Below, piece after piece: positions 1-64,000 of a DNA stretch of 64,000 nucleotides. The notes under the pieces were generated by a model, which saw nothing but the letters and a program-made list of their open reading frames with translations, did not search any database and was not told where the DNA came from. Origin of the DNA: Candidatus Latescibacterota bacterium (GTDB lineage Bacteria > Latescibacterota > UBA2968 > UBA8231); contig OZ241362.1 of the NCBI GenBank assembly GCA_965200315.1, positions 1,952,001 to 2,016,000 of the forward strand. Direction: 5' to 3'. Positions within the stretch are counted from its first letter, which is position 1. Every line of letters starts with the position of its first letter. A program made the position numbers and the translations under genes.

Positions 1-2238
1 TTGGAGCGGTTTTGGAAGGTGGTCGACCCGCAAGTAACTATAACCGTTCCGTGGGTCGAGCGGTGCCCCCAAGCGTTCGGCGGCCAAGCGGACGAACCGC
101 GCCACGTCATCCGGCCCACCGAGCACGGAAATCGCCTTCTGCCATTCCGGTAGGACGTCGTCGGGCCGCAGTCGCCGCTGGGCAAACACCGTGCGCGTGA
201 TTTGCCCTTGAGCCGTTTCCCAAGCTTGGTCCACTTCGGCCTCGGTTTCTCCGAAGTCGAGGCTCACCTGCGCGGCTCGGGAGCTACCAGCACCTTGTAG
301 GAGAACGGCCTGCATGATGGCATCCACGACCTTGTTGTTGTCGGTTGGCAAAGGCACGGCCACCCCGAGCTCGGTGCGAATTTTCTCGGCCTTGCGCAGA
401 ATCACGCGGAGCACGGCACCATCAACCGGATTGTCTTCGCCGTAGAGCATCAAGGTGCGCACCGTGGGCGATGCCTGCCCAAAGCGATCGGCCCGGCCCT
501 CGCGCTGCTCATGGCGGGTCGGATTCCAAGTGAGATCGTAGTGGACTACTGCATTGAAGTGCCGTTGCAGGTTGACGCCTTCGGAGAGGCAGTCCGTGGC
601 CACGAGGACCGGCACAATATCTTCGCCTGCTGCTCCAAGTGCTTCCACTTGCTCTTCGCGCTGATCAGAGGTCAACTCTCCAGTGATCGCGGCCACGCAG
701 GTTTTATCCGCCGGTAGAGCGCGTTTTAGGTTCTCGCCGATGTAGTAGGCCGTGGCGATGTAGCGGCAAAACACCACCGGCTTGAAGCCAGACACAACAA
801 GCTGTTGCACTTGGGCGATCAAGGCCCTCAGCTTGGGGTCTTGCTTGGGACCGCGCAGCGCGTCAGCCCGCTCAATGAGCCGACGCAGGGCCGCAGCATC
901 CTCGGGTGCTTCAAGGGTGCCGGCCGGTACGCTCTCGTCGAGCGTCAGGGCATCGTCGGCCCCTGTATCCATGACCGTTTCGCTTGCGGTTTGGTCCAAT
1001 TCGGTCTCGCTCTCGGCCGCTTGAAGTCGCGTCCGTAGTGCCAGTACTGCGGCGGCCGGGCTAGAAGAAATGCACCGCAGCAGAGCCAAGGCCGCCCACC
1101 AAGACATGCGTTGCTGTAGATTGGTGCCGTCCTTGGCCTGCTCAACCATGGTCCGAGCATAGGAAAGCACGTCGTCGAAGAGCTGACCCCAGTCGCCGGT
1201 CAACCGGTACGTAGCTTCTCGGCTCTCGCGGACGGGAAAGCCGGTCGTATCTTTCCACTCGGCAATGTCGCCGCGCCGCCGCTGGACAAAATGGCCAGCG
1301 AGTTCCTGGCGCAGCAAGCTACGTTCCTCGCCTTCGGGCATCTCGGCCAACTGTGCAAATTTCGGATCCAATAGGCCCAAGAGGTTGTGAAAAGCCTTAT
1401 CGTCGCCCGAATGCGGAGTAGCTGTGAGAAGTACCATACTGCGTTTGGTTTCACTCTCGGCGAGGCCCTTGAGAAGCTGATAACGCTGCTGGCGGGCGGC
1501 CGTATTGGACTGAACGCAGGTGTGGGCCTCATCAACTAGGACCAACTCCGGGCAGGTGCGCAGGAAATCACTACGCCGCTGATCCGATTTGATGTAGTCG
1601 AGGGAGACAACTGTATGAGGGTAGCACTCAAAGATAGACTGGTCCGCCCGCAGGCCGCGTTCAAGGCGTGCTGCCGTACCGGTGCGGACGACCTTGGCCT
1701 CAATGCTGAATTTCTCTGCCAGTTCCTGCTGCCACTGCTCGCACAGATGGGGCGGACACAGTACGGCAAGCTGTTTGATCTCGCCGCGATCGATGAGTTC
1801 CCGTGCTATCAGACCGGCCTCAATGGTCTTGCCAATACCGACATCGTCGGCGATTAGGAGGCGGGTGGTGTCCAGCTTGAGAGCCATGAGCAACGGTACG
1901 AGCTGATAGGCGCGGGGTTCGACATGGATGTTGCCGAAACTGCGAAAGGGACCGGCCCCGGCTCGCAGTTTCAGGCGCAGGGCATCCCGCAAGAGAAGAG
2001 CTGCTTCCTGCGGCCCCGGCTTGTTGGGATCGGGCAGGGAGAAGGTAGCCGCAGTGGGTGGCTCAAGCTCTATGGGCAAATAGATGAGCGTAGCATCGTC
2101 TTCTGCGCCGCCGAGGGGCCGCAGCTTCAAACAGTCGCTTTCCGTTTCGGGCAAAACGACCCATTCGCGTCCCCGGGCGCTAACCAAATTTCCCGGTTTG
2201 AATTCAACGGCTGATTCCATCGCAACCTTACCTGTCAT
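1..2238 (-). CDS. SNF2-family helicase (DrmD-like), 3'-truncated by the window edge
   Basis: Absent from the ORF track because it has no stop in the window. Manual translation from ATG 2238 gives MTGKVAMESAVEFKPGNLVSARGREWVVLP...PRAYQLVPLLMALK...RLLIADDVGIGKTIEAG (SNF2 motif I). The same frame is still open at positions 60-1. Confidence 0.88.
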   Translation of the reverse strand, partial: MTGKVAMESAVEFKPGNLVSARGREWVVLPETESDCLKLRPLGGAEDDATLIYLPIELEPPTAATFSLPDPNKPGPQEAALLLRDALRLKLRAGAGPFRSFGNIHVEPRAYQLVPLLMALKLDTTRLLIADDVGIGKTIEAGLIARELIDRGEIKQLAVLCPPHLCEQWQQELAEKFSIEAKVVRTGTAARLERGLRADQSIFECYPHTVVSLDYIKSDQRRSDFLRTCPELVLVDEAHTCVQSNTAARQQRYQLLKGLAESETKRSMVLLTATPHSGDDKAFHNLLGLLDPKFAQLAEMPEGEERSLLRQELAGHFVQRRRGDIAEWKDTTGFPVRESREATYRLTGDWGQLFDDVLSYARTMVEQAKDGTNLQQRMSWWAALALLRCISSSPAAAVLALRTRLQAAESETELDQTASETVMDTGADDALTLDESVPAGTLEAPEDAAALRRLIERADALRGPKQDPKLRALIAQVQQLVVSGFKPVVFCRYIATAYYIGENLKRALPADKTCVAAITGELTSDQREEQVEALGAAGEDIVPVLVATDCLSEGVNLQRHFNAVVHYDLTWNPTRHEQREGRADRFGQASPTVRTLMLYGEDNPVDGAVLRVILRKAEKIRTELGVAVPLPTDNNKVVDAIMQAVLLQGAGSSRAAQVSLDFGETEAEVDQAWETAQGQITRTVFAQRRLRPDDVLPEWQKAISVLGGPDDVARFVRLAAERLGAPLDPRNGYSYLRVDHLPKPLQ

Positions 2239-2251
2239 TTAGAGCCTGTTT

Positions 2252-2307
2252 GCCTTTCGACAAGCTCAGGGTCACTCATCACCTGCGCTCGTTGAGCCTG
2301 TCACAAC
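2252..2307. repeat. REP-like intergenic palindromic repeat (TTCGACAAGCTCAGG / GTTGAGCCTGTC type)
   Basis: TTCGACAAGCTCAGG at ~2256-2270 and the inverted relative GTTGAGCCTGTCACAAC at ~2291-2307. CTGAGCCTGTCG recurs at ~12182. Confidence 0.55.
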
Positions 2308-2324
2308 GATCCGCAGTCCAATTC

Positions 2325-5300
2325 CTACTCTTCGCACCTGCCCGGCCCAAAAATCCAAGCGTACTCGCCCGCGATGCGGCCCCACAACGCTTGGTTTGCC
2401 GGGAAACGCACAACAGTGAATCCCGCATCCTCGAGGCGCTGCGTTATTTCGGCATCTCGGTTTGTATAGTAACGTTGGCCAGCCTCGCCGATGGTCGGTT
2501 CCGCCAGGGGCTTCCCATCGTGGTGCGGGCCGTCAATATAGATCAGCGTTTGCTGGTCGGCGTAAGCAAAATCCGGGCGGGTACTGAACTCCTCTAAGTA
2601 TGGCTGTGCCCGACTGGGCAAGTGATACCCATTCGCTTTAAGGTAGTTGATCCACGCCTGCTCAAGACCTGAAGTTGATGCGTTCATCAGTTCATCAAAG
2701 CTGTCGTCGGCCTCTGATACAGATGCGGCCGTCTCGTGCTCGCCCCGCGTCAGGCGACAGAGGAGATTGAGCATATCTTTGTTGTGCCGGTCAATGTGTG
2801 GGTGGTCCGGCTGGTTGTAATAGCTCAGTAGGCAGCGGTAGCAACCAGCCTCACAGGTGGTATCCTGATCCTCCAAGTCGCCGACATCGGTCCAGCCGCC
2901 GGATTTTGAAGTAAAATGGCCAATCTGTAGGGCGCAGCGGGCGACTCGGGCCATCGCGCCGGGATCGTTGGCAAGGCGGGTGAGGACGCCGGCACCGCCT
3001 TCAGCGGCCTCATAAAAAAGGATAGCAGCGCGGTTGTGCTGATCGGGCAGCGGCTCGGCCGCCAACTCGACCTCTTCCAATTGAAACTCCTGTTCGATGC
3101 CGCGTTTGAGCGCGTATTGCAACGAGGTGATGGCCGCGCTCGGCAGGTCGGCCGGCGGTTGGACCACGAGGACATTGCGAGTGTCCTCGACAAAGGGCGT
3201 GATGCGCTCAATGGTTTTGCCGTCTTGCACTCCATCATCTTCCTCATCCGTAGGGGCCTGTGCGTCTTTGGTCCACTCGCCGGTATTGGCATCAACGCTA
3301 AAACCGTAAATGGACTTCTGCTCGCGCCGGCGCCAGCCCAAATTAATGCGCCAAATCGTCGCGGCCGGGCCGTATTTGAGCTCCAAGAGTCGCTCGCCTT
3401 GCTCCTTTAACGCGACAACCTCGACGCACGGCTTGCCGCTCTCTTCGGCAAATCGCAGCGTCGTGATCATCTCGTACCCTTGCCGCTGCCGCTCTTCCTC
3501 GTCAGAGGTAATGCGTGTGGCCCGTCGCGTGGCCACCTGCTCAATGCGGTAGAGGTTAGAGATGACGCGCCCATCCGTGAGGCGAGCGTCGCAGCTAGTG
3601 CAGCGTTCGTAATCCTTCTGCTCGCCAAAATGTCCATACCCACAGGCCGCGCAGATGCGTGCAGCTTGCACCGGCAGCTTGGCCGAGAGAATGGCGGAAG
3701 CCTCGTCGCGCACAGTGAGAATGATGCGCCGCACTCGATAGGTGCTGCCTTCGTGGTAGATAATGGATTGGGGGCCGAATTCGGAGAGCCCCAAAAATCG
3801 GGGGCGGCTCAAAAACGAGTCCCTCACTACTTTCTCGCGGCGGCCCGGGATGAAGGCCATAAGCGGCAAGCGCGGAAAGTTGTACCCGGGCAAAAAGCCC
3901 TCGGCCGCAAGGTAGCGGTACGTATAAAAATCCGAGTTCATCGTCGGCCGGCTGTCGAGGAGCAGATTCTGTTGGGTATAGGCTTCGTCGTATCGCATCT
4001 TAGCCTCGCGGCGGTCCTGTTCGGTCGCCGCGGCGTTGTTGAGAATGCCGTTGGCGGATTTTAGCTGGCTGGCGGTAGCGCGATAAAGAGAGCGCCAGCG
4101 GCGGAAGGCTTCGTCAAACCGGCGTCCGACCGAATTCATCGCACTGTCCAACCACGTTTCCGTGTACCAAGGGGCCGATCTCTCAGCAAGGTCAGCGGCG
4201 AGCATGGCGAGGATGCGCTGCGCTCGCCTTTGGGCTTGGCCCAACGCTTTGGCACTACCGATGGGCGCGACGAGGTGTTCGTGCAGGGGCAGCTCCGCCG
4301 GTTGTTCTCGATTGAGGACGTCGCACACGGATGTGCCTAGCTTAACGCCGGTCTCGGCCAGCCAGACCGCGTGCAGATGGCTGCGGACGAGGTCTTCGTT
4401 GGCCAGATCAATGGTCGGCGGATTGACCGCACCGGAGACCATGCGCGTTGGATCAGAAAAAAAGTACTGGTCGTGGGGCGACTTAGCCGCGCAGTAGGTG
4501 ATCACCAATGCCGGCTGGCCGCTGCGCCCAGCACGTCCACTGCGCTGCGCGTAATTGGCCGGCGTGGGCGGCACATTTCGCATATAGACCGCGTTGAGTG
4601 CCGAAATATCCACGCCCAGTTCCATGGTCGGCGAGCAGAACAGAATCGGCAGGCCAGCCGGCTCCACTTTGCCTTCGACAATGCGTTCGGCCTGGAGGCC
4701 CTTGCGGAAGCGGGTCTCCCGTTCGGCGCGGACCTCGGAATCCACCTGGGCGGTGTGCTCGCGGGCTTCAAGTTGGTGCAGGAAACGGTCAGCACCTTCT
4801 AACAGCCCCGCGACATTCTCGTAAAGAGCGCGGAAAAAAGCGTTGGGAGACCCCTCACCCTCACCGCTGGCATCCTCGGATAGACGCCATTCAAGAACCG
4901 AGCTATCAATCTGGTAACCGATGCGGCTGCCGTATAACTCGGTGGACTCTACGTAGCCACAGATAGTCAGTACGCGCAAAATGTCGTCAATGACACTGTT
5001 GTAAACATCCTCATCGAACTTCGCCGGATAATGAGGATTGTCTTTACCCCACACCCCTTGAGACTTGATCCACCGCCCGAAGGCGGAGCGATGGGACATA
5101 TACCATAGGTAGTCCTGTTGGCGGAATCTGGAGCTGGGTCGCGGAACCATGAAGGCGTGTGCGGAAAGCCTTTCGTCTTCGGACAGCCCCCAAGGTTCTT
5201 TTAGCTGATTGAAGCTCAGGTTGCGGGTCCGCTCTTGGAAATCCGGGTCGAGATAGATGGTCTTGATACAGAGTGCCTGGCGCATCTGGTCGAGGATCTT

Positions 5301-7607
5301 GTGGACGATCTCGAAGCGACGCTGGGGTTCTATCGCCCCGAGCAGGGGATGCCCCTGCCGCCATTCTTCCTCGTCTTCGCAACAAGTTTCCAAGTCCCGG
5401 TATCGAATATCTAAAAGCCTGAGCTGGTCCAAGTTGGGGTTGTTGATGCGCCAGCCCCTCTTTAGGTCGAAATAGAGGCGATAGCCCAGAACGTCGCGTA
5501 GCGTTTTAAGGGTATTCTGCGCCCGGACGCCTTTGGTGTTGGGATTGGCCGCATAGTCGGTCGGGTCGAGGTGCAGATGATCGAGCACCCGTTGGGTCAG
5601 TGCGTCGTCGGCAAGGTATCCGTCCTTTTGTATGGCTGCCAGCAGCGCACCCCGCAGCAACAGGATTTGAATGAAATCGTTGAAGTGTCCGGCTTGAAGG
5701 CTGGCGTCTTGCCGATTGTCGGTAAAGGCGAGCAGCTTCTTGGTGTTTGCATCGAGATTGGTGCCGATGAGGTGCCTTAGCGCAGACAGTACCAGCATGG
5801 TCGTCGCCGAACTCCGGCCTTCACTCGAAAGACCGGAGAGCTTGCTCAGGTCGCTGCGCTTGCTGCCATCGTAGTACGCATTGCAGTCCGGGTTGAGACA
5901 GAAGCGAAACGATTTAGGTATAAACCATGCCGGCAGCCCGTTGTCGGCGATCTTGCCGAGAGTATCCACGCAAACGCGAATGGGACGATAGTTTTTGTTG
6001 TAGTAGGGCTTGAGACGTGCCTCCCCATGGTGGAATTCCAGCCAATCTTCGGGGTAATGGCTTTCTATATTAGCCGGATCAAATACCCCCTCGCTGTCGG
6101 GCATGAGATAGCCGTACAGGACCTCTTCTTCGTTGGAGCGTTCGGAAAGCTCGCGTGGACTAAAGGCCGTGGGCGCCTGCGCCTCCAGAGTCGCCCAGAC
6201 TGGGAAGTACTCCTGACCACACTGTCGGCAAAAAGAAAGATTGAACAAGAGGTGGTTGCGGTCGCCCGGTTTGAATTGTTGTCCCTCTAGAGTGATAAAA
6301 CGATCGCTAGGTGCCTCTAAGGTAGCGTACGCATTCGAGGGACTGCTGATGAACTGATGGAGCCGGAAGGAGAAGAAATTGCGGCCGCTGTCGCTCTCGC
6401 TTTGATAGGCCGCCAGCAGGAACTTCACGAGGTATTCTCGGCAAAATTGCTCCTGCAAACCGCTGTCTTGGGCGAGTAATGTTGCGGCTTCAATGACCGT
6501 GCGCGGCCGGGCAATGCGGACGAGCTTACCGTCCTGCTCTTCCAAACCGAGCTTGCGCTCTACCCAAGCCGCCACCGGATGGCTTGACAATTCAGCGTGA
6601 GTCGCATTGGCCACCCCAGTCGCGATGGCTTGGCGCAGGCTGGCGGAGTCAATAGGGGTGGCGTTGTTGGTAACAGGCTCAAGGGTTTCGGTGATGATGT
6701 TGTTCGCGCTGACCGGGACGCCAAATAGCCGACTGGCGATGTCGGCGACAATCGCATTCCGATCCTTGGCTGATCCCTCTGAAACCATGGTGGCAGAGGT
6801 GCCGATACAGCGGAGATGTTCGTTGAACCGTTCCCGAACGCGCCGGATCAACAGGGCCACATCAGCACCCTGCCTCCCCCGGTAGGTATGTAGCTCGTCC
6901 AAAACCAGAAACCTAAGCCCGGCGGCGTGTTGCCGCACCGCTTTATCGGTCTCTATGAACCGCGTCATGATCAGCTCGAGCATGACGTAGTTCGTCAGGA
7001 GGATGTCGGGAGGATTCTTCGCAATGTGCTCCCGTTCCTCGTTAGTTTCTTGGCCGGTATAGCGGGCAAAGGTCACAGGTTCGTCGCCTTCGCCATAGCC
7101 GCGCTGCAAAAACTTCTCCAACTCCTCGCCTTGGCTGTTGCACAGGGCATTCATCGGATAGACAACGATGGCACAGATGCCCTTGCAGGGGTCGCCGGAC
7201 TTCTTCCGCCGCAACACGTCATTGACAATGGGGATGAAGTAACTGAGCGATTTGCCGGAGCCTGTACCCGTCGTCAGGACATAGCTCTCGCCCCGGCTGG
7301 CGATAGCGATGGCTTCGGCTTGGTGTTTGTGCAACACGAGCGGTTGGCCTAGGGGGTCAGTTGGAGTCTTGATGCGAAAAATTTTCGCGCATTCCGCATC
7401 GAGGGTGCCGTTTGCCACAAACTCTTCAATAGACCCACCCGGCACGAAATTTGGGTTCAACTGGATGAGGGGAGCGGGCCAGAAACGGCCACTGCCGTAC
7501 GCCTCATCAACAACTCGGCGAATGTCTTCCGCCCGGATACGGGTGAAGCTGCGCGAGAAGCGTTCGTATTCTGAAATAAGTTCCTTGCGGAACGCAAAGA
7601 CGTCCAT
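2325..7607 (-). CDS. Large DEAD/DEAH-box helicase with C-terminal DUF1998 and a putative Vsr/DUF559-like nuclease domain
   Basis: 1760 aa. Motifs TGTGSGKS, YPMNAL, DELH, SAT, PTMELGVDI, QRSGRAGR; DUF1998 GGAG...CEAGCYRCLLSYYNQ; terminal RPDF...IDGPHH...GFTVVRF. Confidence 0.92.
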   Translation of the reverse strand: MDVFAFRKELISEYERFSRSFTRIRAEDIRRVVDEAYGSGRFWPAPLIQLNPNFVPGGSIEEFVANGTLDAECAKIFRIKTPTDPLGQPLVLHKHQAEAIAIASRGESYVLTTGTGSGKSLSYFIPIVNDVLRRKKSGDPCKGICAIVVYPMNALCNSQGEELEKFLQRGYGEGDEPVTFARYTGQETNEEREHIAKNPPDILLTNYVMLELIMTRFIETDKAVRQHAAGLRFLVLDELHTYRGRQGADVALLIRRVRERFNEHLRCIGTSATMVSEGSAKDRNAIVADIASRLFGVPVSANNIITETLEPVTNNATPIDSASLRQAIATGVANATHAELSSHPVAAWVERKLGLEEQDGKLVRIARPRTVIEAATLLAQDSGLQEQFCREYLVKFLLAAYQSESDSGRNFFSFRLHQFISSPSNAYATLEAPSDRFITLEGQQFKPGDRNHLLFNLSFCRQCGQEYFPVWATLEAQAPTAFSPRELSERSNEEEVLYGYLMPDSEGVFDPANIESHYPEDWLEFHHGEARLKPYYNKNYRPIRVCVDTLGKIADNGLPAWFIPKSFRFCLNPDCNAYYDGSKRSDLSKLSGLSSEGRSSATTMLVLSALRHLIGTNLDANTKKLLAFTDNRQDASLQAGHFNDFIQILLLRGALLAAIQKDGYLADDALTQRVLDHLHLDPTDYAANPNTKGVRAQNTLKTLRDVLGYRLYFDLKRGWRINNPNLDQLRLLDIRYRDLETCCEDEEEWRQGHPLLGAIEPQRRFEIVHKILDQMRQALCIKTIYLDPDFQERTRNLSFNQLKEPWGLSEDERLSAHAFMVPRPSSRFRQQDYLWYMSHRSAFGRWIKSQGVWGKDNPHYPAKFDEDVYNSVIDDILRVLTICGYVESTELYGSRIGYQIDSSVLEWRLSEDASGEGEGSPNAFFRALYENVAGLLEGADRFLHQLEAREHTAQVDSEVRAERETRFRKGLQAERIVEGKVEPAGLPILFCSPTMELGVDISALNAVYMRNVPPTPANYAQRSGRAGRSGQPALVITYCAAKSPHDQYFFSDPTRMVSGAVNPPTIDLANEDLVRSHLHAVWLAETGVKLGTSVCDVLNREQPAELPLHEHLVAPIGSAKALGQAQRRAQRILAMLAADLAERSAPWYTETWLDSAMNSVGRRFDEAFRRWRSLYRATASQLKSANGILNNAAATEQDRREAKMRYDEAYTQQNLLLDSRPTMNSDFYTYRYLAAEGFLPGYNFPRLPLMAFIPGRREKVVRDSFLSRPRFLGLSEFGPQSIIYHEGSTYRVRRIILTVRDEASAILSAKLPVQAARICAACGYGHFGEQKDYERCTSCDARLTDGRVISNLYRIEQVATRRATRITSDEEERQRQGYEMITTLRFAEESGKPCVEVVALKEQGERLLELKYGPAATIWRINLGWRRREQKSIYGFSVDANTGEWTKDAQAPTDEEDDGVQDGKTIERITPFVEDTRNVLVVQPPADLPSAAITSLQYALKRGIEQEFQLEEVELAAEPLPDQHNRAAILFYEAAEGGAGVLTRLANDPGAMARVARCALQIGHFTSKSGGWTDVGDLEDQDTTCEAGCYRCLLSYYNQPDHPHIDRHNKDMLNLLCRLTRGEHETAASVSEADDSFDELMNASTSGLEQAWINYLKANGYHLPSRAQPYLEEFSTRPDFAYADQQTLIYIDGPHHDGKPLAEPTIGEAGQRYYTNRDAEITQRLEDAGFTVVRFPANQALWGRIAGEYAWIFGPGRCEE

Positions 7608-7787
7608 CAGACTCCTTCCTGTCGCTCGGACGGATTGAGTACTCCAGCTAGGTCAATTAAAGGCGCATCGCGTCGTCTCATCGAGATGGCCGATCTGCGC
7701 CTCATACGCGCCTGCGTGGTCGAGACGGTTTTGGGCGCTGGAGATGCGGCGAATCGCTATATCGTCACGCGGGGCTTGCGGCATCGT

Positions 7788-8825
7788 TCACCCCTTTCCG
7801 TAGGACAGGTCGGCGACCTGCTCTGCCGACAGCACGGTGGCATCCTCGTACAGATAGCAAGCAGCAGCGCGGCCAGCATCGGGCTGCACTAATGGCGGAC
7901 GCTGCTGCCGACAGCGGGGCATGACGTGGGGACAGCGCGCGGCAAAAGCGCAGCCGCCAGTAGTATGCGGAATCTCTGCGCCCTCTTCCTCGGTCGGCGA
8001 GCCAACGACCGCACCTTCGCCCCAGCGGCGTTTGGCGTCCGGCAGCGGGATGGAACTCACGAGTAGCTGTGTATAGGGGTGTTTCGGAGCCTTGATGACC
8101 TGTTCCACGCCCCCCACCTCGACCACTGCCCCTTGGTACATGACGAGAATGGTGTGGCTCAGCTGGTAAGCCGTAGTCAGATCGTGCGTGATGTACACGA
8201 GACTGATGCCGCGCTCCCGGTGGATGCGGGACAAGGTCTCCAAGATGGTAGCGCGCAACGAAGCATCTACCATCGACACCGGCTCGTCAGCCACGATCAC
8301 GCGCGGGTCGAGCAGCAACGCCCGCGCCACCATGATGCGCTGGCGCTGACCGCCGCTTAGCTGATGGGGATAACGCCCGAGAGTCTCCTCCGGGCGCAGG
8401 CCGACCGCTTGCAGCCCCTCCTCAATCCGCTGTCGCCGGTCGGCACGCGACAGTGCCGGGAAGAACTTGGCGACCGGCACCGCCAAGGGGTGGTCCACTC
8501 GGTAGAACGGGTTGAACACCTCAAAGGGGTCCTGAAACACGGCCTGCACCTGCCGACGAAACGTCTGTCTCGCCTTGGCGTCAAGATCGCGCAATTCCGT
8601 GCCTTGGTAGCGCACCGAGCCGCCGGTCGGCGGCAGGATGCCCAGCAGCAAACGCGCCAAGGTAGTCTTGCCGCTGCCGCTTTCCCCGGCAATAGCCACC
8701 ACCACCGGATCGTCCGCCGGGATTACCAGCGAGGCGTCGGCGACCGCGACAAGCTGCTGCCGGTCGAACACGCCGCCGCCAAAGGCTCGGCGCACCCCGC
8801 GCGCTTCGAGCAGCGGCGCGTTCAC
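7788..8825 (-). CDS. Oligopeptide/dipeptide ABC transporter ATP-binding protein (OppF/DppF-like)
   Basis: GESGSGKT, LSGGQRQR, DEPVSMVD, HPYT and a C-terminal Cys cluster (GCAFAARCP...C...C). Confidence 0.93.
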   Translation of the reverse strand: MNAPLLEARGVRRAFGGGVFDRQQLVAVADASLVIPADDPVVVAIAGESGSGKTTLARLLLGILPPTGGSVRYQGTELRDLDAKARQTFRRQVQAVFQDPFEVFNPFYRVDHPLAVPVAKFFPALSRADRRQRIEEGLQAVGLRPEETLGRYPHQLSGGQRQRIMVARALLLDPRVIVADEPVSMVDASLRATILETLSRIHRERGISLVYITHDLTTAYQLSHTILVMYQGAVVEVGGVEQVIKAPKHPYTQLLVSSIPLPDAKRRWGEGAVVGSPTEEEGAEIPHTTGGCAFAARCPHVMPRCRQQRPPLVQPDAGRAAACYLYEDATVLSAEQVADLSYGKG

Positions 8826-9802
8826 GAGACGCCTCGGCTGCCCTCGGCGTGCAGGTGACAGGCCGCCTCGCGCTCGGCGGCCACCGCGTCCAGCTCTGGT
8901 ACGCGCTCGGAGCAGCGGTCCATAACCTGCGGACAGCGCGGGTGGAAAGGACAGCCCGGCGGCGGCTCAAGTAGCGAAGGCGGCAGTCCGGGAATGCCGC
9001 GAAAAACGCCCTGGCGCTCCAGAGACGGCAGGCTTTCTACGAGTAGGCGCGTGTACGGATGCAGCGGCTCGTCAAGCAGGCTTTGCACCGGCCCGAGTTC
9101 GGCCAGCCGACCAGCGTACATCACGCCGATGCGGTCCACACATTGCGCCATCAGGCCCATGTCGTGGCCCACCAAAATCACCGCGGCGTCGAGTTCCTGC
9201 TGCACGCGAAACAAGGTGTCCATCACCCGCTTTTGCACAACCACGTCTAGGGCACTAGTCGGCTCGTCGGCAATGATCACCTGCGGACGCAAGGCCACGG
9301 CAATGGCCATGCCCACGCGCTGCTTCATGCCGCCGCTGAGTTCGTGGGGGTACATGCGCGCTGTCGCCGGGTCGAGTTCAACCAGTGCCAGCAAACTCCT
9401 CACCCGCTCCTGCAGGGCTGCGCGCTCCGGCCACTCCTCGTGAGCCTCAATCGTGTCGGCGATCTGCGCGCCCACTCGCATCACCGGGTTGAGCGAGTTC
9501 ATCACGCCTTGGGGGATCAGGGAGATGCGCGAAAAGCGCACGCCCCGCATTTCCTCCTCGGACAGCGCCAGCAGCTCCAATTCGTCCAGATCAACCCGCC
9601 CGCCCTCAATCCGTCCGGGCGGCCGGATTAGCTGCATCAGGGCCATGGCCGTCGTCGATTTGCCCGAGCCCGACTCCCCCACCAAGCCCAGCCGCTCTCC
9701 CGCCCGCAACGCAAAGCCAACGCCCTCCACGGCACGCACCGGTCCCCTCGGCGTGTGATAGTGAACGCGCAGGTCCTGCACCCGCAGCACGACGCGGCTC
9801 AC
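8822..9802 (-). CDS. Oligopeptide/dipeptide ABC transporter ATP-binding protein (OppD/DppD-like)
   Basis: [37 protein letters not shown]. The start is probably GTG 9802, overlapping the upstream stop, rather than 10201. Confidence 0.92.
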
Positions 9803-10656
9803 GACGAGACCCGCCAGATGCGCGGATTGGCGATGCGGTCCAATCCCATAGAGACGAGGAACAAGCCAAGGAAAATCAGCACGATCATCACAATCGGCGG
9901 TGCCCACCACCACCACATCCCCCGCAGCAGCGAGGTGTAGTAGAGTGCCCAATAGATGGTCATCCCGAGCGTAGGCTCGTTCTGCGGCCCCAAGCCCAGC
10001 GCCTCTAAACCGATCGAGGCTAGCACCGCAGCCCCCACCGCACTGACAAAGCTGGCCGCCAGATAGGGCAGCAAGTTCGGCAGCAGCTCGCGGGCGATGA
10101 TCTCCAAGTCCCTCATGCCAGAAAGCCGCGCCACCTGCACATAAGCGCGCTCGCGCATCGACAGCACCTGCGAGCGGATCGTGCGCGTCGGCAGCATCCA
10201 CGCCAGCGAGGCCACCACGAGAGCCATCATATCAACGGTAACGGCCGTGCGCAGCGAGGTGGCCAGCACCACTAAAAACAGCAGGCCGGGCACGGTCAGC
10301 AGCACGTCGGCCGCACCCCGAATCAGGGTATCGACCAAGCCGCCGAAGTACCCAGCGAGAAAGCCGAGGATGATGCCGATGCCAAGCCCCACAGCACCCG
10401 CGAGAAAGCCCACTCTGAGCGTGAGCGGCGTACCCGCCACCATCACCGCGAGCAAATCCCGCCCGGCCGCGTCGGTGCCGAGCAGGTGCTCCAGCGACGG
10501 CGACCGATTCGGCTCAGCAGCACCGACGCGGGCCAAATCTGTATCGACTAACAGGGAGCCCACCGGACCAAAAGCGAGCACGACAAAGACGACAATTAAG
10601 CCCGCCGTAAGCTGGGGATGGCGGCGCGCTGCCGCGGAGAGCGGAGAGAGCATCAT
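9799..10656 (-). CDS. ABC transporter permease (OppC/DppC-like)
   Basis: LGTDAAGRD, several TM helices, EAA-like loop YVQVARLSG. Confidence 0.92.
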   Translation of the reverse strand: MMLSPLSAAARRHPQLTAGLIVVFVVLAFGPVGSLLVDTDLARVGAAEPNRSPSLEHLLGTDAAGRDLLAVMVAGTPLTLRVGFLAGAVGLGIGIILGFLAGYFGGLVDTLIRGAADVLLTVPGLLFLVVLATSLRTAVTVDMMALVVASLAWMLPTRTIRSQVLSMRERAYVQVARLSGMRDLEIIARELLPNLLPYLAASFVSAVGAAVLASIGLEALGLGPQNEPTLGMTIYWALYYTSLLRGMWWWWAPPIVMIVLIFLGLFLVSMGLDRIANPRIWRVSS

Positions 10657-11654
10657 CGGCGGTATGCAATGCGCGGATCGAGGAGCGGATAAACCAAGTC
10701 GAGAATCAACGTCACCACGGCGATGGCCAAGATGACCATGAGCACGACTCCGTAGATGACGAAGTAGTCAAAAGTCTGCACGGCGCGGTACAGCACCGTG
10801 CCCACGCCCGGGTACGCAAACACCACCTCCACCAGCACAGCCCCAGACACCACGTACCCCATGGCCAGCGCCAAAGCTGTCGTCTGCGGCAACAGCGCGT
10901 TGCGCAGGGCGTAGCGGAAGAAAATGTCGCGGCTCTTCAAACCCCGCGCCTCGGCGTAGTTGACGTAATCCTCGCCCTGGACGGTGACCATCATGCCGCG
11001 CATCGACAAAGCCCAAAACCCCACCGACGACAGCACGATCGACAGGGCGGGGACGATGGAGTGATAGATCACGTCGATGGCAAAGGACAAGGTCGGCCCG
11101 GGCAGCGTACCCAACGTAAAGCCGCCGCCGAGTGGAAAGGCGCCTAGGGTGAAACCTAGCAGAAAGACGAGCACTAGTCCGAGCAAGTAGTAGGGAATCG
11201 CCGACAGCGCCAAGAACGGCGCGGCAAAGTAGTGCAGGGCACCGGGTGATCGCGGCCAAGCGAGCAGGGCACCGAGCACCGTACCGAGGGCAAAGGCAAT
11301 AAGCGTCGCCGTGGTTAGCAGACCGAGCGTCCACGGCAGGGCGCGCATGATAATGTCGGAAGCGCGGCTCGGAAAGTTGGCGATGGAGACCCCAAAGTCG
11401 AGGCGCGCCACATCGCCGAGATAGCGGAGATACTGCTTCCACAAGGGCTGGTCGAGACCGAAACGGGCCTCGTATGTGGCCACTACGGCCTCCATGTCGG
11501 TCTTGCCCGCGCCGCCAAAGGACACCGCCTGCAACAGACGCTCGCGAATGGGGTTTACCGGGGCCAGCCGAGGCATCAAGAAGTTAATGGTGGCCCCGGC
11601 CCACACGATCAGCAGGAACACCCCGAGGCGACGGAAGACGTAATTGAGCGACAA
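10653..11654 (-). CDS. ABC transporter permease (OppB/DppB-like)
   Basis: FGLDQPLWKQY, DFGVS, EDYVNYAEARGL, VEVVFAYPGVG, DPRI. Start taken as TTG 11654 behind GGAG. Confidence 0.9.
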   Translation of the reverse strand: MSLNYVFRRLGVFLLIVWAGATINFLMPRLAPVNPIRERLLQAVSFGGAGKTDMEAVVATYEARFGLDQPLWKQYLRYLGDVARLDFGVSIANFPSRASDIIMRALPWTLGLLTTATLIAFALGTVLGALLAWPRSPGALHYFAAPFLALSAIPYYLLGLVLVFLLGFTLGAFPLGGGFTLGTLPGPTLSFAIDVIYHSIVPALSIVLSSVGFWALSMRGMMVTVQGEDYVNYAEARGLKSRDIFFRYALRNALLPQTTALALAMGYVVSGAVLVEVVFAYPGVGTVLYRAVQTFDYFVIYGVVLMVILAIAVVTLILDLVYPLLDPRIAYRR

Positions 11655-11719
11655 GTCGGTTCTACTCCGCGTATGACAAATGTAATTCCAACAATATGGC
11701 CCCCAAGACGCAACGTCGC

Positions 11720-11922
11720 TCAATCATGGGTGGCGACCGCCGTTTTCCATTTTGTCCTCTCTTCCTCGATAAAGTAGCCCACGAGATCGTTGTACACTTT
11801 CTCCATCGCGTCTGGACTGAAGCCTTCCTCTTTCGCCCAGAGTCTTCGTTGCCCTAGCGGCGCAATAATTTTTCTAGCGATTCGATCAATCTCTGCACGT
11901 ATATCTCATCTGGCGTCTTCAT
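11720..11922 (-). pseudogene. Isochorismate-pyruvate lyase/chorismate mutase (PchB-like) remnant, frameshifted and internally deleted
   Basis: MKTPDE, then a frameshift to DIRAEIDRIARKIIAPLGQR joined directly to RLWAKEEGFSPDAMEKVYNDLVGYFIEEE...stop. The central helix of AroQ/PchB proteins is missing. Confidence 0.7.
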
Positions 11923-11924
11923 TC

Positions 11925-12135
11925 ATATAGCAATCCTACACGACGGGTGCGGTGCGCAGGCTCGCCCCCGGTTCGGTGTCTCCCCCGGCGCACCCCTGCC
12001 CGGATCGAGGGGCATCCTGCCCTCGAAATACGCCACCCCCCAGGCGACGCGACCGACCGAAAAGCCGCCAGCGGGCGAGACGCCCGCGCACCCCGCGATG
12101 CGCCGCATCGCGCGAATGAGGTAGGATGGCGATAT
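11925..12135. mobile_element. MITE, family A (terminal inverted repeats TATAGC[A/C]ATCCTAC)
   Basis: Left end ATATAGCAATCCTAC, right end GTAGGATGGCGATAT. The internal sequence resembles 49497-49822 and includes GCGGGCGAGACGCCCGCGCACCC. Confidence 0.75.
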
Positions 12136-12234
12136 CACTCCTTATCTGTTTCCGAATCTCAATCCAATCTTAGGTGCGTATCTGAGCCTGTCGCGCCTGA
12201 AGGCGCTGTGAACGCACCCGGCTACAAAAGCACT

Positions 12235-12663
12235 CTAGACGAGTGGATGACGCCAGCGCAGGTCGGGAAAGCGACTGAAGTCGCGGTCGGTAGTGATCCA
12301 CTCACTGCCCGACTCAATGGCCAAGGCGGCCAAGTACGCGTCTTGGACCAGATTCCCCTTGCACTGGCTCTGTTGGCAAAGTCGGGTAAATATGGCCCAG
12401 TGGCGTACCCCTGGCGTGATGGCTACGCGATTGGGACGGTCGCGAACCTGATCTGCGAAAGTCAGTGCCGTGTCCAGCGGGCTGGGTGGGTCGAAGATGC
12501 GGCTGTGGGTGGCGATGCGGAGAAAGCTGGACAGCACGAGGTCGGTCATGCCGTAGGCCTGAGGACTGTGGATCAATTCTTCCAGCCAAGCCCGATAGGC
12601 CGGGTGGTCGGGGACTTCCTCGCGGTGGGCGTAGAGCAGGACATTGACGTCAAGCAGGACCAT
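12235..12663 (-). CDS. vapC: VapC-family PIN-domain toxin
   Basis: MVLLDVNVLLYAH...GNLVQDAYLAALAIE...TTDRDFSRFPDLRWRHPL. Confidence 0.93.
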   Translation of the reverse strand: MVLLDVNVLLYAHREEVPDHPAYRAWLEELIHSPQAYGMTDLVLSSFLRIATHSRIFDPPSPLDTALTFADQVRDRPNRVAITPGVRHWAIFTRLCQQSQCKGNLVQDAYLAALAIESGSEWITTDRDFSRFPDLRWRHPLV

Positions 12664-12901
12664 CGTTCTGCTCCATCAGGTCGAGGAGGGAAGAGGTATC
12701 GTCCAGATCGACACCGGGTTGTACCCCTCGCCCTTTGAAGGTCTTCAAAGCGACGCTGGCCTGTGGCTGAGGGACCTTGGTGCGTGCTAGGGATTCGCGC
12801 AGCGCGTCCTCTATCACCGCCTTGAGCGTCCGGCCCGTCTGGGCAGCGTACTGCTTGGCCTCTGACAGCAACTGATCATCCAACTGTATCGTCGTTTTCA
12901 T
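12650..12901 (-). CDS. vapB: VapB-family antitoxin (RHH/DUF2191-like)
   Basis: MKTTIQLDDQLLSEAKQYAAQTGRTLKAVIEDALR; overlaps the vapC start. Confidence 0.85.
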   Translation of the reverse strand: MKTTIQLDDQLLSEAKQYAAQTGRTLKAVIEDALRESLARTKVPQPQASVALKTFKGRGVQPGVDLDDTSSLLDLMEQNDGPA

Positions 12902-13035
12902 CCATAAAACCATACGATATATACATAAATATGGCAAACTCTAGGCGTCAGCTTGAAAACTTCGATCCTCGGATAAAGAGACCGAGTGGATCAGCGGTTT
13001 GCTCGTCGGTCTGTACCCGTGCGAGTCCCTCCGCT

Positions 13036-14172
13036 CTACTCCGCGTCGAAGAAGCCGAGGTCCTCCCGCGCCGCGCCGCGCGCCACCTCCTCGTCGAGCG
13101 CGACTCCGAGACCAGGAGACTGCGGCAAGGCGATCCGCCCGTTGACGATCAGGTCGCGTTCCACCGTGAGGCTGTTCCACAGCGCATTGTCGAGGTGGTG
13201 GAACTCCAACACCTGAAAGTTGGGCGAAGCAGCGCACGTGTGACACATGGCCATCGTGCCGATCGGGCTACAGATGTTGTGCGGAGAAATTGGGATGTAA
13301 TAAATGTCGGCGAGATCGGCGATGCGGCGGCCCTCGGACAGGCCGCCGGCCTTGGCCAGATCGGGGGAGATAATATCCGTCGCCTGCGTCTCGACTAGCT
13401 CGCGGAACCCGTGCCGCGTGTACAGGTTTTCGCCGGTGCAGATCGGGGTGCGCGTCGCGGTCTTCACTTCTTTGAGCGCGGCGACGTTTTCGGCCGGAAT
13501 CGGATCTTCCAACCACATCAAATTTAGTTCTTCCAAGGCGTAGGCAACCTTGAGAATGTCGTGCGGAGCGTACGCCCAGTGCGCGTCAATGAGCAAATCC
13601 GTGTTGGGATGCAGGGCCTCGCGGAGCGCCGTGACCACTTCGATGTGGAAGGCGATGTCGCGGTTGCTCATGGTGCGGTTGTAGTGGTCGCGGCGGTCGG
13701 GACGCGGGTCGATGTCGAACTTGATGGCGTCAAAGCCGCGGGCTTCTACTTCCTTGGCCTTGGCGGCCCACGATTCGGGATTGTCGTCCTCGTTTCCGGC
13801 GTGGCAGTCGTTGTACACGCGAATGGAGTCGCGGTACGCGCCGCCCAGCAACTGCCAAATCGGCACACCAATCGCCTGCCCGGTGATGTCCCACAGCGCC
13901 ATCTCAATGCCGCTGATCGCGCTCATCACCGCTCCTTGGTAGTACCCCGACGCCGACATCGAGCTTTTCATGTCGCGGAAGAGCTTATCGACGTTGCGCG
14001 GGTCTTGGCCGATGAGGGCGCGTTGAGTGAGGCGTTCGTCGACAGCAATGTGGTGGACGCCGGCCCCGTGATAGGCTTCGCCCATGCCGGTGATCCCCTC
14101 GTCGGTGCGCACCTTCACCAGCACCCAAGGCATGGGTTGCAGCAGCACGGCTCCTACATCGACAATTTTCAT
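13036..14172 (-). CDS. Mandelate racemase/muconate lactonizing enzyme family (acid-sugar dehydratase-like)
   Basis: VRTDEGITGMGE, SGIEMALWDI, KFD, metal ligands DAH / EDP / GEN, PHN, PGLGV. Confidence 0.92.
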   Translation of the reverse strand: MKIVDVGAVLLQPMPWVLVKVRTDEGITGMGEAYHGAGVHHIAVDERLTQRALIGQDPRNVDKLFRDMKSSMSASGYYQGAVMSAISGIEMALWDITGQAIGVPIWQLLGGAYRDSIRVYNDCHAGNEDDNPESWAAKAKEVEARGFDAIKFDIDPRPDRRDHYNRTMSNRDIAFHIEVVTALREALHPNTDLLIDAHWAYAPHDILKVAYALEELNLMWLEDPIPAENVAALKEVKTATRTPICTGENLYTRHGFRELVETQATDIISPDLAKAGGLSEGRRIADLADIYYIPISPHNICSPIGTMAMCHTCAASPNFQVLEFHHLDNALWNSLTVERDLIVNGRIALPQSPGLGVALDEEVARGAAREDLGFFDAE

Positions 14173-14337
14173 CGCTGCGATCCGAATTGAATGAGAACAG
14201 ATGCCTTATTAGATTGAATATGGCATTGCAAAAACGCCGCCAATGTATCGCCTCCCCCACCCTCCGTCAAGCTCTCTGGGAGAACGGACGCCGCTCGCGC
14301 TGCTTTGACGTTTTAACGCTATGAGGTTATCGCCTTT

Positions 14338-14571
14338 ATGACTAACGCGACCAAACGAATCACCATCGACTTTGATCCTGCGATTCACCGTGCCCTTCAG
14401 CGACAGGCCGCCGAAGCGAACCGATCGATTTCCGCCTTAGTCAATGATGCAGTGAGGCGCTCCCTAACCGAGGATGTCGAGGATTTGAGTGCCTTCGACG
14501 AGCGGGCCGCCGAACCCAATTTGCCGTTTGAGGATGTCGTCAAAGATCTCAAGCGCAGTGACAAGCTATAA
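14338..14571 (+). CDS. CopG/RHH antitoxin
   Basis: KRITIDFDPAIHRAL...SISALVNDAVR...EDVEDL; overlaps the downstream RelE gene. Confidence 0.82.
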   Translation: MTNATKRITIDFDPAIHRALQRQAAEANRSISALVNDAVRRSLTEDVEDLSAFDERAAEPNLPFEDVVKDLKRSDKL

Positions 14572-14818
14572 AATTCAGATCAAACCCTCTGCCGTACGGG
14601 AAATCGAGGCGATTCCGCAGAAGAAACAACGCCAGCGCATCATTGCTCGAATTCGCGCCCTAACGGACAATCCTCGTCCACGAGGGGTTGAAAAACTCTC
14701 TGGATTGGACCGCTATCGAGTGCGACAAGGAGCCTATAGAATCATTTATTCAATTGAGGACGATGCCCTAGTCGTCTATGTTGTGAAGGTCGGTCATCGC
14801 AGTAATATCTACAGATAG
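14558..14818 (+). CDS. relE: RelE/ParE-family toxin
   Basis: GTG start at 14558: YKIQIKPSA...NPRPRGVEKLSG...YRVRQGAYRIIYSI...VKVGHRSNIY. Confidence 0.9.
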   Translation: MTSYKIQIKPSAVREIEAIPQKKQRQRIIARIRALTDNPRPRGVEKLSGLDRYRVRQGAYRIIYSIEDDALVVYVVKVGHRSNIYR

Positions 14819-15021
14819 CGAACGCCGCTCTCTTTTCTCACTTGCGTCTTTAACTCACCCCCCGTCAAGCCGCGTCGCCAGCGTCGATGGCCTCCCGAAG
14901 AGCCGCGCTAGGAAACAGCCGTTGGTAGGGGAAATGACGGAGCCGCACTCGAGCAGTTGATCGCCCGACTCGCCAGCAAAATGGAGTAACCTTTTCTATG
15001 CCTTCTACCGGGAGAACTACC

Positions 15022-15855
15022 ATGATCCGACTCAACCAACAGCAACTCAACTTTTTCGACACCTTCGGCTACCTAGCCCTGCCGGGGTTGATGGCCGACT
15101 GCATCGACGAGATCACTGATGCCTTTGAGCAGGTTTGGGCCGAGCGCGGCGGGGGCCACCACGGCCAACCGCACGACGGCGAACGGCGCTCCTGCATCGT
15201 GCCCTTCATCGATCAACACGAGCGCCTGTGCGCGCTGCTCGACGATCCGCGCATCGAGGGCTTGCTCGCCAGCCTGCTCGGCGACGACTTCAACTACAGC
15301 AGTTCCGACGGCAACTACTATGCCGGCGACACGCAGTGGCACTCCGACGGCTACCAGAAAGAAGTGCGCCACGTCAAAATAGCCTTCTACCTCGACCACC
15401 TGACGCACGACACCGGCTGCCTGCGCGTGATCCCAGGCAGCCACCGCCGCGGCGATCAGTACGCCGAGACGCTCAAAGCAAACGCACGGCAATCTCAGGA
15501 GCAGTGGGGCATCTCCGGCGACCAAGTCCCAGCCGTCGCGCTCGAAATCGTCCCCGGAGACGTCGTCGTCTTCCAGCACAACCTCAAACACGCGGCCTTC
15601 GGGGGCGGTGGCCGCCGCCGCATGTTCACCATCAACTGCATGGTGCGCGTGCCCGACGAGCAGATCGACCTCGTCAAACAGGACATCGCCGGGCTGGCCC
15701 GCTTCTGGGCGGAGCGCGCATACGGCGAAACCATGCTCGCCACCGCGAGCAAACGCCGCATGGTGCATCTCGAACAGCGCATGGCCAACGACGGCCACCT
15801 CAAAGAACTAGCGGCGAAGGCACGGGCCGAGATGCCAGCACCTTCGCGGGGATAG
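15022..15855 (+). CDS. Phytanoyl-CoA dioxygenase (PhyH) family Fe(II)/2OG oxygenase
   Basis: FDTFGYL, WHSD, GCLRVIPGSH, PGDVVVFQHNLKH. Confidence 0.9.
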   Translation: MIRLNQQQLNFFDTFGYLALPGLMADCIDEITDAFEQVWAERGGGHHGQPHDGERRSCIVPFIDQHERLCALLDDPRIEGLLASLLGDDFNYSSSDGNYYAGDTQWHSDGYQKEVRHVKIAFYLDHLTHDTGCLRVIPGSHRRGDQYAETLKANARQSQEQWGISGDQVPAVALEIVPGDVVVFQHNLKHAAFGGGGRRRMFTINCMVRVPDEQIDLVKQDIAGLARFWAERAYGETMLATASKRRMVHLEQRMANDGHLKELAAKARAEMPAPSRG

Positions 15856-15862
15856 GGAAATC

Positions 15863-16789
15863 ATGAGCGACCACTACGAATTCAAAATGGGGATCTACCT
15901 CGGCGAGCTGCAGCAGCCCTTCGCGCAATCGCTGGCCACGGCGCGCGACCTCGGCGCGCACTACGTCTGGTGCGGCACCCACTCCAACAATCGCAGCCTC
16001 TACGAGCTTGCCGACGCTGAGATAGACCAAGCCGCCGAACAGGTCGCCGCGCACGGTCTCGAGTTTTTCCTGCTCGACGGCGCGGGGTTGTTCAAGACCG
16101 TACATCTCGCCGAACTCGAGCCGGGCAAGATGCTCGAACACGCCCAGTTCAAGGAGCACTTCGATAAACTGGAACGAGCGATGGAGGTTTCAGCCCGTTT
16201 GGGAATCGGCGCAGTCGGCTGCAGCAGCTTCGCTTGGCCGGCCGAATACACCGGCGGCAAGCCCACTTGGCCAATGCGCTGGGCGACGCGCGGCGGCATC
16301 ATCTCCGACGGCGACATGGCAAAGCTCGTCGAAGCATTCTCCATGTTCGCCGACCTCGCCGAGCAATACGACGTCGACATCGCCTTCCTAATGATGCAGT
16401 GGAACTACGGCAACACCAGCCGCAACTTCCGCCGCATCGTCGAAGCCGTCGGCTCGCGGCGCTTCAAGGCGCTCTGGTGTCCGGCCGACAGCTACAACTG
16501 CGGCGAAGTCGACAACGCCACTGCTGGCTTTGAAAACCTGCGCCCCTACCTGTACGGCGTCCACGCCAAGGACCTGCGCACCATAAACGGTGCAACGCTC
16601 GAATTCGAGTACACGCCCATCGGCGAGGGCCACGTCGACTACCCGACCATTCTGCGCAATCTGCGCGACAGCCGCTGCGACGTCGTCCTGTCGATCGCCA
16701 CCCATTTCCTGCCGGCAAGCGGCTCGCGGCTCGAAGCCATGCAGACGAACTACGCCAACATCCGCAGGCTGATCGGCGAGGTGTCGTAG
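15863..16789 (+). CDS. Sugar phosphate isomerase/epimerase (xylose isomerase-like TIM barrel)
   Basis: VHAKD, PIGEGHVDY and an AP-endonuclease-2-like layout; 7 bp downstream of the PhyH gene. Confidence 0.8.
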   Translation: MSDHYEFKMGIYLGELQQPFAQSLATARDLGAHYVWCGTHSNNRSLYELADAEIDQAAEQVAAHGLEFFLLDGAGLFKTVHLAELEPGKMLEHAQFKEHFDKLERAMEVSARLGIGAVGCSSFAWPAEYTGGKPTWPMRWATRGGIISDGDMAKLVEAFSMFADLAEQYDVDIAFLMMQWNYGNTSRNFRRIVEAVGSRRFKALWCPADSYNCGEVDNATAGFENLRPYLYGVHAKDLRTINGATLEFEYTPIGEGHVDYPTILRNLRDSRCDVVLSIATHFLPASGSRLEAMQTNYANIRRLIGEVS

Positions 16790-16877
16790 CCGCTACCGCC
16801 TCATTCCATCGGGATGCCGAAATGGGGCGCGGAGACCAAGCGTACCATACGTTAGGCAATCTATAAGGAGAACCTGC

Positions 16878-17627
16878 ATGACCGATTCGGTGCAAGACGA
16901 CAGCGTCGTCATTCTGTTCCGCGGTGGACGCTTGCCTCAGTGGCATCAACTCGACGAGGCGCAGCGACGCAACTACGAGCGCCAGCACGTGGACCTGATG
17001 CTGGCCGTCTCCGAGCACCACGGCCTGATCGGCATACATGGCTACCGCCTGCTGGCACCCCAAAACAGTTGGGAACGATTCTGGACCATTGAATTCCCAG
17101 ACCTAGCCGGTGCCGAAGCCTGGATGTCGGCTGAGGTGGAGCCTCCGTACGGACACTACGGCTTCTACGACTACTCACTCGCCCGCCGCTGGCAACCAGA
17201 AAGCCTAGCTTGGCTGCCGCGCAAACCCGAGCCCCCGGTAGCGCCCGGCACTGATCCACACGTGATCCCGCCCCTGACCGTCGATCCCACCTCAATCGTC
17301 GTGCTCGCCTTCGGCGGCTGGCGGCGCGGCACCGACCAAGTTGACCCCCAGACACGCGGCGACGAGGCGCACCAGCAACGACTACACGAGGTGGCCCGAG
17401 AGCACGACCTCATCCACGGGGAAGTTTTCCGCCTACTCGGAACCAACGCCGAAGGCGAGTTCCTCTGGCTCTTGGAGTTCCCCCGACTGGCCGGTGCCGA
17501 AGCTTGGATCGAAGCCGAAAAGACACCTCTCGCCGGGTCCTATCAGAAGCGCAACTTCTACCTCGCCAGACGCTGGGCACCCGAGTACTTCGCCACTTGG
17601 CCGCCCGAAAAAACTGGACACGCGTGA
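16878..17627 (+). CDS. Hypothetical protein with a tandem internal duplication
   Basis: The two halves share EFPxLAGAEAWxxAE...LARRWxPE; RBS AAGGAG. Confidence 0.75.
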   Translation: MTDSVQDDSVVILFRGGRLPQWHQLDEAQRRNYERQHVDLMLAVSEHHGLIGIHGYRLLAPQNSWERFWTIEFPDLAGAEAWMSAEVEPPYGHYGFYDYSLARRWQPESLAWLPRKPEPPVAPGTDPHVIPPLTVDPTSIVVLAFGGWRRGTDQVDPQTRGDEAHQQRLHEVAREHDLIHGEVFRLLGTNAEGEFLWLLEFPRLAGAEAWIEAEKTPLAGSYQKRNFYLARRWAPEYFATWPPEKTGHA

Positions 17628-17630
17628 CGA

Positions 17631-17699
17631 CGCGGCTCCAGCTATCTCGTCCAGACGGGAGGCGAGACCTTGGTCTTCGACTGCGGCCCGGGGGCATAA
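17631..17699 (+). pseudogene. Fragment of an MBL-fold (RNase Z-like) hydrolase
   Basis: RGSSYLVQTGGETLVFDCGPGA followed by a stop; typical N-terminal MBL strand motif (LxDCG). Confidence 0.5.
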
Positions 17700-17935
17700 T
17701 GACGCGGCAAACAGAACGCTTCGAGCACTCGACCGCGCTGACTCGCCTGCTCCTCGACCACAAGCAACCCACACGCCGTGCTCCACATCGGGCGAGCCGG
17801 ACCGTAACGCTCGGCACACACTCGAACCGACGCCACACTAACCGGCACCAGCCAGCGTCCATCTTCGCCCCTGCCTTCGGTGCAACGGCCACAGAAGCAG
17901 CCCTTTCAAACGTCTGCCTGCCCCTGGCTGCTCTC

Positions 17936-18244
17936 CTATGCGCTCAATGGCCTAAATCGGCCACCTTCTCGCTCATTCCGCCGTCTGCCGCAGATGAGAA
18001 ATCCGCCAGCGGCAAGACGCTGGAGGACCAAGGACTCAGGGGCGTCGGGACAGCGCACACCAGCGCGAGCAAGGGCATCCTGCACGGCCGGCGACTGACC
18101 AGCTAGGCCGATGATGAAATCGGGAGTGGGTCCGGGCGCAGATACGACCTCAACAGATTCTCCGTGCGTGCCGAGGGTGCGCCTCAACTCCTCCAGCGCC
18201 CAGCTAGCGGCGCGAGGTAGCTCTGTGTCGACGACTAGATTCAT
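17936..18244 (-). pseudogene. Truncated N-terminal fragment of a glycoside-hydrolase-like protein (GH20/GH67 N-domain-like)
   Basis: WALEELRRTL...PESLVLQR...LICGR, then the sequence degenerates; no catalytic domain follows. Confidence 0.45.
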
Positions 18245-18325
18245 AGGCTGGTCATTTCCGCAGCGCCGAGGGCCGATAGACAAACAGCTCTTTCGCGGTC
18301 TCGCAATGCAGCATCAAACGGCTCA

Positions 18326-18420
18326 CTAGGCGAGTAGATGACGCCAGCGCAGGGCGGGAAAGTGGCGGGCGCGATGGCCACGCGATTGGGACGAGCGCGA
18401 ATTTACTCTGCAAAAAATTG
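18326..18420 (-). pseudogene. Internally deleted remnant of a vapC paralogue
   Basis: DNA similarity to 12235-12273 (HFPALRWRHLLA* vs RFPDLRWRHPLV*) joined to similarity to ~12412-12460 (RPNRVAI). Confidence 0.75.
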
Positions 18421-18489
18421 TCCTTTTAAATTACCGGGATTTTGCCTCGATTGGCATGATCAGCGTCTGGATTGCGGACACTAGCCTCG

Positions 18490-19044
18490 CTAAAAACCGC
18501 AGGCCCTTAAAACCGGATGTTGCAAAACGGACGCGACTTCTGCCCAAGCCTGTTGGCTATTCTCTTTTTCAAAGTCAGGACAAAACCCGAAATCGAGATA
18601 CACTTTGATGGCGGGAATCCGTGCGCTTGAGGTGCCGAGAAAACTGCGCTTGTGGAATCGCTTGAGGTAAGCCATCGCCACGGACATCATCGGCTTGGCA
18701 AGCCCGCGTCCCTGATAGTCCGGGAGAATCGCGACCCAGTGAATCTGGCCCCACTCTTGGCCCTTAAAATCGGGCTGCCACCACGCCGTAATGGTCCCGA
18801 CCTCTTCGCCCGCGTCGGTGGTCAAATAAAAACTTCGGTCCTCCAGCGCGCCAAAATCGCGTTTGAATTCGCGCTCAAAAAGCTGGTCGTCAACTTCGAA
18901 GTACGGTTCTGCCGCTCGCTGAATCCGCGTCCAGCTAGCCCCTTCATGCGGGCGGTAATTCCGCATGGCAAATCCTTGGGGAATGGGAAATTGTGGAATG
19001 TTTTCCATGTGCTCGCGGATCATTCTGACACTGTAATTCTGCAT
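18490..19044 (-). CDS. GNAT-family N-acetyltransferase
   Basis: HWVAILPDYQGRGLAK (acetyl-CoA motif A) and AIKVYLDFGF. Confidence 0.9.
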   Translation of the reverse strand: MQNYSVRMIREHMENIPQFPIPQGFAMRNYRPHEGASWTRIQRAAEPYFEVDDQLFEREFKRDFGALEDRSFYLTTDAGEEVGTITAWWQPDFKGQEWGQIHWVAILPDYQGRGLAKPMMSVAMAYLKRFHKRSFLGTSSARIPAIKVYLDFGFCPDFEKENSQQAWAEVASVLQHPVLRACGF

Positions 19045-19053
19045 CGGTACCTG

Positions 19054-19872
19054 CTACTTTTTGTCCCATATTATAATCGAACTCGCGGAGGAGCCGCCCG
19101 GCGGCACGCGGGAAAATTCTATCTCGAGATGAGTCTCAGGCACGTGCAGGTCGCTTTCGCTTAGGGGCTGCCAAGTCCACGAGACCTGCCGCCGACTGGC
19201 GCGCTGGTCGATGATCGGGCGCCTCACCAGCCCAATCTGCCATACATCGCCGGCGGCCGGGGGTAGGCTTTGCGCGTCGGCCAGCCTTTTCAACCCCTCC
19301 CAAGGGAAAGCCAGTTCCACGCTCCAGCCCCGGTCGATATCATCCCGTTTGTTCAGGGTGCCCTCGACCTGCACCCCAACCTGTAATCCGGGAAAGCGCC
19401 AGTGCGAAAAAGCCCAGCGCATGGCTCGATAGTCGGAATTCGATCCCCCGCCCAAGACTTCGGGCCGATGCACCGCCAGATCGAACTCCGGCACGTCGTA
19501 GCGGCCGCCGCGCTGATAGGCTTCCTTCCAGATGTAGAACATCTCCGAGGTCGCGCCCAGCGGATTGACCGCCAGTTCGTAATACGCTCCCCGACCAATG
19601 AGAAGCACCCCGGCGTTGTTGTCCTGCCGGACTAACGGCGAAGACTCCTCCTGCACACCCCACACATCGCGATCTTCCATCCAGAAGCCCACGTAAAAAT
19701 TCTGATCGTCCCACAGCATGGCCGCCCGAGTGTCGAAAAGCGAGCGCCGCCCGGTGTGATCCCCAAAGCGCGGAGAGCGCGGTGCCCGAGACCAGACTTC
19801 CTCTCGCAGGTGGCCGTCCACATCAATGGCGTCTTCGCTCCTATGGCAGATGTAGCGCACGGTCTTATCCAT
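19054..19872 (-). CDS. Carbohydrate-binding family 9-like (DOMON) protein
   Basis: IDVDGHLREEVW, TRAAMLWDDQNFYVGF, YYELAVNPLG, GWSVELAFPW. Confidence 0.85.
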   Translation of the reverse strand: MDKTVRYICHRSEDAIDVDGHLREEVWSRAPRSPRFGDHTGRRSLFDTRAAMLWDDQNFYVGFWMEDRDVWGVQEESSPLVRQDNNAGVLLIGRGAYYELAVNPLGATSEMFYIWKEAYQRGGRYDVPEFDLAVHRPEVLGGGSNSDYRAMRWAFSHWRFPGLQVGVQVEGTLNKRDDIDRGWSVELAFPWEGLKRLADAQSLPPAAGDVWQIGLVRRPIIDQRASRRQVSWTWQPLSESDLHVPETHLEIEFSRVPPGGSSASSIIIWDKK

Positions 19873-20707
19873 CCTCGCCCACCACCTTTTCGGAAAAATG
19901 TATCACACTGAAGCGATCCGGGATGTGCGAATCATAGGTTCCGTGACTGGTCCAAGCCCACCCCGGACACACCCGCACGCCGCCTTCCTCAATCCACTGG
20001 AAACGCGAAAAATCCATGCGCCATATATCCCCTTCCCGCGCCGGCAGCGAGCGCCCGTCCGCCAAGTGCTGCAACCCCTGCCACGGAAAGGCGATTTCGG
20101 CGGTCCAGCCCCGGTCGGTGTCGCTGGAATCATTGATGGTGCCGTCCACCTGCACCGCCCATTACAACCCCGGCATGTCCCATTCGCGGAAGGCCCAGCG
20201 CCGCCCGCGCGGATGCCGATGTCCCGACTGCGGTCCTCCGAGGGTATCCACCAGCCGGGTCCCCAGCAGATCGAATTCGGGCAGCTTGGCGTACCCGGCC
20301 TCAATATAGGCGTCCTGCCAGATGTAGAACCGCTCCATGATAGTGCCTAGGGCATTCAGCTCGAATTCGTAATAGCTGTTCTCGCCGGCTATGAAAACCT
20401 CCACATCGTTCTCCTCGCAGATCATGGAATCGCGCGTGGTATAGGTCGCCCGCACATCCGGTTCTTCCACCCAGAAGCCCACATAGAGGTACTCGTCGTC
20501 CCACAACACCGCGGCCCGGGTGTCGAAAAGGCCCGGCCGGCCCGGTTCCTCCAGATCCTCAAAACGCGGCGATTGGGGCACCCGTTGCCACGATTCCTCG
20601 TCGAGGTGCCCGTCCACCGCAATCGGCCCCTTTGCCCGGTAGCTGATATAGTGCTTCAAGCCCTCTTCCGAATAGCCGTATTTACTCGTCATGTACTGGG
20701 CCTCCAC
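19865..20707 (-). pseudogene. Carbohydrate-binding family 9-like protein interrupted by one in-frame TAA
   Basis: ORFs 20162-20707 and 19865-20155 are in the same frame: MPGL*WAVQVDG versus the paralogue FPGLQVGVQVEG, consistent with CAA>TAA. Confidence 0.85.
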
Positions 20708-20737
20708 TGTAACTTTAACGCGGCTAGCTCGCGCCGC

Positions 20738-22087
20738 TCAGGAAGCCATCCGCATCGGCATAAGCACGGCAGCGTGGCCTTCCGCTCCCACCTCAAAGTG
20801 AAGGGGGGCCTCACTATGGTCAAGGTATATCCGCATTTCCTCTGCCGAGTCTTTCAGGGCCTCCACAATCGTTTTGAGGAAATCGTGATTGAGGCGGGCG
20901 CGGAATGATTTGCCATCCTCGCTATGTGTCACATCAGCCGGGCAGTTCACCGAATACTCCCAGTCTGGGAGGTCGTCGCCGGGCAGGTCGTCCGCGTTTT
21001 CTCCGGTCTGACTGAACCCTTGGTCCCGCGTCGTTCGCAGCACCAGTTTGCCCTCTGCGCTCGACACCCGCATCTCTACGCTGGGCACGTATTCCCAGCC
21101 GCTTTTCACCCGCTCGTGGCCGCCTCTGAGGAACGGCTCGATCTCCGCCACGCAGGCCATCAGATGCTCGCTGCGCACGACCGCCAAGATCGGACCGGGA
21201 GTGCCGACAGCCGCTTGATACTTGAGATACGGTCCGGGCGTTGCCGGGAACGTCACCCGGCGGCCGTCCGCGGTCTGCAACATGGCCGATTCCTCTTCGA
21301 GAATCAGCGTTGCCGAGTCGGTCTCCGGGATCATTTCAGGGTGCAACGAATCGAGAATCAGCGGGGCTGGCAGCGACGCTAGCCCCTTACTCGACCAGTT
21401 GAGTAGCCGCGAACCGTCCGTTGCGACAACGCGGCCGCCAGCGTCGAGACAGACGCAGTGCATAATGGGCCGCTTGGGATCGTCGCTCGTGAAGCGAGCT
21501 ACGCGACGCAGTCCGGCCAAATCGTCCGGGCCGAGTTTGAAGGTCTGAGCCGTGTTGGATTCCGCCATCGCCATGATCTCCTTTTGCAGGCGTTTGCGGG
21601 CCTTTTGCAGACGGCTCCTTACAGTTCCGGTTTGGAGGTGCAGCAAGTTTGCGGTCTGCTGATAGGAATAGCCCTTGAGGTAGTGGTGGACGATCACGTC
21701 TCGGTGGGGGTTACTCAATCGTCCGATTGCCTTCCGCCCCAAGGCCCTGATCGCCTTCTGCTCCTGCTCAGGCGGTGCCGCGAGGTCGAGTTGATCGAGC
21801 AGATTGAGTTGCGCGATACACCGCCGCTGCCACATACGCGCTTTGTTATCCGCGATCGAGCACAGCCAAGCACCGAATCGCTCGGGCGAGCGCAGCTCCG
21901 CTAGCTGCTGGTAAGCAGCCATGAACGCCTCCTGCAGGACGTCCTCTGCCGCCTCTTGCGCGCCCATCCTGCGAGTGAGCCTCACCAGCAGCCACGGCGT
22001 GTGTTCCTCAACGAGCAAACCAAACGCCGCAGAGTCGCCAGCCGCCGCCTTCTGTACGCAATGTTCCCCATTCCGTTCCATAATCAC
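20738..22087 (-). CDS. ECF sigma-70 factor fused to DNA polymerase III beta-clamp (DnaN) domains II-III
   Basis: Sigma2 AEDVLQEAF...RFGAWLCSIADN; sigma4 YSYQQTA...GTVRSRLQKAR; clamp-like TSDDPKRPIMHCV, VATDGSRL, GPYLKY, LNHDFLKTIVEALK, AAVLMPMR. Confidence 0.85.
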   Translation of the reverse strand: MIMERNGEHCVQKAAAGDSAAFGLLVEEHTPWLLVRLTRRMGAQEAAEDVLQEAFMAAYQQLAELRSPERFGAWLCSIADNKARMWQRRCIAQLNLLDQLDLAAPPEQEQKAIRALGRKAIGRLSNPHRDVIVHHYLKGYSYQQTANLLHLQTGTVRSRLQKARKRLQKEIMAMAESNTAQTFKLGPDDLAGLRRVARFTSDDPKRPIMHCVCLDAGGRVVATDGSRLLNWSSKGLASLPAPLILDSLHPEMIPETDSATLILEEESAMLQTADGRRVTFPATPGPYLKYQAAVGTPGPILAVVRSEHLMACVAEIEPFLRGGHERVKSGWEYVPSVEMRVSSAEGKLVLRTTRDQGFSQTGENADDLPGDDLPDWEYSVNCPADVTHSEDGKSFRARLNHDFLKTIVEALKDSAEEMRIYLDHSEAPLHFEVGAEGHAAVLMPMRMAS

Positions 22088-22157
22088 CCTTATAGTTGCT
22101 TCCGGGCGACAAAGGTAGCCGAAAAAAGGAGCTGTCGGGACAAATCCCGCCTACATC

Positions 22158-22186
22158 TTGACAGGATTCTCACAACATGTTGTCAA
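22158..22186. promoter_or_regulatory. Palindromic operator/promoter-like site between the divergent sigma gene and the yefM-yoeB remnant
   Basis: TTGACA-N17-TGTCAA, containing the perfect 12-bp palindrome ACAACATGTTGT (22172-22183). Confidence 0.4.
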
Positions 22187-22307
22187 TAAATAGGTACATA
22201 TAGCCGTCCATGAGTTGAAAGCATGGAACGTTTATCGGCCCCGTCTTCGCTGCGTTCCCTGTCGGCAGGCCCGCGGGTGAGACGCCCGCGCACAGAGCCG
22301 GGCGTTG

Positions 22308-22367
22308 TCTCCTTCTTCCGTAGAAGAGCTGCGCCGGGAACTCGGTCTTGGCGAAAAAGAAAATTAA
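22308..22367 (+). pseudogene. C-terminal remnant of a YefM/Phd-like antitoxin
   Basis: SPSSVEELRRELGLGEKEN* overlaps the yoeB start. The upstream part is replaced by a GGTGAGACGCCCGCGCAC repeat. Confidence 0.45.
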
Positions 22368-22625
22368 AAGGGAGGACGATCCCGCCGATAGCGAGCGGAT
22401 AGGGGTATTCCATCCTGAATTCGTTGAAGATACTAACCGCAAAATAGCGTTGCGCACCTTTGATCTGGCCGTGCTCCGCGACCCATTTTCAGGTATCGGC
22501 AAACCGGAACCCCTCAAATACCTCCCATCCGGTACTTGGTCGCAGCACCTTACGGAAGAACATCACCCAGTGTATATGGTAAGGGAAGGACGTATAGGTT
22601 TTTGCAGGTACGCTACCATTATTGA
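22348..22625 (+). pseudogene. yoeB: Txe/YoeB toxin, degenerate
   Basis: DPFSGIGKPEPLKY is retained. There are apparent short deletions (EFVED|TNRK), the usual WSRR/EHRL is altered to WSQH/EHHP, and the terminal QVRYHY* lies in another frame. Confidence 0.75.
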
Positions 22626-22685
22626 CGGACCGCACCCTGTGGGCTAAGAGCTTAATGTCGCCGCCTGAGCGGACAATTCGACGGG

Positions 22686-23942
22686 CTAGAAATTATACAT
22701 CAGGCTCAGGTCAATGAAGCTGTCGCGTCGGGTCTCGTAGTGGATATCCGCTTTGTCGATGTTGAGGAGATAGATCGACTCTAGGGCAACAGACCACTGG
22801 TTGGCAATGCGTCGCTTCAATGCAACGGCCAATGCGCGTGTGGCCCGATCCACATCCCCCAGCATACTGGCGACCACTTCGCTGCTCTGGACATCGTTGA
22901 ACGCAAGGCGCACGGCGAAGAAGAGATCGTTTTCGAGCGTATTGGGCGAGCGGCTGGGGGTCGCATTGCGGCCGCGCCCATCGTAACTCCATTCGCCGAG
23001 TACACTGAGGTCGACAGCCGTGCCCAATGCGGAATAAAACGTGTATTCGCCGCCAAAAACGGAAGCAATGTAATCCTCTTCCCTGCCGGACAGGTTGCGC
23101 GCACCAGCGCGCTGAATGGACTCCAGCTTGAACAACCAAGAGCCGACCGTTAGCTGGGCGTCCAGCCCAAACTGGCGGATCTGCTCGTAGTGCTGAATTA
23201 GGGCCGGTGCGCCGCCACTATCGCTACCCGGCAGCAAGAAAGGCTCTCGGCTGGTGCCATTGAATGCGCTCAAGCCAACATCGAAAAGCCCGAAATTCTG
23301 GCTATAGCGGGCGGCGAGATCGATGTGCCGCGCTTTGGCCGCGCTTTCGTATTCGACAGGCTCATCTTCTATTACAAACGGGAGACGCAGGCGGCCATGT
23401 TGGCCGGGAAAAGTGCGCGTCCGGTGATAGGGCAAAACGAAAAATTCCATCACCCCCCAATCGCTGGACCAAGTGCCGTGGACCATGGGTTGCCCCAGTT
23501 TGGTTTCTCCAACCGGATGTTCGACGAGATCGACCTGATTGACGATATCGACCAAGTGCTGCGACTCGGCGACGCCCCAGAACACCTGATCGATACCCAC
23601 GCGCAGCTCCCATTCGCCAGCACCGATCTCTCCGAACAGGAGCAAATAGGCTTCGCGCAAATCGGCATGGGTGCGGCGCGGATCTGAGTTGTCGTAGCGA
23701 AAGAACGGGGCCAGCGTGAGGCTTCTACCCGCGGCGTCTGCGAGATAGAGTTTGGGGGTTGCGACAAAGCCGCTGGCATAGGAGTGCTGGCCGGGAAAGG
23801 CACCGGCTTCGGGAAACCAGCGGCTTTCGGCGTTCAAGCGCCCGGAAAACTCGCGGTCCACCGCGAGTTCGGCGCGCACACTTACAGCGCAAACTGACGT
23901 CAAAATCCACAGCGCACCGACAGCGGCACGGCGTAGCATCAA
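22686..23942 (-). CDS. Outer-membrane beta-barrel-like protein
   Basis: Signal peptide, DLREAY...VFWGVAES...LVDIVNQ, C-terminal aromatic YNF; typical partner of LolA-like/MMPL clusters. Confidence 0.72.
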   Translation of the reverse strand: MMLRRAAVGALWILTSVCAVSVRAELAVDREFSGRLNAESRWFPEAGAFPGQHSYASGFVATPKLYLADAAGRSLTLAPFFRYDNSDPRRTHADLREAYLLLFGEIGAGEWELRVGIDQVFWGVAESQHLVDIVNQVDLVEHPVGETKLGQPMVHGTWSSDWGVMEFFVLPYHRTRTFPGQHGRLRLPFVIEDEPVEYESAAKARHIDLAARYSQNFGLFDVGLSAFNGTSREPFLLPGSDSGGAPALIQHYEQIRQFGLDAQLTVGSWLFKLESIQRAGARNLSGREEDYIASVFGGEYTFYSALGTAVDLSVLGEWSYDGRGRNATPSRSPNTLENDLFFAVRLAFNDVQSSEVVASMLGDVDRATRALAVALKRRIANQWSVALESIYLLNIDKADIHYETRRDSFIDLSLMYNF

Positions 23943-24805
23943 CGCGCTCGTTTCAGCCCGGTTTGCGTGAAATCGCGGTCGTCAAGGTCTGTTTGAAATT
24001 GAAAATCCGCCCAAGTCAGAACGGTGCTTTTCCCGGTCAGATGATTTTCCATCGTCATCTCGCCAGCGCGCCAGTAGCACTCCAAGTACTGCTGGTAATT
24101 GCTCAGGGTAAGCGTCTTCAAATGGGCATTCTTGCGGTCGTAGTACTCCACTTTCCAGATACGCAGTTCGTCTTTGTCGCGCCAGACTATTTGGCGGCTG
24201 TAGCCCGATTTCTTATGGGTGGGGTAGCGTTCGGTAACAGTGCAGATCAAATCACCGCAAGGCTCGTCGCGCAGGTACTTATACGTAAATTTCTCCACGG
24301 CTTGGGCTGTGAGGTCTTCATAGGCAAATTCGCTCCCCATAAAGGAGCCAGACTGATTTGACGAACTGATGCGCTTGACGCGCTTCAAAGCGGGGAGATA
24401 GAGCCATTGATCGTCTGCACCTTCATTTTTCGCGTGTACGAGCAATGCCGTTCCTTTCACATCGCGCGGCTCATCAAACACAAACAGGCTCTTGTCGCCG
24501 CCTTCGGGTACCTCAAGAATCTTTACTCGAAGCTGGCGTTGGCTTTCTTGCCCGTGTTTGTTCCGCAAAACCATGGCCTGTTGGGCGGTAAAGTTGCCAA
24601 AACCTTCGTCGCGTACCTGTGCATCCTGTTCAATTTTTCGTCCTACTTCGGCGGCATCCTCCTGCGCTTGTGCCAGTGGCGGCACCCACAGGCACAGCAA
24701 AAAGAACAAGCAAAATGCGGCGGACAAGCGCACCGAGCGGTCGGAATAAGTACGAGTCATAACATTCTTCCTATCAATGAGATATATAAGAATTAAAACC
24801 ATCAA
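23939..24805 (-). CDS. Outer-membrane lipoprotein-sorting (LolA-like) protein
   Basis: FDEPRDVKGTALL, DDQWLYLPALKRVKRISS, SFMGSEFAYED, VEYYD...LKTL. The true start may be ATG 24760. Confidence 0.88.
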   Translation of the reverse strand: MMVLILIYLIDRKNVMTRTYSDRSVRLSAAFCLFFLLCLWVPPLAQAQEDAAEVGRKIEQDAQVRDEGFGNFTAQQAMVLRNKHGQESQRQLRVKILEVPEGGDKSLFVFDEPRDVKGTALLVHAKNEGADDQWLYLPALKRVKRISSSNQSGSFMGSEFAYEDLTAQAVEKFTYKYLRDEPCGDLICTVTERYPTHKKSGYSRQIVWRDKDELRIWKVEYYDRKNAHLKTLTLSNYQQYLECYWRAGEMTMENHLTGKSTVLTWADFQFQTDLDDRDFTQTGLKRAR

Positions 24806-24849
24806 TTCACATATAAGAATGAAAAAAAGTACCGGGTGCCCGCTCTACA

Positions 24850-26217
24850 TTATAAGGGACGGGGGCCCAGCAGTTCCGCAACCTCCTCAGCCGCATCAAC
24901 ACCGCTGGCCAAGGCGCCGTTCACCGAGGGCATCCGCATGTAGTCGCCTGCCAGAAAAAGGTTCTTCACCAGCCGCCTGTGTTGACGGCGCATCTCTTCA
25001 ATCGCCCGCAATATGCCCGGCGGTCCGATACACAGGGCCTCCCGCCAGCGGTACACGCGGGTAAACAATCCCTCATCGTCGCCGGGAAGGTTGCTTCCCG
25101 GTGGGAGGGGATGTCGGCGCACATCGGCGAGCATCCGGTGCTTGATCTCTTCGTCGTCGAGGGGAAACATCTCCTCGGCGCATTCACGACCGACGAGCAT
25201 GTCCAAAGTGCTCTTGCCCGGCGGCACACAGGCGGGCAGGTTGATGGAGCGGTCCAGAAGCAAGGGCGTTTCGTCTTCGGGATACAACACACCGTTCCAA
25301 CCAGCGGGAAGCGGCCGACGGTCGAGACCGATCACGACTCGGCAGCCGCGCGAGTACCTTATCTTGCTGAGTACGCGGCGGATCTCAGCCGGCAGATCGG
25401 GAATGATGTTCAGCGCCGTTGTGGCGGAGGTGGCGCAGATGACGGCGTCCGCTTCGATGGGTCCGCCATCCACGATCACACTCGTCACGGTCCCGTCTCG
25501 AATGATCACGTTCCTAACGGGCGTCGATACGCGAATGTCGGCTCCGCAGGCGTCGGCCAAGGCGTAGGTCAGAGAGCCGATCCCTTCCTCCGGCACGTAG
25601 AGCTGATCGGCCTTGGCCATGATCTGCCCCACATACGTCAGCGCGTACGCGGCACTCATATCGTCCAGCTCGCCCATCGTCATCTCAAGGAATCCTCGCA
25701 ACGACAGGAGCATATCCTCTGGCACACCTATTCTATTCAGGTATTCGCGGGCGCTTTCCGCCTCATCGAATTCGGCGATGCGCGAGTCGCTCGCGAAAGT
25801 TACATACGCCTGCTTGTCCTTGATTATCCGGCCCAGCTTGATGCTCGCCAAGATCGACCGGGGCGACAATAACCCCAAGTTCCACAAGGCCGGCAGATTC
25901 TTGATCATGCCGCCTAACGATTGCTCCGGCGTTGTGACGCTGAATTGACCGTTTTTGTACCAGCCAAGTTTCATCATCGAACGAATCAGGGGCAGTCCCA
26001 ACTCCTCGCACAGACGCAAAGCGACATCGTGGGAAGCCGTGAAGAAGTCCGCGCCCTCGTCCAATAAAAAACCGTCCACCCGGTCGCCGCCCAGACGCCC
26101 GCCTACGCGGTCATTGACCTCAAACAAGATAGGGTTGATACCGTATTTCTTAAGCGTATAGGCCGCGCTTAATCCCGCCGCTCCGCCGCCAATTACGATA
26201 ACTGTTTTCTTTTTCAT
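24850..26217 (-). CDS. FAD-dependent oxidoreductase (amine oxidase/protoporphyrinogen oxidase-like)
   Basis: VIGGGAAGLSAA, E...RVGGR, FLAGDY...NGALASG. Confidence 0.88.
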   Translation of the reverse strand: MKKKTVIVIGGGAAGLSAAYTLKKYGINPILFEVNDRVGGRLGGDRVDGFLLDEGADFFTASHDVALRLCEELGLPLIRSMMKLGWYKNGQFSVTTPEQSLGGMIKNLPALWNLGLLSPRSILASIKLGRIIKDKQAYVTFASDSRIAEFDEAESAREYLNRIGVPEDMLLSLRGFLEMTMGELDDMSAAYALTYVGQIMAKADQLYVPEEGIGSLTYALADACGADIRVSTPVRNVIIRDGTVTSVIVDGGPIEADAVICATSATTALNIIPDLPAEIRRVLSKIRYSRGCRVVIGLDRRPLPAGWNGVLYPEDETPLLLDRSINLPACVPPGKSTLDMLVGRECAEEMFPLDDEEIKHRMLADVRRHPLPPGSNLPGDDEGLFTRVYRWREALCIGPPGILRAIEEMRRQHRRLVKNLFLAGDYMRMPSVNGALASGVDAAEEVAELLGPRPL

Positions 26218-26230
26218 GGTATTTCCTAAA

Positions 26231-28513
26231 TCACAAATTCTTCCGATCGATAGCGATCAACAACGCAGGAAGAAGCAAGAAATCGGCGACTATCGCAAAG
26301 ACAATGGTGATTGCCACCAAAAAACCGAGCACCCAAGTGAGTTCAAACCCCGATGCGAGGAAAACCATAAAGCCCAACGCCAAGACCACAGACGTCGTCC
26401 ATAACGCATACCCTACGGTGCGAAAGGAGAAGCGCACGGCATCGGGTGCGGAAAGGCCCTCGCGTCTGGCTTTTAGGTATTTACTCAGAAAATGAATGGT
26501 ATCGTCCACGACGATTCCGAAGACAACGGCAATGACCACCGAAGAGACAATGCCGATATGCCCGACGAGATACCCCCAAAGGCCGAAGGTCATGAGCGAA
26601 GGAATGAAATTGGGTAAAAGGCTGAGAAGTCCAAGTCGAACACTCTTGAAAACCCACATCAGGATGAATGAAATAAGCACCAACGCCGTGATTATACCGC
26701 TCAACATGCTGTTGATATTTCGTTGTGACATATGGGCAACCATGACGCTCAGCCCTGAAGCTTCGTACAAAAAATCAGGGGCATTGTCGTGGAGATAGGC
26801 CTGTGCGCGCTTATCGAGTTCGCGCAGACCTTTTGACGTGGCATTCTCAACCACGACGGCCATGCGCGTAGCGGATTTAGCGACATCAATACGGTCGTTC
26901 AGGTCGCTCCCGAACGGGAGCGAAAGCTCGTAGAGCAACAGATACTGTGCTGCGAGATCCGGGGTTTCGGGCAGGCGGTAGAAGGTCGGATCGTCGCCGT
27001 GCATGTTTTTGTTGAGCCGTTTCATAATGTCCGAAAAGGCCTGTACATGGGCTACTTCGGGTTGCTGCCGGTACCATTCGGCGAAAGCCTCAACCTTGCG
27101 CAGATAATCGGGATCGGTAATGCCGCCTTCTTTTCCTGAGGACAGGGAGTATTCCAGTTTGTCCAAGCCAGTCAGGTTTTCAACGATGTAATCTGAATCG
27201 CGTCGGACCTCGTAACGTTCATCGAAAAATTTCGTCAAATTATCGCCCAGTTCAATGCGAGGAATGCCTAGGGCCAAGACAACGGTTATCGAGGAGAGAG
27301 ACCAGAGCAGGAATGTGCGCCGGGCGATGACAAAGTCGGCAAGGCGATCAAAGAAAATTGTCTCTTGAGAGCGTAAGCGAGACGTGCGCAAGGGCAGAAT
27401 TGAAAGCAACGCGGGCAGGATCGTCAGGGAGTACACGAAGGCGCACAATACGCCAAATGCCACGAGATTGCCCAAGACGTGAAAAGGCGGTGAATCTGAG
27501 GTGTTCAAGCTGAGGAATCCGATTGCCGTTGTGGCCGAGGTGAGAAATATCGGGTAGGCATTGATGCGTATCGATTCAACTATCGCTGTATTTTTATCTA
27601 GGCCGCGCCGCATCCCCAGTAGAACACTCGTGATGAGGTGGATTGAATCCGCGATGGCGATCACCATAATAATGACGGGCACACCGGCATTGGTGGGAGA
27701 GAACACCACACCTATCCAGCCAGCAAACCCCATGGTGGTATTGATGACGAATAGGAGGACGGCGACGATGGCTACGGTGCAGAGAATTGAGCGTAAGAAA
27801 ACAATTGAGAAGCCCGCGATGACGAGAAACACCAATGGTACTAGGGTCTCGAAGTCATCCTGTGTGGCATCGGCGAAAGCCCGGTTGATGACGACATAGC
27901 CCGTCGTATAATAGCGAATGTCCGGGTGGCTCGTGCGGGCTTGGGCCAGGAGGGAATTGAGAAAATCGGTAATTTCGATTACTGCCTGGTCTTGATTTTC
28001 GGGCAGGACAAAATCGATAGACACTGCGGCTATGTGGCCGTCAGAGGATGCCAGATTCCCGACGATATCAATATCGCCTAGCGCGATCCCCTCAATTCGC
28101 GTCAAGTCGGCATCGCTCAGTGCCTGCGCGTCCTCCACGAGCGACGCGACGACCAATTCGTCGCCGCGTGCTTCGCTGTGGATATAGTTGGTGAGGGAGG
28201 TGACCCGACTGGAATAAGGCACTTGCCACGCCTTTTCGGTCAGTTCTTCAATCGCGCCAAGCACTTCGCGCGTGAACACCGAGCCTTCGCGCGGCGCAAT
28301 GGCAATCAGTGCCGAATTGGATGCCGAGTAGGTGTTTTCCAGGGCGTCGAAAGCAAGGAGCTGAGGATTGTCTTCGCTGAACAGCATGCGGTAGTCGTTG
28401 GCAACGGCGATAAAGCGAGTACCGTACGTCAGGGCCAACATGACCAGTGTTGACAGCACAACCACCAGCCAGCGATAGCGCAAGATGGCAGTGGAGTAGC
28501 GATCTAATTGCAT
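26231..28513 (-). CDS. MMPL/RND-family transporter
   Basis: Two TM repeats with IAIADSIH and GIVVDDTIHF, TTAIGFLS, large periplasmic loops. Confidence 0.92.
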   Translation of the reverse strand: MQLDRYSTAILRYRWLVVVLSTLVMLALTYGTRFIAVANDYRMLFSEDNPQLLAFDALENTYSASNSALIAIAPREGSVFTREVLGAIEELTEKAWQVPYSSRVTSLTNYIHSEARGDELVVASLVEDAQALSDADLTRIEGIALGDIDIVGNLASSDGHIAAVSIDFVLPENQDQAVIEITDFLNSLLAQARTSHPDIRYYTTGYVVINRAFADATQDDFETLVPLVFLVIAGFSIVFLRSILCTVAIVAVLLFVINTTMGFAGWIGVVFSPTNAGVPVIIMVIAIADSIHLITSVLLGMRRGLDKNTAIVESIRINAYPIFLTSATTAIGFLSLNTSDSPPFHVLGNLVAFGVLCAFVYSLTILPALLSILPLRTSRLRSQETIFFDRLADFVIARRTFLLWSLSSITVVLALGIPRIELGDNLTKFFDERYEVRRDSDYIVENLTGLDKLEYSLSSGKEGGITDPDYLRKVEAFAEWYRQQPEVAHVQAFSDIMKRLNKNMHGDDPTFYRLPETPDLAAQYLLLYELSLPFGSDLNDRIDVAKSATRMAVVVENATSKGLRELDKRAQAYLHDNAPDFLYEASGLSVMVAHMSQRNINSMLSGIITALVLISFILMWVFKSVRLGLLSLLPNFIPSLMTFGLWGYLVGHIGIVSSVVIAVVFGIVVDDTIHFLSKYLKARREGLSAPDAVRFSFRTVGYALWTTSVVLALGFMVFLASGFELTWVLGFLVAITIVFAIVADFLLLPALLIAIDRKNL

Positions 28514-28581
28514 AGGGACTTTCTAACTAAGGCGTCGAAAGCGAGAAGTGGCGACCTGCCTCTGCTACGCAGAACGCGGCC

Positions 28582-29817
28582 TCACCAACTCGATGCGTCT
28601 CCGTGCAGTCGGTCGGGCAATCGGTAACTGATCTCCTCTCCATCAAGTATAGTTATGTCGAGCAGGGTCATGAAGTTTTGGGTACGCCGCTTAGGGACCG
28701 GAAGGGCCTCAAGGACCTCTTGGATTCTGCGCTTCATCCGCAAAAATGCCAGCGTTCCGCTCGTCCGACCTTTTGGGAACATGAGTTGGTCGGCGAGCTC
28801 GTCTCCGATCAACGCTCGCGAAAGGCGGTATCCAAAGCTGGTCAGGGACTTGCGCTTGCCCCGGTCGTCAATGCCGATCACTAAGGGGGCCGAGTTAATC
28901 ACCGAGTTGGCCATGGCTATGGCTTCCACACCGAGGGGCGGCTCGCAGATATAGCCCACGCGGAATAGCTCACAGGCTTCGGTCTCGTTGCGGAATAGCA
29001 GCGCGTCGGGCACCCCCATCAAATGAGCGGTGTAGCGCCAGATTTGCATGAAACTGGCGCGATCTTCATCGTTTAGACGCGCTCCTATCCTCGCGGCTGA
29101 CCGCAGCAGCATCGCGGAAAAGTTGCAGGACGCAAGTGCGATATGGGCCGCACTAAGCGGCACTCCGTGGGCTTTTTGGTCCCACTCTTCAGTCAAGAGA
29201 AGCTGTCGCCTGATCCGCGCATGTATCAGCCGGAGGCGGACGGATAGTTTCCAGCCCTCGCCCTGCCGCTTCAAGCCACCCGGCAACGTAATATCTAAGA
29301 GGTGCCGGATATTCTGCCTCAGCCGCCGCACACCCCGATCGGTCAGCCTCCCGGTGATGAAGAACGATTGGCTGATTAGCGTCGAGAACCCCCGGACGAT
29401 AACATCGGTGACAAACGCTGTGAGAAACAGGTCCGAATAGGCATGGAAGGCGTGGCATCCGGGATATACTGACTGCGGGTCGAACCACTCAGGCGGCGTC
29501 TCAATCCGCTCAAAGAACTCCCTCACCACCTGCGGCGCAGTACGCAGTGCCTCTTCGTCCTGCTCCATCCCTGCCCTGATGAACTCGCCCTGTTGCTCTT
29601 GATCGAAGGAAAATAGTTCATTGGCCAAGGCATCGGCTTCAGGATCGCCGAGGAGCGTGTGCTCGACAAACCTAGTAGCAAGCTCAGGGTCGGATGTGCG
29701 GGCCTTTTCGTACCCGGGCTGATATGCAACTGGTATATTATTGATAATTAGGCTAAATCCTCGTTTGTACAGCCATCCTGAATGACTTGTAATCATGACA
29801 AAGCCGGCAAGCACCAT
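28582..29817 (-). CDS. DUF2236 / MpaB-Lcp-like heme oxygenase
   Basis: GDPEADAL, TPPEWFD, TGRL...RRL, VRLRLIHARIR, G-VPLS, WRYTAHLMGV. Start uncertain. Confidence 0.85.
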   Translation of the reverse strand: MVLAGFVMITSHSGWLYKRGFSLIINNIPVAYQPGYEKARTSDPELATRFVEHTLLGDPEADALANELFSFDQEQQGEFIRAGMEQDEEALRTAPQVVREFFERIETPPEWFDPQSVYPGCHAFHAYSDLFLTAFVTDVIVRGFSTLISQSFFITGRLTDRGVRRLRQNIRHLLDITLPGGLKRQGEGWKLSVRLRLIHARIRRQLLLTEEWDQKAHGVPLSAAHIALASCNFSAMLLRSAARIGARLNDEDRASFMQIWRYTAHLMGVPDALLFRNETEACELFRVGYICEPPLGVEAIAMANSVINSAPLVIGIDDRGKRKSLTSFGYRLSRALIGDELADQLMFPKGRTSGTLAFLRMKRRIQEVLEALPVPKRRTQNFMTLLDITILDGEEISYRLPDRLHGDASSW

Positions 29818-29878
29818 TTTCTGCCATGCTTAACGTCAACGTCAGTTTAATCAATATATACTATGGCAATAATGCACT

Positions 29879-31189
29879 CTACTCCCGCACGAACTTCGGC
29901 CGGCCGCAGCCATCGTTGACTACGTGGCTGCGCACTGGAATCTCCGCTTGGTCGGGAATGACTAATTCGAGCGGCGAGTCATTTTCAATGACAGTGCCAG
30001 CCCCCACGCGCACCCCAGCCCCCAATTTAATCGCTCCGGGCCGCACAGTCCTCGCGATGATCGTGCCGATAGATACCGACACGCCAATCCGGCAATCTGG
30101 GCCAATCTCGACGATGCCATTGATTTCGGTGTTGGCTCCAATCGCCGTGCGGTCGCCCACCTGCACGGGACCAAAAATCCCGGCGTCCGTGCCGATAAAC
30201 ACGTAGTCGCCAATGATGGGATGGCGCTGCTGCACCTTGCCGCTGAGGCCGCCCAAAGTACACGGGTAGAGGTGGCACCCGCTGCCGATGATACCCGTTT
30301 GTCCGGTAGTTGTGCCGCGATGGGGATGGTCGAGGAAGTTGGCATCGCCGATCTGCGTTTCGGGGTGGATATCCGCCTGGTAGTAGCGCCCTCCCAACTC
30401 GGAAATGGCCCGCGGCAGCAAGGGCACCGGCCGCCGCGGCAGCCCGGGTTCGCCCGCCACCTCACCACAGCGCGTTAGGGCGTGGGCAATATCGTGGTAG
30501 AACAGCACCCGCCACCCCGGATAGGTGCTCATCACGAGCTGCATCTGATAGTCGAAAATGAAGTCGCACTCCAGCGCGTTGAGAAAGCGGCGATAGTGGT
30601 CGAAGTCTCGGCGGCGAATAGTCTCTTCTAAGGCGGCCCGGAAGTCGGTCTTGAGTAGCTGCTCCTGAGTCAATCCGCAATTGTCGAGCAAATAGGCGTC
30701 CCAAACGGCCGGATCCCTAAGCGCGGCAAAGCGGTTCCAGTGAGCACGCACCTTGTAGGAGGGCAACTCCCACAGCAAGCAGATGGTGTTCATCAGGGCC
30801 TTCTCTTCAGCCCCCTCACTCTCACCAGCCGCCAACAGCGACTGCGCGATCATCGCGTAGAGCTGGTCGGCAATTTCGCCGATGGCCTCGTCGAGCGACG
30901 GCTTTTGGTGCCCTGGCCCCAAGGCATTGTGCGAGCCCGGGGCGACGCATTCGAGCAAGTTGCCCAAAACCGTTTCCAGCAGGTCGCGATTGACAAACCC
31001 GCGCCCGGAGCGCTGCGAGAGAATGTCGCGGTCGACCGAGTCAATGCGGAGCGCGGCGACCTCCTCTGCTGTGTAGAGCGGCACCAGCCTCCCTAGCAGC
31101 CTCTCTAGCAACGCCCACTTGCGGCGCTGATACGAAGTGTCAAAAAGCGTGGAATTGTTCATCGGTTGCTCCCCATTCTGCCTCCGCAT
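29879..31189 (-). CDS. Serine O-acetyltransferase-like left-handed beta-helix protein with a long N-terminal extension
   Basis: DIHPETQIG...LDH...TLGG...RHPIIGDYVFIG...GPVQVGD...IGAN hexapeptide repeats. Confidence 0.75.
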   Translation of the reverse strand: MRRQNGEQPMNNSTLFDTSYQRRKWALLERLLGRLVPLYTAEEVAALRIDSVDRDILSQRSGRGFVNRDLLETVLGNLLECVAPGSHNALGPGHQKPSLDEAIGEIADQLYAMIAQSLLAAGESEGAEEKALMNTICLLWELPSYKVRAHWNRFAALRDPAVWDAYLLDNCGLTQEQLLKTDFRAALEETIRRRDFDHYRRFLNALECDFIFDYQMQLVMSTYPGWRVLFYHDIAHALTRCGEVAGEPGLPRRPVPLLPRAISELGGRYYQADIHPETQIGDANFLDHPHRGTTTGQTGIIGSGCHLYPCTLGGLSGKVQQRHPIIGDYVFIGTDAGIFGPVQVGDRTAIGANTEINGIVEIGPDCRIGVSVSIGTIIARTVRPGAIKLGAGVRVGAGTVIENDSPLELVIPDQAEIPVRSHVVNDGCGRPKFVRE

Positions 31190-31257
31190 AACTTTTAACG
31201 AAACTTACAGAACGTACGCCGGGTTGCAACCCGGCTTCACTCTTGCCGGGAGAAATC

Positions 31258-32043
31258 ATGCACCCATTTGAATCGCTGGCAGTACGCGGAGGCGCGGTTG
31301 GCATCCACTGGTTTGGCCAGAGCACATTTGGCCTCAAGGACGCGCAGGGAACCATCGTCCAAGTCGATCCCTACTACCCTCACGAACGACCATCTGACCG
31401 CTTCATCCACGCCCGCCCCCCGCTGCACGAAGCGTCGCTGCACACGGATTTTGTGCTCCTGACCCACGACCACGGCGACCACACTTGCACCGAGTCCATT
31501 GCACGCATTGCCGCGGCCTATCCAGCCGTGCAGATCGTCGGCCCGGCCGAGAGCATCCAGCGCGTCCGCGACGCGGGCATTGCGGCCGCAGCAACAACGG
31601 TCGCCGCTGGTGACGCAGCCAAACTGGGCACCATGACGGCCCACGCCGTGTACGCCAAGCCCCCGCAGGGCCTGCCCAGCGACGACATCGCCCCGCCCGA
31701 CGTGACTCACCTCGGCTACGTGGTGGAAGCCAGCGGCGTACGCGTGTACATCTCTGGCGACCCGGTCAACACGTTTGCCGAGCACGAATCATTGCTCGCG
31801 CCCATCCGCGACCTCGCGCCCGACATCGGGCTGTTGACCAATCACCCCAGCGAAGGGGAATTTCCCTTCTTTGCCGGCTCGGCCAAGATGGCCTCGGCAC
31901 TCGGCCTCAAGGCTGCCGTACCGGCCCATTACGCCTGCTTTGTCACCCGAAATTACGATCCCCAAGAATGGGCGGCTGGGTTACAGGGCGTCGAGCCGCT
32001 AATCATCCCGTATAACCAATCCGCAGTCTATGCGGCCTGCTAG
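31258..32043 (+). CDS. MBL-fold metallo-hydrolase (UlaG-like)
   Basis: WFGQS, VDPY, THDHGDH, SGD, PAHY. Confidence 0.88.
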   Translation: MHPFESLAVRGGAVGIHWFGQSTFGLKDAQGTIVQVDPYYPHERPSDRFIHARPPLHEASLHTDFVLLTHDHGDHTCTESIARIAAAYPAVQIVGPAESIQRVRDAGIAAAATTVAAGDAAKLGTMTAHAVYAKPPQGLPSDDIAPPDVTHLGYVVEASGVRVYISGDPVNTFAEHESLLAPIRDLAPDIGLLTNHPSEGEFPFFAGSAKMASALGLKAAVPAHYACFVTRNYDPQEWAAGLQGVEPLIIPYNQSAVYAAC

Positions 32044-32157
32044 CACACCGGGGCTGGGTGGATTGATTTTCTCACCCTCGTTTATTATTATGGCATGGCC
32101 TATCCATCAACACGCCAGAGATTTCTGGCATTCACTCCAAACACAAGGAGTACGAAC

Positions 32158-33105
32158 ATGCGGCGATTCACAATCGCAGGCGTTTTTAGCCTCGCCCTCG
32201 TAGGGGTGGCAAACGCCCAGTTTTTCGATCCACCCGCTCTCGCGGATCGCAATGGGAGTCAGGGTTTTTGGTTTTACATGCTCGAAGTCCCCGATCCCGG
32301 TGCTATCACCATCGACGCCCATGGCGACGACTGGGGTTGGTTTGACCCTGAGTACACCTTGACCATGGACGAGTGGCGCGACGAAGGCGACCGCCCGGCT
32401 CCAGACCGCGACGACCTGTTCATCACCACCTTCATGGGTTGGAAGGGCGGCGACGACAACCGTTGGTACTGCTTCTTGGAAGCGGTTGACGATGTGCTGG
32501 CGCACGCCGGCACGAATGTCGCCCGCTGGGACGGCGACATGCTACAGGTCGGCCTCGATCCGCAGGATCACGGGCGCGAGCGCAGCCCGGCCTCCGGCTA
32601 CACCATGGAGTGGCTCATGGCACCGGGCGACCTCAGCCCGCCGACCAACGTCGCTTTCCGCTACACCGAGCAAGAAGCGTGGGCCGAGTACGGGGAATCG
32701 CCGTGGATCGAAATGGCCGTGCGCGTCGATCCACCCGAAGCCTGGGCCGCCGACCTGTGGGCCGAGGGCGGCACCACTTACTACGAGTGGAGCGTCAAAG
32801 TCCTCGCCTTCCAAGACGACGCCGGCCCGTCGGCGAGCGAAGTGTGGCAGCTAGACTCAGTGGCCGGTGAAGACGGCGCGGGCATGCCCTTTGCCATGTG
32901 GTACGAAGACGGCGAAGGCCCGGATTCGAGCTTCTCTCCCAGCGAAGACGGCACCCCGGGCGGCCGCAACGACTGGACCACCCGCGGCCCCGAAGCCTCG
33001 TCTCGGCAGTACTACTCCATTGCCAAGCTGCTGAGAGTCGGCGAGTACTCCAGCCCCACCGCAGTCGAGTCATCGACCTGGGGTAAGATCAAGGACTCTT
33101 TCTAA
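32158..33105 (+). CDS. Secreted acidic DOMON/CBM9-like protein with a C-terminal TAVESSTWGKIK motif
   Basis: RBS AAGGAG, signal peptide ending VANA, ITIDAHGDDW, terminal PTAVESSTWGKIKDSF. Confidence 0.75.
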   Translation: MRRFTIAGVFSLALVGVANAQFFDPPALADRNGSQGFWFYMLEVPDPGAITIDAHGDDWGWFDPEYTLTMDEWRDEGDRPAPDRDDLFITTFMGWKGGDDNRWYCFLEAVDDVLAHAGTNVARWDGDMLQVGLDPQDHGRERSPASGYTMEWLMAPGDLSPPTNVAFRYTEQEAWAEYGESPWIEMAVRVDPPEAWAADLWAEGGTTYYEWSVKVLAFQDDAGPSASEVWQLDSVAGEDGAGMPFAMWYEDGEGPDSSFSPSEDGTPGGRNDWTTRGPEASSRQYYSIAKLLRVGEYSSPTAVESSTWGKIKDSF

Positions 33106-33111
33106 GCGCAA

Positions 33112-33161
33112 GGCGACCGGTCGGTCGTTAATCGTAGGGGCGACCGGTCGGTCGCCCCTAC
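33112..33161. repeat. GTAG-type REP palindrome with a partial upstream copy; may also act as a terminator or mRNA stabiliser
   Basis: GTAGGGGCGACCGGTCGGTCGCCCCTAC at 33134-33161 followed by ATTATTTTT; partial GGCGACCGGTCGGTCG at 33112. Confidence 0.75.
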
Positions 33162-33183
33162 ATTATTTTTAGGGGATTGCACC

Positions 33184-33897
33184 GTGTACAAACGGCTATG
33201 GGCTTGGCCTTTTCTGCTGACCCTGCTGGTGGTGGCTTGCGGCCGCTACTTTCACACGCCGCTCCAGCCCGCCAGCCACCAAGCCGAGGGCATGACCATC
33301 AACGACGACAGCTCCATCACCTACGCCCTCGACCGCCTGTCGATTGAGCTCAAGCCCATGACGGACGCGGAATTAAACCGCCTCGCCCCCGGGCCAGACC
33401 TGTCCAACAACCCCTATACCTTTGGCGAGTGGACGGCCCCGGGCGACGAGTGGACGCCGCCGCGCTTCACAGTCTTTCGGCTCAAGGTCAACAACTATCA
33501 GTTTCCCAAGGTCAAGATCGACCCGCTCAACGCGCACATTACCGCGGCCAACACCCGGCAGTACTCGGCGCTGAGCTACTCCCAATTATACCAGTACTTT
33601 CGCTCGTTTTGGCTGGGACGCACCGGCCAAGGGCGCAAGACCTTTCAAGCCCGCACGGACGCGCTCAAGCGGACTCTGTACAGCGGAGCCTTGGTCTTCA
33701 GCGGCAACGAAGAACAGGGGTATTTGGTCTTTCCCGTCCTCGACGACGATGTCCGAGCAATCCAAGTACACATCGAGAACATCGTCTTGCGCTTCGACTA
33801 CGCCGACGACCCCCTAGAGGCGATTGACCTGAGCTTCTCCTTCCAGCGCAACACCCTGCAAGGGTATGATCCTTCGGCCGCGGCGCGGATCAACTGA
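33184..33897 (+). CDS. Hypothetical lipoprotein
   Basis: Lipobox-like LVVAC after a hydrophobic stretch; the stop overlaps the next ATG. Confidence 0.75.
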   Translation: MYKRLWAWPFLLTLLVVACGRYFHTPLQPASHQAEGMTINDDSSITYALDRLSIELKPMTDAELNRLAPGPDLSNNPYTFGEWTAPGDEWTPPRFTVFRLKVNNYQFPKVKIDPLNAHITAANTRQYSALSYSQLYQYFRSFWLGRTGQGRKTFQARTDALKRTLYSGALVFSGNEEQGYLVFPVLDDDVRAIQVHIENIVLRFDYADDPLEAIDLSFSFQRNTLQGYDPSAAARIN

Positions 33898-35885
33898 TGA
33901 CCGCTCCCGCGTCCAGAGCGCTCGTCGGCACTGTCCTAGCGGTGCTTGGGGGGCTAGCACCAAGCGATGCGCAAATCGAGATGTGGCATATCGGCAAGGG
34001 GGGGCTTACGTGGGTCTCACAGGCCGAGACCCAGATTGGCGCGCTGGACGTCGACGGTGCCCTACAGCCTCTACAGCTCCAAGCCGGCGAAAACCTCATC
34101 GAATTGCTCCGCGCTTCGGGCCAACGCTTTCTCAACGGCCAACCCCGCGACTTCACCCTCGGCGGCCAGCCGCGAGCGTGGTCCAACGACGGCTTCTTCA
34201 ACCAAATCTCCGGCCCCCTCGACCTGATTGACGGCGATCCGGCGACCTCCTCGTCGGGCGTGTTCAAGACCGCCCAGAGCCAAGCCGGGGCGACGTTCTT
34301 TTGGGATTTGGGTGCGCCCTTCCCAGTCAACCGCATTCGCTTCTTTCCCGCGCCCGACGATGACGCCTTTGTCAAAGCCTTTGAACTGCGGGTCAACGAC
34401 GGCGAAAACTTCAACGACATCAACAGGCCGCAATACGAGGTTTTGCGGCGGGTAGAAGTCAACCGCGAATCCACCGTCGATATCGAATTTGCTCCCTTGC
34501 AGGGCCGCTTCCTCCAGCTACTCGTACTGTCTAAAACAGTGTTCAACATCGCGGAGTTTGAAATCTACGGGCAGGGCTTTGTCCCGGTCGCCAGCTACGG
34601 GTCGGCTCTGCACTCCTTTGGCGGCCCGGTCAACTACGGCCGCCTGCGCGTCCACGCGACAAAACTCGGAACGACCGGAGACGCGGCCGCGGCCATCCAG
34701 ATGCGGACCGGGGCCGACGACGGCCCACTGGCGTACTTTCGCCGCGACCGCGACACGGGTCGCCAGCAGGAAGTGCCCGCGGCCGAATACAACACCGACC
34801 TCCCGCGCCGCGCCCTGTACCGCCAAGACCCAGACACCGGCGAGCTGTTAGAGGAACTAGACCGGGCCGAATACCTCACTCTGCCGATCGAAGAGCAAGG
34901 GCCGGTGCGCGATTTCGTCAAGGGCGACATCCGCGACGACGTCAACAACTGGAGCGCGTGGTCGCCGAGCACACACATCACCGGCACCGGCACAATCGAA
35001 GTGCCCATAGAGCTGCCCAGCCCAAGGGAATTCATGCAGTTCCGCATCTTCTTCGATGGCGACGCTGAAAACGCCGTGCGCATCGACACCTTGCAGGTGG
35101 AGTTTTCGCCCGGGCTGGTCAGCGAGGCCGTCGGCGAGGTGGCTCTCGCCACCGATCCCTTTCCCGCCAGCGGCCTGCTCGAAGTCACAGGGGGCATTGA
35201 CACGACCTTTACCTACGACATCCGCACCGAGTTCGCAGATGACGTGGCCGGATATCACGGCGTCCGCATCGAGGCGTTCCCACCGCCGGTATTCGAGAGC
35301 CTGCAAATGGGCGATCCCCTCTCAGCCGTAGCAGACTTTGAATGGGCGGCGACCAAGAGCGGCTTCGACATTTTCTTTGCGCCCGTCGCCGACGACAACA
35401 ACCAACCCCTGAGGATCACCTTCCGCCTGCGACCGCTGGTCCACAACACCCCGATTAACGCCTATCTCCTCGGCGCGGGAAGTGTCCCACCCCATCCCAT
35501 CGCCCCGGGCAATGCCAGCGAATTGGTGGGCACCAACGCGACCAACGCCTTTGCAACTCAGGCGCAGCCTGAGCTCCAACTAGCGCTTTCAACGGCCATT
35601 ATCTCGCCCAACGGCGACGGCCGCAACGATGCTGTCGCCATGGACCTCGTGTTGTCCCAGTTCGCTGCGGATACAGCAGTGGCGGTCGAGATTTTCGATT
35701 TGAGCGGACGCCGGGTGCGCCAGCTCGTCTCCGAGCTGCGGCCAGCCGGCTTTTATTCCGAAACTTGGGACGGCCGCGACGAACAGGGCCGTTTGGTGCC
35801 GCCGGGCCTGTACCTCTGCCGAGTCGGCGTGGAGGCCGACTTCGACGTGTTTGCCGGCGTAGAGCCAATAGGGGTGGCCTATTGA
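33897..35885 (+). CDS. Secreted discoidin-like / FlgD Ig-like domain protein (paralogue 1)
   Basis: Signal peptide, IDGDPATS...WDLGAPFPVNRIRFFP, WSAWS, SPNGDGRND...WDGRDEQGRLVPPGLY...GVAY*. Confidence 0.82.
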   Translation: MTAPASRALVGTVLAVLGGLAPSDAQIEMWHIGKGGLTWVSQAETQIGALDVDGALQPLQLQAGENLIELLRASGQRFLNGQPRDFTLGGQPRAWSNDGFFNQISGPLDLIDGDPATSSSGVFKTAQSQAGATFFWDLGAPFPVNRIRFFPAPDDDAFVKAFELRVNDGENFNDINRPQYEVLRRVEVNRESTVDIEFAPLQGRFLQLLVLSKTVFNIAEFEIYGQGFVPVASYGSALHSFGGPVNYGRLRVHATKLGTTGDAAAAIQMRTGADDGPLAYFRRDRDTGRQQEVPAAEYNTDLPRRALYRQDPDTGELLEELDRAEYLTLPIEEQGPVRDFVKGDIRDDVNNWSAWSPSTHITGTGTIEVPIELPSPREFMQFRIFFDGDAENAVRIDTLQVEFSPGLVSEAVGEVALATDPFPASGLLEVTGGIDTTFTYDIRTEFADDVAGYHGVRIEAFPPPVFESLQMGDPLSAVADFEWAATKSGFDIFFAPVADDNNQPLRITFRLRPLVHNTPINAYLLGAGSVPPHPIAPGNASELVGTNATNAFATQAQPELQLALSTAIISPNGDGRNDAVAMDLVLSQFAADTAVAVEIFDLSGRRVRQLVSELRPAGFYSETWDGRDEQGRLVPPGLYLCRVGVEADFDVFAGVEPIGVAY

Positions 35886-35899
35886 CTGCTCAGAGCAAC

Positions 35900-37933
35900 A
35901 TGCGGTGGCTAGTGCTGCTCCTCACCCTCAGCGGCCAAGCGGCGGCGCAGACGCCCTCGGCTTGGGTCGTAGGAGGCACGAGCGGCGAACCTTGGGCCGA
36001 CTCCGTAGAGCGCTGGATTGCCCTCGACGACTCGGTGCGCTCCGGGGCGATTCAGCCGCGGGCGATTCCCCGCTACCACACGGTTACTCGCCAACTCGTG
36101 CGCACCGGCATTGCCACGACCCAGCGCAACCTCTTTGGCTATCGCTGGAGCTTGCACAAGGGGCCGCGCCAGATCGAGGCCGACACCTTAGAGATTGGGT
36201 GGCACCCGCGCCTGTGGCTGGGGGGCGGCACCAACGCCCTCGCCCCGGAGGTCATGCGCGGGCTAGTCGATGGCGACGCGCTAACCGCGAGCTTTACCCA
36301 CAGGGCGCGGGCCGATGGCCGCCCCAACAGCGCACAGTTCATCACGCTCGACCTCGGCGTGCCCGTGCCCGTTGACAGCATCGTGTTTTTTCCGCCGCAG
36401 ACCGGGCTGACCAGCGACAACCAGCGGCAACGCGAGTTGTTCGCCCGCGCCTATGAAGTCAGCCGGACCAACTTGCCGGTCGAATGGCTGATCTTTGAAG
36501 ACGAAACCACGTCAACCGGATCGTCGGGGTACCACCCCCTCGACGAGATTCTCGCCAGCACCTTTGCCAACAACACCAGCGTCGTTTCCCTCGCAACCGA
36601 CCTACGCTTTACCCGCTTTCTCCGCTTCAAGTTCGGCGAGGTCTCTACCACGACCTTGCTGGCCGAAATCGAAATTTTTGGTCGCGGCTACCCCCAAGAG
36701 GCCCGCTACATCTCCGCGCCCCATTCTTTCGGCCAAGCCGTGAGCTTGGGGCGGGTCACGTGGAAATTCACCCGCTATCGCCTATTGCCTTCTGGCGCGA
36801 TCACAGCCGACCCCGGCGCACCGGTACAACTAAACTTGCAGACCCGCGCTGGCTTCGACGACAATCCCAAGACGTACTTCATCTTCGACGACCTTGGCCG
36901 GCTGGTGGAAGTCGATGAGAAAACGTATTTCGACTCGCCGCGAGTGGTAGAGCGGTTCTCCGAGGGCATCGCCGGCTTCCGCGCCAAGCGCGACGACGAC
37001 ATAGAAAACTGGAACAACTGGTCGGTCAATTACCAAGCGTCGGGCGACGAGATCCGCTCCTCTGACGGAGCCGAGTTCCTCCAGTTTCGCTTTACCATCA
37101 CCACCGAAGACCCGCTCGCCTTTGGCGTACTCGACAGCTTGGCCTTTGAGATTTCGCCGCTGTTGGCCGACCGCGCACTGGCGGAAATTGCTCTCGACGG
37201 GCGCAGCGGTACAGACGGGGCCGTCGAGGTGCCCCTCGGAGTCGCCCAGCACTTTGCCTATCACATTCGCACGGAGGCCGGCAACCGCGCCGGATTCGAC
37301 GGCATCGAGTTGGAGGTTCCCCCGGGCACCCGCTTTCTCGACCTGACCATCGACGACCAGCCGGCAGCCGAGGGGGCGGATTTTTCCCTCGCCGCCAGCG
37401 ACGGACGGTTGCGCTTCACCTTTCCTGCGGCATTCCAAGAAGACAAGGCGTTTCGCGTGCGCTTTCGAAGCGCGGTCTTCCAACCATCGGTCTTTTTGGC
37501 CAGCCGCCTTTTTAACACCTCGGCCGCTAGCTTGCCGCAGTCCATCGAAGCCGGAGACGCCCACGCCGACGTAGCCAGCAACAGCATCCAAGTCGTATCC
37601 AGCGACGCGGCCTTGAGCATTCTCGGAGCGGTTGGGCTGTCTGCGCCCGCCATCACGCCCAACGGCGATGGGACCAACGAGCAGGTCGCCATTGGATTCG
37701 ACTTGTTCGGCGTCGCTGGCGGTGCGTTGCGAGTGGAGGCGCGCGACTTGAGCGGCCGGCACTGCGCCGCGATCTTGGACGCACCGGCCGCAGCCGGGCC
37801 GTACGCGCTGCGCTGGAATGCGCGGGACGAGCGCGGCAAACTCGTGCCCCCAGGGCTGTACCTAATCCGCGTCGAAGTCGAGGTCGATCGCGGCACGTTC
37901 GCCCGCGTGGCAGCGGTCGGAGTCGCGTACTAA
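35900..37933 (+). CDS. Secreted discoidin-like / FlgD Ig-like domain protein (paralogue 2)
   Basis: ATG 35900 with a signal peptide; LDLGVPVPVDSIVFFP, WNNWS, TPNGDGTNE...VPPGLY...GVAY*. Confidence 0.82.
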   Translation: MRWLVLLLTLSGQAAAQTPSAWVVGGTSGEPWADSVERWIALDDSVRSGAIQPRAIPRYHTVTRQLVRTGIATTQRNLFGYRWSLHKGPRQIEADTLEIGWHPRLWLGGGTNALAPEVMRGLVDGDALTASFTHRARADGRPNSAQFITLDLGVPVPVDSIVFFPPQTGLTSDNQRQRELFARAYEVSRTNLPVEWLIFEDETTSTGSSGYHPLDEILASTFANNTSVVSLATDLRFTRFLRFKFGEVSTTTLLAEIEIFGRGYPQEARYISAPHSFGQAVSLGRVTWKFTRYRLLPSGAITADPGAPVQLNLQTRAGFDDNPKTYFIFDDLGRLVEVDEKTYFDSPRVVERFSEGIAGFRAKRDDDIENWNNWSVNYQASGDEIRSSDGAEFLQFRFTITTEDPLAFGVLDSLAFEISPLLADRALAEIALDGRSGTDGAVEVPLGVAQHFAYHIRTEAGNRAGFDGIELEVPPGTRFLDLTIDDQPAAEGADFSLAASDGRLRFTFPAAFQEDKAFRVRFRSAVFQPSVFLASRLFNTSAASLPQSIEAGDAHADVASNSIQVVSSDAALSILGAVGLSAPAITPNGDGTNEQVAIGFDLFGVAGGALRVEARDLSGRHCAAILDAPAAAGPYALRWNARDERGKLVPPGLYLIRVEVEVDRGTFARVAAVGVAY

Positions 37934-37943
37934 TGGAGGCACC

Positions 37944-40301
37944 ATGAAAGCGTTACCGCTAGCAGTTGTTTTCCTCCTATTCGCAGTCGCGGCGAGCAGC
38001 CAAAACCTGAGCTTTACCGGGTCCGACTTCGCTTCTTGGGCTCATCCTCAGGGGCTAGTGGAAGTTCTACCACAGGGCATTAAAGTGAAGCGCTTTGAGC
38101 AGCGGTTCAACGCAGTAGCCAACGCTCGTGAGTTTTCCGGCATGTCCATCGGCGAATACGGGAAGCGCTTTGCGCGCACGCCGTCCAACCAGCAGCAGGC
38201 CGACCTAGCCGGCGACCAAGACCCAAACACTTGGTGGAAACCCGACCCGGACACCCCGGTGCAGTCTTGGTGGCTGGAACTGGACTTGGGGCGCTCGGTC
38301 GTCGCCGACAAGGTGCGCGTCCGCTTTCCCAACCGCGAGGGCGCCAAGCCCTTTAACTTTTTCTCGCTGTACGTCAGCCCGGGCATTCCGGTCTTCGGCG
38401 GCCGGGCCAAGCGCATCGTCTATCGCCGGCTGGGTAGGCCGATCAACAACAACACCGAGTCCCTAATCGAGTTCGACCTCAAGACAACCGGCCTCTCTCC
38501 GGCTACGGGCGAGCACTTGAGCGCGGACGAGGTCCTCGACTTCGACATCGTGCGCTTCGTGCGCTTTGAAGCGGCCGGCGCAACACCCGATGCCGCGCTC
38601 GCCGAAATAGAGGTGGACGGCATTGGCTTCAACCTCGCCTCCATGGTGCAGATCGAAGATCGAACCGAGCACTGGGGAGGACGGACGTGGACGTCTAAGC
38701 ACCGCGACTGCCCGGGCTGCGGCAAGGGCAGCGGGGCTGCGGCCCTCATCGACCAAGACGTGGGATTTCGCGGGTGGAATATCGAGGGCTCGGACAAGGG
38801 CAACTGGCGCGATTCAGGCGTCTGGTCCGTCGTCGATTTCGGCAACGTCTTTCGCGTCGATCGCCTCATCTGGCTACCGATTGTCTCGGGCCGCGGCCCG
38901 TTCCTCTACGGCTTCCAGCGCGACAAGCAGGGTAGTTGGCCCAGTTTCGATTTCTTCGCCTCCGACGGCACGCCCAGCAACAGTGCCGATCCAGTCGTCG
39001 AAGGCCCTTTCCACTACGACTTGCTGTCGTCCGTGGCCAACGCCGGCCGCTATTTGTTCGACTTCCGGTTCGAGCCGCGTGCGCTGCGGCTGTTGTTGTG
39101 GCGCGTGACGCGGCCTCAGCAGTTCCACCGCGCCTCCCAGCTCTTCGTCTTCCACAGCGCGGGCTATCCCGTGCAAATCGAACTGGAATCCGAGGATATT
39201 TCTCTCGGCGGTGCCCGCAGCATGCGCTTCGTCGAATGGGACGCTGACCTGCCGCCCGGAACGCGCATCGAAGTGGAGACCCAAACCGGCAATGGCTTCC
39301 AGACTCTCAAGCGCTACTTCCTCGCCAACGGCAAAGAAGTGACCAAACAAGCCTACGAGTCCGCCAAGTCCCGCAACCGCGGCGACATCGTCGAGGAAAA
39401 GGTGCGCGACGACACCTGGAGCGCGTACAGCCAACCCCACCGGTTCTCCGGGCAGGCGTTCCTCTCGCCATCGCCGCGGCAGTGGCTGCGGGCGCGGGTG
39501 CGGCTCATCAGCGACGATCCAGCGGCCTTCCCCACCCTGCGCTCGCTCACTTTTGTAGCCAATGCGCCGGTCATCACGGCCGGGCTAACGGGCCGCGTCT
39601 TCCCCCGCGAAGCCGTCATGGATTCCCTACAGGCGTTTCGCTACACCATTGCGCCGGTGGACTTCAGCAGCCGAGACGCCGGGTTCGACCGCGCACTCAT
39701 CTTGCTCCCGCCCGGCAGCGGCCGCGACGCCGCATTCATCCGCGCATCCGTGGGCGGAGCCGAGGTCGCGGCCACTGGCTTGTTGCGGGGAGATTCGCTC
39801 TTGGTGGAACTGCCGCCGCCGCTGGTCCGACGGGATTCGGTCGCGATCGCCTTTTCCGCCCGCCTGTCCCACAGCCCCACGGTCTTCAACGCGTTCGTCG
39901 CCAATTCGGCTACCGGCGATAACCTCCAAGGCGTCGTGCCCGCTGAGTTCGGTGCCGATCTAGTCTTCGTGCCGGAGGCGGTCGCTGGCGGCTCGTTGAT
40001 CCGCAATGTCGAGTACACCCGCTCGATAACCCCCAACGGCGATGGCACCAACGACCTATGCGAACTGAATTTCACGGTCGTCAAGACCGAACAAGCACCG
40101 CAAGTACAGGTTTTTACCCTAGACGGCCGCTCCATAGTCGAGCTCGCAAATCAAGGCCCGCCGGGGCGGCGCTTCTACTACATCTGGGAAGGACGGAGCG
40201 CCGACCGCACGGTGCCACCCGGCATCTACGTCCTGCGCATCTCCATAGAAGCCGATGCCCGCGCCGACCGCGTTTACCGGCTCGTGCATGTTGCTTATTA
40301 A
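37944..40301 (+). CDS. Secreted discoidin-like / FlgD Ig-like domain protein (paralogue 3)
   Basis: Signal peptide, WLELDLGRSVV, WSAYS, PSPRQW, TPNGDGTND...VPPGIY...HVAY*. Confidence 0.82.
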   Translation: MKALPLAVVFLLFAVAASSQNLSFTGSDFASWAHPQGLVEVLPQGIKVKRFEQRFNAVANAREFSGMSIGEYGKRFARTPSNQQQADLAGDQDPNTWWKPDPDTPVQSWWLELDLGRSVVADKVRVRFPNREGAKPFNFFSLYVSPGIPVFGGRAKRIVYRRLGRPINNNTESLIEFDLKTTGLSPATGEHLSADEVLDFDIVRFVRFEAAGATPDAALAEIEVDGIGFNLASMVQIEDRTEHWGGRTWTSKHRDCPGCGKGSGAAALIDQDVGFRGWNIEGSDKGNWRDSGVWSVVDFGNVFRVDRLIWLPIVSGRGPFLYGFQRDKQGSWPSFDFFASDGTPSNSADPVVEGPFHYDLLSSVANAGRYLFDFRFEPRALRLLLWRVTRPQQFHRASQLFVFHSAGYPVQIELESEDISLGGARSMRFVEWDADLPPGTRIEVETQTGNGFQTLKRYFLANGKEVTKQAYESAKSRNRGDIVEEKVRDDTWSAYSQPHRFSGQAFLSPSPRQWLRARVRLISDDPAAFPTLRSLTFVANAPVITAGLTGRVFPREAVMDSLQAFRYTIAPVDFSSRDAGFDRALILLPPGSGRDAAFIRASVGGAEVAATGLLRGDSLLVELPPPLVRRDSVAIAFSARLSHSPTVFNAFVANSATGDNLQGVVPAEFGADLVFVPEAVAGGSLIRNVEYTRSITPNGDGTNDLCELNFTVVKTEQAPQVQVFTLDGRSIVELANQGPPGRRFYYIWEGRSADRTVPPGIYVLRISIEADARADRVYRLVHVAY

Positions 40302-40320
40302 GAGACCAAAGGGAACCATT

Positions 40321-42966
40321 GTGAGACGTCTAACTTTCGCACTGCTAATTTCTCCATTCGCATGGACACTGCCGCAACAGGCAAGCGCCCAACGCGCCAC
40401 CGGGTACGACAATCCCTACTACACTACGGGCACTGAAGTTTCTCCGGCGACCCTCGTGCCGTCAGTGCGCAAGTGGTATCTGCCGCAGCGGCTGTACTCC
40501 CTGTACGACTGGCGGCAAGAGCAATACTCCAACTACGCCCGCGATCACTACGAGCGCTATACCGAGGTCTTCTTGGAAGGCTCGCCGTTCTACGACGTGT
40601 ACGGCAATTACATCACGCAGGGCTGGCTGGTGTACGACTGGACTGAAGACTACCCGGAAGACAACGGCAGCATTATCACCAAAAACCCGCGCTTTCGTTC
40701 GTGGTTCAACAACCTGCTCGTATCGTCGAGTCATTCCGGGCAGTTCTACTCGTCTCTAATGGTGGGCGACGGCATCCGCACAACCCTGACCCCGCTGACG
40801 TTTTCCAAGCCGCGCTTCGACGGCATTCAGTGGGATCTTATCACCGACAAGTACGCCCTGACTATGCTGTCGTCGCGGGTCAGCAACACCGGAGAAATTT
40901 CCGCCAGCGAAGTCGGCGGTGGCGTACAGGCCAATACCTTCACCACCCTAATGGCCGCTAGGGGGCGGGTGCAGGTCGGGGATTTTGCCGCCCTCGGCGC
41001 GACCTTTGTCAATGCCGCGCATCGCAACTCCAACCTGCCGTTTGGCGACAACTCGCTCAGCGGCCTGCTCAGCGGCCCGATGAACGCGGATTTTGTCCGC
41101 TCCATTGTCGTACGCATTTCCGACGATTCGCCCGAAGACGGCGAGGGCGGTGCACTGCTGTCGCGCTGGCGCATCTTCATCGATGGCGTCGAACACACCA
41201 GCGACATCGTTCCCGTGGTTGAAGGCGGCATTCGCCGCGGCGGCGCGATTGTGGCCAGCGGCACGGATGTCATCACGCTGACCTACAACATCGAAGACTT
41301 CTCCCCGAGCACAGAAGACGCCATCGACGATTTTCGCGAGATCAAGCGCATTGAGATCGGCCTCGTGCTGGCCAACGACTACAAGGTCGAAGTAACCTCC
41401 AACAAGCAAACCAACAACCTCGGTACGCCCGTATTCCTGCCGGTGTTGCGCGCGGCCGGCAACGTCAAGGACGGCTCGAACCAGGCATTTCACCGGTTCA
41501 GCTACGGCTTGCCGACTGGGACCCGCATGTTGGGCTTTGACCTCGCCATTGCCGACCTACAGGGCTTTGACTTCAGAGGTGAGTTCGTCCGCAACTTTCA
41601 GTACCGCCGCTTTCCCAACGAGAACGTGGTCAAGGACCAGACGCTGGCCACCAACAAGGCCCAAGCCCTGTACGCGACCGCGCAGAAACGCAACTATCCC
41701 TATACGTTTTTCGCCGAGGTTTTTAGCATCGATGCGGATTATTCCACTCGCGCCTTTATGCCCAACGCCGAGGGACACGTGTACTACGACAACGAGCAGC
41801 GGCACCTGTACGAATTCGTCGATGACAACGATGATCAGGACGAGCTGCCAGACTGGACGCGGCGCACGTTCGGCAGCCGCGTCAATACTCGGCAGGGGCA
41901 GCAGTTGCTGACCGACGCCGCAGTCTTCCCGGGCATTGACGAGGACAACGACGACATCTCGGATTTCAACCGCAACTTCAACACCCAGCCCGACTACGAG
42001 GAGCCATTCCTGCGCTTTGATATAGACCCGCCGGAGTTTTTGTTCGGCATGGACATGAACAGCAACGGCGTCATCGACCGCTTTGAAGACGACGGGGAAG
42101 CCGACTATCCCTACAAGCTGGGCCGCCAGGGATTCAACACCTATGCCGCCGTGGAAATCCTGCCCCGCACGAGCGTCATGGTCGGCTATCTCGACCAGCG
42201 TCTGCTAGACACGGCCCGGGAAAACCAAGCCGCCTACCTGCTGCTGACTGCGAAAAAGGAATTCCCGGCAAAGGACTTCAGCGCGTGGCTGATTGCCAAT
42301 CCGCGCCGGGTTAAAGACGACATTCCCGACGACGTGCTGTTGTGGCGCGACCTGCCCGGCACGCGCGGCCGCTCGGTCTTTACCCGCGACCTCCTGCCCG
42401 CGCGCAACGCCTTCGTCAACACCACGTACCTCGAAGTACACTACGACCGCTACCTGCCCTTGACGGCCAAGGTCAAACACGAATTCTATCGGCAATTGGG
42501 TGCTCAGGAAGGCGAGTGGCGCAACCAGCGCTTCTTGGGCATCGTGGCCAAAGGCGAGTACTCGACCCACATTCGCGGCTGGGCCTTGGTGCCCAAGTGG
42601 AAACAGCTTTACAACAGCCGGGTGCCGGCGCAGCGCAGCGCACTCAAAATCCGCGAGCTAACGGAGATTTTCTCGCTGCAAGCCGTGCGCAGCATCAACC
42701 GCAACATGCGCTTCATCACCGGAGCCGAGTACGAGCTGTTCAACAATCTCCGCCCCAAACCAGACCCCCTGCCCTCGGGCTACCTCCTCGACGGCACGAC
42801 GTGGGTGCTCGCCGCCCAAGTCGCCAACGACTCCGCGTACTTGGGCTACGCCCTGACGACGAACGTCGGCGTACGCTGGATTCGCAACAACTTCGACGGA
42901 TCGCCGGCTTCGTCCGAGCTGCTCTCTTTCATCACGGTGTACGCCGGCTTGGGGACGGATCGCTAG
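40321..42966 (+). CDS. Large exported protein with acidic Ca-binding-like loops and a putative C-terminal beta-barrel
   Basis: GTG 40321 with a signal peptide; DDNDDQDELPD, DEDNDDISDFN, DMNSNGVID; amphipathic strands ending ITVYAGLG. Confidence 0.7.
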   Translation: MRRLTFALLISPFAWTLPQQASAQRATGYDNPYYTTGTEVSPATLVPSVRKWYLPQRLYSLYDWRQEQYSNYARDHYERYTEVFLEGSPFYDVYGNYITQGWLVYDWTEDYPEDNGSIITKNPRFRSWFNNLLVSSSHSGQFYSSLMVGDGIRTTLTPLTFSKPRFDGIQWDLITDKYALTMLSSRVSNTGEISASEVGGGVQANTFTTLMAARGRVQVGDFAALGATFVNAAHRNSNLPFGDNSLSGLLSGPMNADFVRSIVVRISDDSPEDGEGGALLSRWRIFIDGVEHTSDIVPVVEGGIRRGGAIVASGTDVITLTYNIEDFSPSTEDAIDDFREIKRIEIGLVLANDYKVEVTSNKQTNNLGTPVFLPVLRAAGNVKDGSNQAFHRFSYGLPTGTRMLGFDLAIADLQGFDFRGEFVRNFQYRRFPNENVVKDQTLATNKAQALYATAQKRNYPYTFFAEVFSIDADYSTRAFMPNAEGHVYYDNEQRHLYEFVDDNDDQDELPDWTRRTFGSRVNTRQGQQLLTDAAVFPGIDEDNDDISDFNRNFNTQPDYEEPFLRFDIDPPEFLFGMDMNSNGVIDRFEDDGEADYPYKLGRQGFNTYAAVEILPRTSVMVGYLDQRLLDTARENQAAYLLLTAKKEFPAKDFSAWLIANPRRVKDDIPDDVLLWRDLPGTRGRSVFTRDLLPARNAFVNTTYLEVHYDRYLPLTAKVKHEFYRQLGAQEGEWRNQRFLGIVAKGEYSTHIRGWALVPKWKQLYNSRVPAQRSALKIRELTEIFSLQAVRSINRNMRFITGAEYELFNNLRPKPDPLPSGYLLDGTTWVLAAQVANDSAYLGYALTTNVGVRWIRNNFDGSPASSELLSFITVYAGLGTDR

Positions 42967-42968
42967 CG

Positions 42969-44327
42969 CTACTGAAACGCTTTCTCCAACGCCTCTGGGA
43001 ACACGTGGATTTGGATCGCATGCGCCTCGCGCAGCTCGGCCAATAGCGCATCCATAGCCTCGGTTTCGGCCCGTTGCCGCAGGGCCGTGCGAATGCTCTC
43101 GCGCACAAAAGCAAAATCCACTACCCGGCCATCGGTGCGAGTAAACTGATCGAGGTGCTGGTCGTAAAAGGCCCGCACCGCATCGTCGGCGATCTCTCCG
43201 ACCCGCTCGGCTTCAGCTTGGTAGAGCCGCTTGATCAACAGGGCATCTCGCTCCTTTTCGATGCTGGCGCGGATATCCGCATCGTCGGCGATCCCCAGCT
43301 TGCGAGCTTCCGCCACCATGATCTGCTTGCCAGCGAGATTATCTACGGCCTTGTACAGGCGCACACTGTCGAGCTCGGCTGGATGCGGTGCGCGGCCCTG
43401 CTCAACTAAGGCGAGGTACTCCCGTGCTATGAGCTGGCCGCCGCGCCACGTGAGCAGCGGCGCATCCCCTTCGTCCCATTGCGTCGATTGCGGCGGAAGG
43501 GCGAGTAACGCGGCAAAAACCTCCGCGTCCAGCGCCAACTGATACCGCTCGCGCAGGGTGCCGACGTAGCACTCCATATCGTCGGCCCGACTCTGCACGA
43601 GGGCCTGTTTCTCCACCCACTCGCGGGCCCCAGCAAAATCGACGGGGCGTCGTTCCCCAAGCCTGAAGACATGGTAGCCGCTCAAGGTCTGCACCGGGTC
43701 GGGATACACGCTGCCGACGGGCATAGTGCTGAGCGGCACCTTCAGCCCCTCGTACACCTCGCCGATCTTGAACCAGCCGACCCAACCGCCGGGGCCAAAG
43801 CGCTGCTGGATGTTCTGGACAGAATAGGGCCGGATTAGCGACTCAAAAGGCGTCCCTTCCTCAAGCAGCTCAAGGACGAGACGAGCCTCTTCTGAGGTGG
43901 CGCAGACGATGTGCTGGCTGAGCACTTCTATGTCGTATTGCTGTTGGGCAAAAAACGCCCGCAGGTCCGCGTCTGAAAACGAATACGACGCCTGCACGGC
44001 CTCCTGCTCGTAGAGCTTGTTCATCAGCGCCCTGCGCTCGCTCTTGGCCACGGCCTGGGCGATAGCCGGATCGCGGTCGTACCCGCGCCGGAGGCCCTCG
44101 GCGATGAGCAATTCCCGCGCAATGACGCCGTCGAGCAGTTCCTGCTTGCCCTGCTCATCTAGCTCCTCAACGTGGCCGTAGCCGGTCTGCCGCAGCTTGT
44201 GCGCTATGGCCGCGAACTGCTCAACGGAAATGGCCTTGTCGCCGATGCGCAGAACCGTTTCTTCCACGCACCAAGCCGCGCCACACAGGACGAGGAGCGC
44301 GAAGGTGCTAACTAGCGAGTATTGCAC
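42969..44327 (-). CDS. PpiC/parvulin-type peptidyl-prolyl isomerase (SurA/PrsA-like chaperone)
   Basis: SQHIVCATSEEA...FESLIRPYS...GGWVGW...PVQTLSGYHVF; repeated SurA-N-like helices. Confidence 0.85.
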   Translation of the reverse strand: MQYSLVSTFALLVLCGAAWCVEETVLRIGDKAISVEQFAAIAHKLRQTGYGHVEELDEQGKQELLDGVIARELLIAEGLRRGYDRDPAIAQAVAKSERRALMNKLYEQEAVQASYSFSDADLRAFFAQQQYDIEVLSQHIVCATSEEARLVLELLEEGTPFESLIRPYSVQNIQQRFGPGGWVGWFKIGEVYEGLKVPLSTMPVGSVYPDPVQTLSGYHVFRLGERRPVDFAGAREWVEKQALVQSRADDMECYVGTLRERYQLALDAEVFAALLALPPQSTQWDEGDAPLLTWRGGQLIAREYLALVEQGRAPHPAELDSVRLYKAVDNLAGKQIMVAEARKLGIADDADIRASIEKERDALLIKRLYQAEAERVGEIADDAVRAFYDQHLDQFTRTDGRVVDFAFVRESIRTALRQRAETEAMDALLAELREAHAIQIHVFPEALEKAFQ

Positions 44328-44383
44328 TTTGACCTAACTACATGACACCAATAATCGGGTAGTTGCTTGGGCACACTCTCGCG

Positions 44384-44815
44384 TTAAGCGGCATATACTT
44401 CCAATACTAGGCGTTTGCCCAGTGCTTCTAGCGCGGTCTCGACCTGATCGATGTGTGAGCGATGGTCCAGATCGAGGAGTCGTCGTACCGTCGTTGCAAC
44501 AGCACCAAGACGTTCCGCTAATTCGCGAATGTCAATGCCCTGCTCACACATCGCCTCGTAGAGCGCGAGCTTGGCGGCGATGAGCGCCGGCAGTTCAACA
44601 ACGGGGCCATTACCTGCCGATGATTTCGGAATGCGCCGCCCGTCGTTTACGTACCCACCAAGTGCTGCGATAAGGCAGTCCGTTGCTTCCGCCAGCGCTT
44701 CGCGTTCCGTATTGCCCTCGGTCAATGCTTCTGGAATGTCGGGAAACGACACCAGCACGGTATCGGGCATAATCTGTAGTTTCACCGGATAGGCCAGTCG
44801 TCTCAATTGCACCAT
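44384..44815 (-). CDS. hicB: HicB-family antitoxin
   Basis: VSFPDIPEALTEGNTEREAL...C-terminal HTH ending ALEALGKRL; ATG 44815 behind GGAGG. Confidence 0.9.
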   Translation of the reverse strand: MVQLRRLAYPVKLQIMPDTVLVSFPDIPEALTEGNTEREALAEATDCLIAALGGYVNDGRRIPKSSAGNGPVVELPALIAAKLALYEAMCEQGIDIRELAERLGAVATTVRRLLDLDHRSHIDQVETALEALGKRLVLEVYAA

Positions 44816-44839
44816 AAAACACCTCCGTTTCCAGTACAC

Positions 44840-45052
44840 CTAGATGTCCTTTGCGGACAATCCGAGTTGTCGGAGCATAGTAGCGAGTAAACTCCGACTG
44901 ATCTCTTTCTTTCGATCTTTCACCGTCGTGAACCGCTTGCCGTAATAGAGGCGACCATGGCTACCTTTGCCCTGTCGCGAGCGAAAATAAACCTCCACTC
45001 CGCGAGTTCGCCCAACCGCTCGCACACGACGGATGAATTCCGCACCTGTCAT
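44840..45052 (-). CDS. hicA: HicA-family toxin
   Basis: GKGSH motif, 70 aa, MLRQLGL; directly upstream of hicB. Confidence 0.88.
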   Translation of the reverse strand: MTGAEFIRRVRAVGRTRGVEVYFRSRQGKGSHGRLYYGKRFTTVKDRKKEISRSLLATMLRQLGLSAKDI

Positions 45053-45124
45053 TTGAGACTATTCCACTTCTCAGGCCCAAATTATCGCCCAATAGCACTC
45101 TATCGTCAAAACACCCCAACCTCC

Positions 45125-46762
45125 TCAACGATTCTCTCGAATCATAATACTCTGATCGGCCTCCACCCCTACCAGCGTCTGCACCGCGCCGCTGGGCCAG
45201 CGAACTTCGAGCGTATCGACCTGCGTGCGGTCGCCCAAGCCGAGCGTCAGGCGCACGTCGTTAGAACCCATATACCCGTAGCTGCGGCGGATCTCCCGCG
45301 TCTGTACCAAGTCGCCGGCCACGGCGCGGACGCGCGCGCCCAGGCCGTCCCGATTGCTCGCGGTTCCAACCGCCTCAACCGTCAGATAGTGATTGGCGTT
45401 GCCGCCGTCGTTGCGCAGCAGGGTGCAGTGCGGAGCGGCTGAGTCCGAGACGAATATGTCCACGTCCCCGTCGTTGTCGCAGTCGCCGAACACGGCACCG
45501 TGGCTGACGCGCTCAACCAACATCCCCGGCCCACTGCGCGCGGTCACCTCGGCGAACGAACCGTCGCCCCGGTTGCGGAAGAGTTGGTTGCGCTGCGGGT
45601 AGGTGGTGGCCGGGTCGTATTCTTCCACGTTCTCGTCGAGGTGGCCATTGCTGACGAACACGTCGAGGAACCCGTCGTTGTCGTAGTCGAGAAAGGCGGA
45701 CGTCATGCCGAGATACGGTACGCTGGACACGCCTAAGTTGGCCGCAAACGTAACATCCGTGAAGAACCCATCGCCGTCGTTGTGGTAGAGCGTGTTGGGC
45801 AGCCACTGGAAGGTCGCCACAATAATGTCGAGCAAGCCGTCGTTGTCGTAGTCGCCCCAATCGGCCCCCATAGCCGACTCGGCCAACCCTTCCTCGTTGT
45901 ACGCCACCCCGGCCTCAGCGCCGTTTTCGCTAAACGTTCCATCGCCGTTGTTGACGAAGAGAAAGTTGGGTCGCTTGTCGTTGGCGACGAACAAATCGGC
46001 GTCCCCGTCGTTGTCAAAATCGCCGAACACCGCGGCGAGTTGCCGCCCGGAATCGTCGGAGAGTCCGGCTTCTGCGGTCGCGTCGGCAAAGCGGCTGTCC
46101 CCGTCGTTGCGGTAGAGCACACCAGCCTGTCCGGGGTACGTATTGGGACCGCAGTAAATGCGCACCGTGCCGGCAAAGCACTCCTCGTTTTGATCTGGGT
46201 CGAACTCCATGTAATTGGCCGCGTATAGATCCAAGTCACCATCGCGGTCGTAATCGACAAAAGCCGCGTGCGTACCCCACCCTACATCTCCGACCGCGGC
46301 CGCAACCGTGACGTCCGCGAAAACGCCGCTATCTTCGTTCCGGTACAACACATTCGGCCCGTAGTTGGTCACGTACAAATCCGCATCGCCGTCGTTGTCG
46401 TAGTCGCCGACAGCCGCGCCCATACCAAAGCCGGTGTCGCCCGTGCCAGCCGCGACCGTGACGTCGGCAAAGGTTCCGTCTCGTTGGTTGCGGTAGTGTG
46501 CGTTGGGGCTACTCGGGCCGCGATAACCGGGCATGGGCGCGCCATTGACAATGTACAGGTCGAGCCACCCGTCGCCGTCGCCATCGAAAAAGGCCGCGCC
46601 TGAGCCGACGGCTTCCACCATGTACTTGTGGCCGCTGGCCCCATTGACATAGCGAAAATCTAGGCCCGCTTCCTCGGTGATCTCCACAAATTGCGGAGCT
46701 GGCTCGGCAGTCGCGCAGGCGGCGAATACAACGCTAACCCACAACAAGGTCCACAGCATCAT
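45125..46762 (-). CDS. CRTAC1 / FG-GAP / ASPIC-UnbV family protein
   Basis: Many DYDNDGxxDL repeats; C-terminal NRDGLGARV...GLG...VRWPSG. Confidence 0.92.
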   Translation of the reverse strand: MMLWTLLWVSVVFAACATAEPAPQFVEITEEAGLDFRYVNGASGHKYMVEAVGSGAAFFDGDGDGWLDLYIVNGAPMPGYRGPSSPNAHYRNQRDGTFADVTVAAGTGDTGFGMGAAVGDYDNDGDADLYVTNYGPNVLYRNEDSGVFADVTVAAAVGDVGWGTHAAFVDYDRDGDLDLYAANYMEFDPDQNEECFAGTVRIYCGPNTYPGQAGVLYRNDGDSRFADATAEAGLSDDSGRQLAAVFGDFDNDGDADLFVANDKRPNFLFVNNGDGTFSENGAEAGVAYNEEGLAESAMGADWGDYDNDGLLDIIVATFQWLPNTLYHNDGDGFFTDVTFAANLGVSSVPYLGMTSAFLDYDNDGFLDVFVSNGHLDENVEEYDPATTYPQRNQLFRNRGDGSFAEVTARSGPGMLVERVSHGAVFGDCDNDGDVDIFVSDSAAPHCTLLRNDGGNANHYLTVEAVGTASNRDGLGARVRAVAGDLVQTREIRRSYGYMGSNDVRLTLGLGDRTQVDTLEVRWPSGAVQTLVGVEADQSIMIRENR

Positions 46763-47991
46763 TGACCAACCTGCGCGGCGATTTGCTCGGCAGCCGCGAG
46801 GTTGCGGCGGAGCTTGGGATGGTCGGGCTGGTAGTGCAAGCCGCGGCGGAAGGAGGCGATGGCGCGCTCGTACTGCTTGCGCAGCATCTGCACATTGCCC
46901 AATCCCAAGTGCGCAAGGGCATACGTGGAATCGGCCTGCAATGCACGGCGAAACCGCTGCTCGGCCGCGGCCATTTCCCCTCGGCGGAAGTGGATGTTGC
47001 CGAGGTTGTGGTGCGCGGGCGCGAACGCCGGGTCGCGGTCGAGGGCTTGGAGGTAGCGGATGCGCGCTTCTTGGTATTGGCCGCGCTGCCCGTACACAAC
47101 GGCCAAGTCGTGGTATGCGCCAGCGTCGTCTCGGTGCGTCGTCAAGGTGTTTTTCAGTATGGCGATCCGCTCTTCCTCCTCGTCGAGCCGCTTGTACAGC
47201 GCGAGCTGGCGTCGCCCTTCTTCCTTCTGACCGGAGCGCAGCAAGGCGTTGCCGAGGTTGAAGCGGGCTTGGGCAAACAGCGAATCCAGCCGCACAGCGC
47301 GGCGAAATTCTGCCACAGCCGCCGCGTAGTCGCGCCGGAGATAATAGCTGCGCCCCAAGCCACTGCGGAATTGGGCCGAGGTCGCGTCCGCGGCTACGGC
47401 GCGGCTAAAGGCTTGCTCAGCGGCCGCATAGTCGTTTTGCTTGATATGGGCTTCGCCGAGGTTGAACCACGCCTCCCCGTAGCTAGGTACGGCGGCAATG
47501 GCGCGCTGATAGGCGGCAATCGCGGCTGGATAGCGCCCCTCGCGGGCGTGCAGCAACCCCAGCACCATCTGCGCTTGGGCACGGTCCGGCTGCTCCTGCA
47601 CCGTCTGTTCGAGCAGGGCCAAGGCATCGTCGTAGCGGTCGAGGCGCGTAAACAGGATCGCCAACTCGGTCCGCGTCTTGGCGTGGCTCGGCGCTAGGGC
47701 AATAGCCTGCTCATACGTGCGGACGGCCGCGGGCAGGGCTTCGTTTTTCGCATGGGCTTCGGCCAACTTGCGGTAGAGCGCCGGCGATTTTGCGTTCTGA
47801 TCAACGGCGCGCTGGTAGTGGTCGGCGGCTTCTCCGTAGCGACCGGCGCGCATCGAGCGGTCGCCCTGTACTTCGTGCGCTGGTTCGGGTGTTTCCGCAT
47901 AGCCGGGAATCGCCAGTAGGAGCACAGCTAATGGGCCTATCCACCGCCTTAGGCGTCTATTGAGAAGCAGAGAGGGTCTGTACCAAGACAT
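46759..47991 (-). CDS. Tetratricopeptide repeat protein
   Basis: About 10 TPR-like repeats (AWFNLG, ARFNLG, AHHNLG, AHLGLG). Start uncertain because a MITE is inserted at the 5' end. Confidence 0.85.
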   Translation of the reverse strand: MSWYRPSLLLNRRLRRWIGPLAVLLLAIPGYAETPEPAHEVQGDRSMRAGRYGEAADHYQRAVDQNAKSPALYRKLAEAHAKNEALPAAVRTYEQAIALAPSHAKTRTELAILFTRLDRYDDALALLEQTVQEQPDRAQAQMVLGLLHAREGRYPAAIAAYQRAIAAVPSYGEAWFNLGEAHIKQNDYAAAEQAFSRAVAADATSAQFRSGLGRSYYLRRDYAAAVAEFRRAVRLDSLFAQARFNLGNALLRSGQKEEGRRQLALYKRLDEEEERIAILKNTLTTHRDDAGAYHDLAVVYGQRGQYQEARIRYLQALDRDPAFAPAHHNLGNIHFRRGEMAAAEQRFRRALQADSTYALAHLGLGNVQMLRKQYERAIASFRRGLHYQPDHPKLRRNLAAAEQIAAQVGQ

Positions 47992-48081
47992 CTCAGTACA
48001 CGACACTACGGTCTTAGCTCGGAGGGTGGGCCAAAAGACTGCGGAAAAAACGCGGACGCAGAGCAGGGGTCGTGTACGTAG
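47992..48081. mobile_element. 90-bp MITE (family B) with a perfect 9-bp target-site duplication
   Basis: Ends CTCAGTACACGAC / GTCGTGTACGTAG, flanked by CCAAGACAT at 47983-47991 and 48082-48090. Confidence 0.8.
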
Positions 48082-48141
48082 CCAAGACATATAAAAAGTA
48101 TAGACCTCGCTAGTACTACCGACAAACGCATAGGACAATCC

Positions 48142-49434
48142 ATGGAACGCAGAGCATTCTTCAAGGGAATCGCCGCAGCCGCGGCCGCAGCCCCGCTCCT
48201 TCCCGACGTGGCCGAAGGACTTGCCGAACGGCTCGGCACCCTCAGTCGCGCCGTGGCGGCCGCTAGCAGCGAGCGCACCCTGTGGCAGCGGGTGCGGCGC
48301 GAGTTTCGCCTACACCCCGGCCTAGTGCATCTCAACTGCGGCAGCATCGGCGCGACGCCCCGCGTGGTGACCGACGCCCTGATCTCGTATCTCGCCGAAC
48401 TGGAGGGCAATCCGCTGGCCAATACCTGGGGCGGCCTCGGCAACGAGATGGAAACGGTGCGGGCCAAAGGGGCCGAGTTCATTGGGGCCGAGTTGGACGA
48501 AATTGCGCTGACGCGCAATACGACCGAAGGCATGAACCACGTAGCCAGCGGCCTCGACCTCCAGCCGGGCGACGAAGTGCTGACGACCAATCACGAGCAC
48601 GGCGGCGGCATGGTCTGCTGGCAGCACTTGGCGCGCACTCGCGGCGTGGTGGTTCGCTGCATCAAAATGCCTAATCCCGTGCGCGATGCCGCCCAGCTCC
48701 TGCAATTAGTGGAAGATCACCTGACGCCGCGCACCCGCGTGTGCAGCTTCTGTCACATCGACACCATCACCGGGCTGCAAATGCCACTAACGGCCATCGC
48801 CGCCCTCGCCCGCCCCCGCGACATCCTGCTGGTCTGCGACGGCGCGCAGGCCCCGGGCATGATCGACGTCGACGTCAAAGCACTTGGCGTAGATACCTAT
48901 GCCTCCAGCAGCCACAAGTGGATGCTCGCGCCCAAGGGCACGGGTTTGCTCTACATCCGCAGGGAAGTGCAAGATCGCGTACGGCCCGTGTTCACGTATT
49001 CCGGGTACAGTGCCTATTCCGCCTCGTCTGGCACCCGCAACGTGCCGCAAATCGTCGCGCACGGGGTAGCGATGGAATTCCACAACACCATCGGCCGCCC
49101 GCGCATTGAAGCGCGCTGCCGCCAGCTCAGCGCCTACGCGCGCCAGCGTCTCACGGAAATCCCCCAACTCACACCAATCACCCCACCCCAGCGCGAGCTG
49201 TCCGCGGGCATCGTCAGCTTCGCACTCACCAGCGGCCGCCACAGCGAAGTCGTCTCTGCGCTACAAAAGCGCGACATTTTCCTCAAACCAGCGCAGGGCA
49301 CGTACGCCTATGTGGAAGACGCTGGCGTACCGAAGGAAAACTACAACGCCATCCGCATCTCCACGCACATCTTCAACGACGAGACCGACATCGACCGCGC
49401 CGTCGCGGCGTTGCAGATGGCGATAGCCCGCTAG
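48142..49434 (+). CDS. Tat-exported aminotransferase class V (isopenicillin N epimerase/cysteine desulfurase-like)
   Basis: ERRAFFK Tat motif, LNCGSIG, RNTTEG, HEH, DGAQ, SSHKW (PLP lysine), RISTH. Confidence 0.9.
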   Translation: MERRAFFKGIAAAAAAAPLLPDVAEGLAERLGTLSRAVAAASSERTLWQRVRREFRLHPGLVHLNCGSIGATPRVVTDALISYLAELEGNPLANTWGGLGNEMETVRAKGAEFIGAELDEIALTRNTTEGMNHVASGLDLQPGDEVLTTNHEHGGGMVCWQHLARTRGVVVRCIKMPNPVRDAAQLLQLVEDHLTPRTRVCSFCHIDTITGLQMPLTAIAALARPRDILLVCDGAQAPGMIDVDVKALGVDTYASSSHKWMLAPKGTGLLYIRREVQDRVRPVFTYSGYSAYSASSGTRNVPQIVAHGVAMEFHNTIGRPRIEARCRQLSAYARQRLTEIPQLTPITPPQRELSAGIVSFALTSGRHSEVVSALQKRDIFLKPAQGTYAYVEDAGVPKENYNAIRISTHIFNDETDIDRAVAALQMAIAR

Positions 49435-49496
49435 CAATACGAAACAAATCCGTTAAAACCGACGACGCGCCGATTCGTCCCTACGTTGGTGTGTGG

Positions 49497-49822
49497 TATA
49501 GCCATCCGACACGCCGGGCGCGGCGCGCAGGAGCACACCCGGTTCAGTCGAGCCCCCGGGATCGAAGGCATCCAGCCCTCGAAATACGCCACACCTCTAA
49601 GCGACCCGCCCCGAAAAGCCGCCCGACGGGCGCGGTAAAAGTGTTTCTGATGGCCCCTATAGCCATCCTACCTGACTTGCGCCGCTGGCAGCGTTGTGCT
49701 CTCATCGACTTGGTGCCGCCGGTGCTTGGTGGTCCATGCCTACGTCCTTGGGGGGCCGGCCGCTGGCCTGCGGGCGAGACGCCCGCGCACCCGCATCTCA
49801 CGAATGAGGTAGGATTGCTATA
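49497..49822. mobile_element. Composite MITE, family A
   Basis: Left end TATAGCCATCCGAC (49497), second left end TATAGCCATCCTACC (49658), right end GGTAGGATTGCTATA (49822); similar to 11925-12135. Confidence 0.75.
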
Positions 49823-49950
49823 TCCTGTGTGGCAATTTGTGTGAAGATCCGCACTACATTCCCTTTTACTAGTAAGCGAAAATGGACAGCCGTCTAAAAA
49901 TTCCTAGCGAGCCAACGCGGCAAGCACCGGGGATTTTCGGCTGCTGCGCC

Positions 49951-50949
49951 TCAGCGCCGGTTGCCCCCCTCGGGTCCGATCTCGCCCGTGCCCACCCCCA
50001 CGCCCGTAAGCACCTCGCTGTAGCCGGGATAGGTGACGGCGTATTGGAAGCCCTCGTTGGTGCCGGCCGCGCCAAAACGGCCCTGCTTGTCGAGCGCGAC
50101 GAAATTGAGGTGCAATTCCTCGACCGGCCGCGGGTCGAGCGCGACGATGCGGCGGATGGTCTCGACGCAGGCTTCCTGCGGGTGCAACCCCCCGCGCATG
50201 TATTCGACCGCGAGGAAGGTGGCGCAGTAGCGCATGACGTTCTCGCCCAAGCCAGTAGCTCCGGCCGCGCCCACGCCCCCATCGACGTACAGGCCGCTGC
50301 CGATGATCGGCGAGTCGCCAACGCGGCCCGGCAGCTTGTAGCCCCAGCCGCTGGTCGAGCAGCCGCCCGCGATCCGCCCCTCACCGTCGAGGCCAAGCAG
50401 GGCGATGGTATCGTGGTTGTCGGCCGCGCCCTGCTTGGCCCGCCATTTCTCCCACGCCTCGTGCCTTTCTTTCGTAAGCAACTCGACGCTGGCAAATCCC
50501 TGCTCCAGCGCGAATTGCCGCGCCCCTTCGCCCACGAGCATAACGTGCTTGGTCGCGTCCATCACCCGGCGCGCCACCGAGATCGGGTGCAGGATCCCCT
50601 CAATGGCGGCGACGCTGCCGGCGCGTTGTCCCTCGCCATCCATGATGCAGGCGTCGAGTTGCACCACGCCCCGGGCGTTGGGTATGCCGCCCAATCCTAC
50701 GGATGCGTTAGAGGCGTCGGCCTCGGCGACGTGGATGCCGCGCTCGACCGCGTCGAGAACCGAACCGCCCTGTTCGGCAGTCCGCAGCGATTGTTCGTTG
50801 GCCGCTTTGCCAAAGGGCCAAGTGGAGACGAAGAGAGGGCGGTCCGTGCTCATGGAAATGTCCTTTTCTGCACGCGCCGTCCCGGCAAGAGCTAGACCAC
50901 CGGCGGCTAGCGCGGTCTCGCGCATGAAGCGGCGGCGACTCAGCGGCAT
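49951..50949 (-). CDS. Tat-exported N(4)-(beta-N-acetylglucosaminyl)-L-asparaginase (Ntn hydrolase)
   Basis: SRRRFM Tat motif, STW, SVGLGG-P, LDACIMD, HDTI (autocleavage D-T), PGRVGDSPIIGSG, ATGLGE. Confidence 0.92.
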   Translation of the reverse strand: MPLSRRRFMRETALAAGGLALAGTARAEKDISMSTDRPLFVSTWPFGKAANEQSLRTAEQGGSVLDAVERGIHVAEADASNASVGLGGIPNARGVVQLDACIMDGEGQRAGSVAAIEGILHPISVARRVMDATKHVMLVGEGARQFALEQGFASVELLTKERHEAWEKWRAKQGAADNHDTIALLGLDGEGRIAGGCSTSGWGYKLPGRVGDSPIIGSGLYVDGGVGAAGATGLGENVMRYCATFLAVEYMRGGLHPQEACVETIRRIVALDPRPVEELHLNFVALDKQGRFGAAGTNEGFQYAVTYPGYSEVLTGVGVGTGEIGPEGGNRR

Positions 50950-50952
50950 GGC

Positions 50953-51411
50953 CTAATCCTCGTCGGCATTGTGATGGTCGCCATCGTCATCCGTGTTTTT
51001 ATGGGCGATGGCAGCGATCTCAACGCGAAAGTCAAAGACGATCTGTGCTCCACCAGTGCAGGCCCGCGCCGGGAATTGTTCTTTAAAGTAGGAAGCGTAT
51101 GCCTTGTTCATCTCGTGGTAATCTTCAATGTCCGCGAGCCAGACCGTGACGTTGACAAGGTCGTCGTACGCATAACCATGCTCTTCGAGTATGTGCCCGA
51201 TGTTTTCCATGATCTGATGAGTCTCCGCCGCGACCGACTCCTTGACGTCGGCACCGTCGGCCGTGCGGGCGATCTGGCCGCTGATGAAGAGGAGATCGCC
51301 GGCTTGGCGGGCCGGGCTGAAGGGCAGGGTCTTGAGCGGCACGGCCTCTTGGGCAAGGGCTGGCGAGACAGCGAGCGCACACGCGAGCGCGGCGCGGATG
51401 CAGCTTTTCAT
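50953..51411 (-). CDS. RidA/YjgF-family protein with an N-terminal signal peptide
   Basis: PFSPA, LFISGQI, MNKAYASYF, FPARA, VEI; signal peptide ending ALA-QE. Confidence 0.88.
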   Translation of the reverse strand: MKSCIRAALACALAVSPALAQEAVPLKTLPFSPARQAGDLLFISGQIARTADGADVKESVAAETHQIMENIGHILEEHGYAYDDLVNVTVWLADIEDYHEMNKAYASYFKEQFPARACTGGAQIVFDFRVEIAAIAHKNTDDDGDHHNADED

Positions 51412-51604
51412 AAGGTATCTCCTAGTTTGGGTTAGACCTGTTAATAAGCTCAAAAGGCTCTAAGGCGACAACCGGCGCGGGCGGGGTTAAGGTTTTGAAT
51501 ATATTACCGTAAAGCCGTTACTGCATTTTTTTGACGGCGCGATGGTCTGCGCTTATTTTTTATGCCTCACAGAATTTCAAACCCCAATTAAGGAGATTCC
51601 AATT

Positions 51605-51808
51605 ATGGCCGAACGGACCTCCCGCGACCACGGCGAGCGCATTGGCCGCCTCGAAGGCATCATCGAGCAAATTAACGAGTGCCTCGGTGGCATAACCCGT
51701 CGCCTCGACAGCCTAGAAATCAACCACCGCCGAGACTTTCGCTGGCTCATCGGCCTTCAGTTGGCTACTTGGGCTACCATCGTTGGACTGAGATTATTTG
51801 GCGGGTAG
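51605..51808 (+). CDS. Small coiled-coil protein with a C-terminal TM anchor (DUF1640/CCDC90-like)
   Basis: RBS AAGGAG; ERIGRLEGIIEQI...RLDSLE...DFRWLIGLQLATWATIVGL. Confidence 0.65.
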   Translation: MAERTSRDHGERIGRLEGIIEQINECLGGITRRLDSLEINHRRDFRWLIGLQLATWATIVGLRLFGG

Positions 51809-51813
51809 CTGCC

Positions 51814-52437
51814 TTGCTAAAGACGCTTAAAGACATCGCTCGCGTCCAGATGGGCCTTTCCTTTCGTTCCCGCATTGAGCCGGATGCGGACGGGGCTTTT
51901 GCAGTCATTCAGATGCGCGACCTGACCGAGGATAACAAACTGAGCCGTCGCAATCTGATCACTATTGAGATAAACGGCCTCAGCGACCACCATTTGGTAA
52001 AACGCAAAGACTTGATTTTTCGCTCTAGAGGGCAGACCACTACGGCGACAATCGTTGATACGGAGATCGGTCCGGCGGTTGTCGCGGCGCCGCTGTTGAG
52101 AATCCGAGTTACGAGCAAGCACGTCCTGTCGGAGTATTTGTGCTGGTTCATCAACCAAGCGTCAGCCCAGGCGTTTTTGCACAGCAGGGCTACCGGGACG
52201 GCGATGACAGTGATTGGCAAATCCGCTCTCAATGAGTTGCAAGTTCCCCTGCCCGACCTTGCAACTCAGGAGCGCATCGTCGCCTTGGCCGATTTGTCGA
52301 ATAAGGAGCAGAAGCTGATGAGGGAGTTGGCCGAGAAGAAGGAAAAACTGGTCAACGGGATTCAGATGCGATGGGCGACAGAAGTATCCGCAGATGGACG
52401 CAGATGGGCGCAGATATTAAACCGATGGGAGCGATAA
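51814..52437 (+). CDS. Single-TRD type I restriction specificity-like subunit
   Basis: LKDIARVQMG, DLIFRSRG, EYLCWFINQ, VPLPDLATQERIV; immediately upstream of hsdM. Confidence 0.8.
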   Translation: MLKTLKDIARVQMGLSFRSRIEPDADGAFAVIQMRDLTEDNKLSRRNLITIEINGLSDHHLVKRKDLIFRSRGQTTTATIVDTEIGPAVVAAPLLRIRVTSKHVLSEYLCWFINQASAQAFLHSRATGTAMTVIGKSALNELQVPLPDLATQERIVALADLSNKEQKLMRELAEKKEKLVNGIQMRWATEVSADGRRWAQILNRWER

Positions 52438-52441
52438 AAAT

Positions 52442-53953
52442 ATGAGCGATCAGATCCAGCAGAAAGATATCAACAGTGCCGCTTGGTCCGCTTGCGACAC
52501 CTTTCGCGGGGTGATGGATGCGACGGGATACAAAGACTACATTCTCGTGATGCTATTCCTCAAGTACATCTCCGATGTATGGAAAGATCACTACGAGGAA
52601 TATCAAAGAAGATACGGCGGTAATGATGAGCGCATCCGGCGTAGGTTGAAAAACGAGCGTTTTGTCCTGCCAGAAGGCAGCAGCTTTTACGACCTCTATG
52701 AACGGCGCTCGGAAGCCAATGTTGGCGAACTCATCAATATCGCACTGGAGGCGATTGAAACGGAGAACAAAGAGAAACTCGAAGATGTTTTCCGCAATAT
52801 AGATTTCAACAGCGAGGCCAATCTCGGCAAAACCAGAGATCGCAATCGCCGCCTGAAAATGCTACTAGAAGATTTCAACAAGCCCGAATTGAACATGCGC
52901 CCCAGCCGCGTTTCAGAAGATGTAATCGGCAATACTTACATCTATCTGATCGAGCGTTTCGCCTCTGACGCGGGAAAAAAAGCCGGCGAGTTCTACACGC
53001 CGCACAAGGTGTCCGAACTGGTCGCGAGACTGTGCGCTCCCAAGCGAGGAGCCCGCATCTGCGACCCCGCCTGCGGTTCCGCCGGGTTGCTGATTGAGGC
53101 GGCCCGCTTGGTGGGCGGCAAGGACTACGCCCTGTACGGCATGGAGGTGAACGGCAGCACTTGGGCACTGGCGCGGATGAATATGTTTCTGCACGGTGCC
53201 GACTCCGCCCGCATCGAATGGTGCAACACCCTTACTGCCCCAACACTGGCGGAAAACAACCAACTGATAAAGTTCGACAACGTGGTCGCCAATCCGCCGT
53301 TTTCGCTGGACAAGTGGGGCGCAGAAGACGCCGATGCAGATCCGTACAACCGCTTTTGGCGCGGAGTGCCGCCCAAATCCAAGGGCGATTACGCTTTCAT
53401 CAGCCACATGGTGGAAGCGGCGTTAGAAAAAGAGGGGCGGGTCGCGGTGGTGGCTCCGCACGGCGTTTTGTTCCGGGGCGGTGCCGAAGGGCGCATTCGC
53501 CAGCAGTTGATTGAAGAAAATTTGCTCGACGCCGTCATCGGCTTGCCCGGCAATCTATTCCCCACGACCTCGATACCAGTGGCCATTTTGGTCTTTGACC
53601 GCTCGCGGGAGCAAGGGGGGGCGCATGAGAGCCGCAAGGACGTTCTGTTTGTCGATGCGAGCCGTGCATATCAGGCGGGCAAGAATCAAAACACCTTGCT
53701 AGACGAGCATATCGAAAAGATCACCGCTACTTACAAAAAACGCGAAGACGTGGACAAATACGCCCATATCGCCACCTTTGAGGAAATCGCGGAAAACAAC
53801 TTCAACCTGAACATTCCGCGCTATGTGGATACCTTTGAGGAAGAGGAGGAGATTGATATTGATGCGGTGGGGAGAGAAATTGATCAGTTGGAGAAGGAAT
53901 TGAGTGTGGTGCGGGGGGAGATGGGGAGGTTGTTGCAAGGGATCCGCAGATAA
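52442..53953 (+). CDS. hsdM: Type I restriction-modification methyltransferase
   Basis: GEFYTP, DPACGS, NPPF (N6-adenine MTase motif IV), HGVLFRG, NLNIPRYV. Confidence 0.96.
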   Translation: MSDQIQQKDINSAAWSACDTFRGVMDATGYKDYILVMLFLKYISDVWKDHYEEYQRRYGGNDERIRRRLKNERFVLPEGSSFYDLYERRSEANVGELINIALEAIETENKEKLEDVFRNIDFNSEANLGKTRDRNRRLKMLLEDFNKPELNMRPSRVSEDVIGNTYIYLIERFASDAGKKAGEFYTPHKVSELVARLCAPKRGARICDPACGSAGLLIEAARLVGGKDYALYGMEVNGSTWALARMNMFLHGADSARIEWCNTLTAPTLAENNQLIKFDNVVANPPFSLDKWGAEDADADPYNRFWRGVPPKSKGDYAFISHMVEAALEKEGRVAVVAPHGVLFRGGAEGRIRQQLIEENLLDAVIGLPGNLFPTTSIPVAILVFDRSREQGGAHESRKDVLFVDASRAYQAGKNQNTLLDEHIEKITATYKKREDVDKYAHIATFEEIAENNFNLNIPRYVDTFEEEEEIDIDAVGREIDQLEKELSVVRGEMGRLLQGIRR

Positions 53954-53967
53954 AAAAGGATAAAGGC

Positions 53968-54360
53968 ATGAGACGACGAGAAGCTCGCCTCATTTTAGGT
54001 GTAGCTGAGGACGCCACCATAGAGACGATAAAGTCGGCGTTTCGCCGCTATGCCCTCAAGCATCACCCCGACCGCAACCCAGACGACCCAGTTGCCGAGG
54101 AGGCATTTAAGAAGGGTGCTCATGCTTATCGCTTGCTGACGGGGCAGGAGGGGTCCGACCTAGATGCGTTGTTCGAGCAGTTTGATGACATAGAGCAGGC
54201 CCTCGACAAAATGGAGCAGTCCTTTGACGAATTTGAAAAAAACGTGTCAGAAGGGCTCGACCGAATCGAAACCAAGATGTCCCGCATGTTTAAGTGGGTC
54301 ATCATCTTGATGATTTTCACGACCCTATCGTTGAGCCTTGTCATTCTGCTCGGTTTCTGA
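53968..54360 (+). CDS. J-domain protein with a coiled coil and C-terminal TM anchor
   Basis: ILGV...IKSAFRRYALKHHPDRN (HPD motif)...AY; acidic heptads; MFKWVIILMIFTTLSLSLVILLGF. Confidence 0.85.
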   Translation: MRRREARLILGVAEDATIETIKSAFRRYALKHHPDRNPDDPVAEEAFKKGAHAYRLLTGQEGSDLDALFEQFDDIEQALDKMEQSFDEFEKNVSEGLDRIETKMSRMFKWVIILMIFTTLSLSLVILLGF

Positions 54361-54378
54361 TAGCAGGAGGAGCAGACA

Positions 54379-54667
54379 ATGGCCAAGACCAAAACAACGC
54401 GCTACGACGTCGCCGAGCATCTGCGTACACCCGAGGAGATGGCGGCCCTGCTTTGAAGAAGCGGACAGCGATGCGGCCTTTATCACCAAAGCACTGAGCG
54501 ACATTGCTCGCGCCAGGGGCATGTCTCAACTCGCGAGGGATGCCGGTTTGTCTAAGGAGAGCTTGTACAAGGATTTGTCTGGAAAGCAGCCGCCGAGCTT
54601 CGATACGATCCTAAAGGTGGTGAACTCCTTGGGGCTGAAGCTGCGTACAGAAGCCATCAAACGCTGA
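54379..54667 (+). pseudogene. Addiction-module antidote (HI1420/HigA-like HTH), frameshifted
   Basis: MAKTKTTRYDVAEHLRTPEEMAA stops early. CFEEADSDAAFITKALSDIARARGMSQLARDAGLSKESLYK continues in another frame. Confidence 0.82.
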
Positions 54668-54691
54668 GTGTGTGGAGTGACTTTGAGTAGA

Positions 54692-55870
54692 ATGACAGTG
54701 AAAAATGATGCGTTGCCGAAGGGGTGGCGGAGGGTGAGGTTGGGAGAGATATATAACATCTCAGCTAGCGGCGACCTTGATGCTAAATCAGCTTCCCCGA
54801 TTCAAGATGAAAAGCATCCTCATCCAACCTACTCTAACGCTCTCACAAATAAAGGACTACATAGCTATAGTAGCTATGCAAAATATGATGAAGATTCGAT
54901 TACAATTACCGCACGAGGTGATATTGGCTTTGCAAATCATAGAAAGACAAAATTCATGGCAATAGGCCGTTTATTAGTTCTGAAGAGTAAAGTTCCCGTC
55001 TCAAACAAGTTTGTTTGTGAATACATAAATCATAAAGTTAGATTTTTCAAAGAGACAACAGGTGTGCCACAGCTCACAGCACCTCAAGCAAGTAAATACT
55101 ACGTCATATTACCTTCCCTGCCCGAACAAAAAGCCATCGCCTCTTTACTGGAAACATGGGACGCGGCGATTGAGAAAACCGAAGCACTGATCGCGGCGAA
55201 GGAGAAGCAGTTTAAGTGGCTGCTGAAAACTCTCATCAGCGACCAGCAGGATAATCCTGAATGGCGAAAGGTGACGTTGGGGGAGATTGGAACCTTCTAC
55301 AAAGGGAAAGGAATCACAAAAGCCGACTTGGTTGATTACGGCATTTCTTGCCTACGCTACGCCGAAATCTACACGAAATACGATGGTATAGTTAATGAAT
55401 TATCTTCCTCTGTCAGTCCAGATGCAGCTACCAAGGCTACGCCGATTCAGTCTGGCGACATCATCTTCGCTGCTTCCGGGGAAACGGCTGCCGAAATCGG
55501 GAAGGCCATCGCTTTCGTTGGTTGCGACCCGGCGGTTGCCGGTGGTGACACCATAATTTTTCGTAATCACGGGCAAGAACCAGCCTATTTGGCACACATG
55601 CTCAATTCCACAGATGTAGCAAGGCAAAAGGCTCGTCTCGGCAAAGGTCAATCCGTCGTTCACATTCACGTCCCGGAGCTTTTTCAGGTTGAGGTGTCTC
55701 TTCCTCCTCTGCATGAACAACGCAAGATCGTCAAAATTTTGGCCACTTGGGACACGGCGGTTAAGAAAATCAAGGCCCTAGCCGAACTATACCGCACACA
55801 AAAGCACGGCTTGATGCAGAAGTTGCTGACGGGAAAGTGGCGGATAAACCTGAAAAAAGGAGACCATTAA
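54692..55870 (+). CDS. hsdS: Type I restriction-modification specificity subunit
   Basis: LPKGWRRVRLGE, LPSLPEQKAIASLL, second TRD, PPLHEQRKIVKIL, GLMQKLLTG. Confidence 0.93.
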   Translation: MTVKNDALPKGWRRVRLGEIYNISASGDLDAKSASPIQDEKHPHPTYSNALTNKGLHSYSSYAKYDEDSITITARGDIGFANHRKTKFMAIGRLLVLKSKVPVSNKFVCEYINHKVRFFKETTGVPQLTAPQASKYYVILPSLPEQKAIASLLETWDAAIEKTEALIAAKEKQFKWLLKTLISDQQDNPEWRKVTLGEIGTFYKGKGITKADLVDYGISCLRYAEIYTKYDGIVNELSSSVSPDAATKATPIQSGDIIFAASGETAAEIGKAIAFVGCDPAVAGGDTIIFRNHGQEPAYLAHMLNSTDVARQKARLGKGQSVVHIHVPELFQVEVSLPPLHEQRKIVKILATWDTAVKKIKALAELYRTQKHGLMQKLLTGKWRINLKKGDH

Positions 55871-55871
55871 A

Positions 55872-56546
55872 ATGGCCAGAAAGATTTTTGTTTCTTATAA
55901 ACACAGCGATAACTCTATTGAACCTCTCAGTAATTATGAAACGACAGCCCGTGCTTATGTGGATGAAATAATTGAATTATTTGAAGGAGATGAAATATAC
56001 AAAGGAGAGGGGAATGAAGATTTAAGTGAATTTAAAGACGAAACCATTGAGACGCATCTAAAAGATAAAATTTATGATAGTAGTATAACACTTGTTTTAA
56101 TTTCACCGAGTATGAAAGAAGATTGGTACAAAAAAGAATCTGACCAATGGATTCCTTGGGAGATATCCTACTCCCTCAAGGAAATCACGCGGAGTGGCCG
56201 CACGAGCCATACAAATGGAGTACTGGCGATTGTATTGCCAGATAGAGGCTCTTCCTATAGCTACTTTCTTGAGGAAGATTCTTGTCCATATTGCCACTGC
56301 ACAACTTTGCGTACCGACAAACTATTTCAAATACTGAGAGACAATATGTTTAATATAAAAAAGCCTACTTTTAATAATTGCTCTAACCATATGATTACCA
56401 ATCCTGTTTACATAGGGCAATCTTCCTACATTTATTCGGTCAAATGGTGTGATTTTGTAGGATATAAAGAGAAATATCTTAAAAAAGTAGAACATCTGAG
56501 AGACAGTATAGATGACTACAACATTAAGAAAACTGTAGAAGATTGA
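55872..56546 (+). CDS. ThsB-like (MTH538/DUF1863) TIR-domain protein
   Basis: KIFVSYK, SSITLVLISP, WIPWEISYSL (catalytic Glu position), NGVLAIVLP; AT-rich. Confidence 0.85.
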   Translation: MARKIFVSYKHSDNSIEPLSNYETTARAYVDEIIELFEGDEIYKGEGNEDLSEFKDETIETHLKDKIYDSSITLVLISPSMKEDWYKKESDQWIPWEISYSLKEITRSGRTSHTNGVLAIVLPDRGSSYSYFLEEDSCPYCHCTTLRTDKLFQILRDNMFNIKKPTFNNCSNHMITNPVYIGQSSYIYSVKWCDFVGYKEKYLKKVEHLRDSIDDYNIKKTVED

Positions 56547-56630
56547 CCCATACATAATAAGGACATCTATGTGCCTTATCTATACACTGTCCCTGATCAC
56601 CGGCATGCCAATTCACATAAGGAGACAAAT

Positions 56631-57155
56631 ATGGTTAACTTACCAAAAAGGAGAGCGTTTTACAGTTTTCACTATATCCCGGACAACTGGCGGGCGTCTC
56701 AAGTTCGCAATATCGGTGTTATCGAAGGCAATAGGCCAGCGACAGATAACGATTGGGAAGTAGTGAAACGGGGTGGAGACACAGCCATAGCTAGATGGAT
56801 CAGGACCCAAATGAAGAGAAGATCCTGTACTATTGTTTTAGTTGGTACAAACACTGCGAATCGCAAGTGGATCAACTACGAAATTAGGGAGTCTTGGAGT
56901 CAGGGAATGGGCGTTGTGGGCATTCGTATCCATGGCTTGGAGGACAAATATGGTCGTATTTCAAGGATGGGTACTAATCCCTTCTCCTACGTTAGAGTTC
57001 CAGGAACATGCACACTGATGTCAACCGTTGTGAAATGTTACAAACCACCGGGTCGGGACAGCACAAAGAAGTATAATTGGATCGCCGATAATCTTTCAGC
57101 GATGGTTGAAGAAGCAATCGCCATCCGCAACCAATATCCCCCTAGCAGGAGGTAA
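56631..57155 (+). CDS. ThsB-like TIR-domain protein
   Basis: RBS AAGGAG then ATG 56631; AFYSFHY, WRASQVRNIG, SCTIVLVG, RKWINYEI, GVVGIRIH. Confidence 0.9.
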   Translation: MVNLPKRRAFYSFHYIPDNWRASQVRNIGVIEGNRPATDNDWEVVKRGGDTAIARWIRTQMKRRSCTIVLVGTNTANRKWINYEIRESWSQGMGVVGIRIHGLEDKYGRISRMGTNPFSYVRVPGTCTLMSTVVKCYKPPGRDSTKKYNWIADNLSAMVEEAIAIRNQYPPSRR

Positions 57156-57161
57156 CGTCAA

Positions 57162-57608
57162 ATGACCAACGACGAACGTGTTGTAAAGCACTTGGAGTTT
57201 ATCCAAGGCGTCGTAAACCGCTTGGGCAACAACGCCTCCCTGCTCAAAGGCTGGAGCATGACCGTCCTCGTCGCTGGCTCCTTGTTGATGGTGCGATTTA
57301 GGCCAGAGCAGCCTCTATTGGCATTGACGCTTCTCGTGCCCGTTCTCGGATTCTGGCTAATAGACGCGTACTTCTTGTGGCAAGAGCGGTTGTTCCGCGC
57401 CGAATACGACCGCGTCCGCCAGCAAGACGAGACCGACTTTGCCATGAAGCCACTCCAGCACAAGGACAAGCCAAAACATAGCTGGCCCGCAGCATTTTTC
57501 TCGGTGACGCTGGTCGTTTTTTACGCCATAGAAATCCTGTTCGTCTCTGTTCTCGCCGGTGCTCTCTGGGTCGCAGGTAAACCGGCAGCGGGGAGCTCCT
57601 TAACATGA
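57162..57608 (+). CDS. Small multi-pass membrane protein, candidate TIR-linked effector
   Basis: KHLEFIQGVVNRLGNNASLLKGWS, about 3 hydrophobic helices, DAYFLWQERLFR; RBS AGGAGG; 6 bp after the TIR gene. Confidence 0.8.
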   Translation: MTNDERVVKHLEFIQGVVNRLGNNASLLKGWSMTVLVAGSLLMVRFRPEQPLLALTLLVPVLGFWLIDAYFLWQERLFRAEYDRVRQQDETDFAMKPLQHKDKPKHSWPAAFFSVTLVVFYAIEILFVSVLAGALWVAGKPAAGSSLT

Positions 57609-57657
57609 TCCTCAACGCTCGCGTTTTGGAACGTGCGGATATAAGCCCTAATCGACA

Positions 57658-57700
57658 TTTTACTCAATACACTGAGTAAAATTACTCAAAGAACCGAGCA
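57658..57700. promoter_or_regulatory. Tandem palindromic operator-like sites
   Basis: Perfect TTTTACTCA-N6-TGAGTAAAA (57658-57681) followed by the degenerate TTACTCA-N6-CGAGCAA, ending just before ATG 57703. Confidence 0.6.
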
Positions 57701-57702
57701 AA

Positions 57703-58893
57703 ATGACCTTCATCAGACCCCAAGCGTCCGAGCTAGCGCAGCGCCTGCAAGAACCCCGGCGGTTCATTCAAGTCGTCTCAGGGGCGCGGCAAGTAGGCAA
57801 AACAACCCTTGCCTTGCAAGTCGCGGAGCGGAGCAAACTGCCCTATCACGTCGCCAGCGCAGACGAGCCGACCCTGCGCGGTGCCGGGTGGATTGAATCG
57901 CAATGGGAGGAGGCGCGGCTGCTAGCCGACCGATCTGCCAGAAAAAACGCCTTGCTCATACTAGATGAAGTACACAAAGTTCCGCACTGGGCTGAAACGA
58001 TCAAGTACCTCTGGGACGAAGACACGCGCAAGAAACAATTGGTAAAAACCGTATTGCTCGGCTCGGCTCCGCTCTTAATCGGCAGAGGACTAACCGAAAG
58101 CCTTGCCGGCCGTCTTGAAATCCTGCACATGCCGCACTGGAGCTTTCCCGAGATGCGGGCGGCCTTTGGCTGGGATCTGAAACAATACCTTTTTTACGGT
58201 GCCTATCCGGGTGCCGTGCCTTTGATAAAACAACCATTCCGCTGGTCGCGCTACATAACAGACGCTCTCATCGAAACGACCGTCGGGCGCGATGTGCTCT
58301 TGCTCTCCCGCGTCGACAAACCGGCCTTGCTCCGGCGGCTGTTTGAACTCGGCTGTGCCTATTCGGGGCAAATCCTCTCCTATACAAAAATGACCGGGCA
58401 ACTTCAGGATGCGGGGAACACGACGACGCTTGCCCACTACCTCGACCTGCTCGCGGGTGCTGGCGTGCTCACCGGCTTGCCTAAATATGCCGGCGACACA
58501 GCGCGGCGGCAGCGATCAAGTCCCAAGTTTCAAGTCTTCAACACGGCACTAATAACCGCCCAGTCCGGCATGACTCAGGCGGAAGCGTTTGCCGACCGCG
58601 AGTTTTGGGGACGCTTGACCGAGTCCGCGGTGGGCGCACACCTGCTCAACGCATCGATTAGCGGAGTATGTGAACTCTTTTACTGGCGGGAGCGCAACCG
58701 CGAAGTGGATTTTGTCGTGCGGAGAGGAAGGAAGTTGGTGGCCATAGAAGTAAAAAGTGGACGCATCGGCATGGAATCGTTTGCCAAGTCCTTCAAACCG
58801 AGTCGCCTGTTAATAGTCGGCACAGGCGGAATTTCTCTCGAGCGGTTTCTCTCAGAGCCTGTAGGCTATTGGATAGATCACTCAGACCGATAA
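57703..58893 (+). CDS. AAA_14 ATPase with C-terminal DUF4143 (PD-(D/E)xK-like)
   Basis: GARQVGKTT, LDEV, LGS, ESLAGR, GAYP, YWRE...EVDFV...AIEVKSG. Confidence 0.9.
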   Translation: MTFIRPQASELAQRLQEPRRFIQVVSGARQVGKTTLALQVAERSKLPYHVASADEPTLRGAGWIESQWEEARLLADRSARKNALLILDEVHKVPHWAETIKYLWDEDTRKKQLVKTVLLGSAPLLIGRGLTESLAGRLEILHMPHWSFPEMRAAFGWDLKQYLFYGAYPGAVPLIKQPFRWSRYITDALIETTVGRDVLLLSRVDKPALLRRLFELGCAYSGQILSYTKMTGQLQDAGNTTTLAHYLDLLAGAGVLTGLPKYAGDTARRQRSSPKFQVFNTALITAQSGMTQAEAFADREFWGRLTESAVGAHLLNASISGVCELFYWRERNREVDFVVRRGRKLVAIEVKSGRIGMESFAKSFKPSRLLIVGTGGISLERFLSEPVGYWIDHSDR

Positions 58894-58932
58894 CCCATCT
58901 GCGTCCTTATGCGGATAACCAGGAACAAAACC

Positions 58933-61900
58933 ATGCCCCCCTTCCCCATCAGCGAAAAATACCTCTCCCAGCTCCCCGCCCTACAACAGCTAATCAACCT
59001 AGGCTACCAATACCTCCCCTCCGCCCAAGCCATGGCAGAACGCGGCGACCGCGCCTCCAACGTCCTCTTGGAAAACATCCTGCGCGACCAGCTTAAAAAA
59101 ATAAACCGCATCCGCTACAAAGGCGGCGAGTATCTATTCAGCGAGGAGAACATTCAGTCTGCCATCCAGAAGCTCAAAACCGTCCACTACGATGGCTTGC
59201 AAAAGACGAACGAAGCGATCTACGACCTGATAACCCTCGGCACGGCACTCGAACAAACGATTGAAGGCGATTCCAAGAGTTTTACGCTGAACTATATCGA
59301 CTGGAAAAATCCCGCCAACAACGCATTTCACGCCGTAGCGGAATTCTCCGTTGAACGCGCCCGCCGTACAGAGACCGCAAAACCCGACATCGTCCTGTTC
59401 GTGAACGGCATCCCCCTAGTCGTGATCGAGTGCAAAGCCCCGGATATAGAGGTGGACCAAGCGGTGTCTCAAATGATCCGCAACCAAGGAGACGAATACA
59501 TCCCGCGGCTTTTCACGTACGCACAAGTGTTACTGGCCGTGAACAAAAACGAGGCCAAATACGCAACAGTGGGCACCGCAAAAGAGTTCTGGAGCGTTTG
59601 GGACGAGTTGGAAGATGCCGAGTGCAACGTGAATGTCTGCATCAATAAAGCGCTTTCCAGTAGGGACAAAGACGCCCTGTTCTCCGGTGAGTTCGCCTCA
59701 GCGCGATCGCACTTTGACGCACTTGAGCGCAGCGGCGACCGACTAGTTACAGAACAGGATCGCGGTCTCTACAGTTTGTGCCGACCCGAGCGCCTGTTGG
59801 AGATAATTTTCGGTTTTATAGTCTTTGACGTGGGCAGCAAAAAAATTGCTCGCTACCAACAGTTCTTTCTGGTCCGTGCCGCCGTGAAGCGCATCAAGCA
59901 AAGCAGGGGCGGTATCGTCTGGCACACGCAAGGTTCTGGAAAGTCCATCACCATGGTCATGCTGGCCCGCGCCCTATCTTTAGACCCGGAGCGGACCAGC
60001 CCGCGAATCATTCTGGTTACAGACCGCAAAGACCTAGACAAACAACTGGGCAATACCTTTGCGGCCTGCGGCTTGGACAAGGAGCGAGCGACATCCGGGC
60101 GCAATCTGATCAGACATATCAAAAAAAGAGTGGGCATCATCACCACCCTGATCAACAAGTTCGACAAGGCACTTTCGGCTGAGAAATACGTGGACGATTC
60201 GGCCGATATCATCGTCCTCGTTGACGAAAGCCACCGCACCAACTTCGGCGCCTTAGCAGCCCGCATGAGACAAATGCTGCCCAATGCCTGCTATATCGGT
60301 TTCACGGGGACGCCGCTGCTCAATAAAGAAAAGAACAGCTTTGCCCGATTTGGCGGTTTGATTGAACCGCATTATTCCGTCCGGCGGGCAATCGAGGACA
60401 AGGCTGTGGTTCCTCTGCTTTACGAAGGACGGCACGTGGAGATGGAGCAGAATCAAGCCGCCCTTGACCTCTGGTTCGCTCGCCACACCGAGGATTTAGC
60501 AGACGAACAAAAAGCAGACCTGAAGCGAAAATACGCACGTGCCCAAGCGTTGAGTAAGACCGATCAAGTCGTCTATATGTGCGCTTTTGATATTAGCAGG
60601 CATTTCCAGACCACTTGGCAGAACACGGGATTTAAGGCGCAGCTTGTCGCAGACAGCAAGGCGACCGCGCTCAAGTATCGCGAATCGCTCAACGAGATAG
60701 GCGCGGTATCATCCGAGGTCATTATCTCTCCGCCGGATACGCGGGAAGGGCATGAGGAAGTAAGCGCGGAGACGACAAGCAAGGTGATCCAGTTCTGGGA
60801 AAAAATGATGGCTCGCTACGGGTCCGAAGATCAATACACCAAGCGAATCATCGCCCAGTTCAAGCGCTCGGACAAACCGGAAATTCTAATCGTCGTGGAT
60901 AAACTCATCACCGGGTTTGATGTGCCGCGCAATACCGTGCTCTATCTGTGCCGCAAGTTGCGCGAACACACGCTGCTGCAAGCGATTGCCCGCGTAAACC
61001 GCCTACACGAGGGCAAGGAGTTCGGCTACATCATCGACTATGCCAATGTGCTGGGCGAACTCGACAAGGCGCTACACACTTATGACGCACTTGCAGGGTT
61101 TGACGGCGACGACCTCGCGGATCTCCTGACCTCCATCCACCGAGAAGTGTCAAAGCTGCCGCAGCGCTACTCAGACCTGTGGAGCGTCTTCAAGGAAATC
61201 AAAAACTCCCGTGATGAAGAACGCTATGAAGTGCTTCTATCTGACGACGCCGTGCGGAGTGAATTTTACGACCGCCTCACTGAATACAGCAAGACTCTTG
61301 CGATAGCCCTTTCAGCCGAGCAGTTCATTATGCAGACTGACGAGACGCAACTAAATCGCTACAAAAACGATCTCAAGCGTTTTCAGAAACTGAGAAAGGC
61401 AGTCCAACTGCGCTACGCCGAAACCATTGATTATCGCGACTACGAGCCCCGGATTAAAAAATTGCTGGATACGCATATTCAGGCCAACGAGGTCACTCGC
61501 TTAAATGATCCTGTGAATATGTTTGACGATAAAACTTTCTCTATGGTCAAAGAGAAGCAAGGCGTCTATCGAGCCAAGACTACGGCGGCAAGGGCCGACA
61601 TTATCGCTCATGCGGTCAAGCGCATCCTTACTGAAAACATGGACAAAGACCCGGCTTTCTACGAGAAGTTCTCCAAGCTCATTCAAGATGCGATTGACCG
61701 TTTCAGGAATCAGCGGCTATCGGCCCTTGACTATTTGCAAAAGGTGAGTGCTATCCGCGATGAGGTCGCCAACACCCAACGCGACGATGTGCCCGACTCT
61801 ATCCGCGATAACGAGGAGGCCAGCGCGTATTTTGGCGTGATCAAACCTTGTCTGACTGAGGTAGGTGCAAGCCGAGTTGACTATGTTGCGGCAAAAACGG

Positions 61901-62121
61901 CGCTTGCCGTCAAAAGCGCACTAGAAAAAAATTGGAAGGTGGATTTTTGGAACGATAGCGACGCGCAAAATGCGGCCAAAAACGAGATGGATGATTTCTT
62001 TTACGACGTGGTAAAAGAGGTGCATGGGGTTGATTTATCGTCGGCACAGATGGACGCAATGATCAGCCAAACCATGAAAATAGCCAAATTCTGGAGACAT
62101 TCTTATAGCAACCCGACGTGA
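58933..62121 (+). CDS. hsdR: Type I restriction endonuclease subunit R
   Basis: PDIVLFVNGIPLVVIECK, WHTQGSGKS, DESHR, FTGTP, TGFDVP, QAIARVNR. Confidence 0.96.
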   Translation: MPPFPISEKYLSQLPALQQLINLGYQYLPSAQAMAERGDRASNVLLENILRDQLKKINRIRYKGGEYLFSEENIQSAIQKLKTVHYDGLQKTNEAIYDLITLGTALEQTIEGDSKSFTLNYIDWKNPANNAFHAVAEFSVERARRTETAKPDIVLFVNGIPLVVIECKAPDIEVDQAVSQMIRNQGDEYIPRLFTYAQVLLAVNKNEAKYATVGTAKEFWSVWDELEDAECNVNVCINKALSSRDKDALFSGEFASARSHFDALERSGDRLVTEQDRGLYSLCRPERLLEIIFGFIVFDVGSKKIARYQQFFLVRAAVKRIKQSRGGIVWHTQGSGKSITMVMLARALSLDPERTSPRIILVTDRKDLDKQLGNTFAACGLDKERATSGRNLIRHIKKRVGIITTLINKFDKALSAEKYVDDSADIIVLVDESHRTNFGALAARMRQMLPNACYIGFTGTPLLNKEKNSFARFGGLIEPHYSVRRAIEDKAVVPLLYEGRHVEMEQNQAALDLWFARHTEDLADEQKADLKRKYARAQALSKTDQVVYMCAFDISRHFQTTWQNTGFKAQLVADSKATALKYRESLNEIGAVSSEVIISPPDTREGHEEVSAETTSKVIQFWEKMMARYGSEDQYTKRIIAQFKRSDKPEILIVVDKLITGFDVPRNTVLYLCRKLREHTLLQAIARVNRLHEGKEFGYIIDYANVLGELDKALHTYDALAGFDGDDLADLLTSIHREVSKLPQRYSDLWSVFKEIKNSRDEERYEVLLSDDAVRSEFYDRLTEYSKTLAIALSAEQFIMQTDETQLNRYKNDLKRFQKLRKAVQLRYAETIDYRDYEPRIKKLLDTHIQANEVTRLNDPVNMFDDKTFSMVKEKQGVYRAKTTAARADIIAHAVKRILTENMDKDPAFYEKFSKLIQDAIDRFRNQRLSALDYLQKVSAIRDEVANTQRDDVPDSIRDNEEASAYFGVIKPCLTEVGASRVDYVAAKTALAVKSALEKNWKVDFWNDSDAQNAAKNEMDDFFYDVVKEVHGVDLSSAQMDAMISQTMKIAKFWRHSYSNPT

Positions 62122-62212
62122 TTTGAACGATTCGAGCGGTGGCTAGTCTTGTGCCTCCTATTCTCCGTCTATCTGCGTCCATCTGCGGTTATCATGATGT
62201 AGGATTGCTATA
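62104..62212. mobile_element. MITE, family A, overlapping the 3' end of hsdR
   Basis: Left end TATAGCAACCCGAC (62104), right end GTAGGATTGCTATA (62212). The hsdR stop TGA (62119-62121) lies inside the element. Confidence 0.65.
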
Positions 62213-62266
62213 TGACAATCGATGACGACTATCCTGTGCCCATCTGCGGATAATCTAGGAACCACA

Positions 62267-63076
62267 ATGCCAAAAACAAACCGCACCCTCGCGTATGCCG
62301 GCGAATCTATTCCCTTTCACCTGAGTTATTCTAAAAGAAAGACGGTTGAGATCGCCGTTCACCCCGACGGCTCGGTAGTGGTAAAAGCCCCGCTAGGAAC
62401 AAATGAAACCCTTGTCGAAAATTTCGTTTACAAGCGCGTGCGCTGGATAAGACGCCAGCTTCGCCATTTCGCACAGTTTGGACCGCCCACTCCCAAGCGG
62501 CAGTTTGTCGGCGGCGAAAGCCATCTTTATCTCGGCAAACAGTACCGGCTGAAGATAAGGCCGTCTGCAACAGACCAGGTTCTACTAAAGCGCGGCTTCT
62601 TCCACATACAAGCGGTTGACGATACGCCGGAGCACATAGCGATGCTGCTTGAAGCATGGTATCGGAGCAAGGCGGAGGTTTACTTCGCTCAACTATTTGA
62701 AGAATGCTGGCAGATCTTTAGAGGCCCTAACAAAACCCGCGGGGCGATCTTCGCAACGCGGGCATCCCGCCCATGTCATTCCCGCGTAGGCGGGAATCCA
62801 GTTTTATTAGGGCCTCTCAAAAAAGAGGAAGTAGAAAAGCCTGTACTTAAAATCCGCAAGATGAAAACGCTCTGGGGCAGTTTCAGCGTTAAAAGCGGCA
62901 TAACATTGAATCTGGAGCTTATAAAAGCCCCTAGAGCATGTATCGAATATGTCGTTATTCACGAGCTATGCCATTTGCTTCATCTCAATCACGGCCCGGA
63001 GTTTTACAACTTGCTCGAGCAGTTTATCCCCGACTGGATCAAACGAAAACGTCGCCTAGAAACCGTATTGTCTTAG
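62267..63076 (+). CDS. M48/YgjP-like (DUF45) metallo-hydrolase accompanying the type I RM locus
   Basis: SKRKT...VVVKAP, GESHLYLG, WGS, YVVIHELCH...NHG. Confidence 0.9.
   Translation: MPKTNRTLAYAGESIPFHLSYSKRKTVEIAVHPDGSVVVKAPLGTNETLVENFVYKRVRWIRRQLRHFAQFGPPTPKRQFVGGESHLYLGKQYRLKIRPSATDQVLLKRGFFHIQAVDDTPEHIAMLLEAWYRSKAEVYFAQLFEECWQIFRGPNKTRGAIFATRASRPCHSRVGGNPVLLGPLKKEEVEKPVLKIRKMKTLWGSFSVKSGITLNLELIKAPRACIEYVVIHELCHLLHLNHGPEFYNLLEQFIPDWIKRKRRLETVLS
62721..62816. mobile_element. 96-bp MITE inserted in frame in the M48 gene
   Basis: TIRs GAGGCCCTAACAAAAC / GTTTTATTAGGGCCTC (15 of 16 match), flanks TTA/TCA, internal GTCATTCCCGCGTAGGCGGGAATCCAG palindrome. Confidence 0.85.
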
Positions 63077-63087
63077 AGACTGTACCC

Positions 63088-63296
63088 CTAAGTACACGAC
63101 AGTAGCGTGGTCTGGGATGCTTCGCTGCGCTCAGCGAAGCGGAGTCGAAGCATCCTAGACCTCCCATGCCTAATGGCCATTGGATTACTGTCGTATACTT
63201 AGCTATAACCAAACTGAATTCCCGCCCCGTGTCGGGGCACGGGGTGACGTTCTTGCACGGGAATGACACCGGGCGGGCGAGACGCCCGCGCTCCCA
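63088..63296. repeat. Cluster of nested MITE/REP elements between convergent genes
   Basis: Family B element 63088-63202 (CTAAGTACACGACAGTA / TACTGTCGTATACTTAG) enclosing GGATGCTTCG...CGAAGCATCC; then ATTCCC...GGGAATGAC and GCGGGCGAGACGCCCGCGCTCCC. Confidence 0.75.
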
Positions 63297-63321
63297 GCAA
63301 GCCCCAGCGGGTTTCTTAGCT

Positions 63322-64000
63322 TCAATAGCCCTTGCGCTTGTCGATTACGCTCACCAACGGCTGCCCCGCCAAGTAGCGCCGCAAATTATCGCAAAACAAC
63401 GCCACGCACCGGCGGTCGCGGTTGGGCGATCCCCCGGCCGTATGCGGCGTTATCAGCACATTGTCCATCCGCCATAGCGGGTGCTCTGCGGGCAGGGGCT
63501 CCTGCGGCACTACATCCAATCCCGCCCCGCCGATCTGCCCGTCGGCAAGTGCCGCTATCAGTGCCTGCTCATCGACAATCCGCCCCCGCGTGACGTTGAT
63601 CAACAGCGCGTGGCTCCGCATCTGCGCAAACGCCTCTTGGTCGAACAACCCCTCAGTCTCCGCAGTCAGCGGCGCACAAATCGCCACCACGTCGGATTGT
63701 TCCAACAGAGAGTGGAATTGATCCATCCCCCAGCAGGCTTCCACTGCTCCCGGCACTTCGACCGCTTCTGGATCCACCGCGATGATCCGCATCCCAAACG
63801 CACTCGCCCGCTTTACCAACTCCCTCCCAGTCCCCCCCAATCCCACAATGCCCATCGTCTGCTCAACCAGTTCCCACGACGCGGCGCGAATCGGCCAGCG
63901 CCGCTCCCAATCTGGATAGCGCACGGCCGTGTGGATCCCCCGCGTCAGCCCGAGCAACAACGCCATTGCATGTTCGGCCAAATGCACTCCCACCCATCCC
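63322..64000 (-). CDS. D-2-hydroxyacid dehydrogenase, 5'-truncated by the window edge
   Basis: AEHAM, GLGGTG, PLTAETEGLF, INVTRG, GLDV...EPL, TPHTAG. Confidence 0.93.
   Translation of the reverse strand, partial: GWVGVHLAEHAMALLLGLTRGIHTAVRYPDWERRWPIRAASWELVEQTMGIVGLGGTGRELVKRASAFGMRIIAVDPEAVEVPGAVEACWGMDQFHSLLEQSDVVAICAPLTAETEGLFDQEAFAQMRSHALLINVTRGRIVDEQALIAALADGQIGGAGLDVVPQEPLPAEHPLWRMDNVLITPHTAGGSPNRDRRCVALFCDNLRRYLAGQPLVSVIDKRKGY

Follow-up and report, generated by a model that had tools for sequence, protein, structure and literature searches.

On the reverse strand of the window, by which we mean the whole 64,000-nucleotide stretch of DNA that was analysed, lies a gene whose product, judged from its sequence, joins an ECF sigma factor to a homologue of domains II and III of the beta clamp DnaN (Table 1). 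An alternative ATG start at 22081, two codons downstream of the GTG, would give a protein of 447 aa, and the database copy (P0002; 447 aa, 100% identical) begins at this ATG. Both sigma2 and sigma4 score above curated thresholds, with neither region 3 nor region 1.1 present, which places the protein among the ECF (group 4) sigma-70 factors, and the NCBIfam sigma70-ECF model TIGR02937 is matched with 80.5 bits (cut-off 42.9). The two regions are separated by only ~30 residues, and sigma4 is followed by ~270 aa that exceed 50 aa in length and are conserved with the ECF core, as a C-terminal extension should be; core and module are both present in 94 of the 167 proteins collected.

The peptide on which this analysis centres sits between Sigma70_r2 and Sigma70_r4_2, i.e. 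in the sigma2-sigma4 linker. The reverse complement of 21782-21811 (-), CAA CTC AAT CTG CTC GAT CAA CTC GAC CTC, translates to QLNLLDQLDL at residues 93-102 (91-100 in the 447-aa numbering of P0002), just as the sequence-only reading of this DNA had stated; its context in the translation is CIAQLNLLDQLDLAAP.

Upstream of the gene there is a bipartite promoter-like motif, an equivalent of which was found by regex in 12 of 16 orthologue loci. It is possibly an autoregulated promoter of the ECF type that would produce a near-leaderless transcript. The strict pattern GG[ACG]TAC[CT]T-N12-14-GCAAC has three matches in the genome, as against three to eight in five shuffles, and no regulon could be derived from it because, among the three genomic matches, only the sigma factor's own upstream site precedes a gene. 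The surrounding genes code for PhyH dioxygenases, sulfatases, a nucleotidase and CBM9-like proteins. Comparison of 16 loci revealed no common gene family except the sigma gene and the open frames that overlap with it, and no conserved neighbouring anti-sigma gene was found in these 16 loci, although small or divergent anti-sigma genes could escape such a comparison.

Table 1. Features of the sigma factor gene and of its upstream region (positions in the window)
Feature	Residues	Position	Strand	Remarks
Whole gene: ECF sigma factor with DnaN-like C-terminal module		20738..22087	(-)	449 aa, GTG start at 22087, stop codon 20738-20740
Promoter-like motif GGCTACCT-N13-GCAAC		22095..22120	(-)	Ends 7 nt upstream of the GTG; regex match
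Sigma-70 region 2	25-89	21821..22015	(-)	Pfam PF04542 (Sigma70_r2), E 2.9e-12, 46.7 bits, cut-off 24
Linker motif 1, QLNLL	93-97	21797..21811	(-)	Clamp-binding-motif-like; Q-phi-x-phi core kept across the family
Linker motif 2, QLDL	99-102	21782..21793	(-)	Close relatives only; incomplete clamp-binding motif
Sigma-70 region 4	119-167	21587..21733	(-)	Pfam PF08281 (Sigma70_r4_2), E 1.4e-11, 44.3 bits, cut-off 25.7
C-terminal module	181-449	20741..21547	(-)	Homologous to DnaN domains II and III; family-specific insertion in domain III
TDGSRL	223-228	21404..21421	(-)	Equivalent to E. coli beta T172-L177, subsite I; aligned to PDB clamps and to the genome's own DnaN
MPMRM	443-447	20747..20761	(-)	Equivalent to E. 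coli beta M362-L366, C-terminal pocket strand; aligned to PDB clamps

The DnaN-like module and its pocket

What is the extension made of? Foldseek places nothing but beta clamps among the top matches of the module (E 6.7e-14, probability 1.0, ~285 aligned columns), and a profile of 15 family members, run against the PDB, covers residues 124-278 and 311-365 of E. coli beta at E 6.9e-20; the fused clamp module postulated from the sequence alone is thus borne out as a homologue of DnaN domains II and III. The DnaN encoded by the genome itself is matched in BLASTP at E 5e-4, and an ESM Atlas search returned sub-threshold leads only (score 0.82), all of them DnaN-like. The module has diverged to 15-19% identity with clamps. 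The Pfam DnaN models find no match in this copy at E values up to 1; three fused relatives carry a precomputed match to PF02768, and the family profile recovers the canonical DnaN of most genomes in the phylum at ~1e-11. The protein is not a three-domain DnaN (PF00712, PF02767 and PF02768), since the alignments span domains II and III only, and the sigma factor stands in place of domain I. A separate canonical DnaN of 387 aa, adjoining recF, is retained in the genome. The insertion in domain III contains H324, Y333, P335 and W376, which are invariant across the family. A reading of the protein as part of a defence system was rejected, neither the module nor the whole protein having a PADLOC match at E up to 0.01.

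Of 168 genomes of the phylum, 65 have a strong match to the family, in open frames of 370-510 aa, and these 65 belong to a single class; at least one member is named from another candidate phylum; where members carry a name, they are annotated just as sigma factors or hypothetical proteins. Every member on a contig longer than ~3 kb is fused. Some matches of ~270-306 aa looked like stand-alone forms, but at least seven of them lie on contigs of 969-3022 nt, whereas the members on longer contigs are fused, and at the one metagenome locus examined (L128) the gene is fused and has suffered an internal deletion or a frameshift; we therefore treat stand-alone forms as unproven. Had a genuinely split form existed, it would have spoken for binding in trans.

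Has a clamp fragment that diverged this far kept its peptide pocket? Among 46 representatives below 60% identity, the subsite I segment TDGSRL retains T in 36, G in 39, R in 36 and L in 36, and in the C-terminal pocket strand M443 is conserved in 39 of 43 and P444 in 41 of 42. For the predicted interface (see below), conservation averages 0.58 over 28 scored residues, versus 0.41 for the 237 other positions (Mann-Whitney p 4e-4), and 12 of the 30 most conserved positions of the module fall in that interface. The published list of clamp pocket residues includes R152, T172, G174, R176, L177, P242, V247, N320, M362, P363 and R365 (PMC11139829), and the conserved interface positions map onto every one of these. 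The family conserves the equivalents of R152, T172, G174, R176, L177, N320, M362, P363 and R365; the substitutions in this copy are H175 to S (as in the genome's own DnaN), P242 to L and V247 to A. The pocket indeed differs little from the one in the DnaN of this genome, with ATDGSRL in both, GPYVNY versus GPYLKY, and LMPLR versus LMPMR. A degenerate cleft, which would have spoken against the earlier proposal of a functional receptor, is hence not what the module displays; its pocket-equivalent residues are among its best conserved. These conserved residues could, on the other hand, serve a ligand in trans.

The linker motif inside and outside the family

By the published definition, a clamp-binding motif is either pentameric, Q-phi-x-[L/M]-[F/L], or hexameric, Q-phi-x-[L/M]-x-[F/L] (PMC11139829). 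Measured against it, QLNLL (93-97) matches the pentameric form, whereas QLDLAA (99-104), with A at positions 5 and 6, matches neither. Thus, of the two clamp-binding motifs that the sequence-only reading had counted, the first stands and the second, which is confined to close relatives, does not: going by its residues, the linker holds one canonical motif and one four-fifths match. Six-frame translation of the same genome gives 13,708 ORFs with a length of 100 aa or more, of which 129 contain QLxL[LF], 133 times in total; this rate of 4.3e-5 per residue translates into a chance expectation of ~0.02 per 449-aa protein and ~1e-3 per 25-residue linker, a figure that was computed post hoc and is insufficient by itself.

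How well, then, is the motif conserved? Q93 is kept in 84 of 87 fused sequences and in 30 of 32 diverse fused representatives, and among the latter position 96 is hydrophobic in 29 and position 94 in 23, but position 97 in only 12. In true clamp-binding motifs it is precisely this last position, the F/L anchor, that makes the largest contribution to affinity. The complete QLxL[LF] is found at the aligned position in 2 of the 32 representatives, and a canonical clamp-binding motif (QLNLL, QLDLL, QMELF, QLKLF or QLRLF) lies within the linker in 6 of them, belonging to separate lineages, and in 46 of the 87 fused sequences overall. Distant members have linkers with QLRLE or QIRFE. At column 99, the start of motif 2, Q is present in 34 of the 87 fused sequences and the column is variable among representatives. 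The conservation that had been expected for QLxL[LF] is therefore partial: it extends to positions 93 and 96 and mostly to 94, but is weak at position 97 and does not hold for motif 2. It may be added that an amphipathic helix is likewise compatible with hydrophobic residues at 94, 96/97 and 100.

The motif had further been expected to be missing from ECF sigma factors that lack the clamp domain, and this is what we observed. None of the 35 other ECFs in the homologue collection has a clamp-binding-like linker or a Q at the motif column. Nor is such a linker present in any of 80 further loci encoding ordinary ECFs without the clamp module, collected by a contig scan keyed on sigma-region peptides (9 of the 80 have a Q at that column), or in the genome's own four other ECFs whose alignment spans the linker. 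These comparisons involve proteins that are only 23-40% identical to the fused ones, and it is therefore conceivable that the fused proteins represent one ECF lineage, in which motif and domain may co-occur by descent alone.

Docking of the linker and the readings it allows

When the module (residues 176-449) was co-folded with the linker (82-113), ipSAE values of 0.79, 0.73 and 0.72 were obtained (median 0.73), the best control scoring 0.00; the controls were two unrelated 32-residue partners, both at 0.00, and the ipSAE mark used is attained by 58 of 80 solved complexes and by 2 of 110 mismatched pairs. The runs share at least 70% of their contacts, with a partner pLDDT of 55-56. In the predicted pose Q93-L97 occupies the canonical cleft between domains II and III, which is contacted by residues 89-97 and 99-100. 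Q93 and L94 would lie in the equivalent of subsite II (M443-R446, N400 and S226), and L96 and L97 in that of subsite I (T223, G225, R227, L228, A293 and V441); TDGSRL touches L96 and Q93, and the contacts that Q93 and L94 make with MPMRM have the lowest error. Where position 97 is L, in a single clade, smaller pocket residues (A293, G295 and F358) replace V, P and Y, which counts as one evolutionary event only. Because many clamp-peptide complexes have already been solved, the success of the co-fold may be recall of those structures, and what it indicates is likeness rather than binding.

The proposal that the peptide sits in the II/III cleft is thus supported by the co-fold but not by two full-length AlphaFold2 models (built from 30 and 67 rows). 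Judged by their confidence and secondary structure, these models have a linker pLDDT below 50 at residues 96-110 and 97-106, and in them the sigma2 helix runs on through the motif (68-99 and 68-101), which does not take the extended form of a bound peptide. Mutual-information covariation (APC) between the sigma/linker part and the C-terminal domain gave no linker-pocket signal in a 67-row alignment, where the 93-97 window ranks 98 of 151 at Neff 37, in a test that is underpowered and dominated by near-invariant columns.

The explanation that we favour, with a probability of roughly 0.45, is that the linker motif docks in the cleft of the module and acts as an inhibitory latch, either within one molecule or between two copies, by analogy with ECF41. 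It draws on domain homology, pocket conservation, conservation of the motif core and the docking pose, which are observations made at the level of sequences and models. The extension would be a domesticated piece of a replication clamp, namely DnaN domains II and III with the peptide-binding cleft retained, and the linker peptide Q93-L94-x-L96-L97 would occupy that cleft in cis or between two copies, tethering the linker to a bulky domain. Since an ECF sigma factor must thread its linker through RNA polymerase, a sigma factor tethered in this way would be unable to assemble properly with the core enzyme until the latch opens. That linker and cleft meet in the living cell, that their contact would inhibit, and what might release it are matters of inference. 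A latch of this kind would be a rare reuse of the clamp peptide pocket outside DNA replication and repair, and release by competition would couple transcription to whatever state the clamp interaction network is in, or to compounds that target the clamp.

What other arrangements could account for a preserved pocket next to a clamp-binding-like peptide? The cleft might bind a different protein in trans, i.e. the cell's own clamp-binding polymerases and repair factors or the partners of the real clamp, while the conserved linker residues contact RNA polymerase or sigma4 and stay out of the cleft. The near identity of the pocket with that of the genome's own DnaN, the presence in this genome of proteins ending in the canonical motifs QLDLF, QLSLF and QLNLF, which could fit the pocket (the organism's DinB-like protein has a C-terminus of the QLxLF type), and the apparently undocked linker of the full-length models all speak for such a partner. 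We nevertheless consider it unlikely, as it leaves unexplained why the linker carries Q-phi-x-phi in nearly all fused members and in 0 of 115 other ECFs, and why canonical motifs recur in the linkers of separate lineages; moreover, genes of replication or repair are not conserved in the neighbourhood. It is also improbable, in our estimate, that the linker docks as a permanent brace, a positive element that sets sigma2-sigma4 geometry or supports activity, and not as a releasable inhibitory latch or sensor. The docking evidence is common to both, and neither the gene neighbourhoods nor the PADLOC search yielded a signal-input feature or partner, as a brace would have it. Yet it is difficult to see how a linker anchored to a domain of 270 aa could follow the path of ECF linkers through RNA polymerase, and the weakness of the anchors at position 97 points to an affinity kept deliberately modest. 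ECF41, in which part of the extension is needed for activity (PMC8999054), provides the brace with a precedent.

Peptide and cleft may, finally, have nothing to do with each other: the motif would be the lineage-specific, amphipathic end of the sigma2 helix, the pocket would be kept for the sake of the fold, and the co-fold would be recall. The low-confidence helix that AlphaFold2 runs through the motif, the absent covariation, the chance rate of 4.3e-5 per residue at which such short motifs arise and the co-fold method's own warning about memory are all compatible with this account. It is quite improbable even so, in that helix amphipathicity does not explain a near-invariant Gln (84/87), that the pocket is among the most conserved positions of a domain at 15-19% identity with clamps, and that both unrelated 32-residue partners scored 0.00 in the co-fold.

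If the linker does act as a releasable latch, what would open it? The sequence-only reading saw in the protein a detector of clamp inhibitors or repair polymerases, a speculation for which we found no support: gene neighbourhoods and the promoter scan gave no link to replication, repair or antibiotics. That the protein works as a one-component competitive sensor, in which molecules occupying the cleft displace the linker as a decoy peptide and so switch on transcription, is in our view very unlikely. Candidate triggers would be free proteins with clamp-binding motifs, surging when replication or repair is under stress, a clamp-directed peptide from a phage or toxin, or a natural product like griselimycin. 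Were it true, this would be the first sigma factor to read how the clamp interaction network is occupied, and it would serve as a natural biosensor for antibiotics that target the clamp.

Comparison with known systems

ECF sigma factors that carry fused regulatory extensions form a known class, in which few types of extension are understood, namely the SnoaL-like, TPR and Cys-rich ones. A clamp-derived extension with a matching linker peptide would be a new and mechanistically transparent type, whose pocket, ligand motif and critical residues could be read from decades of clamp-peptide work. In the literature covered by our search there was no paper on a clamp- or DnaN-like sigma extension; extension type follows ECF group (PMC7826278), and the main text of that source, its supplements aside, contains 0 occurrences of 'clamp' or 'polymerase III', although its ECF-group supplements might list the group.

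The closest parallel on the sigma factor side is ECF41 (e.g. M. tuberculosis SigJ, with a SnoaL-like extension), in which, as PMC8999054 describes it, the C-terminal extension contacts a linker motif with inhibitory effect and part of the extension is needed for activity. Both families combine an ECF core with an extension of more than 100 aa, and both have a group-specific motif in the sigma2-sigma4 linker, the contact of which with the extension is known in ECF41 (PMC8999054) and predicted by the co-fold here. ECF41 has no conserved anti-sigma neighbour, and none was seen here in the 16 loci compared, where small or divergent ones could escape notice. They differ in that the present extension has the fold of DnaN domains II and III instead of SnoaL, so that the protein falls outside ECF41 proper, and in that its linker motif resembles a clamp-binding motif and not that of ECF41, in a family known from sequences and models.

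With DnaN and the partner motifs of Pol II, III, IV and V, Hda and MutL, the protein shares homologous domains II and III, equivalent pocket residues and a peptide of the form Q-phi-x-[L/M]-[F/L] (QLNLL), which is predicted to adopt the canonical pose, subsite II receiving the Gln and subsite I the Leu-Leu pair. In contrast to DnaN, it has only two of the three domains, so that a head-to-tail dimer ring could not form in the usual way, although a PCNA-like trimer of the two-domain piece is conceivable; receptor and peptide belong to one polypeptide, the module being fused to a transcription factor; this copy is not reached by any Pfam DnaN model; and the insertion in domain III is family-specific. 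Extra copies of DnaN also serve as antibiotic self-resistance factors in the producers of griselimycin and mycoplanecin, and among the clamp matches of the module is PDB 8ciz, titled DnaN-mycoplanecin A. No biosynthetic cluster was found near the gene. As in those producers, there is a second clamp-like protein in the genome and the cleft is the relevant surface; the self-resistance copies, however, have all three clamp domains and take the place of the target, whereas here a two-domain module is carried on a sigma factor.

The clamp-derived module and its distribution

Judged by profile searches and predicted structure, the C-terminal module of the sigma factor is two-thirds of a clamp, namely domains II and III. 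No Pfam family matches residues about 181-449 at E up to 1. Two full-length AlphaFold2 models (30 and 67 alignment rows; mean pLDDT 82.1 and 85.1; pTM 0.60 and 0.70) both give this region a confident two-domain, beta-rich fold, and the top Foldseek matches of the first model in the PDB are exclusively bacterial beta clamps (best E 6.7e-14, probability 1.0; alignments of about 285 columns at 13-19% identity). A profile of 15 family members matches clamp chains at E 6.9e-20, covering E. coli beta 124-278 and 311-365 (domains II and III), BLASTP aligns the module with the genome's own DnaN at the start of domain II (E 5e-4), and three relatives have a precomputed Pfam DNA_pol3_beta_3 match. The canonical DnaN (387 aa) is encoded at another place in the genome, beside a recF-like gene. 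The sequence-only reading was thus correct in describing a fused clamp module, with the qualification that only two of the three clamp domains are present and that domain III carries a family-specific insertion, in which H324, Y333, P335 and W376 are nearly invariant; none of these four occurs in true clamps.

Coordinates of the sigma gene, its parts and neighbouring features
Feature	Residues	Window position	Strand	Basis or remark
Sigma factor ORF	1-449	20738-22087	-	449 aa, GTG start; translation
Sigma70_r2	25-89			Pfam, above threshold
Linker QLNLLDQLDL	93-102	21782-21811	-	reverse complement of sequence
Sigma70_r4_2	119-167			Pfam, above threshold
Sigma4-module junction Met	174	21566-21568	-	
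Domain III insertion	318-376	about 20960-21135	-	family alignment
Start-codon region		22081-22087		
Promoter-like motif GGCTACCT-N13-GCAAC		22095-22120	-	
Two tandem CBM9-like genes		19054-20707	-	first in ORFs 20162-20707 and 19865-20155
YoeB-like ORF		22348-22647	+	99 aa; Pfam PF06769, E 4.2e-15, 56 bits (cut-off 27)
LolA-like and DUF1302-like genes		22686-24805	-	LolA-like: Pfam E 1.8e-62; second protein 418 aa, weak match

Searched exhaustively by phmmer, 1.84 billion cluster representatives yielded only 75 matches to the module at E up to 1e-3, most of them 440-495 aa long with the module at the C-terminus; in the sources, family members are named only as sigma factors or hypothetical proteins. 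Within the phylum, strong matches (E at most 1.1e-57, open frames 370-510 aa) occur in 65 of 168 genomes, all of them from the class to which the window's organism belongs, and in none of the 36 genomes of the phylum outside it; for one member the source given is a Candidatus Handelsmanbacteria MAG. Does the module also exist on its own? Every apparent stand-alone module (270-306 aa) lies on a contig of at most about 3 kb, and database proteins offered no sound evidence of a free-standing form; the one such locus that was read is really a fused gene with an internal lesion. M174, invariant in the 30-row alignment, is exactly where many of these apparently stand-alone proteins start; given their short contigs they are probably fragments, and there may be an internal start at M174. 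In certain species within the same family or genus, the protein is truncated to about 250-280 aa (genomic loci G108:C1:5377355-5377585 and G131:C1:2563696-2563878; proteins P0040, P0046 and P0050) and comprises the sigma part and only the first 60-80 module residues, which suggests recent module decay in some lineages.

Linker peptide and peptide pocket

The decapeptide, translated in the context CIAQLNLLDQLDLAAP exactly as first read, lies between Sigma70_r2 and Sigma70_r4_2, which confirms its assignment to the sigma2-sigma4 linker; the protein is an ECF sigma factor (NCBIfam ECF superfamily model, 80.5 bits against a cut-off of 42.9). Residues are numbered from the GTG; the identical database protein P0002 (447 aa) begins at an ATG two codons downstream, shifting its numbering by two. 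Among six-frame ORFs of at least 100 aa in the organism's own genome, QLxL[LF] occurs 133 times in 129 of 13,708 (4.3e-5 per residue), and its chance occurrence in a linker of about 25 residues would be unlikely, at about 1e-3, a post hoc figure.

How well is the peptide kept? In an alignment to one HMM that took the sigma parts of 87 fused proteins together with those of 35 other ECFs, Q93 was found in 84 of the 87 and in 30 of 32 fused representatives (below 60% identity), which are hydrophobic at position 96 in 29 cases, at 94 in 23 and at 97 in 12; only two of them have exact QLxL[LF] at the aligned position. A canonical form, by the definition in PMC11139829, is present in the linker of 46/87 fused proteins and 6/32 representatives, as QLNLL, QLDLL, QMELF, QLKLF, QLRLF and one hexameric form, in separate lineages. 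By this alignment the family-wide conserved pattern is RRR-x-x-Q-phi-x-phi, the full canonical form being confined to some lineages, the window copy included; the first linker motif is thus partly conserved. The claim of two motifs did not survive: Q99 is found in 34 of the 87, close relatives exclusively, and QLDLAA fits neither of the motif forms defined in PMC11139829. Absence from ECFs without the clamp domain, by contrast with the fused proteins, was borne out: neither Q at the 93 column nor a canonical motif occurs in the 35 other ECFs, the canonical form is missing from 80 further ECFs of other genomes (nine have Q at this column), and none of the four other ECFs of the same genome with an aligned linker has the motif. 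Yet the fused proteins probably descend from a single ECF lineage and the ECFs compared with them are distant, at 23-40% identity, so that motif and module may occur together simply by common descent.

PMC11139829 assigns to the E. coli beta pocket a subsite I (R152, L155, T172, G174, H175, R176, L177, P242, R246, V247, V360, M362) and a subsite II (H175, N320, Y323, V344, M362, P363, M364, R365). The aligned equivalents here are R206, M209, T223, G225, S226, R227, L228, L288, A292, A293, V441, M443, N400, F403, P444, M445 and R446. The 46 family representatives retain T223 (36/46), G225 (39/46), R227 and L228 (36/46 each), P or V at 288 (43/44), V293 (31/44), N400 (39/44), M443 (39/43) and P444 (41/42). 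The organism's own DnaN also reads ATDGSRL and LMPLR, and the window copy's pocket is close to it. With its residues kept and so near those of DnaN, the cleft is therefore not degenerate, which removes an objection that the sequence-only reading had itself raised.

Co-folding of module residues 176-449 with linker residues 82-113, each with its own 30-row alignment, gave ipSAE values of 0.79, 0.73 and 0.72 (median 0.73) against 0.00 in all three controls, with contact agreement between runs of at least 70% and a partner pLDDT of 55-56; in the tool's calibration, 58 of 80 solved complexes attain the mark, as do 2 of 110 mismatched pairs. Peptide residues 89-97 and 99-100 meet module residues 223, 225-228, 288-290, 292-295, 334, 336, 357-360, 398, 400, 426, 428, 441 and 443-449, with Q93 and L94 against M443-R446, S226 and N400, and L96 against T223, G225, R227, L228, A293 and V441. 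The modelled pose is the canonical clamp-peptide pose; the pair resembles a clamp with its ligand, a likeness and not binding, and the pass may reflect memory, as the tool warns, many clamp-peptide complexes being solved. The co-fold thus puts the motif in the cleft; evidence against docking comes from the full-length models, judged by confidence and secondary structure, where residues 68-99 and 68-101 are drawn as a single helix and linker pLDDT is below 50 (96-110 and 97-106). Across the 46 representatives, conservation averages 0.58 over the 28 scored interface positions and 0.41 over the 237 others (Mann-Whitney p 4e-4), and the interface holds 12 of the 30 most conserved positions. Lineages with L at 97 have A293, G295 and F358 where others have V, P and Y, a clade-level match that is suggestive and represents a single evolutionary event; an underpowered covariation analysis of linker against pocket gave no signal.

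Promoter and neighbouring genes

In 12 of 16 orthologue loci the gene is closely preceded by a two-part promoter-like motif (GGMTACYT-N13-GCAAC or a related -10 element), a recurrence that suggests autoregulation. In the window it ends 7 nt before the GTG, hence a near-leaderless transcript; with the motif so close, the ATG at 22081 is the likelier true start, as in the 447-aa database copy. When the own genome was scanned strictly for the motif, 3 matches appeared against 3-8 in shuffles, of which the sigma gene's own site alone precedes a gene. Across the 16 loci the sigma gene has no conserved neighbouring gene family. Its neighbours include PhyH dioxygenases, sulfatases and a nucleotidase and, in the window, CBM9-like proteins, a YoeB-like ORF and a LolA-like/DUF1302-like pair; neither an anti-sigma factor nor genes for replication or repair nor a biosynthetic cluster turned up among them. 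The CBM9-like genes, directly downstream, are not kept there even within the genus, and the first is seemingly split, possibly by a frameshift or sequencing error. The YoeB-like ORF is divergent to the sigma gene, its N-terminal 24 residues lying outside the Pfam match. The LolA-like lipoprotein-sorting protein and its partner look like an outer-membrane pair unrelated to the sigma-clamp finding.

What the module may do

ECF sigma factors require a free linker for assembly with RNA polymerase. What, then, would a peptide and its receptor do in one such protein? The best-supported reading is a latch, within one molecule or between protomers, with a probability of about 0.45: the clamp-derived module would hold the linker's clamp-binding-like peptide in the retained cleft and so constrain the linker. 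It builds on the homology, the conserved pocket and motif core and the modelled pose, all established here by sequence comparison and prediction; that the latch forms in vivo, the sign of its effect and its releasing signal are what we infer. Residues 334, 336 and 357-360, which contact the peptide in the co-fold, lie beside the domain III insertion, and the insertion could be the real signal-input site.

Rather unlikely, and about equally so, are a cleft that serves a ligand in trans and a permanent structural or positive brace. The brace would share the modelled contact and the conserved core with the latch. A ligand in trans would suit a pocket so close to that of the organism's own clamp: in the own genome a Y-family polymerase-like ORF (G000:C1:955692-956594, +) ends in EQLDLFASEKP and a 1068-aa ORF (G000:C1:3402002-3405208, +) in EQLSLF, so the native clamp-binding motifs are of QLxLF type, close to the linker's QLNLL and QLDL, and the organism's QLDLF-, QLSLF- and QLNLF-ended proteins could be ligands of the module. 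We give still less credence to motif and cleft having no functional relation, against which stands the better conservation of interface positions. Least probable is the proposed sensor role, in which clamp inhibitors or free repair polymerases would displace the linker by competition: it is compatible with a pocket that looks as promiscuous as a real clamp's, but nothing found speaks for it specifically, and it went unsupported. Of the sequence-only interpretation there remain one canonical motif, a family-wide Q-phi-x-phi core and an intact pocket, but not the pair of motifs or the sensing scenario.

Regulatory C-terminal extensions of ECF sigma factors are known as such: the main text of the 2021 reclassification counts 19 groups that have them and names SnoaL-like, TPR, Cys-rich, DUF1835 and transmembrane types (PMC7826278). 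A clamp-like extension is mentioned neither in that main text, whose supplements may list such a group, nor in the literature reached by full-text searches. The latch would be analogous to that of ECF41, where, according to PMC8999054, the extension contacts a linker motif and inhibits; the extension of ECF41, however, is SnoaL-like, whereas the present one is clamp-derived and would be a new type of extension, one whose receptor and ligand can be read unusually well.
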